Origin: Mycoplasmatota bacterium
Lineage (GTDB): Bacteria > Bacillota_I > Bacilli_A > MAG-NZ
Assembly: GCA_018394315.1 (NCBI GenBank)
Contig: CP074575.1
Location: 1,706,615 to 1,770,614, forward strand
Direction: 5' to 3'
Length of the DNA stretch: 64,000 bases
Shown: one piece after another, positions 1-64,000 of the stretch
How positions within the stretch are numbered: position 1 is the first letter of the stretch
How the letters are laid out: the number at the start of each line of letters is the position of its first letter
Notes under the pieces: model-generated
Told to the model about the DNA's origin: nothing
Databases searched by the model: none
What the model saw: only the letters and a program-made list of their open reading frames with translations
Made by a program: the position numbers and the translations under genes

Positions 1-276
1 TATATTTAGATGTTTTAGATCATCATGCCAATTATTTAATGACTGGTTATCATAAAATTCTTTTTCGATTTCCTCAGCAGATACTCTAATCCTGCTTTTA
101 ATGATTTCATCTTGTATGATACAAAATGTCCATGGTTGCATATTAGCTCCGCTAGGTGCTCTTAACCCAACTTTAATACAATTTATAATTACATCAATGG
201 GGATTTCCTCATTGCTAAATTCTCGGTAAGTGCGCTTACTTTGAAATAAGTCAGCTAGTTCTTTTGATTTGTCCAT
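1..276 (-). CDS. Nitroreductase-family protein (runs off the window edge)
   Basis: Manual translation from ATG at 276: MDKSKELADLFQSKRTYREFSNEEIP...RAPSGANMQPWTF. R-(T/S)-x-R-x-F and APSxxNxQPW are nitroreductase motifs. Confidence 0.85.
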   Translation of the reverse strand, partial: MDKSKELADLFQSKRTYREFSNEEIPIDVIINCIKVGLRAPSGANMQPWTFCIIQDEIIKSRIRVSAEEIEKEFYDNQSLNNWHDDLKHLNI

Positions 277-331
277 TATTTTCCTCTATACTTTTTAATT
301 ATAACACTTCTCTATATTAATAACAATTATA

Positions 332-709
332 CTAACTAAGCTTATCTTTAATCTTTTCAAAGGTTTCTTCGCTGATAATATGTTCTATTTCACAAGCATC
401 TTTGTCAGCAGTTTCTGATGAAACACCTAACACCTCAGAAAGGAATTGAGAAATAATTCTATGTTTTTCTATAATTTTTTCTGCTATTACCTTTCCTGCA
501 TCATTAATAAAAATATTACCATACCTTTGATGAGTTACATATTTCATATCAACTAGTCTTTTAACAGCATCGTTAGCACTTGCTTTTGATACATTCATCC
601 TTTTTGCTAGATCAGTTATTCTAACACCCTTTTCATTGCTAAGTATATATATATGTTCAATATAATCCTCTATCGACTGAGATAATTTAGTCATATCAAA
701 TTCCTCCAC
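332..709 (-). CDS. mntR: DtxR/MntR-family metal-dependent transcriptional regulator
   Basis: EDYIEHIY N-terminus, winged HTH, KHRII, ACEIEH metal-site motif. Confidence 0.85.
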   Translation of the reverse strand: MEEFDMTKLSQSIEDYIEHIYILSNEKGVRITDLAKRMNVSKASANDAVKRLVDMKYVTHQRYGNIFINDAGKVIAEKIIEKHRIISQFLSEVLGVSSETADKDACEIEHIISEETFEKIKDKLS

Positions 710-776
710 ATTTCATTATAACATTCTAAAATATACAATTAAATACATAAATTAGCTCTTTTAATTCAAGAAAGGT

Positions 777-1481
777 TTATTTATTTAATAAGTCTAATTC
801 ATCTTTAGTCAATTCTCTATACTCTGATAACTTTAATTTATCGTCTAATTGAACTCCATTAATTGAGATCCTTTTTAAATAAAGTACCTTATTTCCTATT
901 GACTGAAACATTCTTTTTACTTGATGGAATTTTCCTTCAAAGATTGTAATAAGAACAGTCTTCTCATCTATAATTTCTATTTCTGACGGTAGACATTTGT
1001 AGCCATCATTTAATGTAATTCCTTCTTCAAAGACAGATATTTTTCTTTTATTAAATACTTTGTCTAGTTTTACCTTATATATTTTGGATATATGGTTTTT
1101 AGGAGATATTACTCTATGTGTTAGTTTACCGTCATTAGTTAATATTACCAATCCCTCAGTATCGAGATCGAGTCTACCAACTGGATGCAAATCGTACTCT
1201 TTGTAATCTTCTAATAAATCAATAATAGTTTTATGTAGATTATCTTGAGTAGCTGATACAACACCTTTAGGTTTATTTAACATTAAATATACATATTTAC
1301 GGTAGTTTAGTAAATCATTCTTATATTTGATTACATCTTCTAATTCATCAACAATATATCCAGTCTTATTAATTACCCGACCATTAACAGTGACTTTACC
1401 TGTTTTTATAATCTTTTTAGTATCACTTCTAGATCCAAAACCACACTTTGATAAAAATTTATCTAATCTCATTAGAAACAC
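777..1481 (-). CDS. rsuA: RsuA-family rRNA pseudouridine synthase with S4 domain
   Basis: MRLDKFL S4 start, LNKPKG, GRLDLDTEG catalytic motif, EGKFHQVKRM. Confidence 0.88.
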   Translation of the reverse strand: MFLMRLDKFLSKCGFGSRSDTKKIIKTGKVTVNGRVINKTGYIVDELEDVIKYKNDLLNYRKYVYLMLNKPKGVVSATQDNLHKTIIDLLEDYKEYDLHPVGRLDLDTEGLVILTNDGKLTHRVISPKNHISKIYKVKLDKVFNKRKISVFEEGITLNDGYKCLPSEIEIIDEKTVLITIFEGKFHQVKRMFQSIGNKVLYLKRISINGVQLDDKLKLSEYRELTKDELDLLNK

Positions 1482-1590
1482 CTCGATTAACTATATATAA
1501 TATACCATATTTTAAGACTAAATCTTATAATAGCACTACTATTAAATATATAAAAAGAAGCTCTAACAAAAATGTTAAAGCCCCTTAGAT

Positions 1591-1788
1591 TTATCCGCCA
1601 GCTAGTAAGTGAAGAATTTTAACATCATCACCATCTTCTATGAATGTAGTAGAATACTCATCTGGATTAATGAATTCATCATTAATTTTAACTATTTTCT
1701 TTTTGTAAGTGTATTTCTTTAGTTCGATAAGTTTTGTTACTGTTAATTTTTCTTGAAACTCTTCTTCTCTATTGTTTAGGTAAAACAT
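1591..1788 (-). CDS. ThiS/MoaD-family sulfur carrier protein
   Basis: Small ubiquitin-like protein ending in LAGG. Start placed at ATG 1788, just after the AOR stop. Confidence 0.85.
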   Translation of the reverse strand: MFYLNNREEEFQEKLTVTKLIELKKYTYKKKIVKINDEFINPDEYSTTFIEDGDDVKILHLLAGG

Positions 1789-1789
1789 A

Positions 1790-3916
1790 TTACAAATGCC
1801 TACTAACAATATCCACTAATTCAGGTAAATCCATACCTAATTCTTTTAATTTTTCTATTGTTGGAACACCATCTTTAGACCATCCTCTTCTTTTATAAAC
1901 AGCATCAGTAAGTTTTTCATATTGAGATTCTCTATATTCTCTTAAAACAGCCATTTTTTCTTCAGTTGATTTATTTGTTAGGTTATATCCAACAATTTCT
2001 TTTAATTGTTTATCATATCTATCTTCTCTTGATAAATATTCTTCTATAGTAACTGGCCCCATTGATCTATATGGTATTTTGTCATTGGTACGTTTTCCAT
2101 ATCCCATACGTATATTGAATATTCTTTGGAAGTTATAAACTCTTTCAGACTCTTCAATCATATCATCAATTTTAACGTTTTTACCAGTCACTCCATTATA
2201 AATATCAACATAATTTTGAACATGTTCGGGCATTTTAGCGGGTTCTTTTGAGTATTTATTTGAATGTGGTGTTACATCATTCCAAGGAAGTTTACACAAT
2301 CCAACTAACCCAAACCACGTTCTAAACATTGGGAAATAATGTAATGCTTCAGCTTTATCTTCAAAAGTTGGGATTTGATTATTTACCATGTCCATAAAGA
2401 TTAACCAAGCTTCATCGTGTTGAGGACCTTTATTTGTTAATCCGTATCCCCCTTGTTGAGCAAGCGACTCTTTAGGCATATATTCAGAAAACTCTAAACC
2501 TTTTTGTTCCATACCTATATCAAACATAAATTTAGGATCAGCATCAAAATTCTCTATGAAGTACTTCTTCATAAATTTAATACCCATACCTACAATCTTC
2601 CCAAAACCTCTTCCATCTGCTATTTGATGGATTAATTCTAGAGCAGAGTCGATATTTCCAAATGATAGATCTAAACCTGTATCTTCTTTAGTGAAAACTT
2701 TATTCTCGTAACATTCCATCGCGAATGCAACCATTGTACCAAATGAAATGGTATCGATTCCATAAGTATCACAGTAAAAGTTTAATTCTAAAATTGTTTC
2801 AGGACAAAAAACTCCAATGTTTGATCCCAACGCAGCTGCATTTTCGTATTCAGGTCCATCAACTATTACTTTATGACCAGCGTATGGACCAGTTTTGATT
2901 TTAAAATCATCTGCAGCTTTTGCACAAGACATTGAACATCCATGCCAGCATCCATCATAGATATTTTGAGTAATATATTTTTCTATAAAAACTTTTGATT
3001 CGATCTTTGCGATATCTTTATGTGAACCGAATTTAAAATTGTGAGTTGGAAGTAAATCATAATCATTCATTACTTCAACTATATTCGCAGTTCCAATTTT
3101 TCTCATTCCATTTTGTTCATCATCATAACGATTCATTTCTTTATGGAATCTAATTCCAGCTCTATTTATCTTAGAGATATTTGCAGGATTATTTAAGTCA
3201 CTCTTAACACCTTCATATTTAATGACTAATGCCTTTATACCTTTATCATTAAATACTCTACCAATTCCACCACGTCCAGCTTGTTTCAGTCTTACTTTCT
3301 TTCTTTTTACATCATAGAAAGTGAAATTTAACATAGCAACATTAGAATATCTTGCAGCAGAACCAGTAGATACTATTGAATAATTTCTTTTGTCCGTTTC
3401 ATCTTTTGCAAACATTTCAGTTAATTCTTCGCTTAATATATGAGAATCAATTGTTTCAATATTTGATTCCATAATTTTGATAATCCCCTCATTACCATCT
3501 ATATAAACAATAACTTCTTTATCAGCTTTACCCTGAAGTTCTAAAGCATCCCATCCAGAGAATTTCAATAAAGGGCCGAAATGGCCTCCAACATTACTGT
3601 CCATTGGAGTATCATTTAATGGGGTAAGAGTTACTACTATAGATTTTCCACTACCAGGATACTGAGTAATACCCCCAACTGGTCCACTAGAAATAACAAT
3701 CTCATTTTCGGGTGAGTTCCATTTTGTTTCGGGAGTTACTGCATCCCATAGATAACGTAGTCCAAACCCTTTTCCACCAACAAACTTTTGTTTCATCTCT
3801 TCAGAAATTTGCTTAGACTCAATTTTCATATCAGAAAGGTTAATCTTTAGACTTCTATTATTATAACCATGAATAATTTCAGTGAAATCATATTTATATT
3901 CTTTTAGTATTTTCAT
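1790..3916 (-). CDS. aor: Aldehyde:ferredoxin oxidoreductase family (W/Mo-pterin enzyme)
   Basis: GGKGFG, DSNVGGHFG, AGRGGIG, CxxCxxxC (CWHGCSMSC), GPEYE, YGIDTIS and RGW..GVPT...L motifs. Confidence 0.9.
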   Translation of the reverse strand: MKILKEYKYDFTEIIHGYNNRSLKINLSDMKIESKQISEEMKQKFVGGKGFGLRYLWDAVTPETKWNSPENEIVISSGPVGGITQYPGSGKSIVVTLTPLNDTPMDSNVGGHFGPLLKFSGWDALELQGKADKEVIVYIDGNEGIIKIMESNIETIDSHILSEELTEMFAKDETDKRNYSIVSTGSAARYSNVAMLNFTFYDVKRKKVRLKQAGRGGIGRVFNDKGIKALVIKYEGVKSDLNNPANISKINRAGIRFHKEMNRYDDEQNGMRKIGTANIVEVMNDYDLLPTHNFKFGSHKDIAKIESKVFIEKYITQNIYDGCWHGCSMSCAKAADDFKIKTGPYAGHKVIVDGPEYENAAALGSNIGVFCPETILELNFYCDTYGIDTISFGTMVAFAMECYENKVFTKEDTGLDLSFGNIDSALELIHQIADGRGFGKIVGMGIKFMKKYFIENFDADPKFMFDIGMEQKGLEFSEYMPKESLAQQGGYGLTNKGPQHDEAWLIFMDMVNNQIPTFEDKAEALHYFPMFRTWFGLVGLCKLPWNDVTPHSNKYSKEPAKMPEHVQNYVDIYNGVTGKNVKIDDMIEESERVYNFQRIFNIRMGYGKRTNDKIPYRSMGPVTIEEYLSREDRYDKQLKEIVGYNLTNKSTEEKMAVLREYRESQYEKLTDAVYKRRGWSKDGVPTIEKLKELGMDLPELVDIVSRHL

Positions 3917-3919
3917 AAT

Positions 3920-4303
3920 CTAACCCTCAACTTTCATAGTTAAAGCCCCTGTTGGACAACTTCTCGAACAAGCTCCACATGATAAACATTTATATGGTTC
4001 TACATAATCATCATGATAATGGAAATCAGAACAAAAAGCTACACACATCATACACCCAACACAAATTTTTTTATCAACTGTCACTGCACCATTTTTCATA
4101 CGATAGATTGCCCCTTCAGGACAAACATCAATACAATCACCACATTGATTACAACCTTTGAATCTATTAAAATCATCAACTTTTTCCGTTATCCTTAATC
4201 TAGCTTTACTAATATCTTCTGTCTTGAAATACACTTTTGAACAAGTTTCTTCACAATTATGACATCCGATACAAAGCGATTCATTAAATTGTAAGATCTT
4301 CAT
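3920..4303 (-). CDS. 4Fe-4S dicluster electron-transfer subunit
   Basis: Four CxxCxxC motifs. Lies directly upstream of AOR. Confidence 0.88.
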   Translation of the reverse strand: MKILQFNESLCIGCHNCEETCSKVYFKTEDISKARLRITEKVDDFNRFKGCNQCGDCIDVCPEGAIYRMKNGAVTVDKKICVGCMMCVAFCSDFHYHDDYVEPYKCLSCGACSRSCPTGALTMKVEG

Positions 4304-4331
4304 ACCTTTCCTCTTTTCATATCTTTTTCTT

Positions 4332-5477
4332 CTAAACAACAGATGGCTCTAAATAAAGTTCGCCTTTTTTAAATCTATCAATACTCAATTTACTTATATC
4401 TATAGTGTTTTCTTCACCTAATATCTGTTCAGCAATAAGTAAACCAGTCATAGGTGCAAACATAAAGCCATGTCCACTAAAACCTACAGCTAGATAAAAA
4501 CCTTCTACTTCACATTTTCCATAAATTGGTTGTTTATCGGGAGTGATATTATATAGTCCACCCCATTGTCTAACTACTCTTAAGTTTCCAATAGGTGGTA
4601 ATAAACCTACTACAGTGTCAGCCATTCTGTCTAAGAACTTCCATGTAGACTCGATATTATATCCTGGAGTCTTTTCTTTATCACCACGTCCCATAATAAA
4701 TGATCCATGTGGGGTTTGTTGGCAATAAATATTAAGTGAGAAACTCATAACCATAGGGCCTTGTGTTTTCTCTATTGGTTCAGTTACTAAGATTTCGTGA
4801 TTTTCACTAAATACAGGTATATCGACTCCAACCATTTCTCCAACATCTTTTGAGTAACCACCAGCTGCATTAACAACAACATCAGTTTCTATTTCAAAAT
4901 CATTAGTAATTACTTTATTTACCTTACCATCAATTACCTCTATATCGGTAACCTCTTGATTCATATAGAACTTAACTCCTAATCTTTTAGCCGCCTTAAA
5001 GTAAGCATCTGTTAATAAGAATGGATTTAAATGTCCATCTGTCGGACAAAAAGCAGCACCTATTAATTTTTCAGTATTTAAGTATGGAACTATCTCTTTT
5101 GCTTCTTCTAATGTAATTTTACGAGAATCGATTCCGACCTTGTTCTGAAGTTCTACGTTTTTTTCGAATTGTTTATTTTCTTTTTCAGTTGACGCAACTA
5201 ATAAATAGCCTTCTTGTTTAAACTCTATATCTCCATCATATTGTAACTCTTCATTCGCACCTTCAAAGAACTCAATACTTGCTTTAGCGATTCTACAATT
5301 CATTTCAGTTCCCCATTGTTGTCTAACGCCTGCACCACAGCGTCCAGTCGCTCCAGATGTTAGATAGCTCTTATCCAGAACTATTATATCTTTAACACCT
5401 TTTTTAGCTAAATTGTAAGCGATCGCACATCCAGAAACACCACCACCAACAATTACTATATTAGCTTTCATTATCAT
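4332..5477 (-). CDS. FAD-dependent oxidoreductase, DAO / sarcosine oxidase beta / dye-linked proline dehydrogenase type
   Basis: GGGVSG FAD motif, GATGRCGAG, TPDKQP, GFSGHGFMFAP. Confidence 0.88.
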   Translation of the reverse strand: MIMKANIVIVGGGVSGCAIAYNLAKKGVKDIIVLDKSYLTSGATGRCGAGVRQQWGTEMNCRIAKASIEFFEGANEELQYDGDIEFKQEGYLLVASTEKENKQFEKNVELQNKVGIDSRKITLEEAKEIVPYLNTEKLIGAAFCPTDGHLNPFLLTDAYFKAAKRLGVKFYMNQEVTDIEVIDGKVNKVITNDFEIETDVVVNAAGGYSKDVGEMVGVDIPVFSENHEILVTEPIEKTQGPMVMSFSLNIYCQQTPHGSFIMGRGDKEKTPGYNIESTWKFLDRMADTVVGLLPPIGNLRVVRQWGGLYNITPDKQPIYGKCEVEGFYLAVGFSGHGFMFAPMTGLLIAEQILGEENTIDISKLSIDRFKKGELYLEPSVV

Positions 5478-5742
5478 TTCTAGCACCTCTTGATATTTGA
5501 TTAAGCTTTACACCAGTTACTGGTGGTCTTGAAGTATGCATTTTAATCTGATCTATGCTTACTCCGTTATGATTAGCTACTATTCTTTGTATTAATTGCA
5601 TACATGTTCTACCTTGACATGGGCCCATACCAAGTCTAGTGAATCTCTTGATTTCCTCTATTTCAGTAACTCCACTACTTAGTAAATTATTAATATCCTC
5701 TAAGGTAATATCGGCGCATCTACATATAATTGTATTTTTCAT
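5461..5742 (-). CDS. BFD-like (2Fe-2S) subunit (sarcosine oxidase alpha C-terminal-like)
   Basis: ICRC...KRFTRLGMGPCQGRTC...RPP. Confidence 0.85.
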   Translation of the reverse strand: MKNTIICRCADITLEDINNLLSSGVTEIEEIKRFTRLGMGPCQGRTCMQLIQRIVANHNGVSIDQIKMHTSRPPVTGVKLNQISRGARNDNES

Positions 5743-6231
5743 CTAAACACCTACCTTGATTGTTACAAATTCTTTGAAATGTTCTTTTGGTACTGCAACG
5801 CTAATTAAAGATGTATGATCTTGCTTATTACCATTTATTACTTTAACTACTTCAACATCACATATTTCCTTTCCAGAACGAGATATTCCTTTTACAATAT
5901 CTCCATTGTTTGGAATAGGTAATAATTCATACGATATCTTAAAAAGTACTTTTGACTCAGAATAATTCATGTCTAGAACTAATATGGCTAGTCCAGGACA
6001 GTTATAAACACAAATACCACATGCAGTACATTTTTCATAATCAATTTCTGGTTTTGCATTGATATCAGGTTTAATTATGATTGCATTAGTAGGACATGAT
6101 GTACTACAAGGGTTACATGGAATTTCTTCATAACACTCAAGTATAGCCCCTTTTCTTTTAGGGCTAGAAAGTAATTCATTGATTTTTGAATCTAATCTAT
6201 CTCTTGTTACTATCCCAGTTTTCTCTAACAT
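5743..6231 (-). CDS. 4Fe-4S ferredoxin-domain subunit
   Basis: EIPCNPCSTSCP and CTACGICVYNCPG. Confidence 0.85.
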   Translation of the reverse strand: MLEKTGIVTRDRLDSKINELLSSPKRKGAILECYEEIPCNPCSTSCPTNAIIIKPDINAKPEIDYEKCTACGICVYNCPGLAILVLDMNYSESKVLFKISYELLPIPNNGDIVKGISRSGKEICDVEVVKVINGNKQDHTSLISVAVPKEHFKEFVTIKVGV

Positions 6232-7319
6232 TTTTCTTCACCACGCATTATCTTGTTTATACCATTTCTAATTCTATCACCATGATGCCCACTTCTTAAA
6301 TCATTCAATTGCATTTTATAATCGTCAACTAGTTCATCAAAGTCTAAAAGTGAATATCCTAGTTTTTTTCCAGCATATAAACCTGCGATATATCCTTCTA
6401 CCATTGCACTTGAAGCTTCTTCTATACCAGAAACGTCACCTGCGACAAATATGTTATTTACAGTTGTTTCTAAGTTTTGATCAATTAATGGTACTACTCC
6501 ACCTAATTCAGGAACATATTTCATCTCACAACCAGCTTGAGATAATAATTCAGAAAGTGGTGTTAATCCAACAGATATACAAGCAACATCAACTTCTAAT
6601 TCAATTTCAGTTCCTTCTATTCCTTGCCATTTCTCGTCTAACTTCCAAGCAATAATTTTTTCTAAGCTTTCAGTTCCAGTAGCTTCTTTAATTGAATGAC
6701 CAGTAAGGATAGGAACATCTAATCTAGCAAGTTTTGATGCATGAACTAAGTAACCACCTATTGTAGGTGCTGCATCTAAAACGGCAACAATTTCAACACC
6801 AGCTTGAATCATTTGATAACTAACAATCAAACCAATGTTTCCAGCTCCAACCATCACTACTCTGTCACCTGGTTTAACTCCATAAACGTTCATTAATGTT
6901 TGAACAGCTCCAGCTCCATAAATCCCAGGTAAATCATTATTAGGAAATGCTAAAACTCTTTCACTTGCACCAGTTGCTACTATAATAGCCTCAGGTTTTA
7001 TTTTAAAGTAATTCTCTCCTTGTAAAATCGTCATTACTTTATCTTCATAAATTGCTAACACAGTTGCATCAGTTATAATTTCAATTTTTTCTTCATATTG
7101 TTTAAGTTCATCAAGTAAAATATTAGGAATATCAATTCCTCTTCTAGAAGCGTATTGTTTTTCTGAACCAAAAAACATATGTGTTTGTTTTATGAGTTGT
7201 CCTCCTATATCCTTGCATCGATCGATAATGACAACATTACTACCCATTGAAGCAGCAGATATAGCAGCACATAGTCCTGCAGGACCGGCACCTACGATAG
7301 CTAATTCTACAGTCTTCAT
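6225..7319 (-). CDS. NAD(P)/FAD-dependent oxidoreductase (sarcosine oxidase alpha / HcnB-like)
   Basis: GAGPAG, ATGASER, GAGNIG, FVAGD. Confidence 0.88.
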   Translation of the reverse strand: MKTVELAIVGAGPAGLCAAISAASMGSNVVIIDRCKDIGGQLIKQTHMFFGSEKQYASRRGIDIPNILLDELKQYEEKIEIITDATVLAIYEDKVMTILQGENYFKIKPEAIIVATGASERVLAFPNNDLPGIYGAGAVQTLMNVYGVKPGDRVVMVGAGNIGLIVSYQMIQAGVEIVAVLDAAPTIGGYLVHASKLARLDVPILTGHSIKEATGTESLEKIIAWKLDEKWQGIEGTEIELEVDVACISVGLTPLSELLSQAGCEMKYVPELGGVVPLIDQNLETTVNNIFVAGDVSGIEEASSAMVEGYIAGLYAGKKLGYSLLDFDELVDDYKMQLNDLRSGHHGDRIRNGINKIMRGEEKC

Positions 7320-7621
7320 ATAATTTCCCCTTTTCCAACTTGTGTTTCTACGACATCTCCTTCTTTCAATTCAGTAACACAAGTCCTAACATTAGGTTCA
7401 CCATTTACTATCATATTACATGCAGCACAATTTCCGATTGCACAGTAAAATCCTCTTGGTCTATGTTTATATGGACTATAACCAAGAATTTTAATACTTG
7501 AAGCATGTAATGCAGCAGCAATTGTTTCCCCTTCATAACCAATCATTTTTTGACCATTAAATACAAATTCAATCTCTTTTCCCCTGTTAAAATTTAGTAC
7601 AGGATGCTTCAAAATTCTCAT
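7316..7621 (-). CDS. (2Fe-2S)-binding subunit (HcnA / sarcosine oxidase alpha N-terminal-like)
   Basis: GETIAAAL, RPRGFYCAIGNCAAC...RTC. Confidence 0.85.
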   Translation of the reverse strand: MRILKHPVLNFNRGKEIEFVFNGQKMIGYEGETIAAALHASSIKILGYSPYKHRPRGFYCAIGNCAACNMIVNGEPNVRTCVTELKEGDVVETQVGKGEII

Positions 7622-7747
7622 CAGTATCTCTCCACTTCTAATTATTTACCTTACTAGGATAGTATAACAAAATGTTATATTTTTGAAAACCCTATCATAG
7701 TGTTTTTTTATCGAAAAAAAAATTTGACGAAAAATCAAATTTTCAAG

Positions 7748-8356
7748 TTAAATAGTAAGTTTACTAACTATCATATCATTTAAATTAAGTATAATTCCTG
7801 AAAGTAACAATGTACAAAGTGTACCGATTCCCACTCCTACAATTTCACCTTTTAAAGCTCCAAACAAAACAACTATAATAAACGCTGTAAAATATGCAAT
7901 ATATGTTCCCAGTGTTATATTTTTAAGTTTCTTTTGTAAAGCATAAAGATATACATCCATAGGATGAAGAGCTATCTTAATTTTTAAATGAATTGCTACT
8001 CCAAATAATAATATATATAAACCAAGTAAATTTATAATAATTCTCAAAGGAAATGATGAAATATTAAGTCCAGAAAATATATCCACAAATATATTTACAA
8101 ATAATCCAAACGAAAATGCAAAAGCAAATGAGAGTATTGCATTAACTCCTTGGAATTCCTTCATAATCATACATGCAACAATATAAAAAACTACAGATAA
8201 TATAATAAAAGCAGTACCTATCTTTAAATCAAAATAATTAGCTACACTGTATGCACTACTCCCCCATGCAGTGAGTCCTAAATCCGTCTTTACCATCAAT
8301 GCAGTACCAAGTGCATTAAACATTATAGAAATCGTCAAATAATATAATTTTCTCAT
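7748..8356 (-). CDS. YczE/YyaS/YitT-like membrane protein
   Basis: Multiple hydrophobic helices, LGLTAW and VGVGIGT motifs. Confidence 0.7.
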   Translation of the reverse strand: MRKLYYLTISIMFNALGTALMVKTDLGLTAWGSSAYSVANYFDLKIGTAFIILSVVFYIVACMIMKEFQGVNAILSFAFAFSFGLFVNIFVDIFSGLNISSFPLRIIINLLGLYILLFGVAIHLKIKIALHPMDVYLYALQKKLKNITLGTYIAYFTAFIIVVLFGALKGEIVGVGIGTLCTLLLSGIILNLNDMIVSKLTI

Positions 8357-8392
8357 ATAGTCCTCTATAAAATCTTCTTCTTTATATTTACT

Positions 8393-9013
8393 TTATAGTA
8401 TTTCTGCAACTACTCTCACAGGTATGCCGTCACCCTTATATAACAAAGGGAAACCTAAAAAATTAAAATCTTTACCAACTAATTGATCTAGATTACATAA
8501 GTTCTCATAAATAATAATATCCTCACCTAAAATTTTCTTATGTAATTTAAAATCAGTAGAGTCAATTGGATCCACTGAAATGTAATCTACTCCAACACCC
8601 TTTATCCCTTTTTCGATTAAATAATCTATCGCTTCTTCAGTAAATAAAGGATAATTAGAAAAGTATTTTGAATCTTCATATAGTTTATCAAAACCAGAAC
8701 AAATCAAAACAAATTCAACGTCTTCTATTTTATCTATTAATAAGTCTTTATTAATAACTTTTTCACTTCTACAATCAACAACTACTCCTTTACCTCTAAA
8801 ATTTGATATATGATAATCCGTAATTAGTTTCCCGTTTTCAATCATGTGGCCTTGAACATCAAGGTGAGTACCGATATGATTTGAGTACGTTAATCTAAAA
8901 ACACTATACTCATCTTCACGGACAGTACATATTTGCTCAATTGATGGTTTATCAGTTCCAGGAAATAGTGTTGTATTTTCTTTAAACTCATGACTTAAAT
9001 TTATTAACATCAT
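8393..9013 (-). CDS. Cyclase / kynurenine formamidase-family metal hydrolase
   Basis: HIGTHLD motif, GVDYISVD, IYENL. Confidence 0.85.
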   Translation of the reverse strand: MMLINLSHEFKENTTLFPGTDKPSIEQICTVREDEYSVFRLTYSNHIGTHLDVQGHMIENGKLITDYHISNFRGKGVVVDCRSEKVINKDLLIDKIEDVEFVLICSGFDKLYEDSKYFSNYPLFTEEAIDYLIEKGIKGVGVDYISVDPIDSTDFKLHKKILGEDIIIYENLCNLDQLVGKDFNFLGFPLLYKGDGIPVRVVAEIL

Positions 9014-9161
9014 AATCCCTCCTAATTTGATTTATTATATATTAAAACAAATTGTTATTCAAAGATTTATAAAGGAAAAATCCCTAATTTTTACAAATTT
9101 TACCTAAGTAATATATAAAACTTTCAAAATGTGATAAAATTTATTTAATTACTAAGAGGGA

Positions 9162-10295
9162 GTGATGGAAATTTTAATCAAAATTGATACAAATATTTTA
9201 TCAGTACTTATAGTATTAATTCTATTATACTGCAATCATATTCTAAGAGATTCAAGAATTAAAAAAAATAATTATTTTATCTTTTTAATGATAATAACAA
9301 TTATAATACTTATGTTAGAAATAATTGTTTGGATATTGGTTGACAATACAAGTGATTATGCAAATATTTTACTTAGAATAACATATTTTATATTCATCGC
9401 ATTGACACCTATTGGGCCGTCCATTTGGAGATTATATGTAATTAATCATATTAATATAAAGAAAATAACTAAAAAAACACTGTTATTATCATTTTTTCCA
9501 ACATTAATACACTTAATTATTCTTATAGTTAGTCAATGGACAGATTATTTATATATTATTACTATGCAGAATGAGATTATTACTGGTATTGGATCTATAT
9601 GGACAAGTATTGCTGCTATTATTCCAATTATTTGTGCATTTTATTTAACAGTTAAAAATAGGCTTCTAATTCATTCAAATGCTTTCAAAGCATTGTTGTT
9701 TTTCGGAATTATTCCCGTAGTAGCCTCATTAATAGAACTTATTACTATTGAATTGTTTCTTTTATGGCCTACAATAGCAGTTTCATTATTATTATTGTTT
9801 TTATTCATTGAGATTTCAAGACTTAGCTTAGACTATCTAACAGGTACCTATAATAGAAAACAATTACACAATTATATGGAAAATCTTATAAAGCATAAAG
9901 AAAATTTTACAATATTAATGTATGACTTTGATAATCTCAAATTAATAAACGATACATATGGTCACGTTTCTGGTGATGAGGCATTGGTTTATGCAACAAA
10001 TATAATAAAAAACAATATTAATAGATCTTTTTATTTCGCTAGATACGCAGGTGATGAGTTCATCTTGATTAATCGAGACAGCAAAGAAACTGCAGAAGAA
10101 GTTTCAAAAAAAATAGATGAAGCTTTTATTACTCATAATGATAAAAGAGTTACTGAATTCGATATATTCATGAGCTCAGGGACTTTATACTGTGAAGGAC
10201 AATATAACTCTGTTACTGAATTAATAAGAGAGGTAGACGAACTTATGTATAATAATAAACACAATAATAAAAGGGATAGAACAAATAGGAGATGA
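9162..10295 (+). CDS. Membrane-bound GGDEF diguanylate cyclase
   Basis: About 7 TM helices, then DYLTGTYNR, DFDNLKLINDTYGH, RYAGDEF. Confidence 0.88.
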   Translation: MMEILIKIDTNILSVLIVLILLYCNHILRDSRIKKNNYFIFLMIITIIILMLEIIVWILVDNTSDYANILLRITYFIFIALTPIGPSIWRLYVINHINIKKITKKTLLLSFFPTLIHLIILIVSQWTDYLYIITMQNEIITGIGSIWTSIAAIIPIICAFYLTVKNRLLIHSNAFKALLFFGIIPVVASLIELITIELFLLWPTIAVSLLLLFLFIEISRLSLDYLTGTYNRKQLHNYMENLIKHKENFTILMYDFDNLKLINDTYGHVSGDEALVYATNIIKNNINRSFYFARYAGDEFILINRDSKETAEEVSKKIDEAFITHNDKRVTEFDIFMSSGTLYCEGQYNSVTELIREVDELMYNNKHNNKRDRTNRR

Positions 10296-10299
10296 TAAA

Positions 10300-10440
10300 G
10301 TGAGTTGTGAATCTGTAAGCAAAGGAAAATGTCCGTGTGTCAATAATAAGTGTAAAAGGTATGAAAAGTGCTGTGAATGTATATCACATCATAGAAAATT
10401 GGGGAATTTACCGGCTTGTTTAAGAGAACAAAAAGAATAA
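10300..10440 (+). CDS. Small Cys/His-rich protein, 46 aa (DUF6485-like), absent from the ORF track
   Basis: AGGAG RBS, GTG start. MSCESVSKGKCPCVNNKCKRYEKCCECISHHRKLGNLPACLREQKE. Confidence 0.7.
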   Translation: MSCESVSKGKCPCVNNKCKRYEKCCECISHHRKLGNLPACLREQKE

Positions 10441-10486
10441 AAATTCTTAATTTTACCAAAAAAAAATCAGAAAATAATCTGATTTT

Positions 10487-10873
10487 TTACTTATTTGACC
10501 ATAAACCATGAATGTTACAATATTCTCTAGCAACCACATCTTTACCCTTTTCAACCCTAAAATGATATTTAGGTTTGTCAGTAGGAGTAAGCTCTACTCG
10601 TTCAATTAATTTTCCATCAATTATTAACTCAATAAATTGAATATAATGTTCTTCAGTCATTGGATGTTCTACTTCTTTTCCAATACTAACAATGTAACCG
10701 TCAGATACTTCCTCTATGAACGGAACATGTTTTTCTCCTGATGCATCAGCTGTTTTAGGATCTAATAGTTCCATTTTCTCTCCACAACATACCACTGGAA
10801 CACCACTTGCTACAATAAATTCTACAATATTACCACATGTATTACACTTATAAAGTTCATTTTTCTTAGTCAT
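10487..10873 (-). CDS. dfx: Desulfoferrodoxin / superoxide reductase
   Basis: YKCNTCGN...CCG, EKHVP, HPMTEEHYI, EYCNIHGLW. Confidence 0.93.
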   Translation of the reverse strand: MTKKNELYKCNTCGNIVEFIVASGVPVVCCGEKMELLDPKTADASGEKHVPFIEEVSDGYIVSIGKEVEHPMTEEHYIQFIELIIDGKLIERVELTPTDKPKYHFRVEKGKDVVAREYCNIHGLWSNK

Positions 10874-10897
10874 GATAATCCTCCTATTCTATAGATT

Positions 10898-11434
10898 TTA
10901 AAAATTATCTGGGTGAATCATAAAGTATGATTTCTCATGAGCACACACAGGACATACTGCTAACGCATTTTTACCCTTATGGATATGACCACAGTTTTTA
11001 CACTCCCAAACTACTTCCTCATCTTTTGAAAACACTTTACCTTCTTGAACATTTTTAAGTAAAGTTAAATATCTCTCTTCATGTTCTTTTTCTATTTTAC
11101 CAACTGCATCAAATAAATATGCTATTTTGTCAAACCCTTCTTCTTTTGCATCCTTAGCAAACTGTTCATACATTTCAGTCCACTCGTAGTTTTCACCATT
11201 AGCTGCAGCTTCTAAATTTTCTTTTGTTGAACCAACACCATCATTTAATAATTTATACCAAATTTTAGCGTGTTCTTTTTCGTTATTAGCAGTAATTTCA
11301 AACCAATCTGCTATTTGTTGATATCCTTCTTTTCTTGCTTTAGAAGCGAAATAAGTATATTTATTTCTAGCTTGGGACTCCCCAGCAAATGCTTCTTGTA
11401 AATTCTTTTCAGTTTTTGTACCTTTCAAGTTCAT
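10898..11434 (-). CDS. rbr: Rubrerythrin
   Basis: [26 protein letters not shown]-terminal CxxC...CxxC rubredoxin domain. Confidence 0.93.
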
Positions 11435-11453
11435 TCTTCATTCTCCCCTTTTA

Positions 11454-11864
11454 CTATTTTTTAATACATTTTGGACACTGTCCATTAATATATATATTTA
11501 CTTCTTCTATCTTAAACCCTGTTAAGTTGGAAGACTCAATATCGATTTCCTTTGCGTTAAAATCATAAACATCATCACAAGTCTTACATCTAAAATGAAA
11601 ATGATCATCTTGCATAATATCATATCTTAACTCACCCTCACCTAAATTAACAACTTTAACAAGATTATGATTCACAAATGTTTTTAAGGTGTTGTATACG
11701 GTGGTTTTGGATAAAGTTATTAGTTCACCATGTAACTCATTATAAATTTTATCTACAGTTGGATGTATTCTATTTTTGTCCAAACTTTCATAAATTTTTA
11801 TTCGTGAAATAGATGGATTGATACCATGTTTAATTAACTTTTTCTTTATTTCTATTAAATTCAA
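11454..11864 (-). CDS. perR: Fur-family regulator, PerR-like
   Basis: HPTVD, TVYNTL, HFHFRCKTC, CPKC. Heads the rbr-dfx operon. Confidence 0.8.
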   Translation of the reverse strand: MNLIEIKKKLIKHGINPSISRIKIYESLDKNRIHPTVDKIYNELHGELITLSKTTVYNTLKTFVNHNLVKVVNLGEGELRYDIMQDDHFHFRCKTCDDVYDFNAKEIDIESSNLTGFKIEEVNIYINGQCPKCIKK

Positions 11865-11878
11865 AGAATCACCTTCTT

Positions 11879-11910
11879 TTGTAATGATTATATAATTGTA
11901 TTCATTACAA
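11879..11910. promoter_or_regulatory. Inverted repeat upstream of perR-rbr-dfx (candidate operator)
   Basis: TTGTAATGA-N14-TCATTACAA lies immediately upstream of the RBS. Confidence 0.45.
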
Positions 11911-12029
11911 CATGATTTTACTATTGATTATAATCGTTGTCAACTATAATACTTATAAACCACAACATAAAATTAAGTGAGATTTAAAAAACACTATTTG
12001 AACTAATAGTGTTTATATATTTTGACCAT

Positions 12030-12189
12030 TTATTTATCTATTAACTTAGGATTTTTTTCAAGATCTCTAACTAGTTTCTTTTCAGCTATTTTAACTAAAT
12101 TCCTAGTTGTAACATAAAATTTAATTTTATTAATCTATTACAAATTCTTTAGCTACTTCAAATTGATTTTGATTATTCTTTGTATCCAT
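12030..12189 (-). pseudogene. Degenerate alpha/beta-type small acid-soluble spore protein-like remnant
   Basis: MDTKNNQNQFEVAKEF* followed in another frame by TTRNLVKIAEKKL, resembling the two SASP helices. Confidence 0.4.
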
Positions 12190-12236
12190 AATATCAGCTA
12201 CTTTTTAATATTACATTTACTGAAAATATGTGTTAT

Positions 12237-12479
12237 TTATTTTCGTGGTTTTTTATTTGGCTTTCTAGTAATAAAATTTGGTTTTTCTTCATTATAATTA
12301 ACTCTTTTATCTTTATTACTCTTATCGCCATCTATATCAAATACATCTGACTCTGCTGAAAATTCTATATTTTCATTTCTTTCCTGAATTTCATTCCCCA
12401 TTTTCATTTGATAACCATTTGATATTGGAATTTCTGGTCTACCTTTTTTTTGGTCATGATAAGTTTTCTTTTTACTCAA
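12237..12479 (-). CDS. Small basic hypothetical protein (possibly spore-associated)
   Basis: GGAGG RBS, TTG start, NIEFSAES segment. Confidence 0.55.
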   Translation of the reverse strand: MSKKKTYHDQKKGRPEIPISNGYQMKMGNEIQERNENIEFSAESDVFDIDGDKSNKDKRVNYNEEKPNFITRKPNKKPRK

Positions 12480-12551
12480 AATTATACCTCCTTATTATAT
12501 TTTATGGAGATAGTTAAGAGTTATAAGTTTCTTTTAAAATTTTAATTAAAC

Positions 12552-12899
12552 TTAACAACAACTATTATCACTATCACTGCTACAATTGCATTCATCACCA
12601 CAACATGACTGATAATTTCCTGTTTCGATGGATTCTTGATATTCTCTTATTCGTTGTTTTCTTAAATCTTTTAATTCTTTTGTACTAGTTATGATATCCA
12701 TTCCATCCTTTGGATAAATTGTACATGCATAACTAATTTCGCCGTTGATTCTAACCACACAAGCATTACAACATCCATATTTCCTGTCATTTAGATAACA
12801 CGGCGCAGGAATTGCGATTTTGTGGTCCCTAGCGATTTCTACTAAATTCCTGTTTTCATTACTTATATCAATGATCTTTCCATCAATTTTAATTTTCAT
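12552..12899 (-). CDS. 2Fe-2S iron-sulfur cluster protein (hydrogenase/NuoG N-terminal-like)
   Basis: IPAPCY...GCCNACVV...ACT, Cys-rich tail. Confidence 0.8.
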   Translation of the reverse strand: MKIKIDGKIIDISNENRNLVEIARDHKIAIPAPCYLNDRKYGCCNACVVRINGEISYACTIYPKDGMDIITSTKELKDLRKQRIREYQESIETGNYQSCCGDECNCSSDSDNSCC

Positions 12900-12969
12900 T
12901 TTTCTCTCCTTTAAAAGATTAATTTATTCTCTAAATACATAGAATAATCCTTTATATATGAATATAACA

Positions 12970-13863
12970 CTAATAATTATTTAGTCTTTCAACAATTTCA
13001 TTTGCAGTAGCTACTAATAAATTGATTTTATCAAAAGTTTCATCTAAAACTTTTTCATCCATATTCTTTGGTTTACGAAACATCTTCTTACCTTCAAACG
13101 CAAAATGTATTTCATTATTTACAGTACTAAAAAAAATCTTTTTAGCCCTAAGTTTAGTCTTCATTTCCGAAACTAGTTTAATAAAACGCTCTTCCACATC
13201 TAAAACTTCGTCTTTTGCTACATAAATCCTTAATGGATTTTCTATTTCTAGTTTTTCAAATTTCATTCCCTTCAACTTAGGTTTAGAATGTGTTCTTATT
13301 TGAAGTAATCTACCAACCGAAAATTGAATGACAAAATAAATTCCAGAGAAAATAGTAATTTGATTCTTTCCATCTGATGTGTAAAGTCTCATATTGTAAC
13401 AAGTATATTTATTTAAAGAATTAGTTTTCCCAACCATCTTATCCTTAATATCCATACTTGCGAAACGAGTAAATAAACCACCTCTTTTGTTTATTTGATC
13501 TTCTTTCTTTGGATATGCTGTATATTCAAGATATGTATCACTATGTTTGTTCATATAATCAACAATTTCTTTCATAACTACATTATGAAAAGGTTTTTCA
13601 CTTCCTACAAATGAACTAATGAGTAAACCTACTAATAATATAACGCCCGCAATTCCACCATAAATAAAATAAAGAAATGTAGAAACTCCTCCCTTTAATG
13701 TTTCCGGGAATACAATAGCGATCAATACCATTATGATCATATAAAATAATAGTAATAACCCCCATATTCTTGAAGTCTTTTTAGTTCTTTTTTTTATCTG
13801 TTTATTATATTCATTGATGATCTCATCAACATTATCCTTAGATAAGTCTAATGAATACTTCAT
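12970..13863 (-). CDS. Hypothetical membrane protein with 2 N-terminal TM helices (DUF3137-like)
   Basis: Two hydrophobic helices followed by a soluble domain. Confidence 0.55.
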   Translation of the reverse strand: MKYSLDLSKDNVDEIINEYNKQIKKRTKKTSRIWGLLLLFYMIIMVLIAIVFPETLKGGVSTFLYFIYGGIAGVILLVGLLISSFVGSEKPFHNVVMKEIVDYMNKHSDTYLEYTAYPKKEDQINKRGGLFTRFASMDIKDKMVGKTNSLNKYTCYNMRLYTSDGKNQITIFSGIYFVIQFSVGRLLQIRTHSKPKLKGMKFEKLEIENPLRIYVAKDEVLDVEERFIKLVSEMKTKLRAKKIFFSTVNNEIHFAFEGKKMFRKPKNMDEKVLDETFDKINLLVATANEIVERLNNY

Positions 13864-13981
13864 ATCGTCCCCCTTATTTTTACTGTAATTATATTCTAAA
13901 GCGTAATCATGATATCAACAATACTGATGTTCTATAATACCATATATGCGTAGTGAACAAAGGCATTTCTTCAATATGATT

Positions 13982-15190
13982 TTAGTTTATGTTCTTTATA
14001 CTATTTGCTATTTTATTACCTAGCTTCTCACAACTAGAAATAGATTCTTTATCTGGTCTCCATAAAACTCTATATCCTTTTTCTAATAGATTAAATCCAG
14101 CCATTTCTAACATCTCAGATATAATTTTTACTGATTCACCACTCCATCCATAACTACCAAATGCTAAGCCTTTCTTGTTTTTAAATTTCAGTCCTTTAAT
14201 TTCATCTAAAAATGCATTAACAGATGAAAGAATTCCCGAATTAATAGTCGATGAACCCACTGCAATAGCCTTTGATTTAAACACTTCGGTTATAATATCT
14301 GTTCTATCTGATACAGAAGTATTTAATAGTTTAACTGTAACTTCATTATCTATATCCTTTATCCCTTTCGCAATTGCTTCTGCCATAAATTTCGTACTAT
14401 TATACATAGTATCATATATAATTGATATTTGATTTTCTTGATAATCCTTAGACCATTCTACATATTTATGTACTATATCAAATGGGTTATCTCTCCATAT
14501 AACTCCGTGACTAGTACAAATCATTTCAATTGGAATCTCTAATTTTAATATTTCATCAACTTTTTTTTGCACTAACTTATTTGAAGGATTTATTATATTA
14601 GCATAATACTTAATTGCTTCTTGAAATAATTCAAACTGATCCACTTGATCATTGTATAAATGTTCTGAGCAATAATGTTGTCCAAACGCATCATTACTAA
14701 ACAAAATATTGTCATTAGTTAAATAACAAAACATACTATCAGGCCAATGAAGCATTCTAGCCTCTATAAATAACAACTCTCTTACTCCAATATTTAGTCT
14801 ATCTCCAGTTTTCACAGGTACAAAGTTCCATTCTTCTTTGTAGTATCCTTTTATAGACTTAAGCGCATTCTCTGAACAATATATTGGGGTATTTGGTATT
14901 TCCTTCATTAATTCAGGTAATGCTCCACTATGGTCAGGTTCAGCATGATTAATAATAATATAGTCTATTTGTTCCAAATCAATATGTTTTTTCAAATTGG
15001 TAATAAACTCTTTTGCATATGGAGTCCACACTGTATCAATCAAAACAGTTTTCTCATCCTTAATTAGGTATGAATTATATGTTGTACCTTTATGAGTTGA
15101 ATACTCCTTACCATGAAAATTTCTTATCTCCCAGTCTGTTTTACCAACCCAATAAATATTATTGATTATTTCAAAACTCATTATATTCAC
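13982..15190 (-). CDS. fprA: Flavodiiron protein (FprA / flavorubredoxin family)
   Basis: GTTYNSYLI, NHAEPDHSG, LHWPDSM, DAFGQH, flavodoxin domain FGSYGWSGE. Confidence 0.92.
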   Translation of the reverse strand: MNIMSFEIINNIYWVGKTDWEIRNFHGKEYSTHKGTTYNSYLIKDEKTVLIDTVWTPYAKEFITNLKKHIDLEQIDYIIINHAEPDHSGALPELMKEIPNTPIYCSENALKSIKGYYKEEWNFVPVKTGDRLNIGVRELLFIEARMLHWPDSMFCYLTNDNILFSNDAFGQHYCSEHLYNDQVDQFELFQEAIKYYANIINPSNKLVQKKVDEILKLEIPIEMICTSHGVIWRDNPFDIVHKYVEWSKDYQENQISIIYDTMYNSTKFMAEAIAKGIKDIDNEVTVKLLNTSVSDRTDIITEVFKSKAIAVGSSTINSGILSSVNAFLDEIKGLKFKNKKGLAFGSYGWSGESVKIISEMLEMAGFNLLEKGYRVLWRPDKESISSCEKLGNKIANSIKNIN

Positions 15191-15305
15191 TCCTTAAAGA
15201 AATAGAATAATAAAAAAATACTATTATATTATGTCTATTATTTTAATCTAGTATCCTGATAATTATTTATATTTCTACTATTAATTGTTTTAAAAAAACT
15301 AGATT

Positions 15306-18300
15306 TTATCTAGTTTTTTTAAATCTTACTCCTAATCCGATAAATCCTATCATTGAAGTTACACCGATGATTTTAAATAAGGCTGCACCCTTATTTTCTT
15401 CCAATCCTGGGCTTACTACTTGTGAAAATTTCTGATTTACTACTTCATCATTTAGGTATTTAGATTCGCTTTCATCTATTACCTTAACAATTCTCGTAAT
15501 ACTAGATTGATTACCGTACGAATCGGTTACAATATACTTTAATTCATATGAACCTATAGTATTTGTATCTAAATTACCTTCTACTACTATTTCAGTCGGA
15601 GATTTATCTATTACTTTGAGACCTTCATCAAGATATAAAGAGCCTTTTTCTATACTCTCTACACCATTACTGTTAAGTATAAGAACTGGTGGTGTTATAT
15701 CAGGTACTACATGAATAATTCTTTTAAATATCCCAACATTTAAGCTTGAATCCTGTACTGTATAAGTTACTACCCTTGATGCGATTATAGATGTATCTAC
15801 TATCCCATCTACTATAACATCATCAACTGTTAATGCATCATAATTATCAGTAATCATAAAACCAGGATCTTTGTATTCAGTAGATACTTCTACATAAACG
15901 ACATCACCATTGATAAAATCAATCACTGGTGGAGTAGTATCAACAACATCTACTCTTCTTTGTGCTGATTCTGAAGCTAGTGCTCCTTTTGCTGTATATG
16001 TTATCAAATAAGTTCCAAGAGTATTTATATCAAGTAAATCTACTCCATTAATAACAATTGAATCAGTGATATCAGTTAATCCATTAAAATCTACTGCTGT
16101 AGCACCTTGTTCAATATATTCACTTCCATACTCTATAAATACTTGTTGATCACCTATTAAAGTTACCGTGGGTTTTGTCGCTTCTTCGGTTTCAATACTT
16201 AGACTACTATATGGGCTTATTTTTCTAGCATAAGAAGCTATTAAGCTTACATCTTCGTCTAACATAACAAAGTCACTTAAGTCAGTTTTATATTTTATTA
16301 CTCCATCATTCCATCCTGTAAAACTAAAACCACTTCTTGATGGTATTGGCACATTAATCGGTATACTATTATACTCAGTCAATCTTGTGTTAATTATAAT
16401 TTCATTATAGTCTAGATATGTTAATGTATGTTCATTTATCGTATATTCAGCTGTTAATTCTATATTATTTGCAGGCATTGTTAATGGTATTTCTTGGCCC
16501 CATCCTGTAAATGTATATCCTTCTCTAGTAGGATTACTGATACTTGTTAACGACTGGTTATAATCTATTGTTTCACTATAAATAATGGTATCATCATAGT
16601 CTTTATAACTTACTGTATATTGATTAATGTTATATTCAGCTGTTAATTCTATATTACTTGCTGGCATTGTTAATGGTATTTCTTGATTCCATCCTGTAAA
16701 TGTATAACCTTCTCTAGTAGGATTACTGATACTTGTTAACGACTGGTTATAATCTGTTGTTTCACTATAAATAATGGTATCATCATAGTCTTTATAACTT
16801 ACTGTATATTGATTAATGTTATATTCAGCTGTTAATTCTATATTATTTGCAGGCATTGTTAATGCTATTTCTTGATTCCATCCTGTAAATGTATAACCTT
16901 CTCTAGTAGGATTACTGATACTTGTTAACGACTGGTTATAATCCGTTGTTTCACTATAAATAATGGTATCATCATAGTCTTTATAACTTACTGTATATTG
17001 ATTAATGTTATATTCAGCTGTTAATTCTATATTACTTGCTGGCATTGTTAATGGTATTTCTTGTCCCCATCCTGTAAATGTATATCCTTCTCTAGTAGGA
17101 TTACTGGTACTTGTTAACGACTGGTTATAATCTATTGTTTCACTATAAATAATGGTATCATCATAGTCTTTATAACTTACTGTATATTGATTAATGTTAT
17201 ATTCAGCTGTTAATTCTATATTACTTGCAGGCATTGTTAATGGTATTTCTTGTCCCCATCCTGTAAATGTATATCCTTCTCTAGTAGGATTACTGATACT
17301 TGTTAACGACTGGTTATAATCTATTGTTTCACTATAAATAATGGTATCATCATAGTCTTTATAACTTACTGTATATTGATTAATGTTATATTCAGCTGTT
17401 AATTCTATATTACTTGCAGGCATTGTTAATGGTATTTCTTGTCCCCATCCTGTAAATGTATATCCTTCTCTAGTAGGATTACTGATACTTGTTAACGACT
17501 GGTTATAATCTATTGTTTCACTATAAATAATGGTATCATCATAGTCTTTATAACTTACTGTATATTGATTAATGTTATATTCAGCTGTTAATTCTATATT
17601 ACTTGCAGGCATTGTTAATGGTATTTCTTGTCCCCATCCTGTAAATGTATATCCTTCTCTAGTAGGATTACTGATACTTGTTAACGACTGGTTATAATCT
17701 GTTGTTTCACTATAAATAATGGTATCGTCATAGTCTTTATAAGTTATTGTATATTGATTAGTACTATAATCTGACTGATTCTTGAATGGTACTTGGTTAT
17801 TAAATTGATTAAGGAATATAGATAACTCGAAATTAACTGATTTATCCATAGTATTATTCATTGCACCTGGTAAGACTGATATTGTAATGAACATCCATTC
17901 TTCAGTATTTATGTCTAATGTCTGATTTGCGCTATCTGGAGTCAAAAAACTACTTCCTGATTGGCTCAATAATTTTGATTCGGCAACATTTCCAATCTCA
18001 ATGTCTATTCGGACATGCTCGTCTAGCTCATTTGTTGTTGAATTTTCAATTATTACATCAGTTAGAGTAGCGGGGATACTCCCAGTATTCTTTATAAGAA
18101 GTTTTGTCTTATAAATTGCTCCTGGAAATAGATTTCCAAGCTCTATTTCAACGGTATCATTATCTGTTATACGGTTATTGCTATCTCTCCAATTACTTAA
18201 AACTGATTTAGGTAAAACAGTTTCTAAGTCAGTAATAAATTTAGCATTGAATTCTCCGGTAGATGATGTAGTGTTAATATTAATAGAATCAGTCCAAGAC

Positions 18301-18389
18301 GAATAACTAATCCCTAGTGTAAATAACGAGAATAACATAATCCATAGTATAAAAGAAGACTTTTTTATCTTAAAGCCTATGCATTTCAT
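15306..18389 (-). CDS. Large surface protein: TasA/CalY-like N-terminus, InlB B-type repeats, DUF5011-like Ig domains, C-terminal TM anchor
   Basis: Signal peptide ...GISYSSWTD, repeated PTREGYTFTGW, DTTPPVI/ITPPVL Ig units, hydrophobic C-terminus with basic tail. Start placed at the ATG after GGAGG. Confidence 0.8.
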   Translation of the reverse strand: MKCIGFKIKKSSFILWIMLFSLFTLGISYSSWTDSININTTSSTGEFNAKFITDLETVLPKSVLSNWRDSNNRITDNDTVEIELGNLFPGAIYKTKLLIKNTGSIPATLTDVIIENSTTNELDEHVRIDIEIGNVAESKLLSQSGSSFLTPDSANQTLDINTEEWMFITISVLPGAMNNTMDKSVNFELSIFLNQFNNQVPFKNQSDYSTNQYTITYKDYDDTIIYSETTDYNQSLTSISNPTREGYTFTGWGQEIPLTMPASNIELTAEYNINQYTVSYKDYDDTIIYSETIDYNQSLTSISNPTREGYTFTGWGQEIPLTMPASNIELTAEYNINQYTVSYKDYDDTIIYSETIDYNQSLTSISNPTREGYTFTGWGQEIPLTMPASNIELTAEYNINQYTVSYKDYDDTIIYSETIDYNQSLTSTSNPTREGYTFTGWGQEIPLTMPASNIELTAEYNINQYTVSYKDYDDTIIYSETTDYNQSLTSISNPTREGYTFTGWNQEIALTMPANNIELTAEYNINQYTVSYKDYDDTIIYSETTDYNQSLTSISNPTREGYTFTGWNQEIPLTMPASNIELTAEYNINQYTVSYKDYDDTIIYSETIDYNQSLTSISNPTREGYTFTGWGQEIPLTMPANNIELTAEYTINEHTLTYLDYNEIIINTRLTEYNSIPINVPIPSRSGFSFTGWNDGVIKYKTDLSDFVMLDEDVSLIASYARKISPYSSLSIETEEATKPTVTLIGDQQVFIEYGSEYIEQGATAVDFNGLTDITDSIVINGVDLLDINTLGTYLITYTAKGALASESAQRRVDVVDTTPPVIDFINGDVVYVEVSTEYKDPGFMITDNYDALTVDDVIVDGIVDTSIIASRVVTYTVQDSSLNVGIFKRIIHVVPDITPPVLILNSNGVESIEKGSLYLDEGLKVIDKSPTEIVVEGNLDTNTIGSYELKYIVTDSYGNQSSITRIVKVIDESESKYLNDEVVNQKFSQVVSPGLEENKGAALFKIIGVTSMIGFIGLGVRFKKTR
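16437..17759 (-). repeat. 7 near-identical tandem 189-bp (63-aa) intragenic repeats, plus a degenerate eighth
   Basis: Period of 189 nt read directly. Unit NQYTVSYKDYDDTIIYSETIDYNQSLTSISNPTREGYTFTGWGQEIPLTMPASNIELTAEYNI. Confidence 0.93.
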
Positions 18390-18599
18390 AACGATCCTCC
18401 TTCGGAACAAGTTCAATTACCAGGTTAATACAATTTAATAATTATAAATATCGTTTAATTACCATCAATAGAGTACAATAAGAAAATTACAAAAAATGTC
18501 ATACTTTTGATTTTTTGTGTTTTGCATATAAACATATATAAATATACATAGTCATAAAGTACACTGATTTTCGTTGAACAATCCAACTAACTAAATATA

Positions 18600-18627
18600 A
18601 AAACGGTACAAAATAAAGTACCGTTTC
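18600..18627 (-). terminator. Intrinsic terminator-like hairpin after the beta-propeller gene
   Basis: AAACGGTAC-N-GTACCGTTT with A/T tail. Confidence 0.6.
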
Positions 18628-18645
18628 TAATAGTTATCTTAAATT

Positions 18646-20505
18646 TTATCTTTGTAAAATCTGCTTAACTTCACTTGGGTGATCCAAGTCAACTACAATA
18701 ATACTTAAAGGTGATAATGTTATTATATGGTTATCAATATAAATTCCCCTATCAACTGCATTTACACCATTTTCAGCTGTATGATCTACTTGTGTTAATA
18801 ATGAAATGATATTTTCGCTATCTGGATCAATCATATATAAATTATAATATGATTTAGTATAAGATGACCATTTTTCTTCTTCGTTTACAACAGTTAATTC
18901 CCTACCATCGAGCTCAATTGGGAATCCAAATAGATGTTTCTCAGAAGATATCAACATCGCCTTATGGTTATGTAATGCTTCACTAAAGTTCCATTGCTTA
19001 GTAACAAATCCATTAGATGCAACACTCTCTATGTTACTGAAATATTCCGTAACAAACGGTTTCGTAGTTGACCCAGTAACGTCATAGACGGATATTTTCA
19101 TTCCTTTTATTCTACCACTTTCATCGGCAGAATACCCAATTCCTACAGTGTGCTTTTCATCCCAAACATGCATGTATGTACTAAATCCAGTTTCAACAAT
19201 CTCAGCAGTAATCATAGGACTCATTGGATCACTTAAGTCAATAGCATATAGTGGATCTGTTCGTAAGAATGTCACTACATATGCCATATCATTTTCAAAC
19301 CTTGCTGATTTTATTCGTTCTCCTGGTTTACCAAGACCAGCAATTTCACCGATAAGTTCCATTTCCTTGGTCTCAGAATTAGTCTTAAATATAGCAACTT
19401 GATTTACAATTTCTGAGTTACCTATAGATACAATACCTCCAATACCCTCAAAATCTTCTACATTCTCAACTCTAAGATTATCAGTAGTTGCAATTCTAAA
19501 TTGTCCATTGTATTCATCCATACTAAACTGATTCAAGACATAGCCTCCAACTCTACCAACAGCAGAATAATTCAATTCAGAATTCTCGGAATCTACATCA
19601 AATTTCATAATTCTAGTTTCGTAATGTATTAATGCTTTGTTTTTCTCAATTTCCTCTCTTACACGCGAACCCTTGGTCGCATATAAAGCATCCTTACTCA
19701 TATAAATTTGATTAATTCTACCTAGAAATGTTTCTTTATTTAGTTTATAAGACTTAAGATTCAAGCCGGCAAAAATTGAAACATTATGTGCTTCTTCATC
19801 CTCGATAAACCCTTTAATTTCCTCATAACTAGTATAAACAGACTCTTTATCTTGACCAATAGTAATCTCCATTTTCGGTCTCATATCTCTATCATTGTTA
19901 TTAATAGGTTGGTTTACTACAAAGAATAATGAGTCATCAATAAGACGATGTTCTTCTAGAGAACCATCAACTTCCAATTTATACTCGATTTCAAAGTTTT
20001 CTAAGGTCAATACTATAATCTCGGCATTATGGTGCTTCCAATCAGTTCCTATCAATATTAATTTATTATTTGTAAGATACATGTCGTTTGTATTAAAATC
20101 ATCGAATTCTAATTCTTTGTATAATTCAACTTTTATAGTGTCTGATACTGAATATACTTTTAGGGTATCATCTGTTTTAGGTGTATAGAAAATATACTCT
20201 CCATTTGTTTTTACAATATTTGATTCTGATACTCCTACTACCTGCTCATTGGTATCAATAATATCTGAGGCAACTTCAACTGTTTTTTCAACTTCAACCT
20301 CTACTTCTTTAATAACTTCAATTCCAAACCACTTTTTATCAGGCATATAGATTCTAGATTTGAACTCACTTTTACTTTCAACTTGAAATAGCCCTGTTGA
20401 ATCCGCTTCTATATTTGGTTCCTGGCAGCCAGATAAAATGAGTACTACTAAAAACAACACCAAAATTAGTAATTTATTCATAATCACTTCCACTACTCCT
20501 TTCAT
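18646..20505 (-). CDS. Secreted beta-propeller domain lipoprotein
   Basis: Lipobox LSGC, TNEQVVGVSESNIVKTNG, LNQFSMDEY, GERIKSARF, VVTFLRTDPL. Confidence 0.82.
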   Translation of the reverse strand: MKGVVEVIMNKLLILVLFLVVLILSGCQEPNIEADSTGLFQVESKSEFKSRIYMPDKKWFGIEVIKEVEVEVEKTVEVASDIIDTNEQVVGVSESNIVKTNGEYIFYTPKTDDTLKVYSVSDTIKVELYKELEFDDFNTNDMYLTNNKLILIGTDWKHHNAEIIVLTLENFEIEYKLEVDGSLEEHRLIDDSLFFVVNQPINNNDRDMRPKMEITIGQDKESVYTSYEEIKGFIEDEEAHNVSIFAGLNLKSYKLNKETFLGRINQIYMSKDALYATKGSRVREEIEKNKALIHYETRIMKFDVDSENSELNYSAVGRVGGYVLNQFSMDEYNGQFRIATTDNLRVENVEDFEGIGGIVSIGNSEIVNQVAIFKTNSETKEMELIGEIAGLGKPGERIKSARFENDMAYVVTFLRTDPLYAIDLSDPMSPMITAEIVETGFSTYMHVWDEKHTVGIGYSADESGRIKGMKISVYDVTGSTTKPFVTEYFSNIESVASNGFVTKQWNFSEALHNHKAMLISSEKHLFGFPIELDGRELTVVNEEEKWSSYTKSYYNLYMIDPDSENIISLLTQVDHTAENGVNAVDRGIYIDNHIITLSPLSIIVVDLDHPSEVKQILQR

Positions 20506-20679
20506 ATTATTATTACATACATGTAAATGAAATTAATAGTGCATAGATGTCAATTTAAAAACTTTTCGCCGACATATTAGGACTAGATTGGACTTATCAA
20601 TGTCTCATCTAGAAAAAAAGGGCTTATTTAAGCCATTTTTGAAAGAATATAAATCACCTTGAATCAACTCAATGTAAAT

Positions 20680-21690
20680 TTATAGAACTGTATTTGATTG
20701 TGATTGTAAAGACGTTATAGCCACAACTGCAATTATATCATTAGAAGAACATCCTCGCGAAAGATCATTAACAGGTTTGCTTAGTCCTTGTGTAATAGGA
20801 CCATAAGCAGCGGCATTAGCTAATCTTTGAACTAACTTATAGCCAATATTACCAGCTTGAAGATCTGGAAATACTAATACATTAGCATATCCAGCTACTT
20901 GGCTTGATGGTGCTTTTTGCTTAGCAACAGAAGGAACAATAGCTGTATCAAGTTGTAATTCACCATCTATTTTAAGATTAGGATATTTTGTTCTAACAAT
21001 ATCAGTTGCTGAAATGACTTTACTAACAAGTTCTCCACTTGCACTTCCTAGTGTAGAATATGATAGCATAGCAACTCGAGGTTCATTACTCGTTAGATAG
21101 TCAAATGATTTTGCAGTCTGAATTGCAATTTCAGACAATTCATTTGCATTAGGATTTTCAACCAAACCACAATCTGCAAAAGCAAATACCCCATCACTAC
21201 CAAAAATTGAACTTGGTACTTCCATAAGGAAAAATGATGACACAATTTTTACGTTATTGGCAGTTCTAAGAATTTGAAGAGCAGGCCTTAGGACATCACG
21301 TGTTGAGGTTATAGCTCCCGCAACCATCCCATCAGCATCTGATTGTTTGACCATCATAACACCATAATATATAGTATTATGAATTAGTTTATCAGCCTCT
21401 TCCTTAGTCATCCCTTTAGCTTTACGTAACTCAAGTAACTTAGTACTGTATAAATCTAATTTATCTGATTCTTCAATTATGATTACTTTGATACCTTCGT
21501 TTTGCAACTTCGTTATTTCATCACTTACATCAGATCTATTAATCAAAACAATAATATTAGTAATATTATGACAATGTAATTGCCTAGCGGCATCTATTAC
21601 TCTTTGATCTTTACCTTCTGGAAGAACTATAGTCTGTTTATTTTGTTTCGCTTGACTGATTATTTTGTCTAAAAGATTCATTTTGACCAC
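20680..21690 (-). CDS. pta: Phosphate acetyltransferase (PTA_PTB / EutD type)
   Basis: VLPEG, FADCG, DGELQLD, GNIGYKLVQR, PVNDLSRG. Confidence 0.92.
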   Translation of the reverse strand: MVKMNLLDKIISQAKQNKQTIVLPEGKDQRVIDAARQLHCHNITNIIVLINRSDVSDEITKLQNEGIKVIIIEESDKLDLYSTKLLELRKAKGMTKEEADKLIHNTIYYGVMMVKQSDADGMVAGAITSTRDVLRPALQILRTANNVKIVSSFFLMEVPSSIFGSDGVFAFADCGLVENPNANELSEIAIQTAKSFDYLTSNEPRVAMLSYSTLGSASGELVSKVISATDIVRTKYPNLKIDGELQLDTAIVPSVAKQKAPSSQVAGYANVLVFPDLQAGNIGYKLVQRLANAAAYGPITQGLSKPVNDLSRGCSSNDIIAVVAITSLQSQSNTVL

Positions 21691-21696
21691 TCTCTT

Positions 21697-21993
21697 CTAT
21701 TCAATGAATATATAATCTTTTTCAGTTTTGACTGAATCAACAATTCCAGCAACGCATAGTTCTATTGGTGCAATTTTACTTTTAGCATTAGTAATCATCC
21801 TAGCGGATCCACCCTCAGATAGAATAATAACTATATCTCCGATACCTGCACCTACACCATCGACCGCAAGCATCTCATTTCCAAACGGTTTAAAAAATTC
21901 ATCAACGGGTTGGACAAATAGAAGTTTTTTTCCCTTGATTAATTCATTTTTATGTGTAGAAACTAGGTTTCCTACCACTTTTGCAAGTTGCAT
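21697..21993 (-). CDS. EutN/CcmL-family BMC pentamer (vertex) protein
   Basis: MQLAKVVG.VST.K...AVDGVGAGIGD...GIVD. Confidence 0.92.
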   Translation of the reverse strand: MQLAKVVGNLVSTHKNELIKGKKLLFVQPVDEFFKPFGNEMLAVDGVGAGIGDIVIILSEGGSARMITNAKSKIAPIELCVAGIVDSVKTEKDYIFIE

Positions 21994-22018
21994 ATACTCA
22001 CCCCTTATCTAAAGGTTG

Positions 22019-22288
22019 TTAATCTTTGCAGTAAATGCTGTCAATTATTCCAACAATTCCAGCATCAACACATGCTGTTGGAATCGGAAGATTCATTGCG
22101 CCCTCTTTACTTTTTGAATAAAATACATATTCACCAACACCAGCACCGTAATTATCTGCAGCAACAATAGGTGTTCCTAATGGTTCATATTTTGAGTTAA
22201 CAGGTTGAATAACTAGAAGAGTAACACCTTTAATATCTTTTATTTTTACTGTTGATGTAACCGTTCCAATGACTTTTGCCATTTGCAT
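22019..22288 (-). CDS. EutN/CcmL-family BMC pentamer protein
   Basis: MQMAKVIGTV...GAGVGE...DAGIVGIID. Confidence 0.92.
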   Translation of the reverse strand: MQMAKVIGTVTSTVKIKDIKGVTLLVIQPVNSKYEPLGTPIVAADNYGAGVGEYVFYSKSKEGAMNLPIPTACVDAGIVGIIDSIYCKD

Positions 22289-22289
22289 G

Positions 22290-22754
22290 TTATCTCCTCC
22301 TACAGTCTAACAATCTTTTTTCAATATCCAATATACTATTTATACGTTTAATATTGCGTTCTCCTTCAAATTTAGTAGTTAAAAATATTTTGACAATTTC
22401 TTTTGCAACTCCTTCGCCAACTACCATGCTTCCAAGAGTCAAGACATTAGCACCATTATGATGACGACTGTTACGCGCTGTATAAATTTCATTAGCACAT
22501 GCCGCTAACACTCCAGGTACTTTATTAGCCATCATAGAAGAACCAATTCCCGCACCGTCGATCATAATTCCAAAGTCACACTTTTTAGTTGCCACTGCAT
22601 GCGATACTAAGAAAGCGTAGTCTGGATAATCGCACCTTTCTTTATTATACGTACCTAAATCATCGTACTCCATGTGTAATTCTTCTGATATATACTTTTT
22701 GATCTTTTCTTTTAATTCATAACCACCATGGTCACACCCGATTGCAATTTTCAT
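22290..22754 (-). CDS. rpiB: Ribose-5-phosphate isomerase B family
   Basis: IGCDHGG, DYPDYA, DGAGIGS, ANKVPG, HNGANVL. Confidence 0.9.
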   Translation of the reverse strand: MKIAIGCDHGGYELKEKIKKYISEELHMEYDDLGTYNKERCDYPDYAFLVSHAVATKKCDFGIMIDGAGIGSSMMANKVPGVLAACANEIYTARNSRHHNGANVLTLGSMVVGEGVAKEIVKIFLTTKFEGERNIKRINSILDIEKRLLDCRRR

Positions 22755-22756
22755 AA

Positions 22757-23062
22757 TTATATCTCCTTCTTGTGCTTACTGAAAACATTTTTACCTTCAA
22801 TATCAACATAATCAACAATTGCCATAATCGTTGCATCCACAGGTTTATTTTGTGTGAGTTCTGTTAACCTTGCTGAGCTCCCCCCAACAACTAATACTAT
22901 TTCTAAATCGCCAGCGCCTACAGCATCAATAGCCACAGCAGGTTTACCTTCATCTTCAAAGGTAATTAGATTTACTGGTTGTACAACATGCATCTTTAAA
23001 CCACTCATACGTTCGTCTTTTTGTGTACAAACAACGTTTCCAATTATTCTTGCAGCATACAT
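22757..23062 (-). CDS. EutN/CcmL-family BMC pentamer protein
   Basis: ARIIGNVVCTQK...DAVGAG...GSSAR...DATIMAIVD. Confidence 0.92.
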   Translation of the reverse strand: MYAARIIGNVVCTQKDERMSGLKMHVVQPVNLITFEDEGKPAVAIDAVGAGDLEIVLVVGGSSARLTELTQNKPVDATIMAIVDYVDIEGKNVFSKHKKEI

Positions 23063-23084
23063 ATAATCTCCTTCTTTCTAGGTT

Positions 23085-23870
23085 TTAATAACTACCTGAT
23101 GTTGGATTTGTACCCTTAACAATATTAATACCTGAGCTAGTACCAATTCTATTTGCACCAGCTGCTATCATTGCTCTAGCTTTTTCCGTATCACGAACTC
23201 CACCAGAAGCTTTAACACCAATATTTGGCCCAACAACTTTACGCATCAGTCTAATGTCTTCAACGGTTGCTCCACCTTTGTTAAAACCAGTTGATGTTTT
23301 CACAAAATCTGCTCCAGCCATTTTTGCTATTGTACAAGCTTTTATTTTTTCTTCTTCATTTAACAATGACGTTTCTAAAATAACCTTAACTAAAGCGCGA
23401 CCTTTAGCAGCATTAGTTACACCCTCAATATCTCGTTTGACTAGATCCCAGTCACCAGATTTTATCGCGCCTATATTGATAACCATATCAATCTCATTTG
23501 CACCATTTTTTATAGCGTCGATTGTCTCATCAACTTTTGCTCTTGTTGTTGATGCACCTAAAGGAAAACCTACAACACAGCAAGTTTCAACACCTGACCC
23601 AAGTAAATGGCGAGATACTAAAGTAACGTAGTGTGTATTCACGCATACTGATTTAAACTTATATTGAATTGCTTCATCACACACTTTTCTAACATCAGCT
23701 TCAGTAGCATCCGGTTTTAAAATCGTATGATCTATAATTGATGCAATGTCATTATTGCTGTTTGTATCAACATTAAATGCTCCATTATTTTCTTTAGCTA
23801 TTTTACGGTATACTTCTTCAGCAATTCGTTCTATTAATTTATCTAATTCCATAATATCAACTCTTTCCAA
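23085..23870 (-). CDS. deoC: Deoxyribose-phosphate aldolase with N-terminal encapsulation-peptide-like helix
   Basis: [37 protein letters not shown]-terminal [16 protein letters not shown]. Confidence 0.93.
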
Positions 23871-23891
23871 TTTCGTTTTTAGACCTCTAAT

Positions 23892-24164
23892 TTATTTAAT
23901 TAATGCTTCAACATCTTCATGTGGTCTTGGAATTACATGAACTGAAACCAACTCACCAACACGGCGTGCTGCATCTGAACCCGCTTCAGTAGCCGCTTTA
24001 ACTGCACCAACATCTCCTCTTACCATTACAGTTACTAATCCACTACCTATTTGCTCTTTACCAATTAAGGTAACGTTTGCTGCTTTTACCATTGCATCAG
24101 CAGCTTCTATAGCTCCTACTAATCCTTTTGTTTCAATTAACCCTAATGCTTCTTTCATACTCAC
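23892..24164 (-). CDS. BMC-H shell hexamer (EutM/PduA-like)
   Basis: [26 protein letters not shown]...VIPRPH. Confidence 0.95.
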
Positions 24165-24232
24165 TTCCTCCGTTAATCATAATTTTAAATTTTTATTTGA
24201 AACTAAACTTATTTTTTCAATAATAATTATTA

Positions 24233-24538
24233 TTATTGTTTTGGACTTGAATTATTTGGTTGTCTTTTGCGCTTACCTATTAATTTTTCAACGTCATTAT
24301 GTGGTCTTGGGATTACGTGTACAGAAACCAACTCACCAACACGGCGTGCTGCGTCTGAACCTGCTTCCGTTGCTGCTTTTACTGCACCTACATCTCCCCT
24401 TACCATAACAGTTACTAATCCATGACCAATTTGTTCTTTACCAATCAAAGTAACATTTGCTGCTTTTACCATTGCATCAGCAGCTTCTATAGCTCCTACT
24501 AATCCTCTTGTTTCGATTAACCCTAATGCTTCTTTCAT
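24233..24538 (-). CDS. BMC-H shell hexamer with basic C-terminal tail
   Basis: Same core as its neighbours, plus tail [13 protein letters not shown]. Confidence 0.95.
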
Positions 24539-24678
24539 ACTAATTCCTCCCTTTTATTAATTTCTTTAATTGAAATTTAAATTGAATTTAATTACTATGA
24601 CTACATATTATTATTGTTTCTTATTGAACTTATAATTTCATAAATTCCTACTAGAATTTTTTTCCAATTTGTAACTAC

Positions 24679-24957
24679 TTAATTGTTTTTTGCTTTTAAT
24701 AATCCTTCTACGTCACTATGTGGTCTTGGGATTACGTGTACCGAAACCAACTCACCAACACGGCGTACTGCATCTGATCCCGCTTCAGTTGCTGCTTTTA
24801 CCGCACCAACATCACCTCTTACCATAACAGTTACTAATCCATGACCGATTTGTTCTTTACCAATCAAAGTAACATTTGCTGCTTTTACCATTGCATCAGC
24901 AGCTTCAATAGCTCCTACTAATCCTTTTGTTTCAACTAACCCTAATGCTTCTTTCAT
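24679..24957 (-). CDS. BMC-H shell hexamer
   Basis: ALGLVETKG...[11 protein letters not shown]...VIPRPH. Confidence 0.95.
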
Positions 24958-24980
24958 GATTTTTACTCTCCTTTTAAATT

Positions 24981-25526
24981 TTATATTAACGTTCGTAACA
25001 TCTCTTCGCTTATTCTTGGAATTACTGCTGTATGAGCAAGTAATCCATCTTCTTTATTCGCAGTTTCAGCAGCCTCAACTGCTGCTTTCACACTACTAAC
25101 ATCTCCAGTTAATATTGTAAATGATTTTCCTCCGAGACCACGTCCTAATCTAATCTCTAGTAACTCAACATTTGCTGCTTTTACTGCAGCATCTGACAAT
25201 AAGACCGCAGTTGCAAGTGAATATGTTTCAATTACACCTACTGCACCTTTACAAACTATTTCAGTTGAACAACTAAGTGCAGCAAATACTTGTTCATGAA
25301 CACTTGCAAGAATAATATCGTTGACAAGTGATTTGCCAGCCGTTTTTGCACCAACTTCAATAGCACTTTTGACTGCTGCAACTTTACCTCGTATCATGAC
25401 AATGTATTTACCAGGACAAGATGCATATGCACCGACTAATTTAACATCTGCTGTTTTAACAATTGCATCTCCAGCTTCAATACCACGAGCAATACTATTA
25501 AGTTCAATCATCCCTAATGATTCCAT
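24981..25526 (-). CDS. BMC-T tandem shell protein, PduT-like
   Basis: Two BMC domains, CPGKY Fe-S pore motif, GLGGK. Confidence 0.9.
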
Positions 25527-25540
25527 ATATTCAAGCCTCC

Positions 25541-26863
25541 TTATGCACGTATTTCAATAAATTCTTCTGAAATGCTTGTAACATTTCCACTAATACTTGC
25601 ATGAATATTAGCGCCTAGTTTTTCATTACATGAGGCAACTAAATCACCTTTAGAAACAAAGTCACCAATCTTTACAAGGGGTGTTGCTGGAACACCAATA
25701 TGTTGTTTTAATAATATTTTAACAACTTTAGTATCGAATACGTTTCGATTCAATGGAGCCGCAACATTATAGTTTGACAAGTCAAGTCTAGCTATTAACC
25801 TTTTTGTTGGTACTTTCTTGCTTTCACGTAGAGTATCAACTTCATAAGGAACAATCTTTTCAGTTTTAGCACCCTTTTTAAGCAAACTTTGTTTAACCAT
25901 ATTAGTAATCTTTCCTGGGTCTAAATCCATCGGACATGCATATAAACTACATAGACGACAATCACAACATGATACAACTGATGAGATACTTCCAAGTGCA
26001 CTTGGATCCTCGTTTGCAAGTCCTCTCATGACTTTATGTGGTTCGGTATTCTTTCCTAAAATATTTCTAGGACACATATCAGTGCAGTAACTACACTGAC
26101 AACAAACAGCTTTTGTTAGTTTTAAATCTACATCCTTTTTACGTGTCTTTTTAATAATTAGACTGTGATCTTTATGTAAAACAATTATACCACTAGTGAT
26201 CTTTGTAACGGGTGCATGCCAATCGTCCTCAACGTATCCCATCATTGGTCCACCAACAATTAAACTGTATTTTTTAAAATCAACCGGTCCATCGCACTCG
26301 TTGATTAGATCAATAAATGATGTTCCTAACGGTGCAATAATTGTTTGTGGTTTTTTAACATCCCCTGTAACCGTTATTACCCTTTCTGTAACAGGACAAT
26401 TTTTTGCAATATGTATTGTCGTTGCAACGTTAATGACAACTGCTCCAACATCAAGTGGAAGCCCCATTAGTGGAACTACTTCTTTTGTTACTTCATAGAC
26501 AAGCTGTTGCTCATCACCTGCTGGGTAGAAGTCTTTAATAATTCTCAATTCAATAGAATTTTCGTTTTTAATAAGACTTTTGAGTTTAGAAATTGCTCCC
26601 TTATATTTCCCTTTTAGGCAAATTACTCCTTTAGTTGCACCAGTTTGAATCATAGCAATTTTTAATCCTGCAACAACATCTTCACTTTCGATTTCCATTA
26701 ATTGTTGATCAACTCTTAAAAGAGGTTCACACTCAGCACCGTTAACAATTACTACATCTGCCTTACAGTTTAGTTTCACATGTGTTGGAAAACCAGCACC
26801 TCCAGCTCCTACAATTCCTGCATCTTTTATTCTATTTATATAATCTTTCTGCATTCTACTCAC
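25541..26863 (-). CDS. PduS/RnfC-like Fe-S flavoprotein
   Basis: GAGGAGFPTH, NGAECEP, GGPMMG, two 4Fe-4S motifs, QHIG. Confidence 0.88.
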   Translation of the reverse strand: MSRMQKDYINRIKDAGIVGAGGAGFPTHVKLNCKADVVIVNGAECEPLLRVDQQLMEIESEDVVAGLKIAMIQTGATKGVICLKGKYKGAISKLKSLIKNENSIELRIIKDFYPAGDEQQLVYEVTKEVVPLMGLPLDVGAVVINVATTIHIAKNCPVTERVITVTGDVKKPQTIIAPLGTSFIDLINECDGPVDFKKYSLIVGGPMMGYVEDDWHAPVTKITSGIIVLHKDHSLIIKKTRKKDVDLKLTKAVCCQCSYCTDMCPRNILGKNTEPHKVMRGLANEDPSALGSISSVVSCCDCRLCSLYACPMDLDPGKITNMVKQSLLKKGAKTEKIVPYEVDTLRESKKVPTKRLIARLDLSNYNVAAPLNRNVFDTKVVKILLKQHIGVPATPLVKIGDFVSKGDLVASCNEKLGANIHASISGNVTSISEEFIEIRA

Positions 26864-26880
26864 TCCTAACAGTAAATGAA

Positions 26881-28287
26881 TTATATGATTCTAAATCCAC
26901 CGGATAAAGTACATCTTCTAATTCTAGTAAAACTTCGTGCAGAAGTTAAACCTTCTCCTGTTGGTGTTGCGATTGTTAGGGTTGTAAATCCTTCCCCTTC
27001 TATTCCAAGTCCTGCGTAAGAAGGTGCGTTCTTAACAAAAATTGATGTATCTAAAGCACGTGCTGCTAATGTTAAATTAGTTACACTTTCTGAATGCATT
27101 ATCGCTGTATGATGACATCCATTTTCAGCAGATACTGCTTTATTAATCGCTTCCTCTATTGAATAAACACGAACTAAACCAAGAACTGGCATTAACATCT
27201 CAATTTTAACAAATGGATGTTCATCTGAAACTTCGGCAATTATAAGTTTAATATCCTCATTAACGTAAATATTGCATGCTTTCAGTACTTCTGAAGCACC
27301 TTTTCCCACATATTTTCGGTTAACAACAGTCTCACCTTTATTATTGGTAGTAAATACTTCTCTTGTTACAGTATCTATTTCGTGGCGTTTAAGTTCATAT
27401 GCTCCGTTTTTAATCATCTCTGTTATAAGTTCATTGAATACGCTATTGATTATAAATGCTTCTTTTTCTGCAATACATAAAACATTGTTATCAAAACTTG
27501 CTCCTCTAACAATATCATTAGCAGCTTTTTTGATATCTGCTGTTTCATCAACAATGACTGGTGGATTTCCTGGTCCTGCAGCAATTACTTTTTTACCGCT
27601 TTTCATGGCTACTTCTACTACTGCTTCTCCGCCTGTAACAGACAACATTCTAATGTCTTTATGTGACATTATCACTTTACTTGTGTCCATCGATGGTTCA
27701 ATTGGTGAAGTAAGCAAATCTTTTGGACCACCAACACTATATATAGCTTTATTCAATATATTAATAGTTTCTAAACAGACTTTCTTTGCTCCTGGATGAG
27801 GGTTATAAACGACTCCATTTCCTGCAGCTACCATGCTTATACTGTTATTGATAATTGTAGAACTAGGATTAGTCGAGGGAGTAATTGATCCAATTACACC
27901 AAAAGGAGCAAGTTCAACTAAAGTCATTCCGTCATCTCCAGTATAAGTGTACGACTCTAAATCCTCAGTCCCGGGTGTTTTCTCAGCTGCTAAAATATTT
28001 TTCGCAATTTTGTCTTGAATTCTTCCAAATCCTGTTTCTTCATGAGCCATAACTGCTAACTTTTCTGCATTTTCAAGACTGGCTTTACGCATAGCAGCGA
28101 TTATTTCACTTCGTGTTTTCATACTGAGATCCATTAATTGTTTTTGTGATGCCCTCGCTGCTGAAATTGCTTCTTCAACATTCTCAAAACAACCAAAAGA
28201 TTCATACGCTTCAGAACTTGGTCGATTCTGACCGTACTTTTGCTCCATTTCAACTATGAGTTTTTCGATTAAGCTATCTGTACTCAT
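26881..28287 (-). CDS. CoA-acylating aldehyde dehydrogenase (EutE/PduP family)
   Basis: PSTNP, AGPGNPP, FDNNVLCIAEK, TIATPTGEG. Confidence 0.92.
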   Translation of the reverse strand: MSTDSLIEKLIVEMEQKYGQNRPSSEAYESFGCFENVEEAISAARASQKQLMDLSMKTRSEIIAAMRKASLENAEKLAVMAHEETGFGRIQDKIAKNILAAEKTPGTEDLESYTYTGDDGMTLVELAPFGVIGSITPSTNPSSTIINNSISMVAAGNGVVYNPHPGAKKVCLETINILNKAIYSVGGPKDLLTSPIEPSMDTSKVIMSHKDIRMLSVTGGEAVVEVAMKSGKKVIAAGPGNPPVIVDETADIKKAANDIVRGASFDNNVLCIAEKEAFIINSVFNELITEMIKNGAYELKRHEIDTVTREVFTTNNKGETVVNRKYVGKGASEVLKACNIYVNEDIKLIIAEVSDEHPFVKIEMLMPVLGLVRVYSIEEAINKAVSAENGCHHTAIMHSESVTNLTLAARALDTSIFVKNAPSYAGLGIEGEGFTTLTIATPTGEGLTSARSFTRIRRCTLSGGFRII

Positions 28288-28973
28288 CTTATCTCCTCCT
28301 CATTGTATTTTATCTCGATTTTAAATTCACGTAGTTTATCCTTTGCTAGTGGTGTAATTAATTGTTTCTTACCGAGAACTATCTCCTTTAAGCCACTTTC
28401 TTTTAAATTTATGACGTAACTTTCAGTAATTAAATTTACTTTATTAAGTTGAGAATTTGTTTTCTGAATATTTATCACATTGATTCCCATTTTTTGGATG
28501 GCATTAACTTGATTTGATATTTTGTTGAACATTAAATCATTCGAGTTTATCATGATATAAAGAGGTTTATTCACCATTAGACTGCTAAGAATAATATGAT
28601 TAATATCATCTGAGTCATCAGTTTCTATTATTGCTTTCATTTGATTGATTCTCAAGCCAAGAACAATGATAACTTCAACTGAATTAAGCAAGTTAAGAAA
28701 ATCACTATTTGCTAGATTAAATTCTATAAGCTGTAAACTATTATTATCAATATAATTTATTTTAGATAGTTCTTGAGCTGTTCCTAGATAGAATTCATAA
28801 CCAGAATAATTTTCCTTAATATACTCTAAATAATCTTTAATTCCAAAGACCATATTTTGTAGTAAAATTAAACAAGATTTATCAATTGATTTGGAATCAT
28901 TGTTACAATTTATCTTATTTAGAACATTTTGAGTAACTGTATTCACTAATTTATCAATATTATTGATTTCCAT
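28284..28973 (-). CDS. BMC-associated hypothetical protein (flavoprotein-like) with encapsulation-peptide-like N-terminus
   Basis: IDKLVNTVTQNVLNKI helix, C-terminal LITPLAKD motif typical of BMC accessory proteins. Confidence 0.65.
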   Translation of the reverse strand: MEINNIDKLVNTVTQNVLNKINCNNDSKSIDKSCLILLQNMVFGIKDYLEYIKENYSGYEFYLGTAQELSKINYIDNNSLQLIEFNLANSDFLNLLNSVEVIIVLGLRINQMKAIIETDDSDDINHIILSSLMVNKPLYIMINSNDLMFNKISNQVNAIQKMGINVINIQKTNSQLNKVNLITESYVINLKESGLKEIVLGKKQLITPLAKDKLREFKIEIKYNEEEIR

Positions 28974-29000
28974 ATTTCACAACCCCTCTATAGAGAAATA

Positions 29001-29819
29001 TTAATTACCATTCAAAATATTATTAATTTCTTTAAATGTTTGAGCATTTAAGCTTGCGCCTCCGATTAAAAATCCCGATACACTTTGAGCAAGTGCAAGT
29101 TTTTTAACATTTGTTGGGTTAACACTCCCACCGTATAGTAAAGGAATATCATTACCTACATCACTTCCATATTCATCTGTTAAAAACTTTCTTATGAATA
29201 TATGAGTTTCTTCAACTTGGTCAGGTGTTGCAGTTTCACCAGTACCAATTGCCCAAATTGGTTCATAAGCAATAACAACTTTTGATAGTTCACTCACATC
29301 AATTCGGCTTAATCCTTCTTTAATTTGATTGATCAATAATTGTTTGTAGTTATCATTTTTTCTTTCTTCGAGGTTTTCACCGATACATAAAATCGGTTTT
29401 ATTTGATTTTGGACACATGCTCTAACCTTCTTTGATATAAAAACATTACATTCTGAAAATATTGTTCTTCTTTCTGAATGACCAATAATGGCATATTTAC
29501 ATCCAAAATCGTTTGCCATTTCAAGTGATAACTCCCCTGTAAATGCACCATTACCTTTAGGATAAATGTTCTGAACACCATAAAGAACTTTACTATAGCG
29601 TAATTTTTCTTCAAACAAATATAAATAAGGATTAGGCGGTACTATAACAATGGTATTTTTTTCACCGAAATCATAACTTGCAATATCATTTAAAAATGAT
29701 TTGACCTCTTGTTTCGTTTTATTCATTTTCCAGTTACCTACAACCAAAAATCCTTGTAATTCTAATAGACAATTAACAATCTCGTTCCTAATAACTGTTT
29801 TAATGTCATTTCTTTCCAT
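29001..29819 (-). CDS. tpiA: Triosephosphate isomerase with N-terminal extension
   Basis: GNWKMN, GHSERR, AYEPIWAIGTG, YGGSV, GGASL. Confidence 0.93.
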   Translation of the reverse strand: MERNDIKTVIRNEIVNCLLELQGFLVVGNWKMNKTKQEVKSFLNDIASYDFGEKNTIVIVPPNPYLYLFEEKLRYSKVLYGVQNIYPKGNGAFTGELSLEMANDFGCKYAIIGHSERRTIFSECNVFISKKVRACVQNQIKPILCIGENLEERKNDNYKQLLINQIKEGLSRIDVSELSKVVIAYEPIWAIGTGETATPDQVEETHIFIRKFLTDEYGSDVGNDIPLLYGGSVNPTNVKKLALAQSVSGFLIGGASLNAQTFKEINNILNGN

Positions 29820-29831
29820 ATCTTTTACTCC

Positions 29832-30857
29832 TTACTTTTTTAGAAGTTTTTCAGAGCCTCTTAGAACAAGTTTAGTTTCAAGTAAAACTTCCTTAACCGG
29901 TGCATGTTTCATTTCTTTTCTTTCAATAAGTTCAAACAACATTTCCGCTGCTACCTCTCCCATCAAATCTGTAGGTCTTGAAACTGTTGAAATGTTCATA
30001 TTCATTATCTCGAACATATCAACATCATCAAAACTAATAAATGAAATATCATGCGGAATTGATAAACCACTTTCTACTAGTGCTTTCACGCATCCTTGAG
30101 CCATCATATTATTTGTTGCAAAAATAGCTGTTGGTCTATTTTTTATATTTAAAATTTGTTTTGTAATCTCATAACCACTTTCTAGCTTAAAATCACCATA
30201 GAACACGTAATTCTTATCAACTTCTAATTTATTTGCTCGCAAAGCATTTTCGTAACCATAGTATCTCTCTCGCCCAGGTTTAGAAGACATCGGTCCTGAG
30301 ATAATCGCAATATTTTCATGTCCTTCCTTAATTAAAGCATCGACTGCTTCAAACGAACCTGATACATTGTTAACAAAAACCGAATTAAAATGCGATAAAT
30401 TTATTCCACGGTCTAAAAGTACAATTGGCACTCCTAAACGCTCTAATTTTTGTATATATTTAAAATCATAATCCAATTGATCTGTCTTTGGGGTTATTAT
30501 TAATCCCATAATGTTATGTGAATTAAACACATCTAAATACTTTAATTCTTTTTCTAATTGTTCATCTGTATTACAAACCAATAGGCTGGCCGAGTGACTA
30601 TCAGCAACACTAGATATTCCTTTAATTACATCACCAAAAAATGGATTAGATATATCAGGAATAACAACACCTATTATATTGTTCTTTTTGTTCGCCATAG
30701 ACTGACCTAATAATTTATCATCTTTTACTAACTCATTAAAAGCTTTTAAAACAATTTTCCTTGTTTCTTCTTTAACATAACCACTCTGATTCATCACTCT
30801 TGAAACAGTAGCAACAGAAACACCAGCTCTCACTGCAATATCCTTATTTTTAACCAC
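29832..30857 (-). CDS. LacI-family transcriptional regulator of the BMC locus
   Basis: DIAVRAGVSVATVSRVMN HTH followed by a sugar-binding domain. Confidence 0.92.
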   Translation of the reverse strand: MVKNKDIAVRAGVSVATVSRVMNQSGYVKEETRKIVLKAFNELVKDDKLLGQSMANKKNNIIGVVIPDISNPFFGDVIKGISSVADSHSASLLVCNTDEQLEKELKYLDVFNSHNIMGLIITPKTDQLDYDFKYIQKLERLGVPIVLLDRGINLSHFNSVFVNNVSGSFEAVDALIKEGHENIAIISGPMSSKPGRERYYGYENALRANKLEVDKNYVFYGDFKLESGYEITKQILNIKNRPTAIFATNNMMAQGCVKALVESGLSIPHDISFISFDDVDMFEIMNMNISTVSRPTDLMGEVAAEMLFELIERKEMKHAPVKEVLLETKLVLRGSEKLLKK

Positions 30858-31440
30858 CGACTACACCCTTCCGTTGTAAAGAGAAATTTTCTTTCATATG
30901 ATATTTCCTTAATTATAAACGTTTTTCCTTATATAGTCAAATTTTTCCAATCAGTAAACCATACATTTATGAAATATTATTACATATATGTATATGCATT
31001 TACATACTGAGATGTATTATTATCGAATACTATTATTGGTACATAAGCATCACTTTCCCCCTATGTTATGAAATCTAATCATAAAAATATTAGAGATAAA
31101 CAGTCACAAAATTTTTCATATTTACGATCACTTATTCAATGACATACAAAGGGGATTAAAAGACAAAATAACAACTTATAACATATCTTAACAAAGCAGG
31201 TGTATGAATAATCTACATAAATAAAAAAACAGCTTATTCAAGCTATTTATTGTTGTTATCTAACAGTTGCCAGAATGAATACATATTTATAAACTGTACT
31301 ATTGTTAATAAAAAGTACTGTTTTTTTCGTTATTTCCATTCACTTTGGTTAAAAACTGGCCAAAATAAATTACTATATTCAGTAAATTACATAAATTATT
31401 ATCACTATAAATAGTAACTACAAGTAAATAATAAGAATAA

Positions 31441-31470
31441 AAAAACCTTACACAAATATTTGTGTAAGGC
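31441..31470 (-). terminator. Intrinsic terminator of the cold-shock gene
   Basis: CCTTACACAAA-TA-TTTGTGTAAGG, with a U-tract on the minus strand. Confidence 0.7.
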
Positions 31471-31480
31471 TAATTATTAA

Positions 31481-31681
31481 TTATCTAACTACGATAATAT
31501 TTTCAGCTTGAGGGCCCTTTGGACCTTCAGCTTGATCAAATGTTACTTTTTGACCTTCTTCTAACGATTTGAATCCACTAGTATTAATTTGAGAATAATG
31601 TGCAAATACGTCTTTACCATCATCTCCTGTAATAAAGCCAAAACCTTTATCAGAATTGAACCATTTAACTGTACCATTCAT
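31481..31681 (-). CDS. cspA: Cold-shock protein
   Basis: [28 protein letters not shown]. Confidence 0.93.
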
Positions 31682-31989
31682 ATTGGTGTACCTCCTAAGT
31701 TTTTTTTCTTAAATCTCTGCAAAACAGATAACAAATAAATTTCTTAATTAGGATTATACGTTTCAATATGGGCATCAATTGAAAAATATTCAAGCTGTAT
31801 TTATTTATTGTTAATTTAAGACTATGAATTATATCACCACTTAAATTATATGTCAATAAATTAAAAAAAATACATTTTTTTTGATAAATAATTGAAAGAG
31901 ATCCACTCAAATGCATATGTTCATTTGTTTATCATAAAGTATTCTTACGTGGATACTTAAATCAAATTCGCAAAAATAAGATGCTTCCT

Positions 31990-32478
31990 CTATTTATTAA
32001 TTGATTGATAATATTGTTTATAAAGAAGATCTGCGATTGAGCCTTCTCTCATTCTTCCAATCACATCATCAACATCATACCACGATGCATTGTCTACTTC
32101 GTTTTCATCGATAATTAAGTTAAGTTGATTTGTTACAGCATGGAATCCTACCATTAGAACACTACTACAGTTGTAAAAATGGCTATTTAAGTAATCACAC
32201 TTGATTATATCTATACCTACTTCTTCCTTAATTTCTCTTTTGACACATTCTTCTAAAGTTTCTCCCGGTTTAATAAAACCAGCAATCAACACTTTATATC
32301 TAGAATCATTATTCTGGTTAATTAGGCAAACCTGATTTTTATGATTTGTAAGGATCGCAATCATCGCCAAATCAACCTTAGGAAAATGTAATTTCTTACA
32401 ATCTGCACAGTAAGGAATATCTCCTTCATTATCAATACTTTTAAAACTTAATTCATTTCCACAATCGATACAGTACAT
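31990..32478 (-). CDS. NudC-like NADH pyrophosphatase (NUDIX with Zn ribbon)
   Basis: CIDCG...CADC, AGFIKPGETLEECVKREIKEEVG Nudix box. Confidence 0.85.
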   Translation of the reverse strand: MYCIDCGNELSFKSIDNEGDIPYCADCKKLHFPKVDLAMIAILTNHKNQVCLINQNNDSRYKVLIAGFIKPGETLEECVKREIKEEVGIDIIKCDYLNSHFYNCSSVLMVGFHAVTNQLNLIIDENEVDNASWYDVDDVIGRMREGSIADLLYKQYYQSINK

Positions 32479-32607
32479 ACTAATTCCCCCTATTATAGAA
32501 TGATAATATCTATTTATTTGCTTTAATTTACAAATGAAAATTTATTGTCTCATTTGAAAAATAAATAAAATCGTAGAAAAAAGACGGTTATGTTAAATTC
32601 TATAACT

Positions 32608-33300
32608 CTAGTTTAGTTCATTTGTTTTTTTATTTATTAACAACCAAATTGTAAATGACAATTCTCCAATAAATGATACAAGTAGTAAGATCGAGAAGAC
32701 AGTCAATAAAATACTGTTCTCTATATTGAAAAAAACTCTTAAGCTATCAAATATATGACCAAGACTTCCAATCATTATTAAGTAGCCTATAACTTTAGGC
32801 GCAAATTCAGATAGGAATATTAAGTATCCTAGTACTGCCAAATGAATTGCGAAGAATACTCCCCATACAAAAACTGTATTTTCATGGATATTGAATAGTA
32901 ATAAAACTAAAGTGTCAAGCTGTTCTCCTGAGAATCCTATTAAAAATTCAGGGTTCCTGATGATGGATAATATTGCTAGATAGATAATAACATTTACACC
33001 CATAATTGCAACCATACCAAATCTGCTAATAGCTCCAATAAGTGAGTAGTATCTATTTACTCTTCTAAAGATAATATACAATGTTGTTACCATCAATATT
33101 TCAATTGAAAATATCAAAACCTCTCCAAAAATTCCTATTCTAAACAATGTCTCATTTGCCAATAAGTTTTCAACTGTCTGTGATGCATTACCTTCAACAA
33201 TTATCGTAGAGGGTATATATATAATTATAAACGGACCCAGCAAAATTAATAATATGTATAAGAATCCCGCTAATCTAGTTTGTTGTTTCAATGTTTTCAT
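32608..33300 (-). CDS. DUF4386-like membrane protein
   Basis: RLAGFLY N-terminus, 6-7 TM helices, GELSFTIWLL. Confidence 0.72.
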   Translation of the reverse strand: MKTLKQQTRLAGFLYILLILLGPFIIIYIPSTIIVEGNASQTVENLLANETLFRIGIFGEVLIFSIEILMVTTLYIIFRRVNRYYSLIGAISRFGMVAIMGVNVIIYLAILSIIRNPEFLIGFSGEQLDTLVLLLFNIHENTVFVWGVFFAIHLAVLGYLIFLSEFAPKVIGYLIMIGSLGHIFDSLRVFFNIENSILLTVFSILLLVSFIGELSFTIWLLINKKTNELN

Positions 33301-33470
33301 TTTCTTCTCCCTTTCAAATTATTTTACTTATTAATTAACAAAAGCAATAGAAAAGTCAATAGAAGCTAATTCTAGAATAAGTTTTTCTTTTATTGTAATA
33401 GTTGATTTTACCCTTTTTCTAATTGTTAGATTCTTAAGTATTTTCATTAAGGTTTCATATAATTCTATAT

Positions 33471-34091
33471 TCATATCTTCTTTGAAACAACGAAATATTC
33501 TTTCGAACTTTGATTAAGGCATTCAGTTTCAACTTCTATAAAATTTCCATTATCTATTAAATCTACTAATTCAAAGATTTTAAATGATCTTATAATTGGA
33601 ACTAATCCAATTTTACTTAATAAATATAATAGTTTTCTAAGAAATCTCTTCTCTCCCATGCACGGTGTTACAGAAACGAACAATCCACCTGGTTTTAATA
33701 ATTCATTTATCCTTTGAATTACTTTTGGTGTATCTTCTATCAAATGAAGAACATAAAAAACTAAGATGACATCAAATGAGTCTTTCTCATATCTCTCATC
33801 AAATATTGTTGAGTGAGCATATTCAATGTTTTTAATTTTGCGTCCATCTGTTTTTGTTTTTGCGATGTCGAGCATTTTAGACGATATATCATTAGCATAA
33901 ATCACTTTAACACTTCCAGCGATTTCGTTTGATATTTTTCCAGTTCCACATCCATAATCTAAAACAACATCACTCAATTTTAGATACTTTTTTATTTTCT
34001 CAATAATCTTGATATAAGTTAGTTCATCTTTCTTTTCTTCTTGATCATACTTATTTGCCATATTGTCCCAAAACTTCTCTGATTGATTCAT
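33471..34091 (-). CDS. Class I SAM-dependent methyltransferase
   Basis: FWD...Y, VLDYGCGTG, LKPGG. Confidence 0.88.
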   Translation of the reverse strand: MNQSEKFWDNMANKYDQEEKKDELTYIKIIEKIKKYLKLSDVVLDYGCGTGKISNEIAGSVKVIYANDISSKMLDIAKTKTDGRKIKNIEYAHSTIFDERYEKDSFDVILVFYVLHLIEDTPKVIQRINELLKPGGLFVSVTPCMGEKRFLRKLLYLLSKIGLVPIIRSFKIFELVDLIDNGNFIEVETECLNQSSKEYFVVSKKI

Positions 34092-34116
34092 TTCACTTTC
34101 TCCTGACTGTGATTTA

Positions 34117-34818
34117 TTAAAGTTTAGCAATACCGCATTTATATCCAGAATATATCACTGATGTATTGAATCCTTTTACAATCAGCCATATCGCCAAAAT
34201 CATTTCTAGTAAGGCCATTGGCAGACTTAAAACAATGTAGATTGGTGTTATGATGTCGATGAATTGGAACATTACTAATAAGCTTGCTAACATGGTCAAT
34301 ACTGTACCAATTAAACCCCAACCTGATAACCACCTAGGAACTAGTTTTGTTTTGTAGAAAATGTAATAAAGTATTAGCCCTCCTAAACTATGAACTAGTA
34401 TCATTGCCACATGGTTCACTAAATCACGTCCTGCTCGAAGTAATACACCTAAAGTGTGAAAATAGGATGAATCAGGTGCTCCAGCTTTGATAAACTCCTG
34501 ACTTAATATCAGTAGTAATAGTATGGCAATCACTCCAATTATATTGAACACGCCAGCAATAAACCTAAAACCAATGAATCCAATTGCTAGACCTTTGTTA
34601 AATTTTCTTAAGATAGGATACATCAAAAAAGCAAAGCCAACATATGCTACGGCCATAATAAACTGAAAAATTGATGCAATTATTACTTGGTTAGCATTTG
34701 CAGAAGCTTTAAATAAATAATCTGGTGCATCGATTGCTGGAGCAATGCTTAGTATCCCAGCAATGGTACCAATTATAAATAGTAATCCAGCAATTATTGT
34801 AGTTTTTCTTAAACTCAT
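34117..34818 (-). CDS. DUF4386-like membrane protein
   Basis: LVPRWLSGWG, EMILAIWLIVKGF. Confidence 0.75.
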   Translation of the reverse strand: MSLRKTTIIAGLLFIIGTIAGILSIAPAIDAPDYLFKASANANQVIIASIFQFIMAVAYVGFAFLMYPILRKFNKGLAIGFIGFRFIAGVFNIIGVIAILLLLILSQEFIKAGAPDSSYFHTLGVLLRAGRDLVNHVAMILVHSLGGLILYYIFYKTKLVPRWLSGWGLIGTVLTMLASLLVMFQFIDIITPIYIVLSLPMALLEMILAIWLIVKGFNTSVIYSGYKCGIAKL

Positions 34819-35046
34819 AATTTCACTCCTTTCCCTTCTATATATATCAGTTTCTCAACTGATATATTTGTAGTATATTAGAAAAAGGTTTGACTGAATA
34901 GGCTCTAAAGTACTATTTAAGGTACTATTTTTTATAATAACTAGAAAGATAACCCATTTATGTTGCATTTTAAAAAAATACTTATGATTTTTCTGTATAT
35001 TTTACAAACATGAAACCATAAGTATTCAATTTATTCTATAATTCAA

Positions 35047-37791
35047 TTACAATAATCCCAACTCACGTGCTCGCTTAATAGCTTCAGTTCTACTTTTCAC
35101 TTGTAGCTTTCCGAATAGATTTTGATTATAATTTTTTATCGTACTCAATGCTAAAAACAATCTATCAGAAATATCATGATTTGAGAGTCCATCAGCAATT
35201 AATTTTAATATTTCCAGTTCACGTTTACTCAATGGTACTATGATTTTTGAATATGATTTAGAAGACGCTAATCTAGATTCATTAGTATCCCTAATCTTTT
35301 CTATTTCCGTAAGTAACTTGGAAACATAGTCTGGACTGATTATATAAATATCAGATTCCAATAATAATCGATGCAATTGCATCCCGTCATTTATAAAGAC
35401 CAGAAAAAACTCTTCAGGTTCAGCAAGCTTTATAGCAACTTTAAGACTTTCTAATGCAAGCTCTAAATCACCACTTAACTCATAAACAAATGCTTTTAGG
35501 ATATGTAGTTCAATGATATGCCCAATCCTGTTGCCTTCCCTTACTTCTACTAATAAGCGTTCAATCAATAATTTTGCATCACCTAAAAGTTTCTTATTAT
35601 TAAAATAACTAAACTTTGCAATAAGTACTCTTACTAGAGTGATATGTTCAAACTCACGGAGATAACTAAGTTCGTCTTCTATAGTTAGGTGATTTTCTTT
35701 AACCCAATCCAACGCCTCATATATCTTTCCCTGTTTTATGAACACTCTGGTCTTCAGTGCACCAAGTGGTACTATGTTAGGTATTGGATTCCTATAATAG
35801 TAGCTTTCTGCTTCATTTAGAAGATCGAGGGATTCATCCAATTTTCCTTGGTTCTCCATTATTCGAGCTTTTAGAAGATACCAGTTATATCGCCAGTTTG
35901 GTAGTGCAGCATTCTCACCTTTTTCCATACTTCGTTTCAGAAACTCTTCCGCTCCAATCAAATCACCTTTAAGAAGTTTAATATTTCCGATACCTAAATA
36001 AAAGCTAGCAATAGGTATTTGATAAATTTTATCTTCTTCAAGAGCGGAATGTAGTGATTTTTCATATATTCTTAATGCCTGATTGAGCTTTCCTTGTTCT
36101 ATCCTTATCGGAGCTAAAACAACAGCCACCATAATATCCATCTTAGTATTTACAATATCTTTAGTTATAGTATTATAAGCAGCTTCTAATTCTCCATTTG
36201 CCCATTGTGCGAGACCAAGCAACGTATTTACTACTTCTTTGTTATAATGATCTCCCTTAGGAATCTGATTTTGAGCTTTAAGCGCATACTTTATCGAAGC
36301 CTTTATATCACCAAGAACCGATGCAAGATATGCACGTGCTGTAGCTATTATCGAAGGCAACATATTATACTGTTCTTCATCAGTAATTACTATATCTAAT
36401 ATAGAATTCTCATTCCTCATTCCATTATTTGATATTTTTTCGATACAATTTTCAGCACTTTGTAGTCTTTGTTCACAACCTTCAATTTCTCCAGCATCAA
36501 GTAAGGCCCATGCATATCCGACACTAAGTACAGGTCTTAATCTGACCAATTCATCAGGAATCATCTTTGCCCATCTAAGCCAGGTAGCAGACTGTAAACT
36601 CTTATCCATTTTTGACCACGTTACCTCTATCAAAGATGCAGCTCTTTCAAAATCTCTTGCAGCTAACGCATGATGTATAGCCTCACTGGTCAAATCGTTA
36701 TTTTCAAACCACTTACTGGCACGTATATGTAAATCAGCAACATTCTTGTCTTTATTATTCTTTGATAAATGGAATTCCTTTGAGAGTTTTTGCCTAAGTA
36801 AATCTGCGAAGAGATGGTGATAACGGTACCACACACGCTCATTGTCTAATGGGACAATAAACAGATTTATATGTTGAAGGTATTCTAAAATTTTTTGGCT
36901 TGTAGCTGAACAATTAAGCATGATCGCATCGCAAAGAGAACCGCAAAAACAATCCAAAATAGAAGTATGTAGCAAGAAAGAATGTATTTCTTCAGACTGC
37001 TGATTAAGAACTTCTTCAACAAGATAATCCATTATAAAATTATGATTACCTGAGAAAGATTCAATGAATCCAGTGATATCTTTTTGTCCTAGTATCGAAA
37101 TTGCTACTAATTGTAGTCCAGCTATCCAACCTTCCGTACGTGTTTCAAGTGTTACTATATCTTTATCGGAAAGGCTCAAGCTCATAACCTGATTGAAAAA
37201 GTCAGTCACTTCTAAGTGAGTAAATCGTAAATCCATCGCTCTTATTTCTTTTAATTGGTTTTTTGAGCGTAATCTAGCAAGCGGTAAGTATTGATCATTA
37301 CGAGTAATCACAACAAAACGCATCTGCGTTGGCATATGATCTAATAAAAAAATTAATGCATCATTTACCGCCTTATTATCAATGACATGATAGTCGTCTA
37401 TAACAAACACAAAATTCATCGCTATTTCTGCAATTTCATTGATTAAAGTTGTTAAAATTGCATCCACTCCTACTGTATGTAATGAGTGGATTTCATCTAA
37501 CACTCCTTCACCAACTTCCAGTCCTATTGATTGCAAGGCTACAATAAAATAAGATATAAATTGTATTAAATCGTTATCCTCTTCCTCCAGTGACAACCAT
37601 GCAACAGGATAATTGCAACCCGTTACCCACTCACTTACAAGTGTTGTCTTCCCAAAGCCAGCAGGGGCACAAATCAGTGTGAGTTTGCATCCTACATCTT
37701 CACTCAATCGCTTAAGTAGTCGTGTGCGAGTAACTGCTTTAGAGCGAAGTTGAGGGACATAAAGTTTAGTTTTTAAAATTGGTTTAGTCAT
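35047..37791 (-). CDS. MalT-like ATP-binding LuxR transcriptional regulator
   Basis: APAGFGKTT Walker A, IDDYH, YRYHHLF, TPR-like region, C-terminal LSKRELEIL LuxR HTH. Confidence 0.92.
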   Translation of the reverse strand: MTKPILKTKLYVPQLRSKAVTRTRLLKRLSEDVGCKLTLICAPAGFGKTTLVSEWVTGCNYPVAWLSLEEEDNDLIQFISYFIVALQSIGLEVGEGVLDEIHSLHTVGVDAILTTLINEIAEIAMNFVFVIDDYHVIDNKAVNDALIFLLDHMPTQMRFVVITRNDQYLPLARLRSKNQLKEIRAMDLRFTHLEVTDFFNQVMSLSLSDKDIVTLETRTEGWIAGLQLVAISILGQKDITGFIESFSGNHNFIMDYLVEEVLNQQSEEIHSFLLHTSILDCFCGSLCDAIMLNCSATSQKILEYLQHINLFIVPLDNERVWYRYHHLFADLLRQKLSKEFHLSKNNKDKNVADLHIRASKWFENNDLTSEAIHHALAARDFERAASLIEVTWSKMDKSLQSATWLRWAKMIPDELVRLRPVLSVGYAWALLDAGEIEGCEQRLQSAENCIEKISNNGMRNENSILDIVITDEEQYNMLPSIIATARAYLASVLGDIKASIKYALKAQNQIPKGDHYNKEVVNTLLGLAQWANGELEAAYNTITKDIVNTKMDIMVAVVLAPIRIEQGKLNQALRIYEKSLHSALEEDKIYQIPIASFYLGIGNIKLLKGDLIGAEEFLKRSMEKGENAALPNWRYNWYLLKARIMENQGKLDESLDLLNEAESYYYRNPIPNIVPLGALKTRVFIKQGKIYEALDWVKENHLTIEDELSYLREFEHITLVRVLIAKFSYFNNKKLLGDAKLLIERLLVEVREGNRIGHIIELHILKAFVYELSGDLELALESLKVAIKLAEPEEFFLVFINDGMQLHRLLLESDIYIISPDYVSKLLTEIEKIRDTNESRLASSKSYSKIIVPLSKRELEILKLIADGLSNHDISDRLFLALSTIKNYNQNLFGKLQVKSRTEAIKRARELGLL

Positions 37792-38369
37792 TTTTATTCC
37801 TCCTAAAAAATAGTGGTTTAGTAATGACAGTAATTTTAAATCTATTAATGCATCCTATTATTTAAATTAGCAACCTCATGATGCTCTGATACAATGAATT
37901 ACTTTGAATTTATTTATTAATGTGTACGAAAGACTATATCTATGTTTTTTTTGTACACATGCACTGAAACAATTTTCTAAGAAACAAGACGCCATAAGGA
38001 TAAAGTACATGGCTACGTGCAACTTTCCTTGATGCTCATATTATATCATTTATGAGTGATTTTTGGCGAATGATATTTTTTTGAAAGTATCCTATCATTA
38101 TTTCTTATTCTACCAGTGATTATTAATCTATATCTATAATCAAGTCCATATCGATTAAAGCAATTCATATAGTTCTATAGGTGTATAGATGACAGAGTTG
38201 AAAATTTCTAAAGTATACCCTAATTCCGACATTGTTACAATGAACATCAACATTTTCAAAAACTCAAGCTATACGAAAAATATTATTGGATAAATCACTA
38301 ATGAAAAGTTAAAGAATTATTTAGATTATATAATTCAAGACACCCACTCGCTACATAATTGTGTACAAA

Positions 38370-38399
38370 ACAGGCACCATTCAATTGAATGGTGCCTGT
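38370..38399. terminator. Strong hairpin downstream of the ABC permease
   Basis: ACAGGCACCATTCAA-TTGAATGGTGCCTGT perfect palindrome. Confidence 0.6.
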
Positions 38400-38498
38400 G
38401 ACTGGAAATATCATTGAAATACCTATTATGTCCAATACTATAATATTTTTAATATAACGATATTTTATTGATTGGTTTCCAATATTAATAATATTATG

Positions 38499-40889
38499 TT
38501 AATTTCTCAATAACTCGGCAACTGTATTAGTATCCATTTTATTAAACACCTGTTTTGTTACTAGATAAATGATTACATAATATATCACGATTATTAATAA
38601 AGAACTTGGTGGAAATGTCCAAACAAAGTGCGCGTTTTGTTCAGCTAAACTGGCTACTACATACTTACTTAGAAAATATCCTATTGGTACCGAAATTACT
38701 ACTACGAAAATCATATATATATTCGCTTCCCATAATAGATACATCTTTAATTGGTTTTTGGTCATACCAATACTTCTTAGAATAGCAAATTCACGTTTTC
38801 TACCTGTTATTGACGTGTATATATTATTAATAATCATTGTGAAACTTACAATGCCAATGACTATAAACAATCCATATCCCATAGATGAAATTAAGAAAAA
38901 TTCCCTATATAGTTCTTGTTCTATTTCATCTAAAGTAGTTACTTGAATTTGTTTATCTTCTGTAATATCCTCTATTTCTTGCTTAACTTTTTCAAGACTT
39001 CCCTCAACAAGCAATCCCGCAAGAAAGTAATCAGTTACTCCAATCTTATCGATTAATAATGAATCATTTACTATTATAAGTGGTGATCCATATACAAAAG
39101 GTAATTTTATATTACTTGAAGTAATATAACCTTTAAAAACTACACTTAAAATCATCTCATTACCAGAATCATCAATAAATATTTGATTTATCTCATCCCC
39201 TATTTCATAATCAGAATATTTATATATATCATATAAATAAGCTTCATTATCATTTAATGAAGATAACTCAAGTTCATTAAACATAGTCTCATTGTACCCG
39301 ATTAATTTCGATTCTAATCCAAGTTTGCCTTCTTCCCTTAGATTATTTAAATACACTTCACTATCTATGAAATTTTCATTTATGCTTACATCCTCAAATG
39401 GTATAGTAACATCTAATTGTTTGATAACTACTATATCACGAACATTATCTAATTTACTTAAATCATCTATCAAATCTTCAGTAACAACACCTTCAACTAG
39501 AACGTCACCTTGCGTCATACCCTCTGCTAATATCCTAGAATCCATACTTTTCAAAAAGGATGTCAAGAATATAAATAATGCAGCACTCAAAGCCAGAAAT
39601 ATACTCGGAAGAATTGACTTAATTTTATTAGTTTTGAAATTAATTATTGCGAGTTTTGCTGCTGGTTTTTTTATTAATGCGTTTTTTCTACTTTCATATC
39701 TCACACTTTTGTTCCCCACATAGTTAATAGAACTAGTAATAGAAATCTTTTTTGTTTTTCTGAAAGGTATATAAATAGAGATCTTTACTGCAATCCAAAT
39801 GGTAATAAAAGTTGAAATAAACATAAATAATACCATTAACCATACATCTTTAATTAGAAATATATTTAGGTCTAATTTAGATAATAACGAATCATTTGTA
39901 TTAGTTGTATCTGTCATTAAATATTGTACTAAGACTATACTTAAGAACGCTATTATACCTAATACAAATCCATATATAATTCCCCTTTTAAGAAATTGAT
40001 ACCCTTCTTTTTTAAAAACTATCTTTAGTTGATTATGTGTCATTCCTATTGATTTTAATAAACCAATTGTTTTGATTCTTTCATTTATAGAGTAAGAAAA
40101 TATGTTTCCAACTGACACTATACTAAGCAAGATAACCAAACTAGCCACTAAAATTGAAGGAGCTAATATTCCGTTTATCATTTCCGAATTTGAAATTGGT
40201 AATGCTAATTGATTTTTTGAGATATTAAGTGTCGTACCTGTTTTTAATAAATCGTTAGTTGAAACAAATATTTTTTTGCTTATATACACATCTCTTCTGA
40301 CAAAATCATTTGATATATGCGCAAAGGCTTCACTTACAATAAAAGTTTCCTTATAGCCTTCTTCTTGAAAAATATTATCCTTGATGATACCCGTTAAAAT
40401 AAATGTTTCTTGACGTTGATCCTCGTCTAAACTTTGATAAGAAAGTGTAATTTCTTCACCTATTATACCATTCGCTCCTAAATAACTAATAGCACTTTCA
40501 CTTAATGTGATATCGGAAGAACTGTCAGGATATCTCCCTTCCAACAAATTATAATTGAATCCACTTATAATTGATTTATCAACCGTTTCTACTTTATATG
40601 TATTAAAGTGATCTCTTATAAATCCTAATAGATGCGTCTTCCCAACACTATTAAAGCTATCCTCCTTACTTAATTCAACAGATTGTTCATCGGTTACATT
40701 AATATAAGCAGCGTCAAAGTCACCAAAAGATACGAAATCCCATTTAAGCCAAATACCAAATGTCATGATAATCATTATACCTATAACAAACATTAATGCT
40801 GCTGATAGAGATATTACTGAAGTAATTAATTTACCTCTTGCTTTTGAAGCTTCAGAATACTTTATTCCTAAATTATCTATACATTTCAT
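38499..40889 (-). CDS. FtsX/MacB-like ABC exporter permease
   Basis: Two FtsX-like halves: ERIKTIGLLKSIG and RKREFAILRSIG. Confidence 0.88.
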   Translation of the reverse strand: MKCIDNLGIKYSEASKARGKLITSVISLSAALMFVIGIMIIMTFGIWLKWDFVSFGDFDAAYINVTDEQSVELSKEDSFNSVGKTHLLGFIRDHFNTYKVETVDKSIISGFNYNLLEGRYPDSSSDITLSESAISYLGANGIIGEEITLSYQSLDEDQRQETFILTGIIKDNIFQEEGYKETFIVSEAFAHISNDFVRRDVYISKKIFVSTNDLLKTGTTLNISKNQLALPISNSEMINGILAPSILVASLVILLSIVSVGNIFSYSINERIKTIGLLKSIGMTHNQLKIVFKKEGYQFLKRGIIYGFVLGIIAFLSIVLVQYLMTDTTNTNDSLLSKLDLNIFLIKDVWLMVLFMFISTFITIWIAVKISIYIPFRKTKKISITSSINYVGNKSVRYESRKNALIKKPAAKLAIINFKTNKIKSILPSIFLALSAALFIFLTSFLKSMDSRILAEGMTQGDVLVEGVVTEDLIDDLSKLDNVRDIVVIKQLDVTIPFEDVSINENFIDSEVYLNNLREEGKLGLESKLIGYNETMFNELELSSLNDNEAYLYDIYKYSDYEIGDEINQIFIDDSGNEMILSVVFKGYITSSNIKLPFVYGSPLIIVNDSLLIDKIGVTDYFLAGLLVEGSLEKVKQEIEDITEDKQIQVTTLDEIEQELYREFFLISSMGYGLFIVIGIVSFTMIINNIYTSITGRKREFAILRSIGMTKNQLKMYLLWEANIYMIFVVVISVPIGYFLSKYVVASLAEQNAHFVWTFPPSSLLIIVIYYVIIYLVTKQVFNKMDTNTVAELLRN

Positions 40890-40897
40890 ATTATCAC

Positions 40898-41560
40898 CTA
40901 AACGACTTTCCCATCTTTTAAGTGAACAATTCGACCAGACATATTACTAATGTCTTCGTTATGAGTAATTAATATTAATGTAATACCATAATTATCTACA
41001 CATGTTTTAAGTAAATGCATAACCTCATCACTATTTTCACTATCTAAATTACCAGTAGGTTCGTCAGCTAAAATAATTGATGGATTAGATGCAATTGCTC
41101 TAGCAATCGCTACACGTTGTTGTTCTCCACCTGATAATGCACTTGGTAAATGATTTCTTCTGTCATCTATTTTTAGTACTTTCATTAAATCTAATATATA
41201 GGAATCATCAACACTTCTTCCATCTAGTTCAATTGGTAGAACTATATTTTCCCAAGCGTTTAAGACAGGTACTAAATTATAACTTTGAAAAATGAATCCT
41301 ACTTTTCTTCTTCTAAATATTGTTCGCTCAGTCTCATTTAGCGATAATAAATTTGTTCCATCTACAATTATTTCTCCTGAAGTTGGGCTATCAATTCCTC
41401 CGATTAGATTTAATAATGTTGTTTTCCCGGAACCAGATGAACCTACTACTGATACAAATTCACCTTGTTCGATATTTAGATCAATTTCATCAACAGCTTT
41501 AATAAGATTTCCACCATCCTGGTAGTGCTTAGATAACTGTTTTACTTTTAATATTTCCAT
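40898..41560 (-). CDS. ABC transporter ATP-binding protein (LolD/MacB type)
   Basis: [27 protein letters not shown]. Start at the ATG after GGAGG. Confidence 0.93.
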
Positions 41561-41609
41561 AATAAATCCTCCCTTTGAAAATAGTATATAGTTTGATTGT
41601 TTCAATTTG

Positions 41610-41637
41610 CTTACATACAGTCTTACAGAGTTGTAAG
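41610..41637. promoter_or_regulatory. Candidate response-regulator box upstream of the ABC genes
   Basis: CTTAC-N6-GTAAG (41622-41637) plus an extra CTTAC. The same motif occurs at 43393-43408. Confidence 0.6.
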
Positions 41638-42657
41638 TTATTTATATAATACTATTTCAAAAGTTGTTCCCTCATTTATTTTTGTACTAACTTTTATCGT
41701 TCCATTTTGCATTTCTATTATCTCACTCGCAAGATAAAGTCCGATACCAGTACCTTCTTCAGTTTTAGTATTTTTTCCTTTGTAAAAGCGTTTAAAAATA
41801 TGCGGAATATCTTCTTTCATAATTCCTCTTCCTGTATCTCTTATTATAATTCTATCCGATACATGCGAACTTCTAGTTGATATATATATTTCTCCTCCAG
41901 ATTCAGTATATTTAATAGCATTATCAAGAATATTTATAATTGCCTCTTTTGTCCATTTCTTATCCAGATTAATCTCCAAAGAACTTTGGATATCTCCTGT
42001 TATTTCAATTTTCTTAATTCTACTTTTAGGATAGACGCTATTTACTGACTCCGAGATCAAATCGTCAATACAAACTACTTGAGGTTCTAAATTTATCAAA
42101 CCAGTTTCTAATTTTGATATATCTAGTAACACTTTTGAGAACCACTCAAGTTTTACTACTTCCATTCCCATTTTGTTAATCATATTAATTCTATCTTCAT
42201 TGTTTAAATCTTCATGTAAAAGTGAATTAAATAGTTTAATTGCACTTACTGGAGTTTTTATTTGATGCGATAATTCAGTTATCAATTCGCTCATTTTTTC
42301 CTTTTCTGTTATTATCTTATTACTTGTCCTATCTAATCTTTCGAACAATCTAGCAAATTGATAATGTAGCCCTGATAAAATACCTTCTTGATAGTTTTGT
42401 TTACTGAATTGCATCTTACCATTTGTAGCTTTTGTTAGCATATCACTTAAATCATATAATTCCTTATAAACGTATCTTAAAATTATAAACAATATTATTG
42501 TATTTATAAAACTAATACTTATTAGAAGTATGATACCAACGTCAATTAATTCAAAGACGAATACTGTTATTGTTGAGATTATTAAAATTATATCTAATAG
42601 TAAAACAGAATATATTAAACCTTTTAATTTTACATTATTCATAAAATCCATACTCAT
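41638..42657 (-). CDS. Sensor histidine kinase (intramembrane-sensing type)
   Basis: Two adjacent TM helices, SHQIKTP H-box, NAIKY, DTGRG, GTGIGL. Confidence 0.92.
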   Translation of the reverse strand: MSMDFMNNVKLKGLIYSVLLLDIILIISTITVFVFELIDVGIILLISISFINTIILFIILRYVYKELYDLSDMLTKATNGKMQFSKQNYQEGILSGLHYQFARLFERLDRTSNKIITEKEKMSELITELSHQIKTPVSAIKLFNSLLHEDLNNEDRINMINKMGMEVVKLEWFSKVLLDISKLETGLINLEPQVVCIDDLISESVNSVYPKSRIKKIEITGDIQSSLEINLDKKWTKEAIINILDNAIKYTESGGEIYISTRSSHVSDRIIIRDTGRGIMKEDIPHIFKRFYKGKNTKTEEGTGIGLYLASEIIEMQNGTIKVSTKINEGTTFEIVLYK

Positions 42658-43352
42658 CGCCTATCACACCTCTGATTCCAAATATAGCCTACTCCTCTAA
42701 TTGTTTGTATATATTTTGGTGTAGAAGAGTCAACTTCAATTTTTTCTCTTATTCTCCTTATGTTAACAGCTAAAGTATTGTCATCTACAAATTTACTATC
42801 TACATCCCAGACTTTCTCTAATAATCTTTGTCTTGTTACTATACTTTTACTCTGTTCCATCAAGTATTTGATTATCTTGAATTCTGTGACACTTAAAACT
42901 ATCTCCAATCCATTTTTAAAGAGTTTCATTTGATTTATGTTTAATAGTATACAATTTGATTGATAAGTGGATTCTTCGATCTTGTTTGAACGTCTTAATA
43001 CTGAATTAATTCTAGATATAAGTTCACTTACATTGAAAGGTTTAGTGATATAATCATCACCACCAATGTTCAATCCAGTAACTATATTCAACTCATCTGA
43101 CAGAGCACTTAAAAATATAGTAGGTACATCATAACCCTTAGTAATTTCATTAAATAATTCAAAGCCAGTTCCATCAGGAAGCATAACGTCTAATATCACT
43201 AGATCAAATCTTTTGGATTTGCTACTTACTAAGGCATCTTTAATGTTATTTGCTACCTCAACCACAAATCCATTACTCTTTAATGCAAAGCTTAAACCAT
43301 ACGCTAATGAAGAATCATCCTCTACTAATAATATCTTTTTCATGATTACCAC
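42654..43352 (-). CDS. OmpR-family response regulator
   Basis: LLVEDD, LDVMLPDG, DDYITKPF, TIRGVGY. Confidence 0.93.
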   Translation of the reverse strand: MVIMKKILLVEDDSSLAYGLSFALKSNGFVVEVANNIKDALVSSKSKRFDLVILDVMLPDGTGFELFNEITKGYDVPTIFLSALSDELNIVTGLNIGGDDYITKPFNVSELISRINSVLRRSNKIEESTYQSNCILLNINQMKLFKNGLEIVLSVTEFKIIKYLMEQSKSIVTRQRLLEKVWDVDSKFVDDNTLAVNIRRIREKIEVDSSTPKYIQTIRGVGYIWNQRCDRR

Positions 43353-43387
43353 CTCTTTAATATTACACTACTTAAACACTGTTTAAA

Positions 43388-43413
43388 GCTTTCTTACGAC
43401 ATTGTAAGAAAGC
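43388..43413. promoter_or_regulatory. Candidate autoregulatory response-regulator box
   Basis: GCTTTCTTAC-N6-GTAAGAAAGC palindrome upstream of the regulator gene. Confidence 0.6.
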
Positions 43414-43762
43414 CTTTCAGCTACATGCAACTATTTTATAGACTCAATCGATAATGTATATAAAAATGAGCCTTCACAAGGCTCTACAATAAGACTTCAG
43501 CTTATTGAAGTTATTTTAACACACTGTCGCATATTAAAACCATTACTCGAAATACACAATCAAACTCATTTTATTACATGTCTTATTGATTGTCAATTTT
43601 CGACTAAATATGATAGAAATCTATTTAGAATCTTAACTTAAATTCGATATAACTAAAAAAGGAAAGAGTTAATCCTTTCCTTTCGTGTCTATATTATAAA
43701 ACTATTGTATTACCATTTGATTTTACATGTATAGATTTTATATTAATTAACACTTACTTTCT

Positions 43763-43984
43763 TTATCTTTTTTCATTTTTTTGTTGTTCAACTAGTAATT
43801 CTTCGCCTTTTCTTACTAGTTCCTTTGTTTTTAAACCACCGAAAGTAACACCATCAAAAACTTCTTGTGCTAATTCAACATTGTTTTCTGATTGAAACTT
43901 TCTTCTTTTGTGTTCTTGAGCTACATCCATCTTATTACTTCTATTATTTTGATTTGTTTTAGATTTAGCATTCTCATTATCCAT
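43763..43984 (-). CDS. Alpha/beta-type small acid-soluble spore protein-like
   Basis: VELAQE...GGLKTKELVRKGEELL resembles SASP E-x-A-x-E and GG-x-x-TK-x-LV motifs. Confidence 0.55.
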   Translation of the reverse strand: MDNENAKSKTNQNNRSNKMDVAQEHKRRKFQSENNVELAQEVFDGVTFGGLKTKELVRKGEELLVEQQKNEKR

Positions 43985-44229
43985 AATATCACCTCATTAT
44001 ATTTTATATACCATTCACTTATTTATACAGTGTACCTAGAATTAAATTATATTGGTTTTTGTTAATCCATAATCTTTAAAACCAAGGAACTAAACATTAA
44101 TAAATCATTAATTACAGTTGCAAGTATCGCAAGAATAACTAAAACTCCAAAACTAATGTAGATATACGAAAAATATTTTTAGGTAAAAATATAATTATAG
44201 TGTAAACGAGTTATTATGAATGTAAGTCC

Positions 44230-44520
44230 AAGGACTATGGTTTTAGCATCGAATTACATTTTTAAATAAGAGGTTCTTCTTTTCCTAATCAAACGCTTAG
44301 AGATAAATTTTATGGATAGATCCAGATAGCTCAAATTGAAAGAATTAGAATCCATGATTTAAGACATTCACACGCAGCATTACTAATAAACTTAGGTGTA
44401 GATCCTTACACAATCAAGGAAAGAGTAGGACACGAGGAATTAACCACAACACTAGATACTTATGGCATTTTTACCAGGATAAGAAGCTTACATTAGTGAA
44501 CAAATTGAATGATTTGTTTC
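44230..44520 (+). pseudogene. C-terminal remnant of a tyrosine recombinase/integrase
   Basis: From 44341: RIRIHDLRHSHAALLINLGVDPYTIKERVGHEELTTTLDTYG, then a frameshift. HxLRH, (L/V)GH and catalytic Y are present. The upstream part is disrupted and the left boundary is approximate. Confidence 0.88.
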
Positions 44521-44644
44521 AGTTTTATAATTTTCTGAACAAAAATTGGATAGTTGAAAAATTTAGAGTATAAAAAAACGGCTATATTAAGCCGCTTTAC
44601 TTCTAAATGGTATAGGTACCCTACAAACCGTAGATTTTTCTTTC

Positions 44645-45010
44645 AAAGTAACCTGTAGATAGAATACAATTTGTGCAGCCGTGCGAATTTATGATGTATA
44701 GGACTGGCTGCGGCGGCTTTTGTTGCACGAGGACTAGCGTCATATCGCGAAGCGATATTAGCTACTGACGTGCACCAAAAGCTTGTTCCCAAGTAGAGAG
44801 GGTTGTGTCACAGCACTATAGTGCTAGATGAGTAGCACTCATCTATGCTTTAGCATGAGTGACACAAATCTTCTTTGTACGAGGTATCTTTACTGTGATA
44901 TGTTACGTTTAATATGGTGTATCTCTTTATACAGAGATTAGGCCGCCTGGGTTACATTGTATGTACATAGAGGGAATTCGCCCCCGCGAAAAACCCGAAT
45001 TCCCGGCGCT
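44645..45010. other. GC-rich, multi-hairpin non-coding element (ssDNA origin/oriT-like, or structured RNA)
   Basis: Many nested inverted repeats read directly (see findings). Confidence 0.6.
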
Positions 45011-45099
45011 TAATATGCTCTTTCAAATGAATAAATATTAAATACTACAATCTTGTTCTCTTCCTTCTATGTTCAGGCCAAAATAATACATATCAAATT

Positions 45100-45897
45100 T
45101 TATTCATCTCTTTTATCCTCTTTTTTTGGGCGATACTTTTTGATTAATTCTGACCACCATTTACCAATTTCAGATAATCTACTTTTACTAAATACAATTA
45201 TTCTGTTTTTATCACTTTGAAACTCCTTTACAAGTTTTAATTCCTTGTTCTCTAATGAAACACTAGATATAATCATTACCTTATTTTCAGTGGTACTTTC
45301 AATATAATACTGACTATCTGACAATTTAGATTTAATAAAATATAATGAGCCTTGATGCTCAAATGTCAATCTCGTTATAATTGAACTAAATGATTCTTTA
45401 GTAAATGTAAGAAAAATTATCATACCACTTGTTATAGAACTTGAAATTACATAATTAATTCTTTCAGAATCATCTAAAATTTTAAGAAATTGAGGATAAA
45501 ACAAACCTAATAATAAAGAGCATGAAATTATCTTCAGTAATATATTAAGGCTCAAATTCCTAGTAAGGTAAACCTTACGTTTCACTGTCATTTTCAATAC
45601 CCAGAAAGAAATAAAGGAAATACCAAAACCAAACATAATTAAATTACTTATATCTTTTGCTTCAACTTTTCTTGAATGGAGTATTAAAATCATAAAACAG
45701 AAAACTAGACTATAAATTATTATCTTTGATAATGTATTCAATAACCTTGTTATTATTTTCTCGTGTGAAGTAAGTAGATTGGCTTCAATATGATCGTAGG
45801 CAAAGTATTTGAAAATGAATCCTACCAGTATAGCTCCAAAGATTAAAAGTCTGTTGTTCTCTAAATTTAACAACTCAATTAATTGCGAAATCTCCAT
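45100..45897 (-). CDS. Hypothetical multi-pass membrane protein
   Basis: About 5 TM helices, then a soluble basic C-terminus. Confidence 0.65.
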   Translation of the reverse strand: MEISQLIELLNLENNRLLIFGAILVGFIFKYFAYDHIEANLLTSHEKIITRLLNTLSKIIIYSLVFCFMILILHSRKVEAKDISNLIMFGFGISFISFWVLKMTVKRKVYLTRNLSLNILLKIISCSLLLGLFYPQFLKILDDSERINYVISSSITSGMIIFLTFTKESFSSIITRLTFEHQGSLYFIKSKLSDSQYYIESTTENKVMIISSVSLENKELKLVKEFQSDKNRIIVFSKSRLSEIGKWWSELIKKYRPKKEDKRDE

Positions 45898-46049
45898 AAA
45901 TCCCCCTTTTTCTTAAATTATAACACAGGAGTCTTTTAAATTCCTTTTCATGAAGAACGTTGATATAACTTTTTCGAACCATTATGAAAAAGGGTCCGTA
46001 TCTCTTATTACTATGTTCACACTATTTTGTTATACAATTCATGCAAATC

Positions 46050-46088
46050 AAAAACCTCCCAATAATAAATAATTATTTGGAGGTTTTG
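46050..46088 (-). terminator. Terminator-like hairpin after the radical SAM gene
   Basis: AAAACCTCC...GGAGGTTTT. Confidence 0.55.
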
Positions 46089-46196
46089 TGCCTAATCAGT
46101 CATTTTTTCCTACAATCGTTTTAATTACACGTTGTAGTTGTATTTTTGCTTATCAGTTATAATGTAAACTTACTGGTACATTTATGAACCACTAAC

Positions 46197-47411
46197 TCAT
46201 TCCTCATACTCCATCATTTGCAAGTAATCTGTTAGTGTATAACTATAGCTACTATTAACATAAGTGATTCCGTTTTGATCAAATGTTCCTAATGTTAATG
46301 TATTACTATTAACATCCATTTTAGTGTTCTTTAATAGTGATAATGGATACACTACGTGCCTCTTGCAATTATTCCTTTTCATCCATTCGAAGATAGCTTC
46401 ATAGGACTCACACGTTTCACCAGGTAAACCTCTAATGATTGATAATTCATAATCAATGTCAAATTCATTGAGGTTTCTAATAACGTACTCAATTGAAGTG
46501 AAATCATTAACTCTTTCTACGTTGTCTAAAACTTGTCTAGAAATACTTTGAAGTCCAAATTCCAAGGTACAGTTAATTTCGGCGAGTTTCTCAAGAAGTC
46601 CTTCGCTCTTTTTAATCAAGTTATAGAATATTTCAAACTTCATCTGAAAACTTATGATAGGTTTAAAATTAATAGATAATAAGTACTCTAATATCTCTAA
46701 ATAATTTTTAATACTGAAAATCGGATCAATAATATTTACCTTTTGGACATTTATTTCATTCAAGTATCTAAGTTCTAACTTTACTTTCTCTATGTCATGG
46801 CAAGTAATTTTACTATGATCATTGCTTTTATAGGAGCAAAACGAACAGTTTGCAGGGCATCCTCTTTTTGTTTCAATTCTAACTACTGAATTATCATTTA
46901 TATCAATGATTCCATTGCTGTAAATACATGGAATCATTTTATTATCCACTTCTTTAGAATAAACTTTATCATCACTTTTACTAGTTAGTATTTCTAGCAA
47001 TGATTCCTCCGCAAATCCTATAATAAACTTATCTACTTTTGAATATTGATTAATCAGAGAATCTACTGTTCTACTTCCTACTTCGTAGCCCCCCGCTATA
47101 ATCTGAGTAAGTGGATTGTTACTCTTAACCAAATCAATTATATTGTCAATGAATCTCATAGACCAGGAGTAAAAGGAAATGCACACAAAATCATAGTTAC
47201 TTACTAGCATTTTATTCAATGCAGCTAATTGATCGAATATAATTGTGTATTCACTATTCATATTAAAAGAAAAGGCATCTATATTAATAGGCTTTATATT
47301 TTCTTTCAAATACGATTCGAGTGTAGCAACTGCTACACTCTTTATCGGTTTATTTATTTCGTGGAAATCAAATGTTACAAAAAGTACATTTTTGATATCG
47401 TTGTTAATCAT
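46197..47411 (-). CDS. B12-binding-domain radical SAM protein
   Basis: N-terminal ISFYSW...IIAGGYEV cobalamin-binding-like fold, IETKRGCPANCSFC (CxxxCxxC), EFGLQS, IRGLPGET. Confidence 0.85.
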   Translation of the reverse strand: MINNDIKNVLFVTFDFHEINKPIKSVAVATLESYLKENIKPINIDAFSFNMNSEYTIIFDQLAALNKMLVSNYDFVCISFYSWSMRFIDNIIDLVKSNNPLTQIIAGGYEVGSRTVDSLINQYSKVDKFIIGFAEESLLEILTSKSDDKVYSKEVDNKMIPCIYSNGIIDINDNSVVRIETKRGCPANCSFCSYKSNDHSKITCHDIEKVKLELRYLNEINVQKVNIIDPIFSIKNYLEILEYLLSINFKPIISFQMKFEIFYNLIKKSEGLLEKLAEINCTLEFGLQSISRQVLDNVERVNDFTSIEYVIRNLNEFDIDYELSIIRGLPGETCESYEAIFEWMKRNNCKRHVVYPLSLLKNTKMDVNSNTLTLGTFDQNGITYVNSSYSYTLTDYLQMMEYEE

Positions 47412-47715
47412 TGCTCACTATCTTATAACAGTTCTTTGATATTCTACGTGCCTTAAACCTCTTGCCATTAGCTTTCCAATGCGGGAAATCATCACCCTTC
47501 TCATCATTAGTTAATACATGATTAGCAATCTTATTACACATTTTATCTGTTCCACCATCAGATATTGGTCTTATATGATCAATATTCCAAGAATACTTAC
47601 TGCTTCTATTATTATAAGCAGACTTCTTCATCAATCTTCCACTGTAGTCACGACACTCATTTCTATTTCCACAAGTATTGTTCCAAACTTCTTCTTTATT
47701 GTTGTTTTTAGCCAT
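47404..47715 (-). CDS. HNH endonuclease
   Basis: WNIDHIRPISDGGTD...N...H..TNDEKGD. Confidence 0.85.
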   Translation of the reverse strand: MAKNNNKEEVWNNTCGNRNECRDYSGRLMKKSAYNNRSSKYSWNIDHIRPISDGGTDKMCNKIANHVLTNDEKGDDFPHWKANGKRFKARRISKNCYKIVSND

Positions 47716-47768
47716 TATAATTCTCCTCTATATTAGTGTGACGAAGTCACTCATATAAAGAATCAAGA

Positions 47769-47791
47769 AAAACCCAAGAAACTTGGGTTTT
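47769..47791 (-). terminator. Intrinsic terminator in the leader upstream of the HNH gene
   Basis: AAAACCCAAG-AAA-CTTGGGTTTT. Confidence 0.65.
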
Positions 47792-47912
47792 GCTATTCAA
47801 CCATGCATATAGATATTGCTATCATACTATCAACTCCTACAAATCTTTAGTTAATGAGGACTCCGTCCGTATAACATTTATTTATAGAAGTTATGTTTAA
47901 TTATACCATATT

Positions 47913-49739
47913 TTAGTAAATCTGTAAATCTTGGAATGCGTTATCTATTGCAGAGCGTAGTTTTTTAGATAATTTTATAGGTTTTTCATTATTGAAGAAT
48001 GAATCTATCTTCTTACATTTAATTTTCGGTTCTTTTTTATCACCACTTCTTTTACAAAGAAACCTGATATCAGTGTTTGACATAACGTCTTCAATCTCAT
48101 CCACATCACCTATAAAATAGATATTATGTTCATATTCTTTTAATAATGTCTTTCCTAACTCGAATTTAGCCAACTCATATTTGTCTTTATCAAGGATAGC
48201 ACTAAATGAGAGATTATTCTTTATGCAAAAGTCAATTATGCTGATTGCTCCATTACCGGAACCATCAACGAAATTAAATCTATCCACGTCGACATTATGA
48301 ACATGTTTCATAAACGAGCGATATAAACATAAATCATTACAACTTTCCGCAACAAAGATACGTTTGTTACTGAATAGTAGCAACTCACCAGCAGTGATTT
48401 TATCTAGAAAATAAGTATCATCAGTTTCTAATTTCTTAACATCAATGCTCATACCATCAGTGACCAAATAGTTATTAATGTCTCTTCCAAAATTAATCAT
48501 GAAATTTGAGTGTGTCGTATATACAACTTTTACCTCTCTTTCATTTAAATACCTAAATACTTTGAATAAGTTGTTCTGCATAATGGGATTTAAATACATT
48601 CCGGGTTCATCTATTAATATAGTATTTTTATTAAGATCTTTAACACATTCTGCAAATCGGATAACCCACTTCTCTCCATCACTATACTTCTCAAATGGTT
48701 TTGCTTCAGAAATCTTGATTCCAATTAAACTCGAAATTTCCTTAATAGATTCATAGTCAACTTCCTCTTTACGAGGGTATCTATCCCATGGTACTACTGG
48801 GAGATATTTAATTTTGTCATCATAATCTGAAATGATATCTATTAATACTTTCTTGAAACTCTTTACATCATTTTCAATTTCATAGAAATTATCGTCAAAC
48901 CTCATAACTTCTTCTTGAGTCTCACGATAAGAATTATTGGCTTTGTCTAATAACTTTACAAGATCATTAAATTTCATATTTAATGTCTTAACATAGTCAC
49001 GAATTCCTTCAACATCAATCTCTATTCCATCTATATCGATAGTACAATCCTTGTAGTTTCTAATGAATTGCTCAATGTTTCTAGTATCTACAAACTCCTT
49101 GTTACCATGATAGTAGATTGTTTCTAAATTATTCATTAAGTCAGGGTCAAACAAATCAAATGTTTCTTTATTAAATTTAATCAGTAAATCACTAATGCGG
49201 TCATTCTCAAAAAAATTTAGTAGTGGACTTAAATCTTGTTTTGTGAAGGTGAAGTTATTAAACAAAGGACTGTGTTGGAACTCGTTTCTCCCAAAGTCAA
49301 TATTAATTTTATCCTGATACTTTTTAATACTACTTACCGCACTTTTAATGTTTAAACTAATCTCTGTAATATCCTTATTACATTCACTCAATTTTTCTTC
49401 TATTCTACTAGAAAATTTTTCTGCTCCTTTAATACTGAAAATCTCTTGACGTCTCCAACTATAATTTGTTTTTATTTTTACTATAACCTTATCCTTAAGT
49501 TTATATTTAGATAATTCCGGATACTTTTGAGTATCGAGTTCATATTCTTTGATAACATCACCCTTAGGAAAATCATATAAATTACTACCGCTAAGGAATA
49601 GAGCTTCCAAAATACTTGTTTTACCTACTCCATTCTCTCCGACGATACAGATATTATTTGCACCAAGATCCAACGATATATTTTCAAGTTTCTTATATTT
49701 TTCTATAAATGCGCTCTTCAACTTTACTGGATTACTCAT
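47913..49739 (-). CDS. OLD-family-like ABC ATPase with C-terminal TOPRIM-like nuclease domain
   Basis: GENGVGKT, YSDGEKW signature, ILIDEP, YTTHS. TOPRIM-like FVAESCND...ILDKD...EIEDV. ATG overlaps the upstream stop. Confidence 0.78.
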   Translation of the reverse strand: MSNPVKLKSAFIEKYKKLENISLDLGANNICIVGENGVGKTSILEALFLSGSNLYDFPKGDVIKEYELDTQKYPELSKYKLKDKVIVKIKTNYSWRRQEIFSIKGAEKFSSRIEEKLSECNKDITEISLNIKSAVSSIKKYQDKINIDFGRNEFQHSPLFNNFTFTKQDLSPLLNFFENDRISDLLIKFNKETFDLFDPDLMNNLETIYYHGNKEFVDTRNIEQFIRNYKDCTIDIDGIEIDVEGIRDYVKTLNMKFNDLVKLLDKANNSYRETQEEVMRFDDNFYEIENDVKSFKKVLIDIISDYDDKIKYLPVVPWDRYPRKEEVDYESIKEISSLIGIKISEAKPFEKYSDGEKWVIRFAECVKDLNKNTILIDEPGMYLNPIMQNNLFKVFRYLNEREVKVVYTTHSNFMINFGRDINNYLVTDGMSIDVKKLETDDTYFLDKITAGELLLFSNKRIFVAESCNDLCLYRSFMKHVHNVDVDRFNFVDGSGNGAISIIDFCIKNNLSFSAILDKDKYELAKFELGKTLLKEYEHNIYFIGDVDEIEDVMSNTDIRFLCKRSGDKKEPKIKCKKIDSFFNNEKPIKLSKKLRSAIDNAFQDLQIY

Positions 49740-51753
49740 TGTTTTCCTCCTTTTCAAAGAATACTGATAACTTCTTTAAACTCGGATTTGCGAGAAAATA
49801 CTTACTAATCTTATCAAAGTTAATAAATTTGTCTTTAGGAAAAGCAACTTCAAACTTCTCTAATCTCTTAGAATCCACTATGGTACTATATTTTACCGAG
49901 TAGTCATCAATCACTAGTGTTACTTTCTGGTACTTTCCTATATCCTGAAATATTGTTGCAAATTCAATATCTATTTCTAATCCTAATTCTAATATCTTTT
50001 TTCTAATCTGTGCTGGAATAAATACTATTGAGGTAGTACCCTTAATAATTATATTTCTTAACTGATTCAATCCAAAGTTCTCTGATACTAGAGAACTGTT
50101 AATTGCATCAAAACTCTTTATTTTAGTCTCTCCATCATCTGTAGTGAGACTAATAATGCTTGCACCGTCATCTTCTTCTGGTAATAGTAATGGGGAATGT
50201 GTTGTATAAATCACCTTTTGATCTAAATTCATTAACTCATACATAATCTCCTTCTGAGCTTTCAAATGCAAAAAACTCGCCGGTTCATCAATAAAGAGTA
50301 AATTGTCCCCTTCAAGTTGATTTGCTAATATCTTGTAAGAGATATACCATTGTCTTCCAGATGATGTTTCGCTTAAAAGCGTATTACTTTCTCTACCTTT
50401 TTCTAAGAATGAAATTTCCACTTTATCATCTTCGTTGGAAATATTAAATTCCTTAATATTTCCCCTATCAAAATCCGGAACATCCTCATTAAGAATTTCC
50501 AATACCTTCTCAAGCATTATTTCTCTCTTATATTGATATAGTAAACCACTAAACCCTGATTCAAAATCACTGACTATATGTCTGTTGTAAATTACATCCT
50601 TTATTTTTTGAAGATATATTTCTTGATTGTCTTGCAAGAGTTTATATTCTTTCATCTCAGAGATTGGAATTCCATTGTCTTTATACTCTTCTATTGTATT
50701 CTCATTAGAATCCTCAAATATGTGTAACTCTATTAAATTAAAAATATATTTATCATCTAATTTGTTCTCGATTATATCATCTTGATATCTACTATATAAT
50801 ACTCTATAAATTTCATCACTAATAAATAGTAACGTAGAATCTAACAATTGCTTACTTAATCTTTGTTGATGGTTTTGACTGGTAGATAAAAACAGAACTT
50901 TCTTTTGCAAGTTCTTATCTATATAGGATCTAAGTCCTTCGTGATTTGTGAATAAAGCATGGAATTTAGTGTGTAGTTGATTTATTTGACTGAATACCTC
51001 ATAGATATCTTCATCAAACTTCTTATTATCGCTTATAAACTTATCTGCCAAAATCTGGAATCTCGATTCTCCTAGTGTAATAAAATCACCCAGAAAGGAT
51101 TTTATGTCCGAGTATTCATTTCCGGAGTTTTTGTAATCATAAAAAAGACTTCCTGAATAAGAGACATCAAATCTAGGACTATAGCCTGATCTATCACTCC
51201 TGCATAAACTTTGATCATTCACATATTCTTCTCTCTTATCAAATATACTTTCTACACATCTTCTGTAAAGGTAATCCTCACTATACCTTGTAGGAACCGT
51301 ATGATCAAAATATTCATTTTCCTCCAAGTATTTAGTAAACATTTTCAAGTAATCATATCTTAAATCAATGAATCGTGAATTGAGTTCATTAATTCTCATG
51401 CCAACTAAGTCAAACTCTTTAGGAATAGAATTAGAAGATATATTGTGTTTATAATCTTGAATAGAGTTATCTACATAAAACGTAGCATTTTCCTCAGAAT
51501 AAACTAGCTGTGAAAAAAACATATCAAATTCCTCTTTATTTAGCTTAACCTTAATAAGATACTGTATAGGTTCCAACTTAAATTCTCTAGAGTCGTAACT
51601 TCTCCCTGTAAGTATTCGCTCAAGTATTCTTAATAATGTTGTCTTACCAACACCATTTTTACCTATAACGCATAATTTACTCTTATCAAAAACGATTTTT
51701 TGATTCACAATATTCAATTTCTCGTATGTTAGGTCAATTTCTAATATATTCAT
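49732..51753 (-). CDS. ABC/AAA ATPase (OLD/AbiEii-like) with degenerate C-terminal domain
   Basis: GKNGVGKTT, SSGRQW, LFIDEPASFLH, YTTHSP, long helical insert. Confidence 0.78.
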   Translation of the reverse strand: MNILEIDLTYEKLNIVNQKIVFDKSKLCVIGKNGVGKTTLLRILERILTGRSYDSREFKLEPIQYLIKVKLNKEEFDMFFSQLVYSEENATFYVDNSIQDYKHNISSNSIPKEFDLVGMRINELNSRFIDLRYDYLKMFTKYLEENEYFDHTVPTRYSEDYLYRRCVESIFDKREEYVNDQSLCRSDRSGYSPRFDVSYSGSLFYDYKNSGNEYSDIKSFLGDFITLGESRFQILADKFISDNKKFDEDIYEVFSQINQLHTKFHALFTNHEGLRSYIDKNLQKKVLFLSTSQNHQQRLSKQLLDSTLLFISDEIYRVLYSRYQDDIIENKLDDKYIFNLIELHIFEDSNENTIEEYKDNGIPISEMKEYKLLQDNQEIYLQKIKDVIYNRHIVSDFESGFSGLLYQYKREIMLEKVLEILNEDVPDFDRGNIKEFNISNEDDKVEISFLEKGRESNTLLSETSSGRQWYISYKILANQLEGDNLLFIDEPASFLHLKAQKEIMYELMNLDQKVIYTTHSPLLLPEEDDGASIISLTTDDGETKIKSFDAINSSLVSENFGLNQLRNIIIKGTTSIVFIPAQIRKKILELGLEIDIEFATIFQDIGKYQKVTLVIDDYSVKYSTIVDSKRLEKFEVAFPKDKFINFDKISKYFLANPSLKKLSVFFEKEENNE

Positions 51754-51811
51754 TATTTACCCCTCATAAAAATTCATTTAGCATTGTAAGTACATGTCAT
51801 ATGAATTTCTG

Positions 51812-52555
51812 TTAGTATAATCGCCATTTTTCCTCATTTGGATAATATACTTCACCATACTTGGCTTGTCCTTTTCTCATTTGAATATACCCCATAACCG
51901 GCTTATTGTGTGAAACATAATATACAGAAATATATCTTAGATCCGGGCTAAGAGGATCATCATTTGTAATCTTTATTCTTTTATTTTGTTCTGGTTTTTC
52001 TCTCCATAATTCATAAACAGTTTTATATCTCTTCTTCTTATTACTCATAACATTATTGTTCATAGAGACTTCTTTATTTTGAATATTTTCATTTGCTACA
52101 GTATTTGTGTTGTGAAGAGATGGAATAGTCGATGAATGGTTAACTGATAATCGCTCATAACGTTCTTTCTTCACTCGATGTGAATTTGAAGAACTAAATA
52201 TCTCAGATACTATGGAAATAATCAATAGAATTCCAATACCACTCCCGATATATTTTGTCGCAGGTAACGAAATAATATAATCTATAAATTCGACAATTTT
52301 TACTGTTAACCATATTAAAAAAGACGTAATTATCACATATAAATACAACCTACTTCTCCCACCCTCTGAAACTGTATTAATTAGTTTTATAGAGTATAAC
52401 CATCCGACAACCGCAAATGCTGCTCTCGCTGCCACTGTTGAGATGACAAATAATAAAATTTTATCAAAAAAAACTACCCCACTAATAACTACTAGTCCAA
52501 AAACATGTCCCAAGAGGAATTTTTTTATACTGAATTGATTCATAAAATACCTCAC
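51812..52555 (-). CDS. Hypothetical protein with 4 TM helices and a basic soluble C-terminus
   Basis: Hydrophobic N-terminal half. No family recognised. Confidence 0.6.
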   Translation of the reverse strand: MRYFMNQFSIKKFLLGHVFGLVVISGVVFFDKILLFVISTVAARAAFAVVGWLYSIKLINTVSEGGRSRLYLYVIITSFLIWLTVKIVEFIDYIISLPATKYIGSGIGILLIISIVSEIFSSSNSHRVKKERYERLSVNHSSTIPSLHNTNTVANENIQNKEVSMNNNVMSNKKKRYKTVYELWREKPEQNKRIKITNDDPLSPDLRYISVYYVSHNKPVMGYIQMRKGQAKYGEVYYPNEEKWRLY

Positions 52556-52588
52556 TTTTGTTAATCATCCTACCCTTGCTAGAGAAAT

Positions 52589-53341
52589 CTAATACCCAAT
52601 TATCTCTTTTGAAACTTTTTCAATAATATCTGTCGATATTTGATTTATGTTTAATGTGTAAACTATATTAAGTCTTGGGTTAAAAATACCGATATTTCTC
52701 ACTAAGTCAAAATCAGAATGTATAGATTTTTTCCCCATTAAGTAATACATCAGAAGTTGTAAGGTATGTTTATTTGTTGGTTTGTTTTTTGATACTTTCA
52801 TATCCCACAATGTATCACGCGTTACAAAATCTCCATCTCCAGTTGAAACAATATCAGTATATCCACCTTCAAATGTAGGAGAATCTAAAATTACCGGTCC
52901 ATATTTTTCAAAGAAAGCTATACTTCTATTAACCATAATTCTAACATTTTCAATTGTTAATTCATCAGGATTAATTATATCTACACCTCTAAAAAAGGTT
53001 TTACCTGCCCTAAATACAACATCATAACCTACTAACTTGCAAGCACTTCTAATTGATTCGTTGTCCAGGCCCTTAATACTCAATAGCAAATATTTTGCGT
53101 TTTCCATTTCATCTGCTGAATGTGCTCCCATTATAGAGATTCTAAAAGCATCAGTTAATTCACTACCTAATAACGCTCGAGTCAAATAATCTACAGCAAG
53201 GCCAATTAATGACGCATGAATATTTTCACTTTCATTAAGCAATTTTCCGTCATTAATACGATCAACACCAAAGATTTTTGGATTAATATAACCTCCTCTT
53301 GGTTGCTTTATTGTCTTTATTCTTTGTGTCACTGAATACAT
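52589..53341 (-). CDS. PD-(D/E)XK (RecB-like) nuclease
   Basis: GDGDF...LWDMKVS...LQLLMYY: D...DxK plus QxxxY. Confidence 0.7.
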   Translation of the reverse strand: MYSVTQRIKTIKQPRGGYINPKIFGVDRINDGKLLNESENIHASLIGLAVDYLTRALLGSELTDAFRISIMGAHSADEMENAKYLLLSIKGLDNESIRSACKLVGYDVVFRAGKTFFRGVDIINPDELTIENVRIMVNRSIAFFEKYGPVILDSPTFEGGYTDIVSTGDGDFVTRDTLWDMKVSKNKPTNKHTLQLLMYYLMGKKSIHSDFDLVRNIGIFNPRLNIVYTLNINQISTDIIEKVSKEIIGY

Positions 53342-53509
53342 GATTATCCCTCCATTACTATATATAAATTACACTGTAATTCATCAGTACAATGCATTAG
53401 AAACACTCAATTTAGTGGCAAATAATTGTTCTTTGAATGGTATTATATGATAATTCTAACTCTTTAGGAATTAATAGTTGTTTATCGTAAGAACTTTGTA
53501 CGATATTAA

Positions 53510-55573
53510 TCACTCAGATAATTGCTTATACAAAGTCATAAAATCGTTACTTGAAGTGAAATTGTAACTTGAAAGTAATTTTGATTTTATGATTCTTTCA
53601 ATTTGCTTACTTTTAGTGGGATCTTGGTATATAATGTACTTTAATTTTCCAATAACCTTTTTTACTCGCTGGTTTATATCTTTGTTAAGGACTATGTCAC
53701 AAAATTCTATGGTTGCTTCACTCACATATGATTTTCCAACCGAAATGGTATTCCCCAATTCCTTCTTAACAATGTTTAACCCAAGGAATTTCACATTATC
53801 TCCAATAGATAACAATTTTTTATTCTCTAGTTTCTTACTATTTATTGTTAATTTGACCTTAGATAAAGAGTCAATAACGGATTTTTTAATACTTTCAATA
53901 TCAATTTCATTTTCAGACGAAATCATAATATCATCAGCATATCTTGAGTAAATGCGATTTCTATTCTTACAATACTCCCCAATTTCCTTATCAAACTCAA
54001 AAAGGTAAATATCAGATAATTTTGGTGAGGATACAAAACCAATAGGTAACTTATTCAAGTAATAACAATTGTTCACCATATTTTCGATTTGAGTATGTAG
54101 AATATCTCTAATCGTACTCTGTTGAACATTAAAATCTTCTATGTGATTTACTATTTTAGACACAAGGATATCAGAATTTATTGAGTTAAAAAAACTAGAT
54201 ATATCAGCCTTAAAAAAATACTGACTATTTAAATGAGGCAAAACACAATCATATGTTGACCTACCAGTCTTGTATGCATATGAATTTGAGTCACTCAAAA
54301 CATGATTGTTAAGAAACGCAACAATGTTTTTATGTAGTACTCTTGCATTTTGACCATATTCAGTCTTTGAATAAGTTACTATCCTTCTCTTCTTCTTAGG
54401 AGAAGATACTATGAAACTGCTATATGCTAGTTTATTATACTCATAACTAGGCTTTTGAAGCGCAATCTTTGTGAAATTAATTAACTGTTTATCATTTGTA
54501 ATCATGTTAGTAAATGAACTGTCATTTTTACTTATTTTACTCTTAAATCTAGTAAATATCTCATTGGGATTACTTATTAAACTCCTTCTTTTAGAATATT
54601 TGTTCCCCCCATTTCTGAATAGGATAAGGAACTCTATCATGTGTTTAACTACGTCAAAAATGGACTCACTTAAGTCTACGTCAATATCAAACTTTGAGTT
54701 AACAGCTTCTAATGGAGTTATGGTATTATGAGTAACCAAAGAATTAATGACTAAGGAGTTAACATTCCCAATTACAGATGAAACATAATCATCCAGATTA
54801 TACTTAAACTGATTAATCAATATTTCTGACTTGTTTCCATACTCATCCTTGAGAAATCCTTCGATGATATAAAATAATAATTTTGTTGAACATAAAATAT
54901 TATATCTCTGTGGTTCTAAAACATCACTTGTAAGTTTTATAAAAAAGTCACTAGAGCTCTCATTGGTTATTGAAAAGTCAATCTCGTATTTTTCTTTGTT
55001 TCTTAGTAATGATTTTTTAACTGATTCTTCGATGCTAATGGGTAGCTCGTCCTTAATAAATCCAAAAAACTCGTCAACCACATCGGAAGACTTTGCATAT
55101 CTGTTTACTTTTGGATGGTATCGGACTAAATCCACAATTTCTCTAATATCACGATTTTCTCTTATTGATTTTTTAACATAATACCCTACAGCATCATTAA
55201 TAATGTCCTCCTCGTAAGGTAGAAGTGTGTATGTAAAATTATTTGCCTGAGCATTGGTAAACATCCCATACTCCGCTGCAGTAGATAAGGTATCGAGAAA
55301 AACAAAAGTAGATGCAGACACCTTGGCTAATATTTCCTCCATTAGTTGGATTCTTATATTTTGACTAATAAAAGATTCCTCGGCTAAGAAAAAATCAATA
55401 ATCAAGGGGAAAGGATGGATTCCGTTTACATCACTATGTTCCTCAATATACTTTTTTAAAATTCCTCTCCTGTCTGTTTTATCTCTCCCATCAAAAAAAG
55501 GACCACATAGGAAATACAATGGTCTTGATATTATAATTGATTTATTTAAAGTCCGTTGATTGTTTAGTTTCAT
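53510..55573 (-). CDS. Retron reverse transcriptase with fused N-terminal St85/Ec86-effector-like (NDT-like) domain
   Basis: RT motifs SYAYKTGRS, KADISSFFNSI, LPIGFVSSPKLSD, YSRYADD (53930-53941), KFLGL. N-terminal YFLCG...RR...EEILA...FVFLDTLSTAAEYGMF. Confidence 0.85.
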   Translation of the reverse strand: MKLNNQRTLNKSIIISRPLYFLCGPFFDGRDKTDRRGILKKYIEEHSDVNGIHPFPLIIDFFLAEESFISQNIRIQLMEEILAKVSASTFVFLDTLSTAAEYGMFTNAQANNFTYTLLPYEEDIINDAVGYYVKKSIRENRDIREIVDLVRYHPKVNRYAKSSDVVDEFFGFIKDELPISIEESVKKSLLRNKEKYEIDFSITNESSSDFFIKLTSDVLEPQRYNILCSTKLLFYIIEGFLKDEYGNKSEILINQFKYNLDDYVSSVIGNVNSLVINSLVTHNTITPLEAVNSKFDIDVDLSESIFDVVKHMIEFLILFRNGGNKYSKRRSLISNPNEIFTRFKSKISKNDSSFTNMITNDKQLINFTKIALQKPSYEYNKLAYSSFIVSSPKKKRRIVTYSKTEYGQNARVLHKNIVAFLNNHVLSDSNSYAYKTGRSTYDCVLPHLNSQYFFKADISSFFNSINSDILVSKIVNHIEDFNVQQSTIRDILHTQIENMVNNCYYLNKLPIGFVSSPKLSDIYLFEFDKEIGEYCKNRNRIYSRYADDIMISSENEIDIESIKKSVIDSLSKVKLTINSKKLENKKLLSIGDNVKFLGLNIVKKELGNTISVGKSYVSEATIEFCDIVLNKDINQRVKKVIGKLKYIIYQDPTKSKQIERIIKSKLLSSYNFTSSNDFMTLYKQLSE

Positions 55574-55577
55574 AAAA

Positions 55578-55789
55578 AAATAAAATAGTCTTACTTTACG
55601 AATTGGGAAAGGTAGTTTGATTTCAAACTGTTTCCTGAGCTATGCAGCGAGGGGACGAGTTTGAAATTAAAGTAGCTTTTATAATTCGAAAACTAAATCA
55701 GTATATTATCTCTTGTATCCACAAGAGAAGTGCATCAAATCGAAGTCTCCTTCAATTAACAAACATTTGCTAAGACTATTTTATTTGTC
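55578..55789 (-). ncRNA. Retron msr-msd non-coding RNA
   Basis: Perfect 16-bp inverted repeat 55578-55593 / 55771-55786. G at 55770 directly after the 5' arm, two short msr hairpins, long msd hairpin 55599-55688. Confidence 0.88.
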
Positions 55790-56845
55790 ACCCCCATTAT
55801 ATAGTTTAAAATCACTTTCTGTCAAATAATATTTCTTATCGTTATAATATTTAAAGGGTATAACAATATATGTTTCACCCTTCACATTGTATGTGTGTTT
55901 ATCTAATTCGCTCACCATCTCTAATTCTGTTAACCTCGAACTTAGTAGTCCTACATTCACAGTATTTAGAATTCCATTCAATTCATCCGATACTTCTGGA
56001 GAAATCAAATAACTAAGTCTAACTTCCATATCAAGAAAGTCATCATTGTTTTCGCTAATAGATTGTAGAATAATATTTACAGTTTTTTTTTCGTTTTCTT
56101 GGTCAAAATTTTCTCTAATTAATCCTGTTAGATGATCGATACTCTCGAATTTCTTGCAAAATCCATAGTACTTTGGAATATGGTTAAAACTAAATCTACT
56201 AATAGCATTATCCCAAATCCAACCCTTTTCATTCAAGGATTTTAAAAGTTCATCAGCTAAAGGTTTCTCGTTGTGTTGAAGAAGACTAACTAACAATCGC
56301 AAAACACCTTCATAGTGCCTATCATTAATTCCAATGTCTGAATCCTTTTTTTCTTTTTCAAACAAAACGTTGCTTTTCTCCTGAATTAAGGCTAAAAGGA
56401 TAAGTAATTGTCTCAGTTCTATATTAAACCCGTGAAAATCTACCCTCTGAGACACAAAATCAGTATTGATTAGGTTAAAGTGTTTCAAAAAATAAGGGAT
56501 TCCTTTATAGGTGAATACACCAATTTCTTTCCTTGGTTCTCTTAGAATGTTCATCATCTCCACACGGTTAATATTGGTGAAAATCAATAGAACTTCATAT
56601 ATCATTGGGATTGTCATATAGACACTACTCTTGTTATCTATAAGGTAAAATCTTGGTTCATTTCCATTCACACGAATTTGAAAGTTATAAGAAATTTCAC
56701 CATCTATTCTATAAATTTTGGGAACACTGACTGTAATGTTATCAATGAATCGAAAATAAGGAGCTATTCCATACTTCTTATTTTCTCTGAAATCTATCAC
56801 GGTTCGATTAAAATCAGTCCTAGTAGCATAAAAAAATTCTTTCAC
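55781..56845 (-). CDS. Hypothetical protein, 354 aa, directly upstream of the retron RNA
   Basis: GAGG RBS, GTG start, long ORF, no family recognised. Confidence 0.7.
   Translation of the reverse strand: MKEFFYATRTDFNRTVIDFRENKKYGIAPYFRFIDNITVSVPKIYRIDGEISYNFQIRVNGNEPRFYLIDNKSSVYMTIPMIYEVLLIFTNINRVEMMNILREPRKEIGVFTYKGIPYFLKHFNLINTDFVSQRVDFHGFNIELRQLLILLALIQEKSNVLFEKEKKDSDIGINDRHYEGVLRLLVSLLQHNEKPLADELLKSLNEKGWIWDNAISRFSFNHIPKYYGFCKKFESIDHLTGLIRENFDQENEKKTVNIILQSISENNDDFLDMEVRLSYLISPEVSDELNGILNTVNVGLLSSRLTELEMVSELDKHTYNVKGETYIVIPFKYYNDKKYYLTESDFKLYNGGDK
55796..55825 (-). promoter_or_regulatory. Sigma70/SigA promoter of the retron
   Basis: TTGACA(55825-55820)-N18-TATAAT(55801-55796). Predicted +1 near 55789, just before the 5' arm. 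Confidence 0.8.
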
Positions 56846-56926
56846 TATTACAATCCTCGTTTCATTTAAACTATAAATTGAAATACACTTTGGTTTGAGT
56901 ATTCTTATGTTTTAACTCGTTCTATT

Positions 56927-58081
56927 TTAGTATCTTAAAAAGATTTCTATATTGATGAACTTATCAAAAAATTTCGCTCTTCTTTGTGCTATTTTTGCAT
57001 CGCCTTTTGACTTAAATCTTGTTCCTTCTTTTGCAAAACTAATATCATGAATATAGTAATCATTTGAAACAACTTCTAAATCACCATCACATACAACAAC
57101 CCAGTATCTCTTCTTAGGTCTATTGTGTTGATATGAGAAATATGGATCTAAGTATCTGTAACCCCACATAACTCTCTTATTTACTTTAGCATCGTCAAAA
57201 GCTTTGTACATCTCGTCAAGATATAGCCTATCTCCATCTATATGATCAACAGTTGCGAATCCTGATTTCACCATAATGTAGTTAAGTAATTGATACTCTC
57301 CGTCAATCTTTAACCATACCCAACAAAGCCCTCGACCATATCCATCTCTCATCCTACTTTCTACATCCTGCTGAATGACTACTTCTTCAGTTTTACTTAT
57401 TAAATGCATCATATAGTCTCTAGCTAAAATACCCCACTTACCTATACTCTTTATGGTCTCTGGTGTGTCTATTGCTAGTAATCTTAATCTTGAATTCTCC
57501 TTTAAGTCAACTCTTAAGGTATCACCATCAATAACCAAATATACTTTGGCTACTCTAGCTGCACATTTACCTGTATTTTTAAAATCACTAAATTCATACT
57601 CCAAATACTTTTCATCAAAGATTGGACCATCATATTCAACTTCATATGAAGTAACATCAAAGATGTACGTATCTAGTTCACTAAAGGCATAGATATCATA
57701 TACACTAACACCTAATCCTTTTGCTATATCAACTAAGGTATCGATACTGATATTACCTGTCATACTTTCATATTCAGATATTGTTGAATGAGAACAATCA
57801 GTTAAGATTCCTAGTTGAGTCATTGTTAAGTTTTTTTCTAATCTAAATTCAACTAATCTATCAGCTACTTCTTTTTTTATAGTTTCATAATCAATCTCAA
57901 TGTCCAGTCCATTAATCATCTTACATAGGTTTTTAACAGTAGTATTTCCAGTAGATTTTTCAAACTTGGATATTGTTCTGTTGTTAAGTCCAGTAATCTC
58001 ACATAGTCTTTTTACAGAGACATCCTTGTTTAATCGTATTTTTCTAAAATTGCTAGCAATATCATTTTGAAGTTCATTTAA
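56927..58081 (-). CDS. Tandem XRE-HTH domains fused to a thermonuclease (SNase) domain; start codon non-canonical or mutated
   Basis: SNase motifs VIDGDTL, RLLAIDTPE, RDGYGRGL, LNYIMVKSGFA. The frame stays open upstream of 57919 through a second HTH (FRKIRLNKDVSVKRLCEITGLNNRTISKFE) to TTA at 58081 after GGAGG. Confidence 0.75.
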   Translation of the reverse strand, partial: LNELQNDIASNFRKIRLNKDVSVKRLCEITGLNNRTISKFEKSTGNTTVKNLCKMINGLDIEIDYETIKKEVADRLVEFRLEKNLTMTQLGILTDCSHSTISEYESMTGNISIDTLVDIAKGLGVSVYDIYAFSELDTYIFDVTSYEVEYDGPIFDEKYLEYEFSDFKNTGKCAARVAKVYLVIDGDTLRVDLKENSRLRLLAIDTPETIKSIGKWGILARDYMMHLISKTEEVVIQQDVESRMRDGYGRGLCWVWLKIDGEYQLLNYIMVKSGFATVDHIDGDRLYLDEMYKAFDDAKVNKRVMWGYRYLDPYFSYQHNRPKKRYWVVVCDGDLEVVSNDYYIHDISFAKEGTRFKSKGDAKIAQRRAKFFDKFINIEIFLRY

Positions 58082-58237
58082 GACCCCTCCAACGTATGTT
58101 TTAGTATGAATTTAATAGAATTTTCTTAAAGATATTATACCATAAAAATACAATATTCGCTATTGATAGTCATTCGACAAGGTTCGACAATTTGGTATCT
58201 ATAGTATCTATTTCTATAGATGTTTTAGAGGAGTTAT

Positions 58238-58740
58238 ATGCTTGAAGATAAAGTGAACAATCGATACATGAATGATGAAGTATTTACATTGGTTGAGAAT
58301 TATTTAAAATAACTGGTGATTTATTAAATCTTCAAAGTATTGAATATGAACTAATTTCAGCTGACCTCTTCAATGAAAAAGATATCACAGCTATTTTCAA
58401 TCCCAAGGATAAAATAATATTAATCAACAAGGATTGGTTGATTCATTCCTCAGCGTTGCATGTTTCGGAAGTCATTTTACATGAGTCTAGACATCTATAT
58501 CAGTATGAATGTGTTTATAGCAACATCAGTCACTGTCATTCAGAAAACACTATTACTAAATGGAATTTTGAGTTCGAAAATTATGTTCTTTATTCACTAG
58601 AGTCTTTACCTAGACATCTCATTCAAGCAATTGAGAAAGATGCTTATAAGTTCGCAGCAACCACATTGAGTAGATTTACATTTACTGGTAAACAGAAAAA
58701 GAAAAATAAGCCAGAGGCTTATTCATCTAATAGTTTTTGA
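58238..58740 (+). pseudogene. Frameshifted HExxH zinc-metallopeptidase-like gene
   Basis: GAGGAG-ATG at 58238, stop near 58310. Continues in the -1 frame to ILINKDW...VILHESRHLYQY...IEKDAYKFA. Confidence 0.65.
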
Positions 58741-59213
58741 ATTTTGGAATGTTCTTCTTCCATATTTTCTTTTGCTCATTCTTATCTAGTTGTTTAATTG
58801 ATTCCTTCAGTTCAACTAAGAATGATTTTAGATTACTTATTGATGATTTCATTTTACATCCACCTTTCTTTTTGTATAACCTAAAAAGAATATATGGATA
58901 TAATTAGTTCAAGGACGCGTAGCGCTTGTACATCCTTGAAGTAAGTATGACATATGTTAGGTTACACCAGCAAAAAGACGGTGAAATGAGATTAGAGTAA
59001 TATTATCAGTTAAATATAAGTTAGAAATTAGAACATTTCATCTAGTTCATCGAAACTGGTAATTCTGGAGTCAAAGTCCGTTCACGATATTATGGAAACA
59101 TTACACAATTAAGTTTTCTAAAAGCAATCACATTTCTACTTGCAAAGAGTAGAGTTTATTAATTAATTTATACCCATTGTATCAGATGACTATGAACTAC
59201 AAGTTCGCACTAT

Positions 59214-59240
59214 GAAAAAAAGCGAAATACTCGCTTTTTC
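59214..59240. terminator. Bidirectional terminator-like hairpin
   Basis: AAAAAGCGA-AATAC-TCGCTTTTT. Confidence 0.55.
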
Positions 59241-59349
59241 TATTTTCTCATATATAGTTATCCAGCTCTCAATCTAGAACAGGAAATTACACCTAGAACC
59301 TAAAAAGGTTTGGTGAATTTTCATCTATAAACACATATATTATAGAAAC

Positions 59350-60522
59350 TTAAAGTTTTTTAGTTACAACTTTCATGATGTGTTCATATGCATTCATCGA
59401 CTCAATTGTCTGCTTATGCCCATAATAATCTGTAATATTTCTTTCGACAGCATACTGGTACTTCACATTATATATTTCCGGATCCTTCTTTAGTGACTTC
59501 ATGACTGTTCTATAGTGGTATCTACAGCAATTCCCAAAAAATTTACCACTCCCACACAAGCACTCATCCCTAAACTGGAGTTTTGAAAAATCATGATGAA
59601 TTTTGAATTGTAAAAAATCATGTTTGCTTTTATCTCTTTCATAGAAAAAAACCTCCTTTTTTAATGCAGTCATGCTATGATTACCAGAATCAAACTTTGC
59701 AAAAGTCATTGATGGTCTCGTGTGAGTAAAATTCTTCAAGGATTTTACCAAATTGATTTCTTTTAGGCAAACCGCCTTTACATATGAGTTATTAATAATT
59801 ACATTATTTACTTGAGATATTTCATCCTCTAATAGGTTGCAAATCTTACCAGATTGAATATATTTAGGTGGTTTACCATTAAGGAAAACTAAATAGTAAG
59901 TAGAACTTAATGGAATTAAAACAATAACATCTCTAAACCCAATCATTCTGTTGGTACCATTTATGAATCTAGATTTAAAATTCAAGGATGCTGTTGACAA
60001 AAATTGATCACTTATAATAAATCCTTGATTACTAGACTTAATAATTGATACTTCATAGTTATATTGAATCGTCTTAGATAGATTATTTATATAATTTGAA
60101 TCAAAGATATTTGCCATTACTTTATCTATTTTATCATCTTCATTGATATTCCCACCATGATTTCCAATTTCATATAAGACAGCACCACTTCTGTAATAGT
60201 AAATCAAGAATGAAGGCAATAATCTATATATTTGAGTTAGTACACTAGCAAGTATATTCTGGTCTTTTTCAAGTGTTTCAATAGATCTAAGTAACTCCAA
60301 AAGTTTTTTTGTGTACTCACTTTCCATTTTACCAAATTGTTTTTCAAGAAAATTAGTCTCGCTCCTAGACGACTCATAAGTATACTTACTAGACATAGAA
60401 TTGCTTATGTTTGTCTTATATATTTTGTTCTCTGGCAAAAACACCTCATAAGTTTGATTGTTATCTGCAAATTCACGTAAAACTTTCTCTTGAATATAAT
60501 GTTGATTCTTTACTGTTCCCAA
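59350..60522 (-). CDS. DUF4238-like protein with SEC-C zinc motif
   Basis: NQHYIQEKVLREF, FIISDQ, IPLSS, CLCGSGKFFGNCC. TTG start after GGAGG. Confidence 0.7.
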   Translation of the reverse strand: MGTVKNQHYIQEKVLREFADNNQTYEVFLPENKIYKTNISNSMSSKYTYESSRSETNFLEKQFGKMESEYTKKLLELLRSIETLEKDQNILASVLTQIYRLLPSFLIYYYRSGAVLYEIGNHGGNINEDDKIDKVMANIFDSNYINNLSKTIQYNYEVSIIKSSNQGFIISDQFLSTASLNFKSRFINGTNRMIGFRDVIVLIPLSSTYYLVFLNGKPPKYIQSGKICNLLEDEISQVNNVIINNSYVKAVCLKEINLVKSLKNFTHTRPSMTFAKFDSGNHSMTALKKEVFFYERDKSKHDFLQFKIHHDFSKLQFRDECLCGSGKFFGNCCRYHYRTVMKSLKKDPEIYNVKYQYAVERNITDYYGHKQTIESMNAYEHIMKVVTKKL

Positions 60523-60786
60523 TTTTACACCTCCAAATTCATCCTTTTCCAGGTTACAATTGCTATTTTTGGCCCATAGCCCGATAAACAATTGATATGC
60601 ACGATGTCGATTCTTATGATAGTGAGACTAAGATAATCGACTCATCAACCCTTATCGATGTGTTTATCATGCTGCATAGAGCACTATCCTTATTCTATCA
60701 CTATCATATATTGAAACTACTACAAATGAAAGAAAAGGACTCAATGTCCCTTTGGCTAGTTCAAACAAGTTTATTAGTATGATACA

Positions 60787-61386
60787 TTAACCTTGAACGA
60801 AAATGCGTTTTACTCTTATCTTAAGACTTTTAAACATTCGCCTTCTTTTATTTTTCCTATTTATTTTCAGATGATCAATATCCTTGTATATCTTAATACC
60901 GTTAATTTGACCAATGATATTTCTTCTGTATTTATACTTCGTAGAATGATGAAACAGCTTGGATTCATGATATTTATTCTCAAACCCATAAATTCCATTT
61001 TTCTTCAAGAATTTAGCATATTGATAGTAATGGACAATTAGATTTTTCCTAAAATTATCATAATCTACTTCATAACTTAATGCATAAACTAAACTTTTTC
61101 TCACATTACCTCTGATGACTTTTATTAGATTGAATATCATAAATGATTTTCCATTTTTTATGTTTCTAATTTTGAAGTCTTTATCGTATTTATCTCTTAA
61201 TTCTTCTTCAGAAAGATTTGCATAGTGGTACTTGTTATAGAACGCATTATACCATGCTTTAATCTCATCGACTTTTATTTCGTTTATCGTCTGTAAATGA
61301 CTTAAAAATAAACAGTGATTATTTATAAGAAAAAAAAGATTAGTATGAATCTCATCATATTTATTCTTTCTTTCAATATTAATTAT
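60787..61386 (-). pseudogene. 5'-truncated ORF abutting the tRNA 3' end
   Basis: The frame of ORF 60787-61140 stays open to 61386 with no ATG/GTG/TTG in the extension. Confidence 0.6.
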
Positions 61387-61391
61387 TTAAA

Positions 61392-61478
61392 TGGTACCGG
61401 TGGCCGGACTCGAACCGGCACGGGTTTGACCCCATTGGATTTTGAATCCAACGTGTCTACCAATTCCACCACACCGGC
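61392..61478 (-). tRNA. tRNA-Leu(CAA)
   Basis: GCCGGTG acceptor stem, TTGGA-TTCAAAA-TCCAA anticodon arm, long variable arm, GGTTCGAGTCC, encoded 3' CCA. Confidence 0.96.
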
Positions 61479-61501
61479 ATTAAAAGATGACTCAAATCAT
61501 C

Positions 61502-61750
61502 TTAAAATGAATCAATGTCGATTCTTACTCTTTTACCTCTTTTTGCTGCACCTGCATATGCAATAGTTCTTACTGCATTCGCAACTCTTCCGTTTTTACC
61601 TATTACTCTACCTAAATCATCAGAGTTAACTAAAACTTGAAGTGTTGTTAAATCATTTTCTTCAGATAAAGTTTTTACAACTAAATCATCAGGATGCATA
61701 ACAAGTGGTAAAAATAGATTTCTTACTAGATTTTCATATTTTTCCATCAA
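61502..61750 (-). CDS. khpA: KH-domain RNA-binding protein KhpA (YlqC)
   Basis: DLGRVIGKNGRVANAVRTI, directly downstream of rpsP. Confidence 0.9.
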   Translation of the reverse strand: MMEKYENLVRNLFLPLVMHPDDLVVKTLSEENDLTTLQVLVNSDDLGRVIGKNGRVANAVRTIAYAGAAKRGKRVRIDIDSF

Positions 61751-61759
61751 AAATCACCC

Positions 61760-62032
61760 TTACTTAGTGTGCTTTTGTTCATGAAACTTCTTCATAATTC
61801 CTTCTTTAGAGAATAGTGATTTAACTGTATCAGTAGGTTTTGCACCATTTTGTAACCAATGCATTACTCTTTCTTCATTAATCTTAACGATTGCTGGTTG
61901 TTTTACAGCATCGTAAGTACCTACTATTTCTATAAATCTACCATCTCTTGGCGAACGAGAATCAGCTGCCACTACGCGATAGAATGGTTTTTTCTTTGAA
62001 CCAAATCTTTGTAATCTAAGTTTAACTGCCAT
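61760..62032 (-). CDS. rpsP: 30S ribosomal protein S16
   Basis: [35 protein letters not shown]. Confidence 0.97.
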
Positions 62033-62098
62033 TTATACTACCTCCTATATAATTCTACCTAGTTATTATAACATACAGAAAACAAGTGTCAAGTATTT

Positions 62099-62341
62099 TT
62101 ACTTAACACTTACATTTTCTTCAAATGTTAAATTTGTCATATCGTAAAGTGATTCAATAACGCTACTAACACCTTTTACTTGTCTAATCTGTTTTGCATA
62201 ACCCTTATATCTTTTTGCATCACAATAGGCAATTAGATACTTATTTTTTTTAGAGACATAAGTTACATTTGCGATATTTTCAATTTCTTTTCTTACTTTG
62301 TGATTTCTAAAAAATACTACGAATCCTTTTCTGTTTACCAT
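62099..62341 (-). CDS. YlbG-family protein
   Basis: RKGFVVF...VTYVSKKNKYLIAYCD. Synteny with ylbD/ylbE-like genes. Confidence 0.7.
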   Translation of the reverse strand: MVNRKGFVVFFRNHKVRKEIENIANVTYVSKKNKYLIAYCDAKRYKGYAKQIRQVKGVSSVIESLYDMTNLTFEENVSVK

Positions 62342-62350
62342 AACACACCT

Positions 62351-62590
62351 CTAGTTCTCTTTTAAATATTTTAAAAACATTGATAACATATCTAGTTGGT
62401 TCTTTGCTGAATTTATTTTATCATATGTAGTTAATTTAAGAAACTCCTTCGCCTCATTCTCAAATAACTGATAATGGTTTGGATTTTCTGATAATCTTCT
62501 ATACCAAATAGGATTGTACCTTAAATACTCAAGTAACTGAGAGCTTTCCTGTTTATATAGGTTACTCAATATCTCGTTACTTAATCCCAC
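62351..62590 (-). CDS. YlbE-like protein
   Basis: YLRYNPIWYRRLSENP. Confidence 0.72.
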   Translation of the reverse strand: MGLSNEILSNLYKQESSQLLEYLRYNPIWYRRLSENPNHYQLFENEAKEFLKLTTYDKINSAKNQLDMLSMFLKYLKEN

Positions 62591-62949
62591 TTACTAAACC
62601 TTCTAAATAAAGGGTCTCTATTTTCATATACCGGTTGTTTATTGTTTGATGAATTAAGTCCTTGGAAAATCTGCATTATCTTTTGAACAGATCCAAGTGT
62701 TTTTGTAATGTTATCAACATTTAGCTTTTGCGCGTACTTTACAACTGTGCGTAAAGTCTCTTGGCCTTCAGATGAGGCTAACAAACCTTCTTCTTCTTTA
62801 TAATTCTCAAATGAGTCCTCACCAAGCAGGCTCCATTCTTCATATATATTTTGCCAGGTTCTATCTCCATCTCTAACCTTAAATTTTAGTTTAGGATATT
62901 TTTTAACAAACTCTCTAAACTCTTCAATGCTTTTTCCCACAAATATCAC
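62581..62949 (-). CDS. YlbD-like putative spore coat protein
   Basis: FREFVKKYPKL...TWQNIYEEWSLLGED. Confidence 0.72.
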   Translation of the reverse strand: MIFVGKSIEEFREFVKKYPKLKFKVRDGDRTWQNIYEEWSLLGEDSFENYKEEEGLLASSEGQETLRTVVKYAQKLNVDNITKTLGSVQKIMQIFQGLNSSNNKQPVYENRDPLFRRFSKWD

Positions 62950-62996
62950 TCCCTAATACTAATTTATTTTAAGAAATGAAATATGTGCTTGTAATA

Positions 62997-64000
62997 TCAA
63001 AACTTATCGTCAGTTATCTTAAGTTTCTTCATAATATCTTGATAAGTTATTTTGGATTCAGTTATGATTCTCAAAAGACCAGTATAAAGCCCCATAACGA
63101 AGTAAAGTACTAATCCAATTATAAATGTAATAAACAAATATAACAAATTAGATAATTTACTTAGTTTATAGTCTATTGTTAGTTCTAGTAGTTGATCTAT
63201 AAATATTAGTATTATTCCCATAACTATCGATAGAAAAATAATAAATAGAAATCTCTTAAGTAAATAATTAAACTCAAACTCTGTATAATGTTGAATAACT
63301 ACAAAATTAAGTGTAACAGTTGTGATTAAACCTAGTGCACTAGATAATATTGCACCATCTACCCCCATAAATACGATAAAGATATAATTTGTCATTAGTT
63401 TTATTAACACACCAATAAGAATTGTAAAGAAAAGATATTTATGTCTATTTATTCCTTGGATAATACTCATTGAAACGGAGTTTAAACTAAAAATCAATAT
63501 GAGTGGTGCATAAGTTAATAATATGTTACCACCATAAGGATTATTTCCAAATAGTATATGGTAAATTTGATCATTAAAAACCATAGTATAAATTACTATA
63601 GGAAACGTAAAGAAGAAAATAATTTGAAAAGCTTTGATTATATTCTTTTCTACACCTGAAAGATTATTCTTTGCGAAATCATATGATATTGCTGGTACCA
63701 AGGTAGATGAAAATGCAACAGCTAGAGATATTGGGATAAAGATAATTTTATGAACTTCAAATGCATAAATACCGTATATATATTCTGGGTTAGTTTCCCC
63801 TACCGATAACATTGCTTTGTTGAAAGTCACAGAATCAATAAATTGATAAAGTGATAAGTTAATTCCATATATCGCAAAAGGTAACGCAACTATGAATAAT
63901 TGTTTTATCAATTTCAATACAGGCTCTGGATTCTTTACACTTTCATAATTTCTTTGAAACTGTCTGTCTGCACTACTTCTTATTACAAAGAAAATCAATA
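62997..64000 (-). CDS. MurJ/YtgP/SpoVB-type polysaccharide or lipid II flippase (5' part outside the window)
   Basis: YQFIDS, FIPISLAVAFSSTLVPAIS, IIQGI, GVDGAILSS, multiple TM helices. Confidence 0.82.
   Translation of the reverse strand, partial: LIFFVIRSSADRQFQRNYESVKNPEPVLKLIKQLFIVALPFAIYGINLSLYQFIDSVTFNKAMLSVGETNPEYIYGIYAFEVHKIIFIPISLAVAFSSTLVPAISYDFAKNNLSGVEKNIIKAFQIIFFFTFPIVIYTMVFNDQIYHILFGNNPYGGNILLTYAPLILIFSLNSVSMSIIQGINRHKYLFFTILIGVLIKLMTNYIFIVFMGVDGAILSSALGLITTVTLNFVVIQHYTEFEFNYLLKRFLFIIFLSIVMGIILIFIDQLLELTIDYKLSKLSNLLYLFITFIIGLVLYFVMGLYTGLLRIITESKITYQDIMKKLKITDDKF

Follow-up and report, generated by a model that had tools for sequence, protein, structure and literature searches.

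A window of 64,000 nucleotides from a Mycoplasmatota bacterium (assembly GCA_018394315.1, contig CP074575.1), by which we mean the whole stretch of DNA that was analysed, contains a reverse transcriptase (RT) gene on the minus strand. An initial annotation, made from the sequence alone, proposed that this gene is preceded by a complete msr/msd RNA with G55770 as its branch point. Does the locus indeed encode a retron RNA, and if so, to which kind of retron does it belong?

Architecture of the ncRNA

The feature in question, terminal arms that enclose short msr hairpins and one long msd hairpin next to an RT, is present in the window. Its elements are as follows.

55771..55786, minus strand: 5' arm of the ncRNA (repeat search, arm alignments)
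55578..55593, minus strand: 3' arm of the ncRNA (repeat search, arm alignments)
55770, minus strand: predicted branching G providing the 2'-OH primer, invariant in a 22-sequence alignment
55594, minus strand: G opposite the branching G, putative first template base (facing-G comparison across loci)
55742..55753, minus strand: msr hairpin 1 (folding; in the window and L002 only)
55709..55728, minus strand: msr hairpin 2, the one conserved among homologues (93.9% of cells are paired in an alignment of 19 sequences)
55599..55688, minus strand: msd template hairpin (RNA and DNA folding, alignments)
55637..55651, plus strand: msDNA tip with the conserved motif GA-GC..GC-GA (20 of 23 loci); no other part of the msd is as well conserved (alignments)

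Here and below, counts out of 23 refer to loci hand-picked as distinct and complete, including the window; near-duplicates and mis-anchored loci were left out.

The proposed pairing of the arms proved to be perfect, with 16 of 16 positions complementary and a spacer of 177 nt. In the whole genome of 2,165,257 bp, this is the only perfect inverted repeat of at least 16 bp with a spacer of 100–260 nt. G55770 adjoins the end of the 5' arm, opposite G55594, and by analogy with known retrons it would act as the priming nucleotide. It had been described as unpaired. This holds for the centroid structure but not for the minimum-energy fold, where it takes part in a weak local hairpin. L002, the closest homologue, forms no such hairpin. 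Both short hairpins of the initial annotation were found again (55742–55753 and 55709–55728), as was the long imperfect hairpin at 55599–55688.

Folding, the check that had been recommended, gave −56.7 kcal/mol for the minus-strand RNA at 55570–55800 (z −4.12), and none of 200 shuffled sequences folded as well. Folded as DNA, the plus strand at 55595–55700 reached a z-score of −6.69, again with 0 of 200 shuffles as good. The predicted msDNA corresponds to the plus strand and would extend from about 55594 to about 55690–55700. Its tip is better conserved in the alignments than the surrounding stem, which suggests that the tip may be recognised by a protein. This tip could plausibly form a tandem G-A mismatch.

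Conservation and covariation across homologous loci

Homologous loci were obtained from a metagenome scan in which the best 80 of 379 relatives yielded 52 loci, a sample biased to close relatives. The N-terminal protein motif was present in 47 of these, and together with the window they provided 35 distinct upstream regions. Facing Gs closed a stem of eight or more Watson-Crick pairs in 33 of the 35 distinct regions, compared to 0.3 in shuffles. The two regions that lack such a stem are those of L013, where the contig ends, and L019, which has a different upstream sequence. Among 14 distinct G-anchored arm pairs, positions 1–7 were paired in all 14, with two to three pair types at positions 2–7.

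In a 19-sequence alignment that includes the window, the arms and the msr hairpin were paired in 97.5% of the cells, with 19 two-sided changes. None of 500 shuffles equalled this pairing and slid controls reached only 42–55%, although the kinship of the sequences inflates such counts. Compensatory changes were found at 22 of 38 consensus pairs among 16 members, window excluded. The initial annotation had staked its reading on conservation or covariation of arms and hairpin upstream of homologous RTs. There, the arms, the facing Gs, an msr hairpin and a long msd hairpin recur with compensatory changes, which supports the reading of the RNA as msr/msd and of G55770 as its branch point.

The covariance model that had been called for was less successful than these comparisons. 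Built from the 16 other members, it contains compensatory pairs, but it missed the window RNA at E ≤ 1. Scores of L002, L041 and L050 ranged from E 0.13 to 0.64, with L002 at E 0.25. The window RNA is ~45 nt longer than those of other members, has an extra hairpin and is divergent in sequence. Because the model missed it, the window RNA is tied to the family by its architecture and short motifs rather than by a model match. Rfam gave no match at the RNA, either in the window or in 18 loci. Sequencing runs were also checked and none was listed as containing the RNA, which carries no information on its expression.

Could the fold be a chance product of A+T-rich intergenic DNA, or an ordinary terminator? 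The genome has only 31% G+C, and the failure of the covariance model to find the window RNA would fit such an origin. Yet, the 16-bp repeat is unique, the z-scores are strongly negative, and the RNA covaries in comparison with L002 and others. The uniqueness of the repeat and the 33 of 35 G/G-closed stems effectively refute a chance fold, which we regard as extremely improbable.

Several related loci deviate from the common pattern. In L019 (1–500), the fusion gene described below is intact, while the upstream RNA and the end of the upstream gene are swapped for unrelated sequence, by rearrangement or misassembly. L014 (832–1971) encodes a related RT of 337 aa without the effector half, with a promoter upstream and a very short RNA (~110 nt) of the same design, including G-closed arms, a U-run and a Shine-Dalgarno sequence; it is possibly an effector-less mini-retron. 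The short related RTs of L055, L056 and L057 (249–258 aa) come from a single family within the host's class, where they occur in three of four genomes. On the same strand, the RTs of L055 and L056 are followed by a membrane-protein-like gene, and the RNA model found no match near the RTs of these three loci.

An N-terminal fusion of effector and RT

The initial annotation overlooked three components of the locus: the fusion of an effector to the RT, the gene upstream of the RNA (here called U) and the U-run behind the 3' arm. The open reading frame at 53510–55573 encodes a single protein of 687 aa, in which the effector is N-terminal to the RT.

54539..55573, minus strand: effector half (~aa 1–345), NDT/RcaT-like, with putative catalytic E101 (profile matches)
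53510..54538, minus strand: retron-type RT half (~aa 346–687), with YADD at aa 545–548 (RVT_1, E 9e-24)

The N-terminal half matched the PADLOC model NDT_II-A weakly, with E 3.7e-6. Its match to NF038232 (E 3.1e-6) is weak and below the cut-off, with 27 bits against a cut-off of 100. A profile of the N-terminal half matched 13 stand-alone St85-like proteins (348–371 aa) at 99.7% over 272 columns. The homology to stand-alone effectors extends to ~aa 288, and whole-protein fold searches were filled by RT matches. In an alignment with the Ec86 effector (E 0.1), the counterpart of E101 is E106, which has been called catalytic (10.1101/2023.08.16.553469). E101, R35, R36, D94, G103 and F105 are invariant in all 81 sequences compared. 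Judged from these comparisons, the protein carries a predicted NDT-like effector domain with a catalytic Glu, which stays below the curated cut-offs and is backed via the stand-alone intermediates.

The best PDB matches of the RT half are retron RTs, both by sequence and by fold, and its fold aligns with that of Eco7 with Z 26.0 and an rmsd of 3.0 Å over 292 residues. The match to the St85 RT model (134.8 bits) is under the cut-off of 235. The catalytic RT motif is present in all 81 sequences, as YADD in 77 and YSDD in 4. NAxxH is the name of a retron motif, and where the Ec78 RT has NAxxH our RT has CxxxH. The VTG signature of RT motif 7 is absent; all 81 sequences have (Y/F)(L/I/V)G instead, which aligns to the TG of the Ec78 and Ec83 RTs. 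VTG is said to be found in 'most' retrons, and hence it is typical rather than strict (PMC8632793).

The fusion family comprises 111 proteins, mostly of 640–700 aa, with named members in Lachnospiraceae bacterium KM106-2, Fusibacter bizertensis, Butyrivibrio sp. M55 and Mobilitalea sp. The N-terminal half alone recovered 113 further representatives, 74 of which have YxDD. The database gene call of the window protein (P0001, 610 aa) starts 77 residues late and thereby loses the first NDT motif, so that the system is easily overlooked.

The fusion is interrupted at some loci. In L010 and L011 (2959–4958), the reading frame changes where effector and RT meet, which divides the fusion into parts of 334 and 326 aa. 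The junction is identical in the two records, and this is possibly a natural return to two genes. In L037, L039, L042 and L043 the fusion is broken at other places. L031 (139–2922) has a related RT as the C-terminus of a 927-aa open reading frame, with a P-loop-like motif seen by eye in its N-terminal part, which suggests another N-terminal fusion among these RTs.

Promoter, candidate terminator and translation start

Two further elements flank the RNA.

55796..55825, minus strand: sigma-70/sigma-A promoter TTGACA-18-TATAAT in the 3' end of U (12 of 12 positions match)
55574..55580, minus strand: seven consecutive U that close the 3' arm and may act as a terminator tract

The promoter is one of 28 perfect sites of this kind genome-wide, and its position places the predicted transcription start near 55789. 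A similar promoter was found at the corresponding place in 19 of the 23 loci; 20 of the 23 have six or more T in a row behind the 3' arm. The U-run behind the 3' arm suggests termination. In an intrinsic terminator, a duplex is directly followed by a U-run; the arm duplex with its immediate U-run would have this geometry. A scan for local-hairpin terminators detected none at the locus.

As had been noted, the 3' arm stops 4 nt short of the RT ATG at 55573, and no Shine-Dalgarno-like word precedes this ATG. The absence is somewhat unusual against the norm of the host, where such a word was found at 604 of 862 long open reading frames in a crude count. The earlier suggestion that RNA folding may limit translation where such a word is missing is unproven and not general: in 14 of 23 loci a Shine-Dalgarno sequence lies downstream of the arm, ahead of the start. 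The same 14 loci led us to reject the absence as a conserved regulatory feature.

Alternatively, the RNA might serve as a cofactor or regulator of a retron-like kind that forms no canonical 2'-5' branched msDNA before infection; it could, for example, gate the fusion's expression or be the template of another cDNA. The missing VTG, the CxxxH in place of the NAxxH of the Ec78 RT, and an arm that ends 4 nt from an ATG without Shine-Dalgarno sequence would fit this explanation. There is also a precedent in type VI retrons, which reportedly act via translational control. Conversely, the facing Gs and the long msd hairpin are canonical and conserved, the Shine-Dalgarno sequence lies outside the arm in most homologues, and YADD or YSDD occurs in 81 of 81 sequences. 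We therefore consider this explanation unlikely, and favour an RT that makes canonical msDNA.

The upstream gene U

The gene directly upstream of the ncRNA has the following position.

55781..56845, minus strand: orphan gene U of 354 aa, with a Shine-Dalgarno-like word before its GTG start

Homologues of U are mostly 228–256 aa long. The promoter of the ncRNA is part of the last codons of U, which also reach into the 5' arm, and in several loci the stop codon of U ends on the branching G. From the 47 loci, two with too little flank were set aside, and in 41 of the remaining 45 the RNA is immediately preceded by a U homologue, many of the 41 being near-duplicates. In the hand-picked set, U is adjacent in 19 of 23 loci. 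The testable loci without U are L019, L032, L041 and L050. In L032 (211–1797), a CBASS-type cyclase gene (PADLOC E 1.5e-62) takes the usual place of U.

In 18 loci, the pairwise identities of U follow those of the fusion, with a Spearman coefficient of 0.74 that none of 2000 permutations reached. The trees of U and the fusion also agree in their strongly supported groups, although block inheritance alone would give agreement as well. The only U match in viral contigs is on the same contig as the only full fusion match. The complete three-part cassette occurs on this type of replicon in L059/L060, a viral contig of 50.7 kb rated 100% complete, and hence phages can carry the cassette. A plasmid search with U found nothing.

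Searches with the U sequence against Pfam, PADLOC, NCBIfam, PHROG and PDB gave no family match. The predicted model of U is confident over approximately residues 1–220. Foldseek against PDB and viral libraries, VIA-align (best Z 4.5) and two Atlas look-ups did not identify U either, but an absence of matches does not make its fold new. The idea that U is a detached piece of the effector was rejected by comparison.

The retron may alternatively consist of two parts, the RNA and the NDT-RT, with U merely linked as a neighbour that supplies the promoter or as a separate defence gene in the cassette. In favour of this explanation, the −35 box is formed by YYLT codons that are invariant in U. Moreover, the divergent fusions L032, L050 and L041 have an intact RNA without U, and profile searches gave 49 U clusters against 111 fusion clusters. 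Several observations point the other way. The whole frame of U is kept open at 25–40% identity, and invariant residues lie far from the promoter (R9, F66, Y83, Q155–S158, G180, R183, G208–W209). Furthermore, U was not seen apart from the retron, with one copy in the genome and 1 of 1 viral matches, and 14 of the 49 U clusters match a fusion cluster in the exact size of their longest contig, as seen by eye. Hence, mere linkage is rather doubtful, though it deserves serious weight, and we prefer to see U as part of the system.

Genomic context

The retron lies in a run of minus-strand genes at 45100–61478 that resembles a defence island and extends from near a tRNA gene (61395–61478). The run contains matches to PDC-S61 (52589–53341; PADLOC E 1.5e-114) and to the radical SAM model PDC-M51A (46197–47411; PADLOC E 1.5e-71). 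Its other members are a SEC-C-motif protein (a weak match), an HTH-nuclease, two ATPases and an HNH protein. The neighbourhood of the retron thus looks like a defence island. Elsewhere in the window (26881–28973, minus strand), an aldehyde-dehydrogenase-like gene and its neighbour resemble, by eye, part of a microcompartment operon.

Of 400 scored genomes from the host's phylum, only that of the window itself yielded the effector half, which would fit mobile defence cargo. A plasmid search with the effector half found nothing. A single-protein scan of genome contigs was discarded, as its sole match covered 38 residues and was spurious.

Comparison with known retrons

Mestre et al. (2020) distinguish 13 retron types and describe RT-effector fusions as C-terminal (PMC7736814). 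The fusion types named in a further source are I-C, VII-A1, XI and XII (PMC12916289).

Type II-A1 (Sen2/St85, Eco3/Ec73; PMC7736814) shares the NDT-like effector family (NF038232, PADLOC NDT_II-A) with our locus. In both, the effector precedes the RT and the msr/msd architecture is canonical, and the best NCBIfam RT model here is the St85 RT. In II-A1, however, the effector is described as a separate gene, whereas here it is part of one fused open reading frame. Also, both halves of our protein are under the family cut-offs, and the locus has an extra conserved upstream gene. Type II-A2 is described as having part of the effector, a DNA-binding domain, on the N-terminus of the RT, with the NDT domain split off by a frameshift (PMC7736814). 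In our protein the NDT domain is in frame. Identity with II-A2 was considered and found unsupported, as the 477-position PADLOC model RT_II-A, which we take to be the II-A2 model, matched the RT part only (positions 233–451).

Compared to Eco1/Ec86 (II-A3; PDB 7V9X, 8QBK), the catalytic Glu and its motif can be aligned (E106 with E101), and the RT folds superimpose with Z 24.3 and an rmsd of 3.8 Å over 300 residues. Yet, Eco1 has a separate effector downstream of the RT, and its RT is not the closest by sequence. The closest solved RTs, by sequence and fold, are those of the type I-A retrons Ec78/Eco7 and Ec83 (RT clade 1), whose effectors are in contrast a separate ATPase and HNH nuclease.

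The fused types I-C (Eco2/Ec67), VII-A1, XI and XII likewise combine RT and effector in one protein, but according to Table 1 of Mestre et al. (PMC7736814) these have C-terminal TOPRIM, DUF3800, protease and TIR domains, whereas ours is N-terminal and NDT-like. Such C-terminal domains are absent here; the RT reaches the C-terminus, and the models of those fused types match the RT part only. Conversely, the NDT domain as a separate open reading frame, a feature of type II, is replaced by the single 687-aa frame, fused family-wide.

An NDT-RT fusion was not found in the accessible portions of PMC13712802, PMC12548924, PMC8934634, PMC13069673, 10.1101/2020.06.21.156273, 10.1101/2020.06.22.160168 and 10.64898/2026.10.13.758329. 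No description of the architecture was found in the literature covered, which was mostly the main text of freely available papers, so that its absence from print is unproven; family members may be listed in the supplementary RT table of PMC7736814. We conclude that this is a real retron RNA of ordinary outline, in what is apparently an undescribed variant of type II. It would work like a type II retron, yet it falls outside II-A1, A2 and A3 as defined.

Proposed mechanism

Quite probably, the locus is an anti-phage retron related to type II, composed of U, a promoter inside U, the msr/msd RNA and an N-terminal NDT-like effector-RT fusion, which would operate by a mechanism of six steps. The RNA architecture, the fusion, its catalytic residues and the linkage to U come from sequence comparison; for priming, msDNA, termination, caging, the trigger and the role of U, our proposal follows known type II retrons.

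The internal promoter would produce the ncRNA from ~55789. The arms would then pair, and the RT would prime on the 2'-OH of G55770 and copy the msd hairpin into a branched msDNA of ~100 nt. The arm duplex and the U-run may stop most transcripts ahead of the open reading frame, in which case the RNA would be in excess over the toxic fusion; we put this forward tentatively, at slightly less than even confidence. RT-bound msDNA would keep the fused N-glycosidase domain inactive. During infection, a phage protein would bind, modify or cut the msDNA, most likely at the conserved tip, and thereby free the effector. Depletion of nucleotides or NAD by the freed effector would result in abortive infection. 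There is a reasonable, though modest, case for U as an accessory subunit, which most plausibly restrains the effector or aids sensing.

A bolder proposal is possible, if somewhat doubtful: a new, four-part retron type, in which the N-terminal N-glycosidase-RT needs the dedicated partner U. The promoter in the last codons of U and an arm duplex that serves as both priming scaffold and terminator would set the stoichiometry, and the tandem-GA tip would be the phage sensor.

Implications

NDT/RcaT has been called the most prevalent retron effector (10.64898/2026.10.13.758329). The literature covered describes it as a protein of its own, kept caged in assemblies of RT and msDNA. What appears to be undescribed is a toxic enzyme fused to the front of the RT, with U nearly always just upstream. 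The natural N-terminal fusion fixes the ratio of effector to RT at 1:1, which makes models of caging and oligomerisation directly testable. The family also supplies a conserved candidate partner protein, U, with no recognised fold. Finally, it adds retrons whose hosts are low-GC Gram-positives, and these may be suited to genome editing in such organisms.
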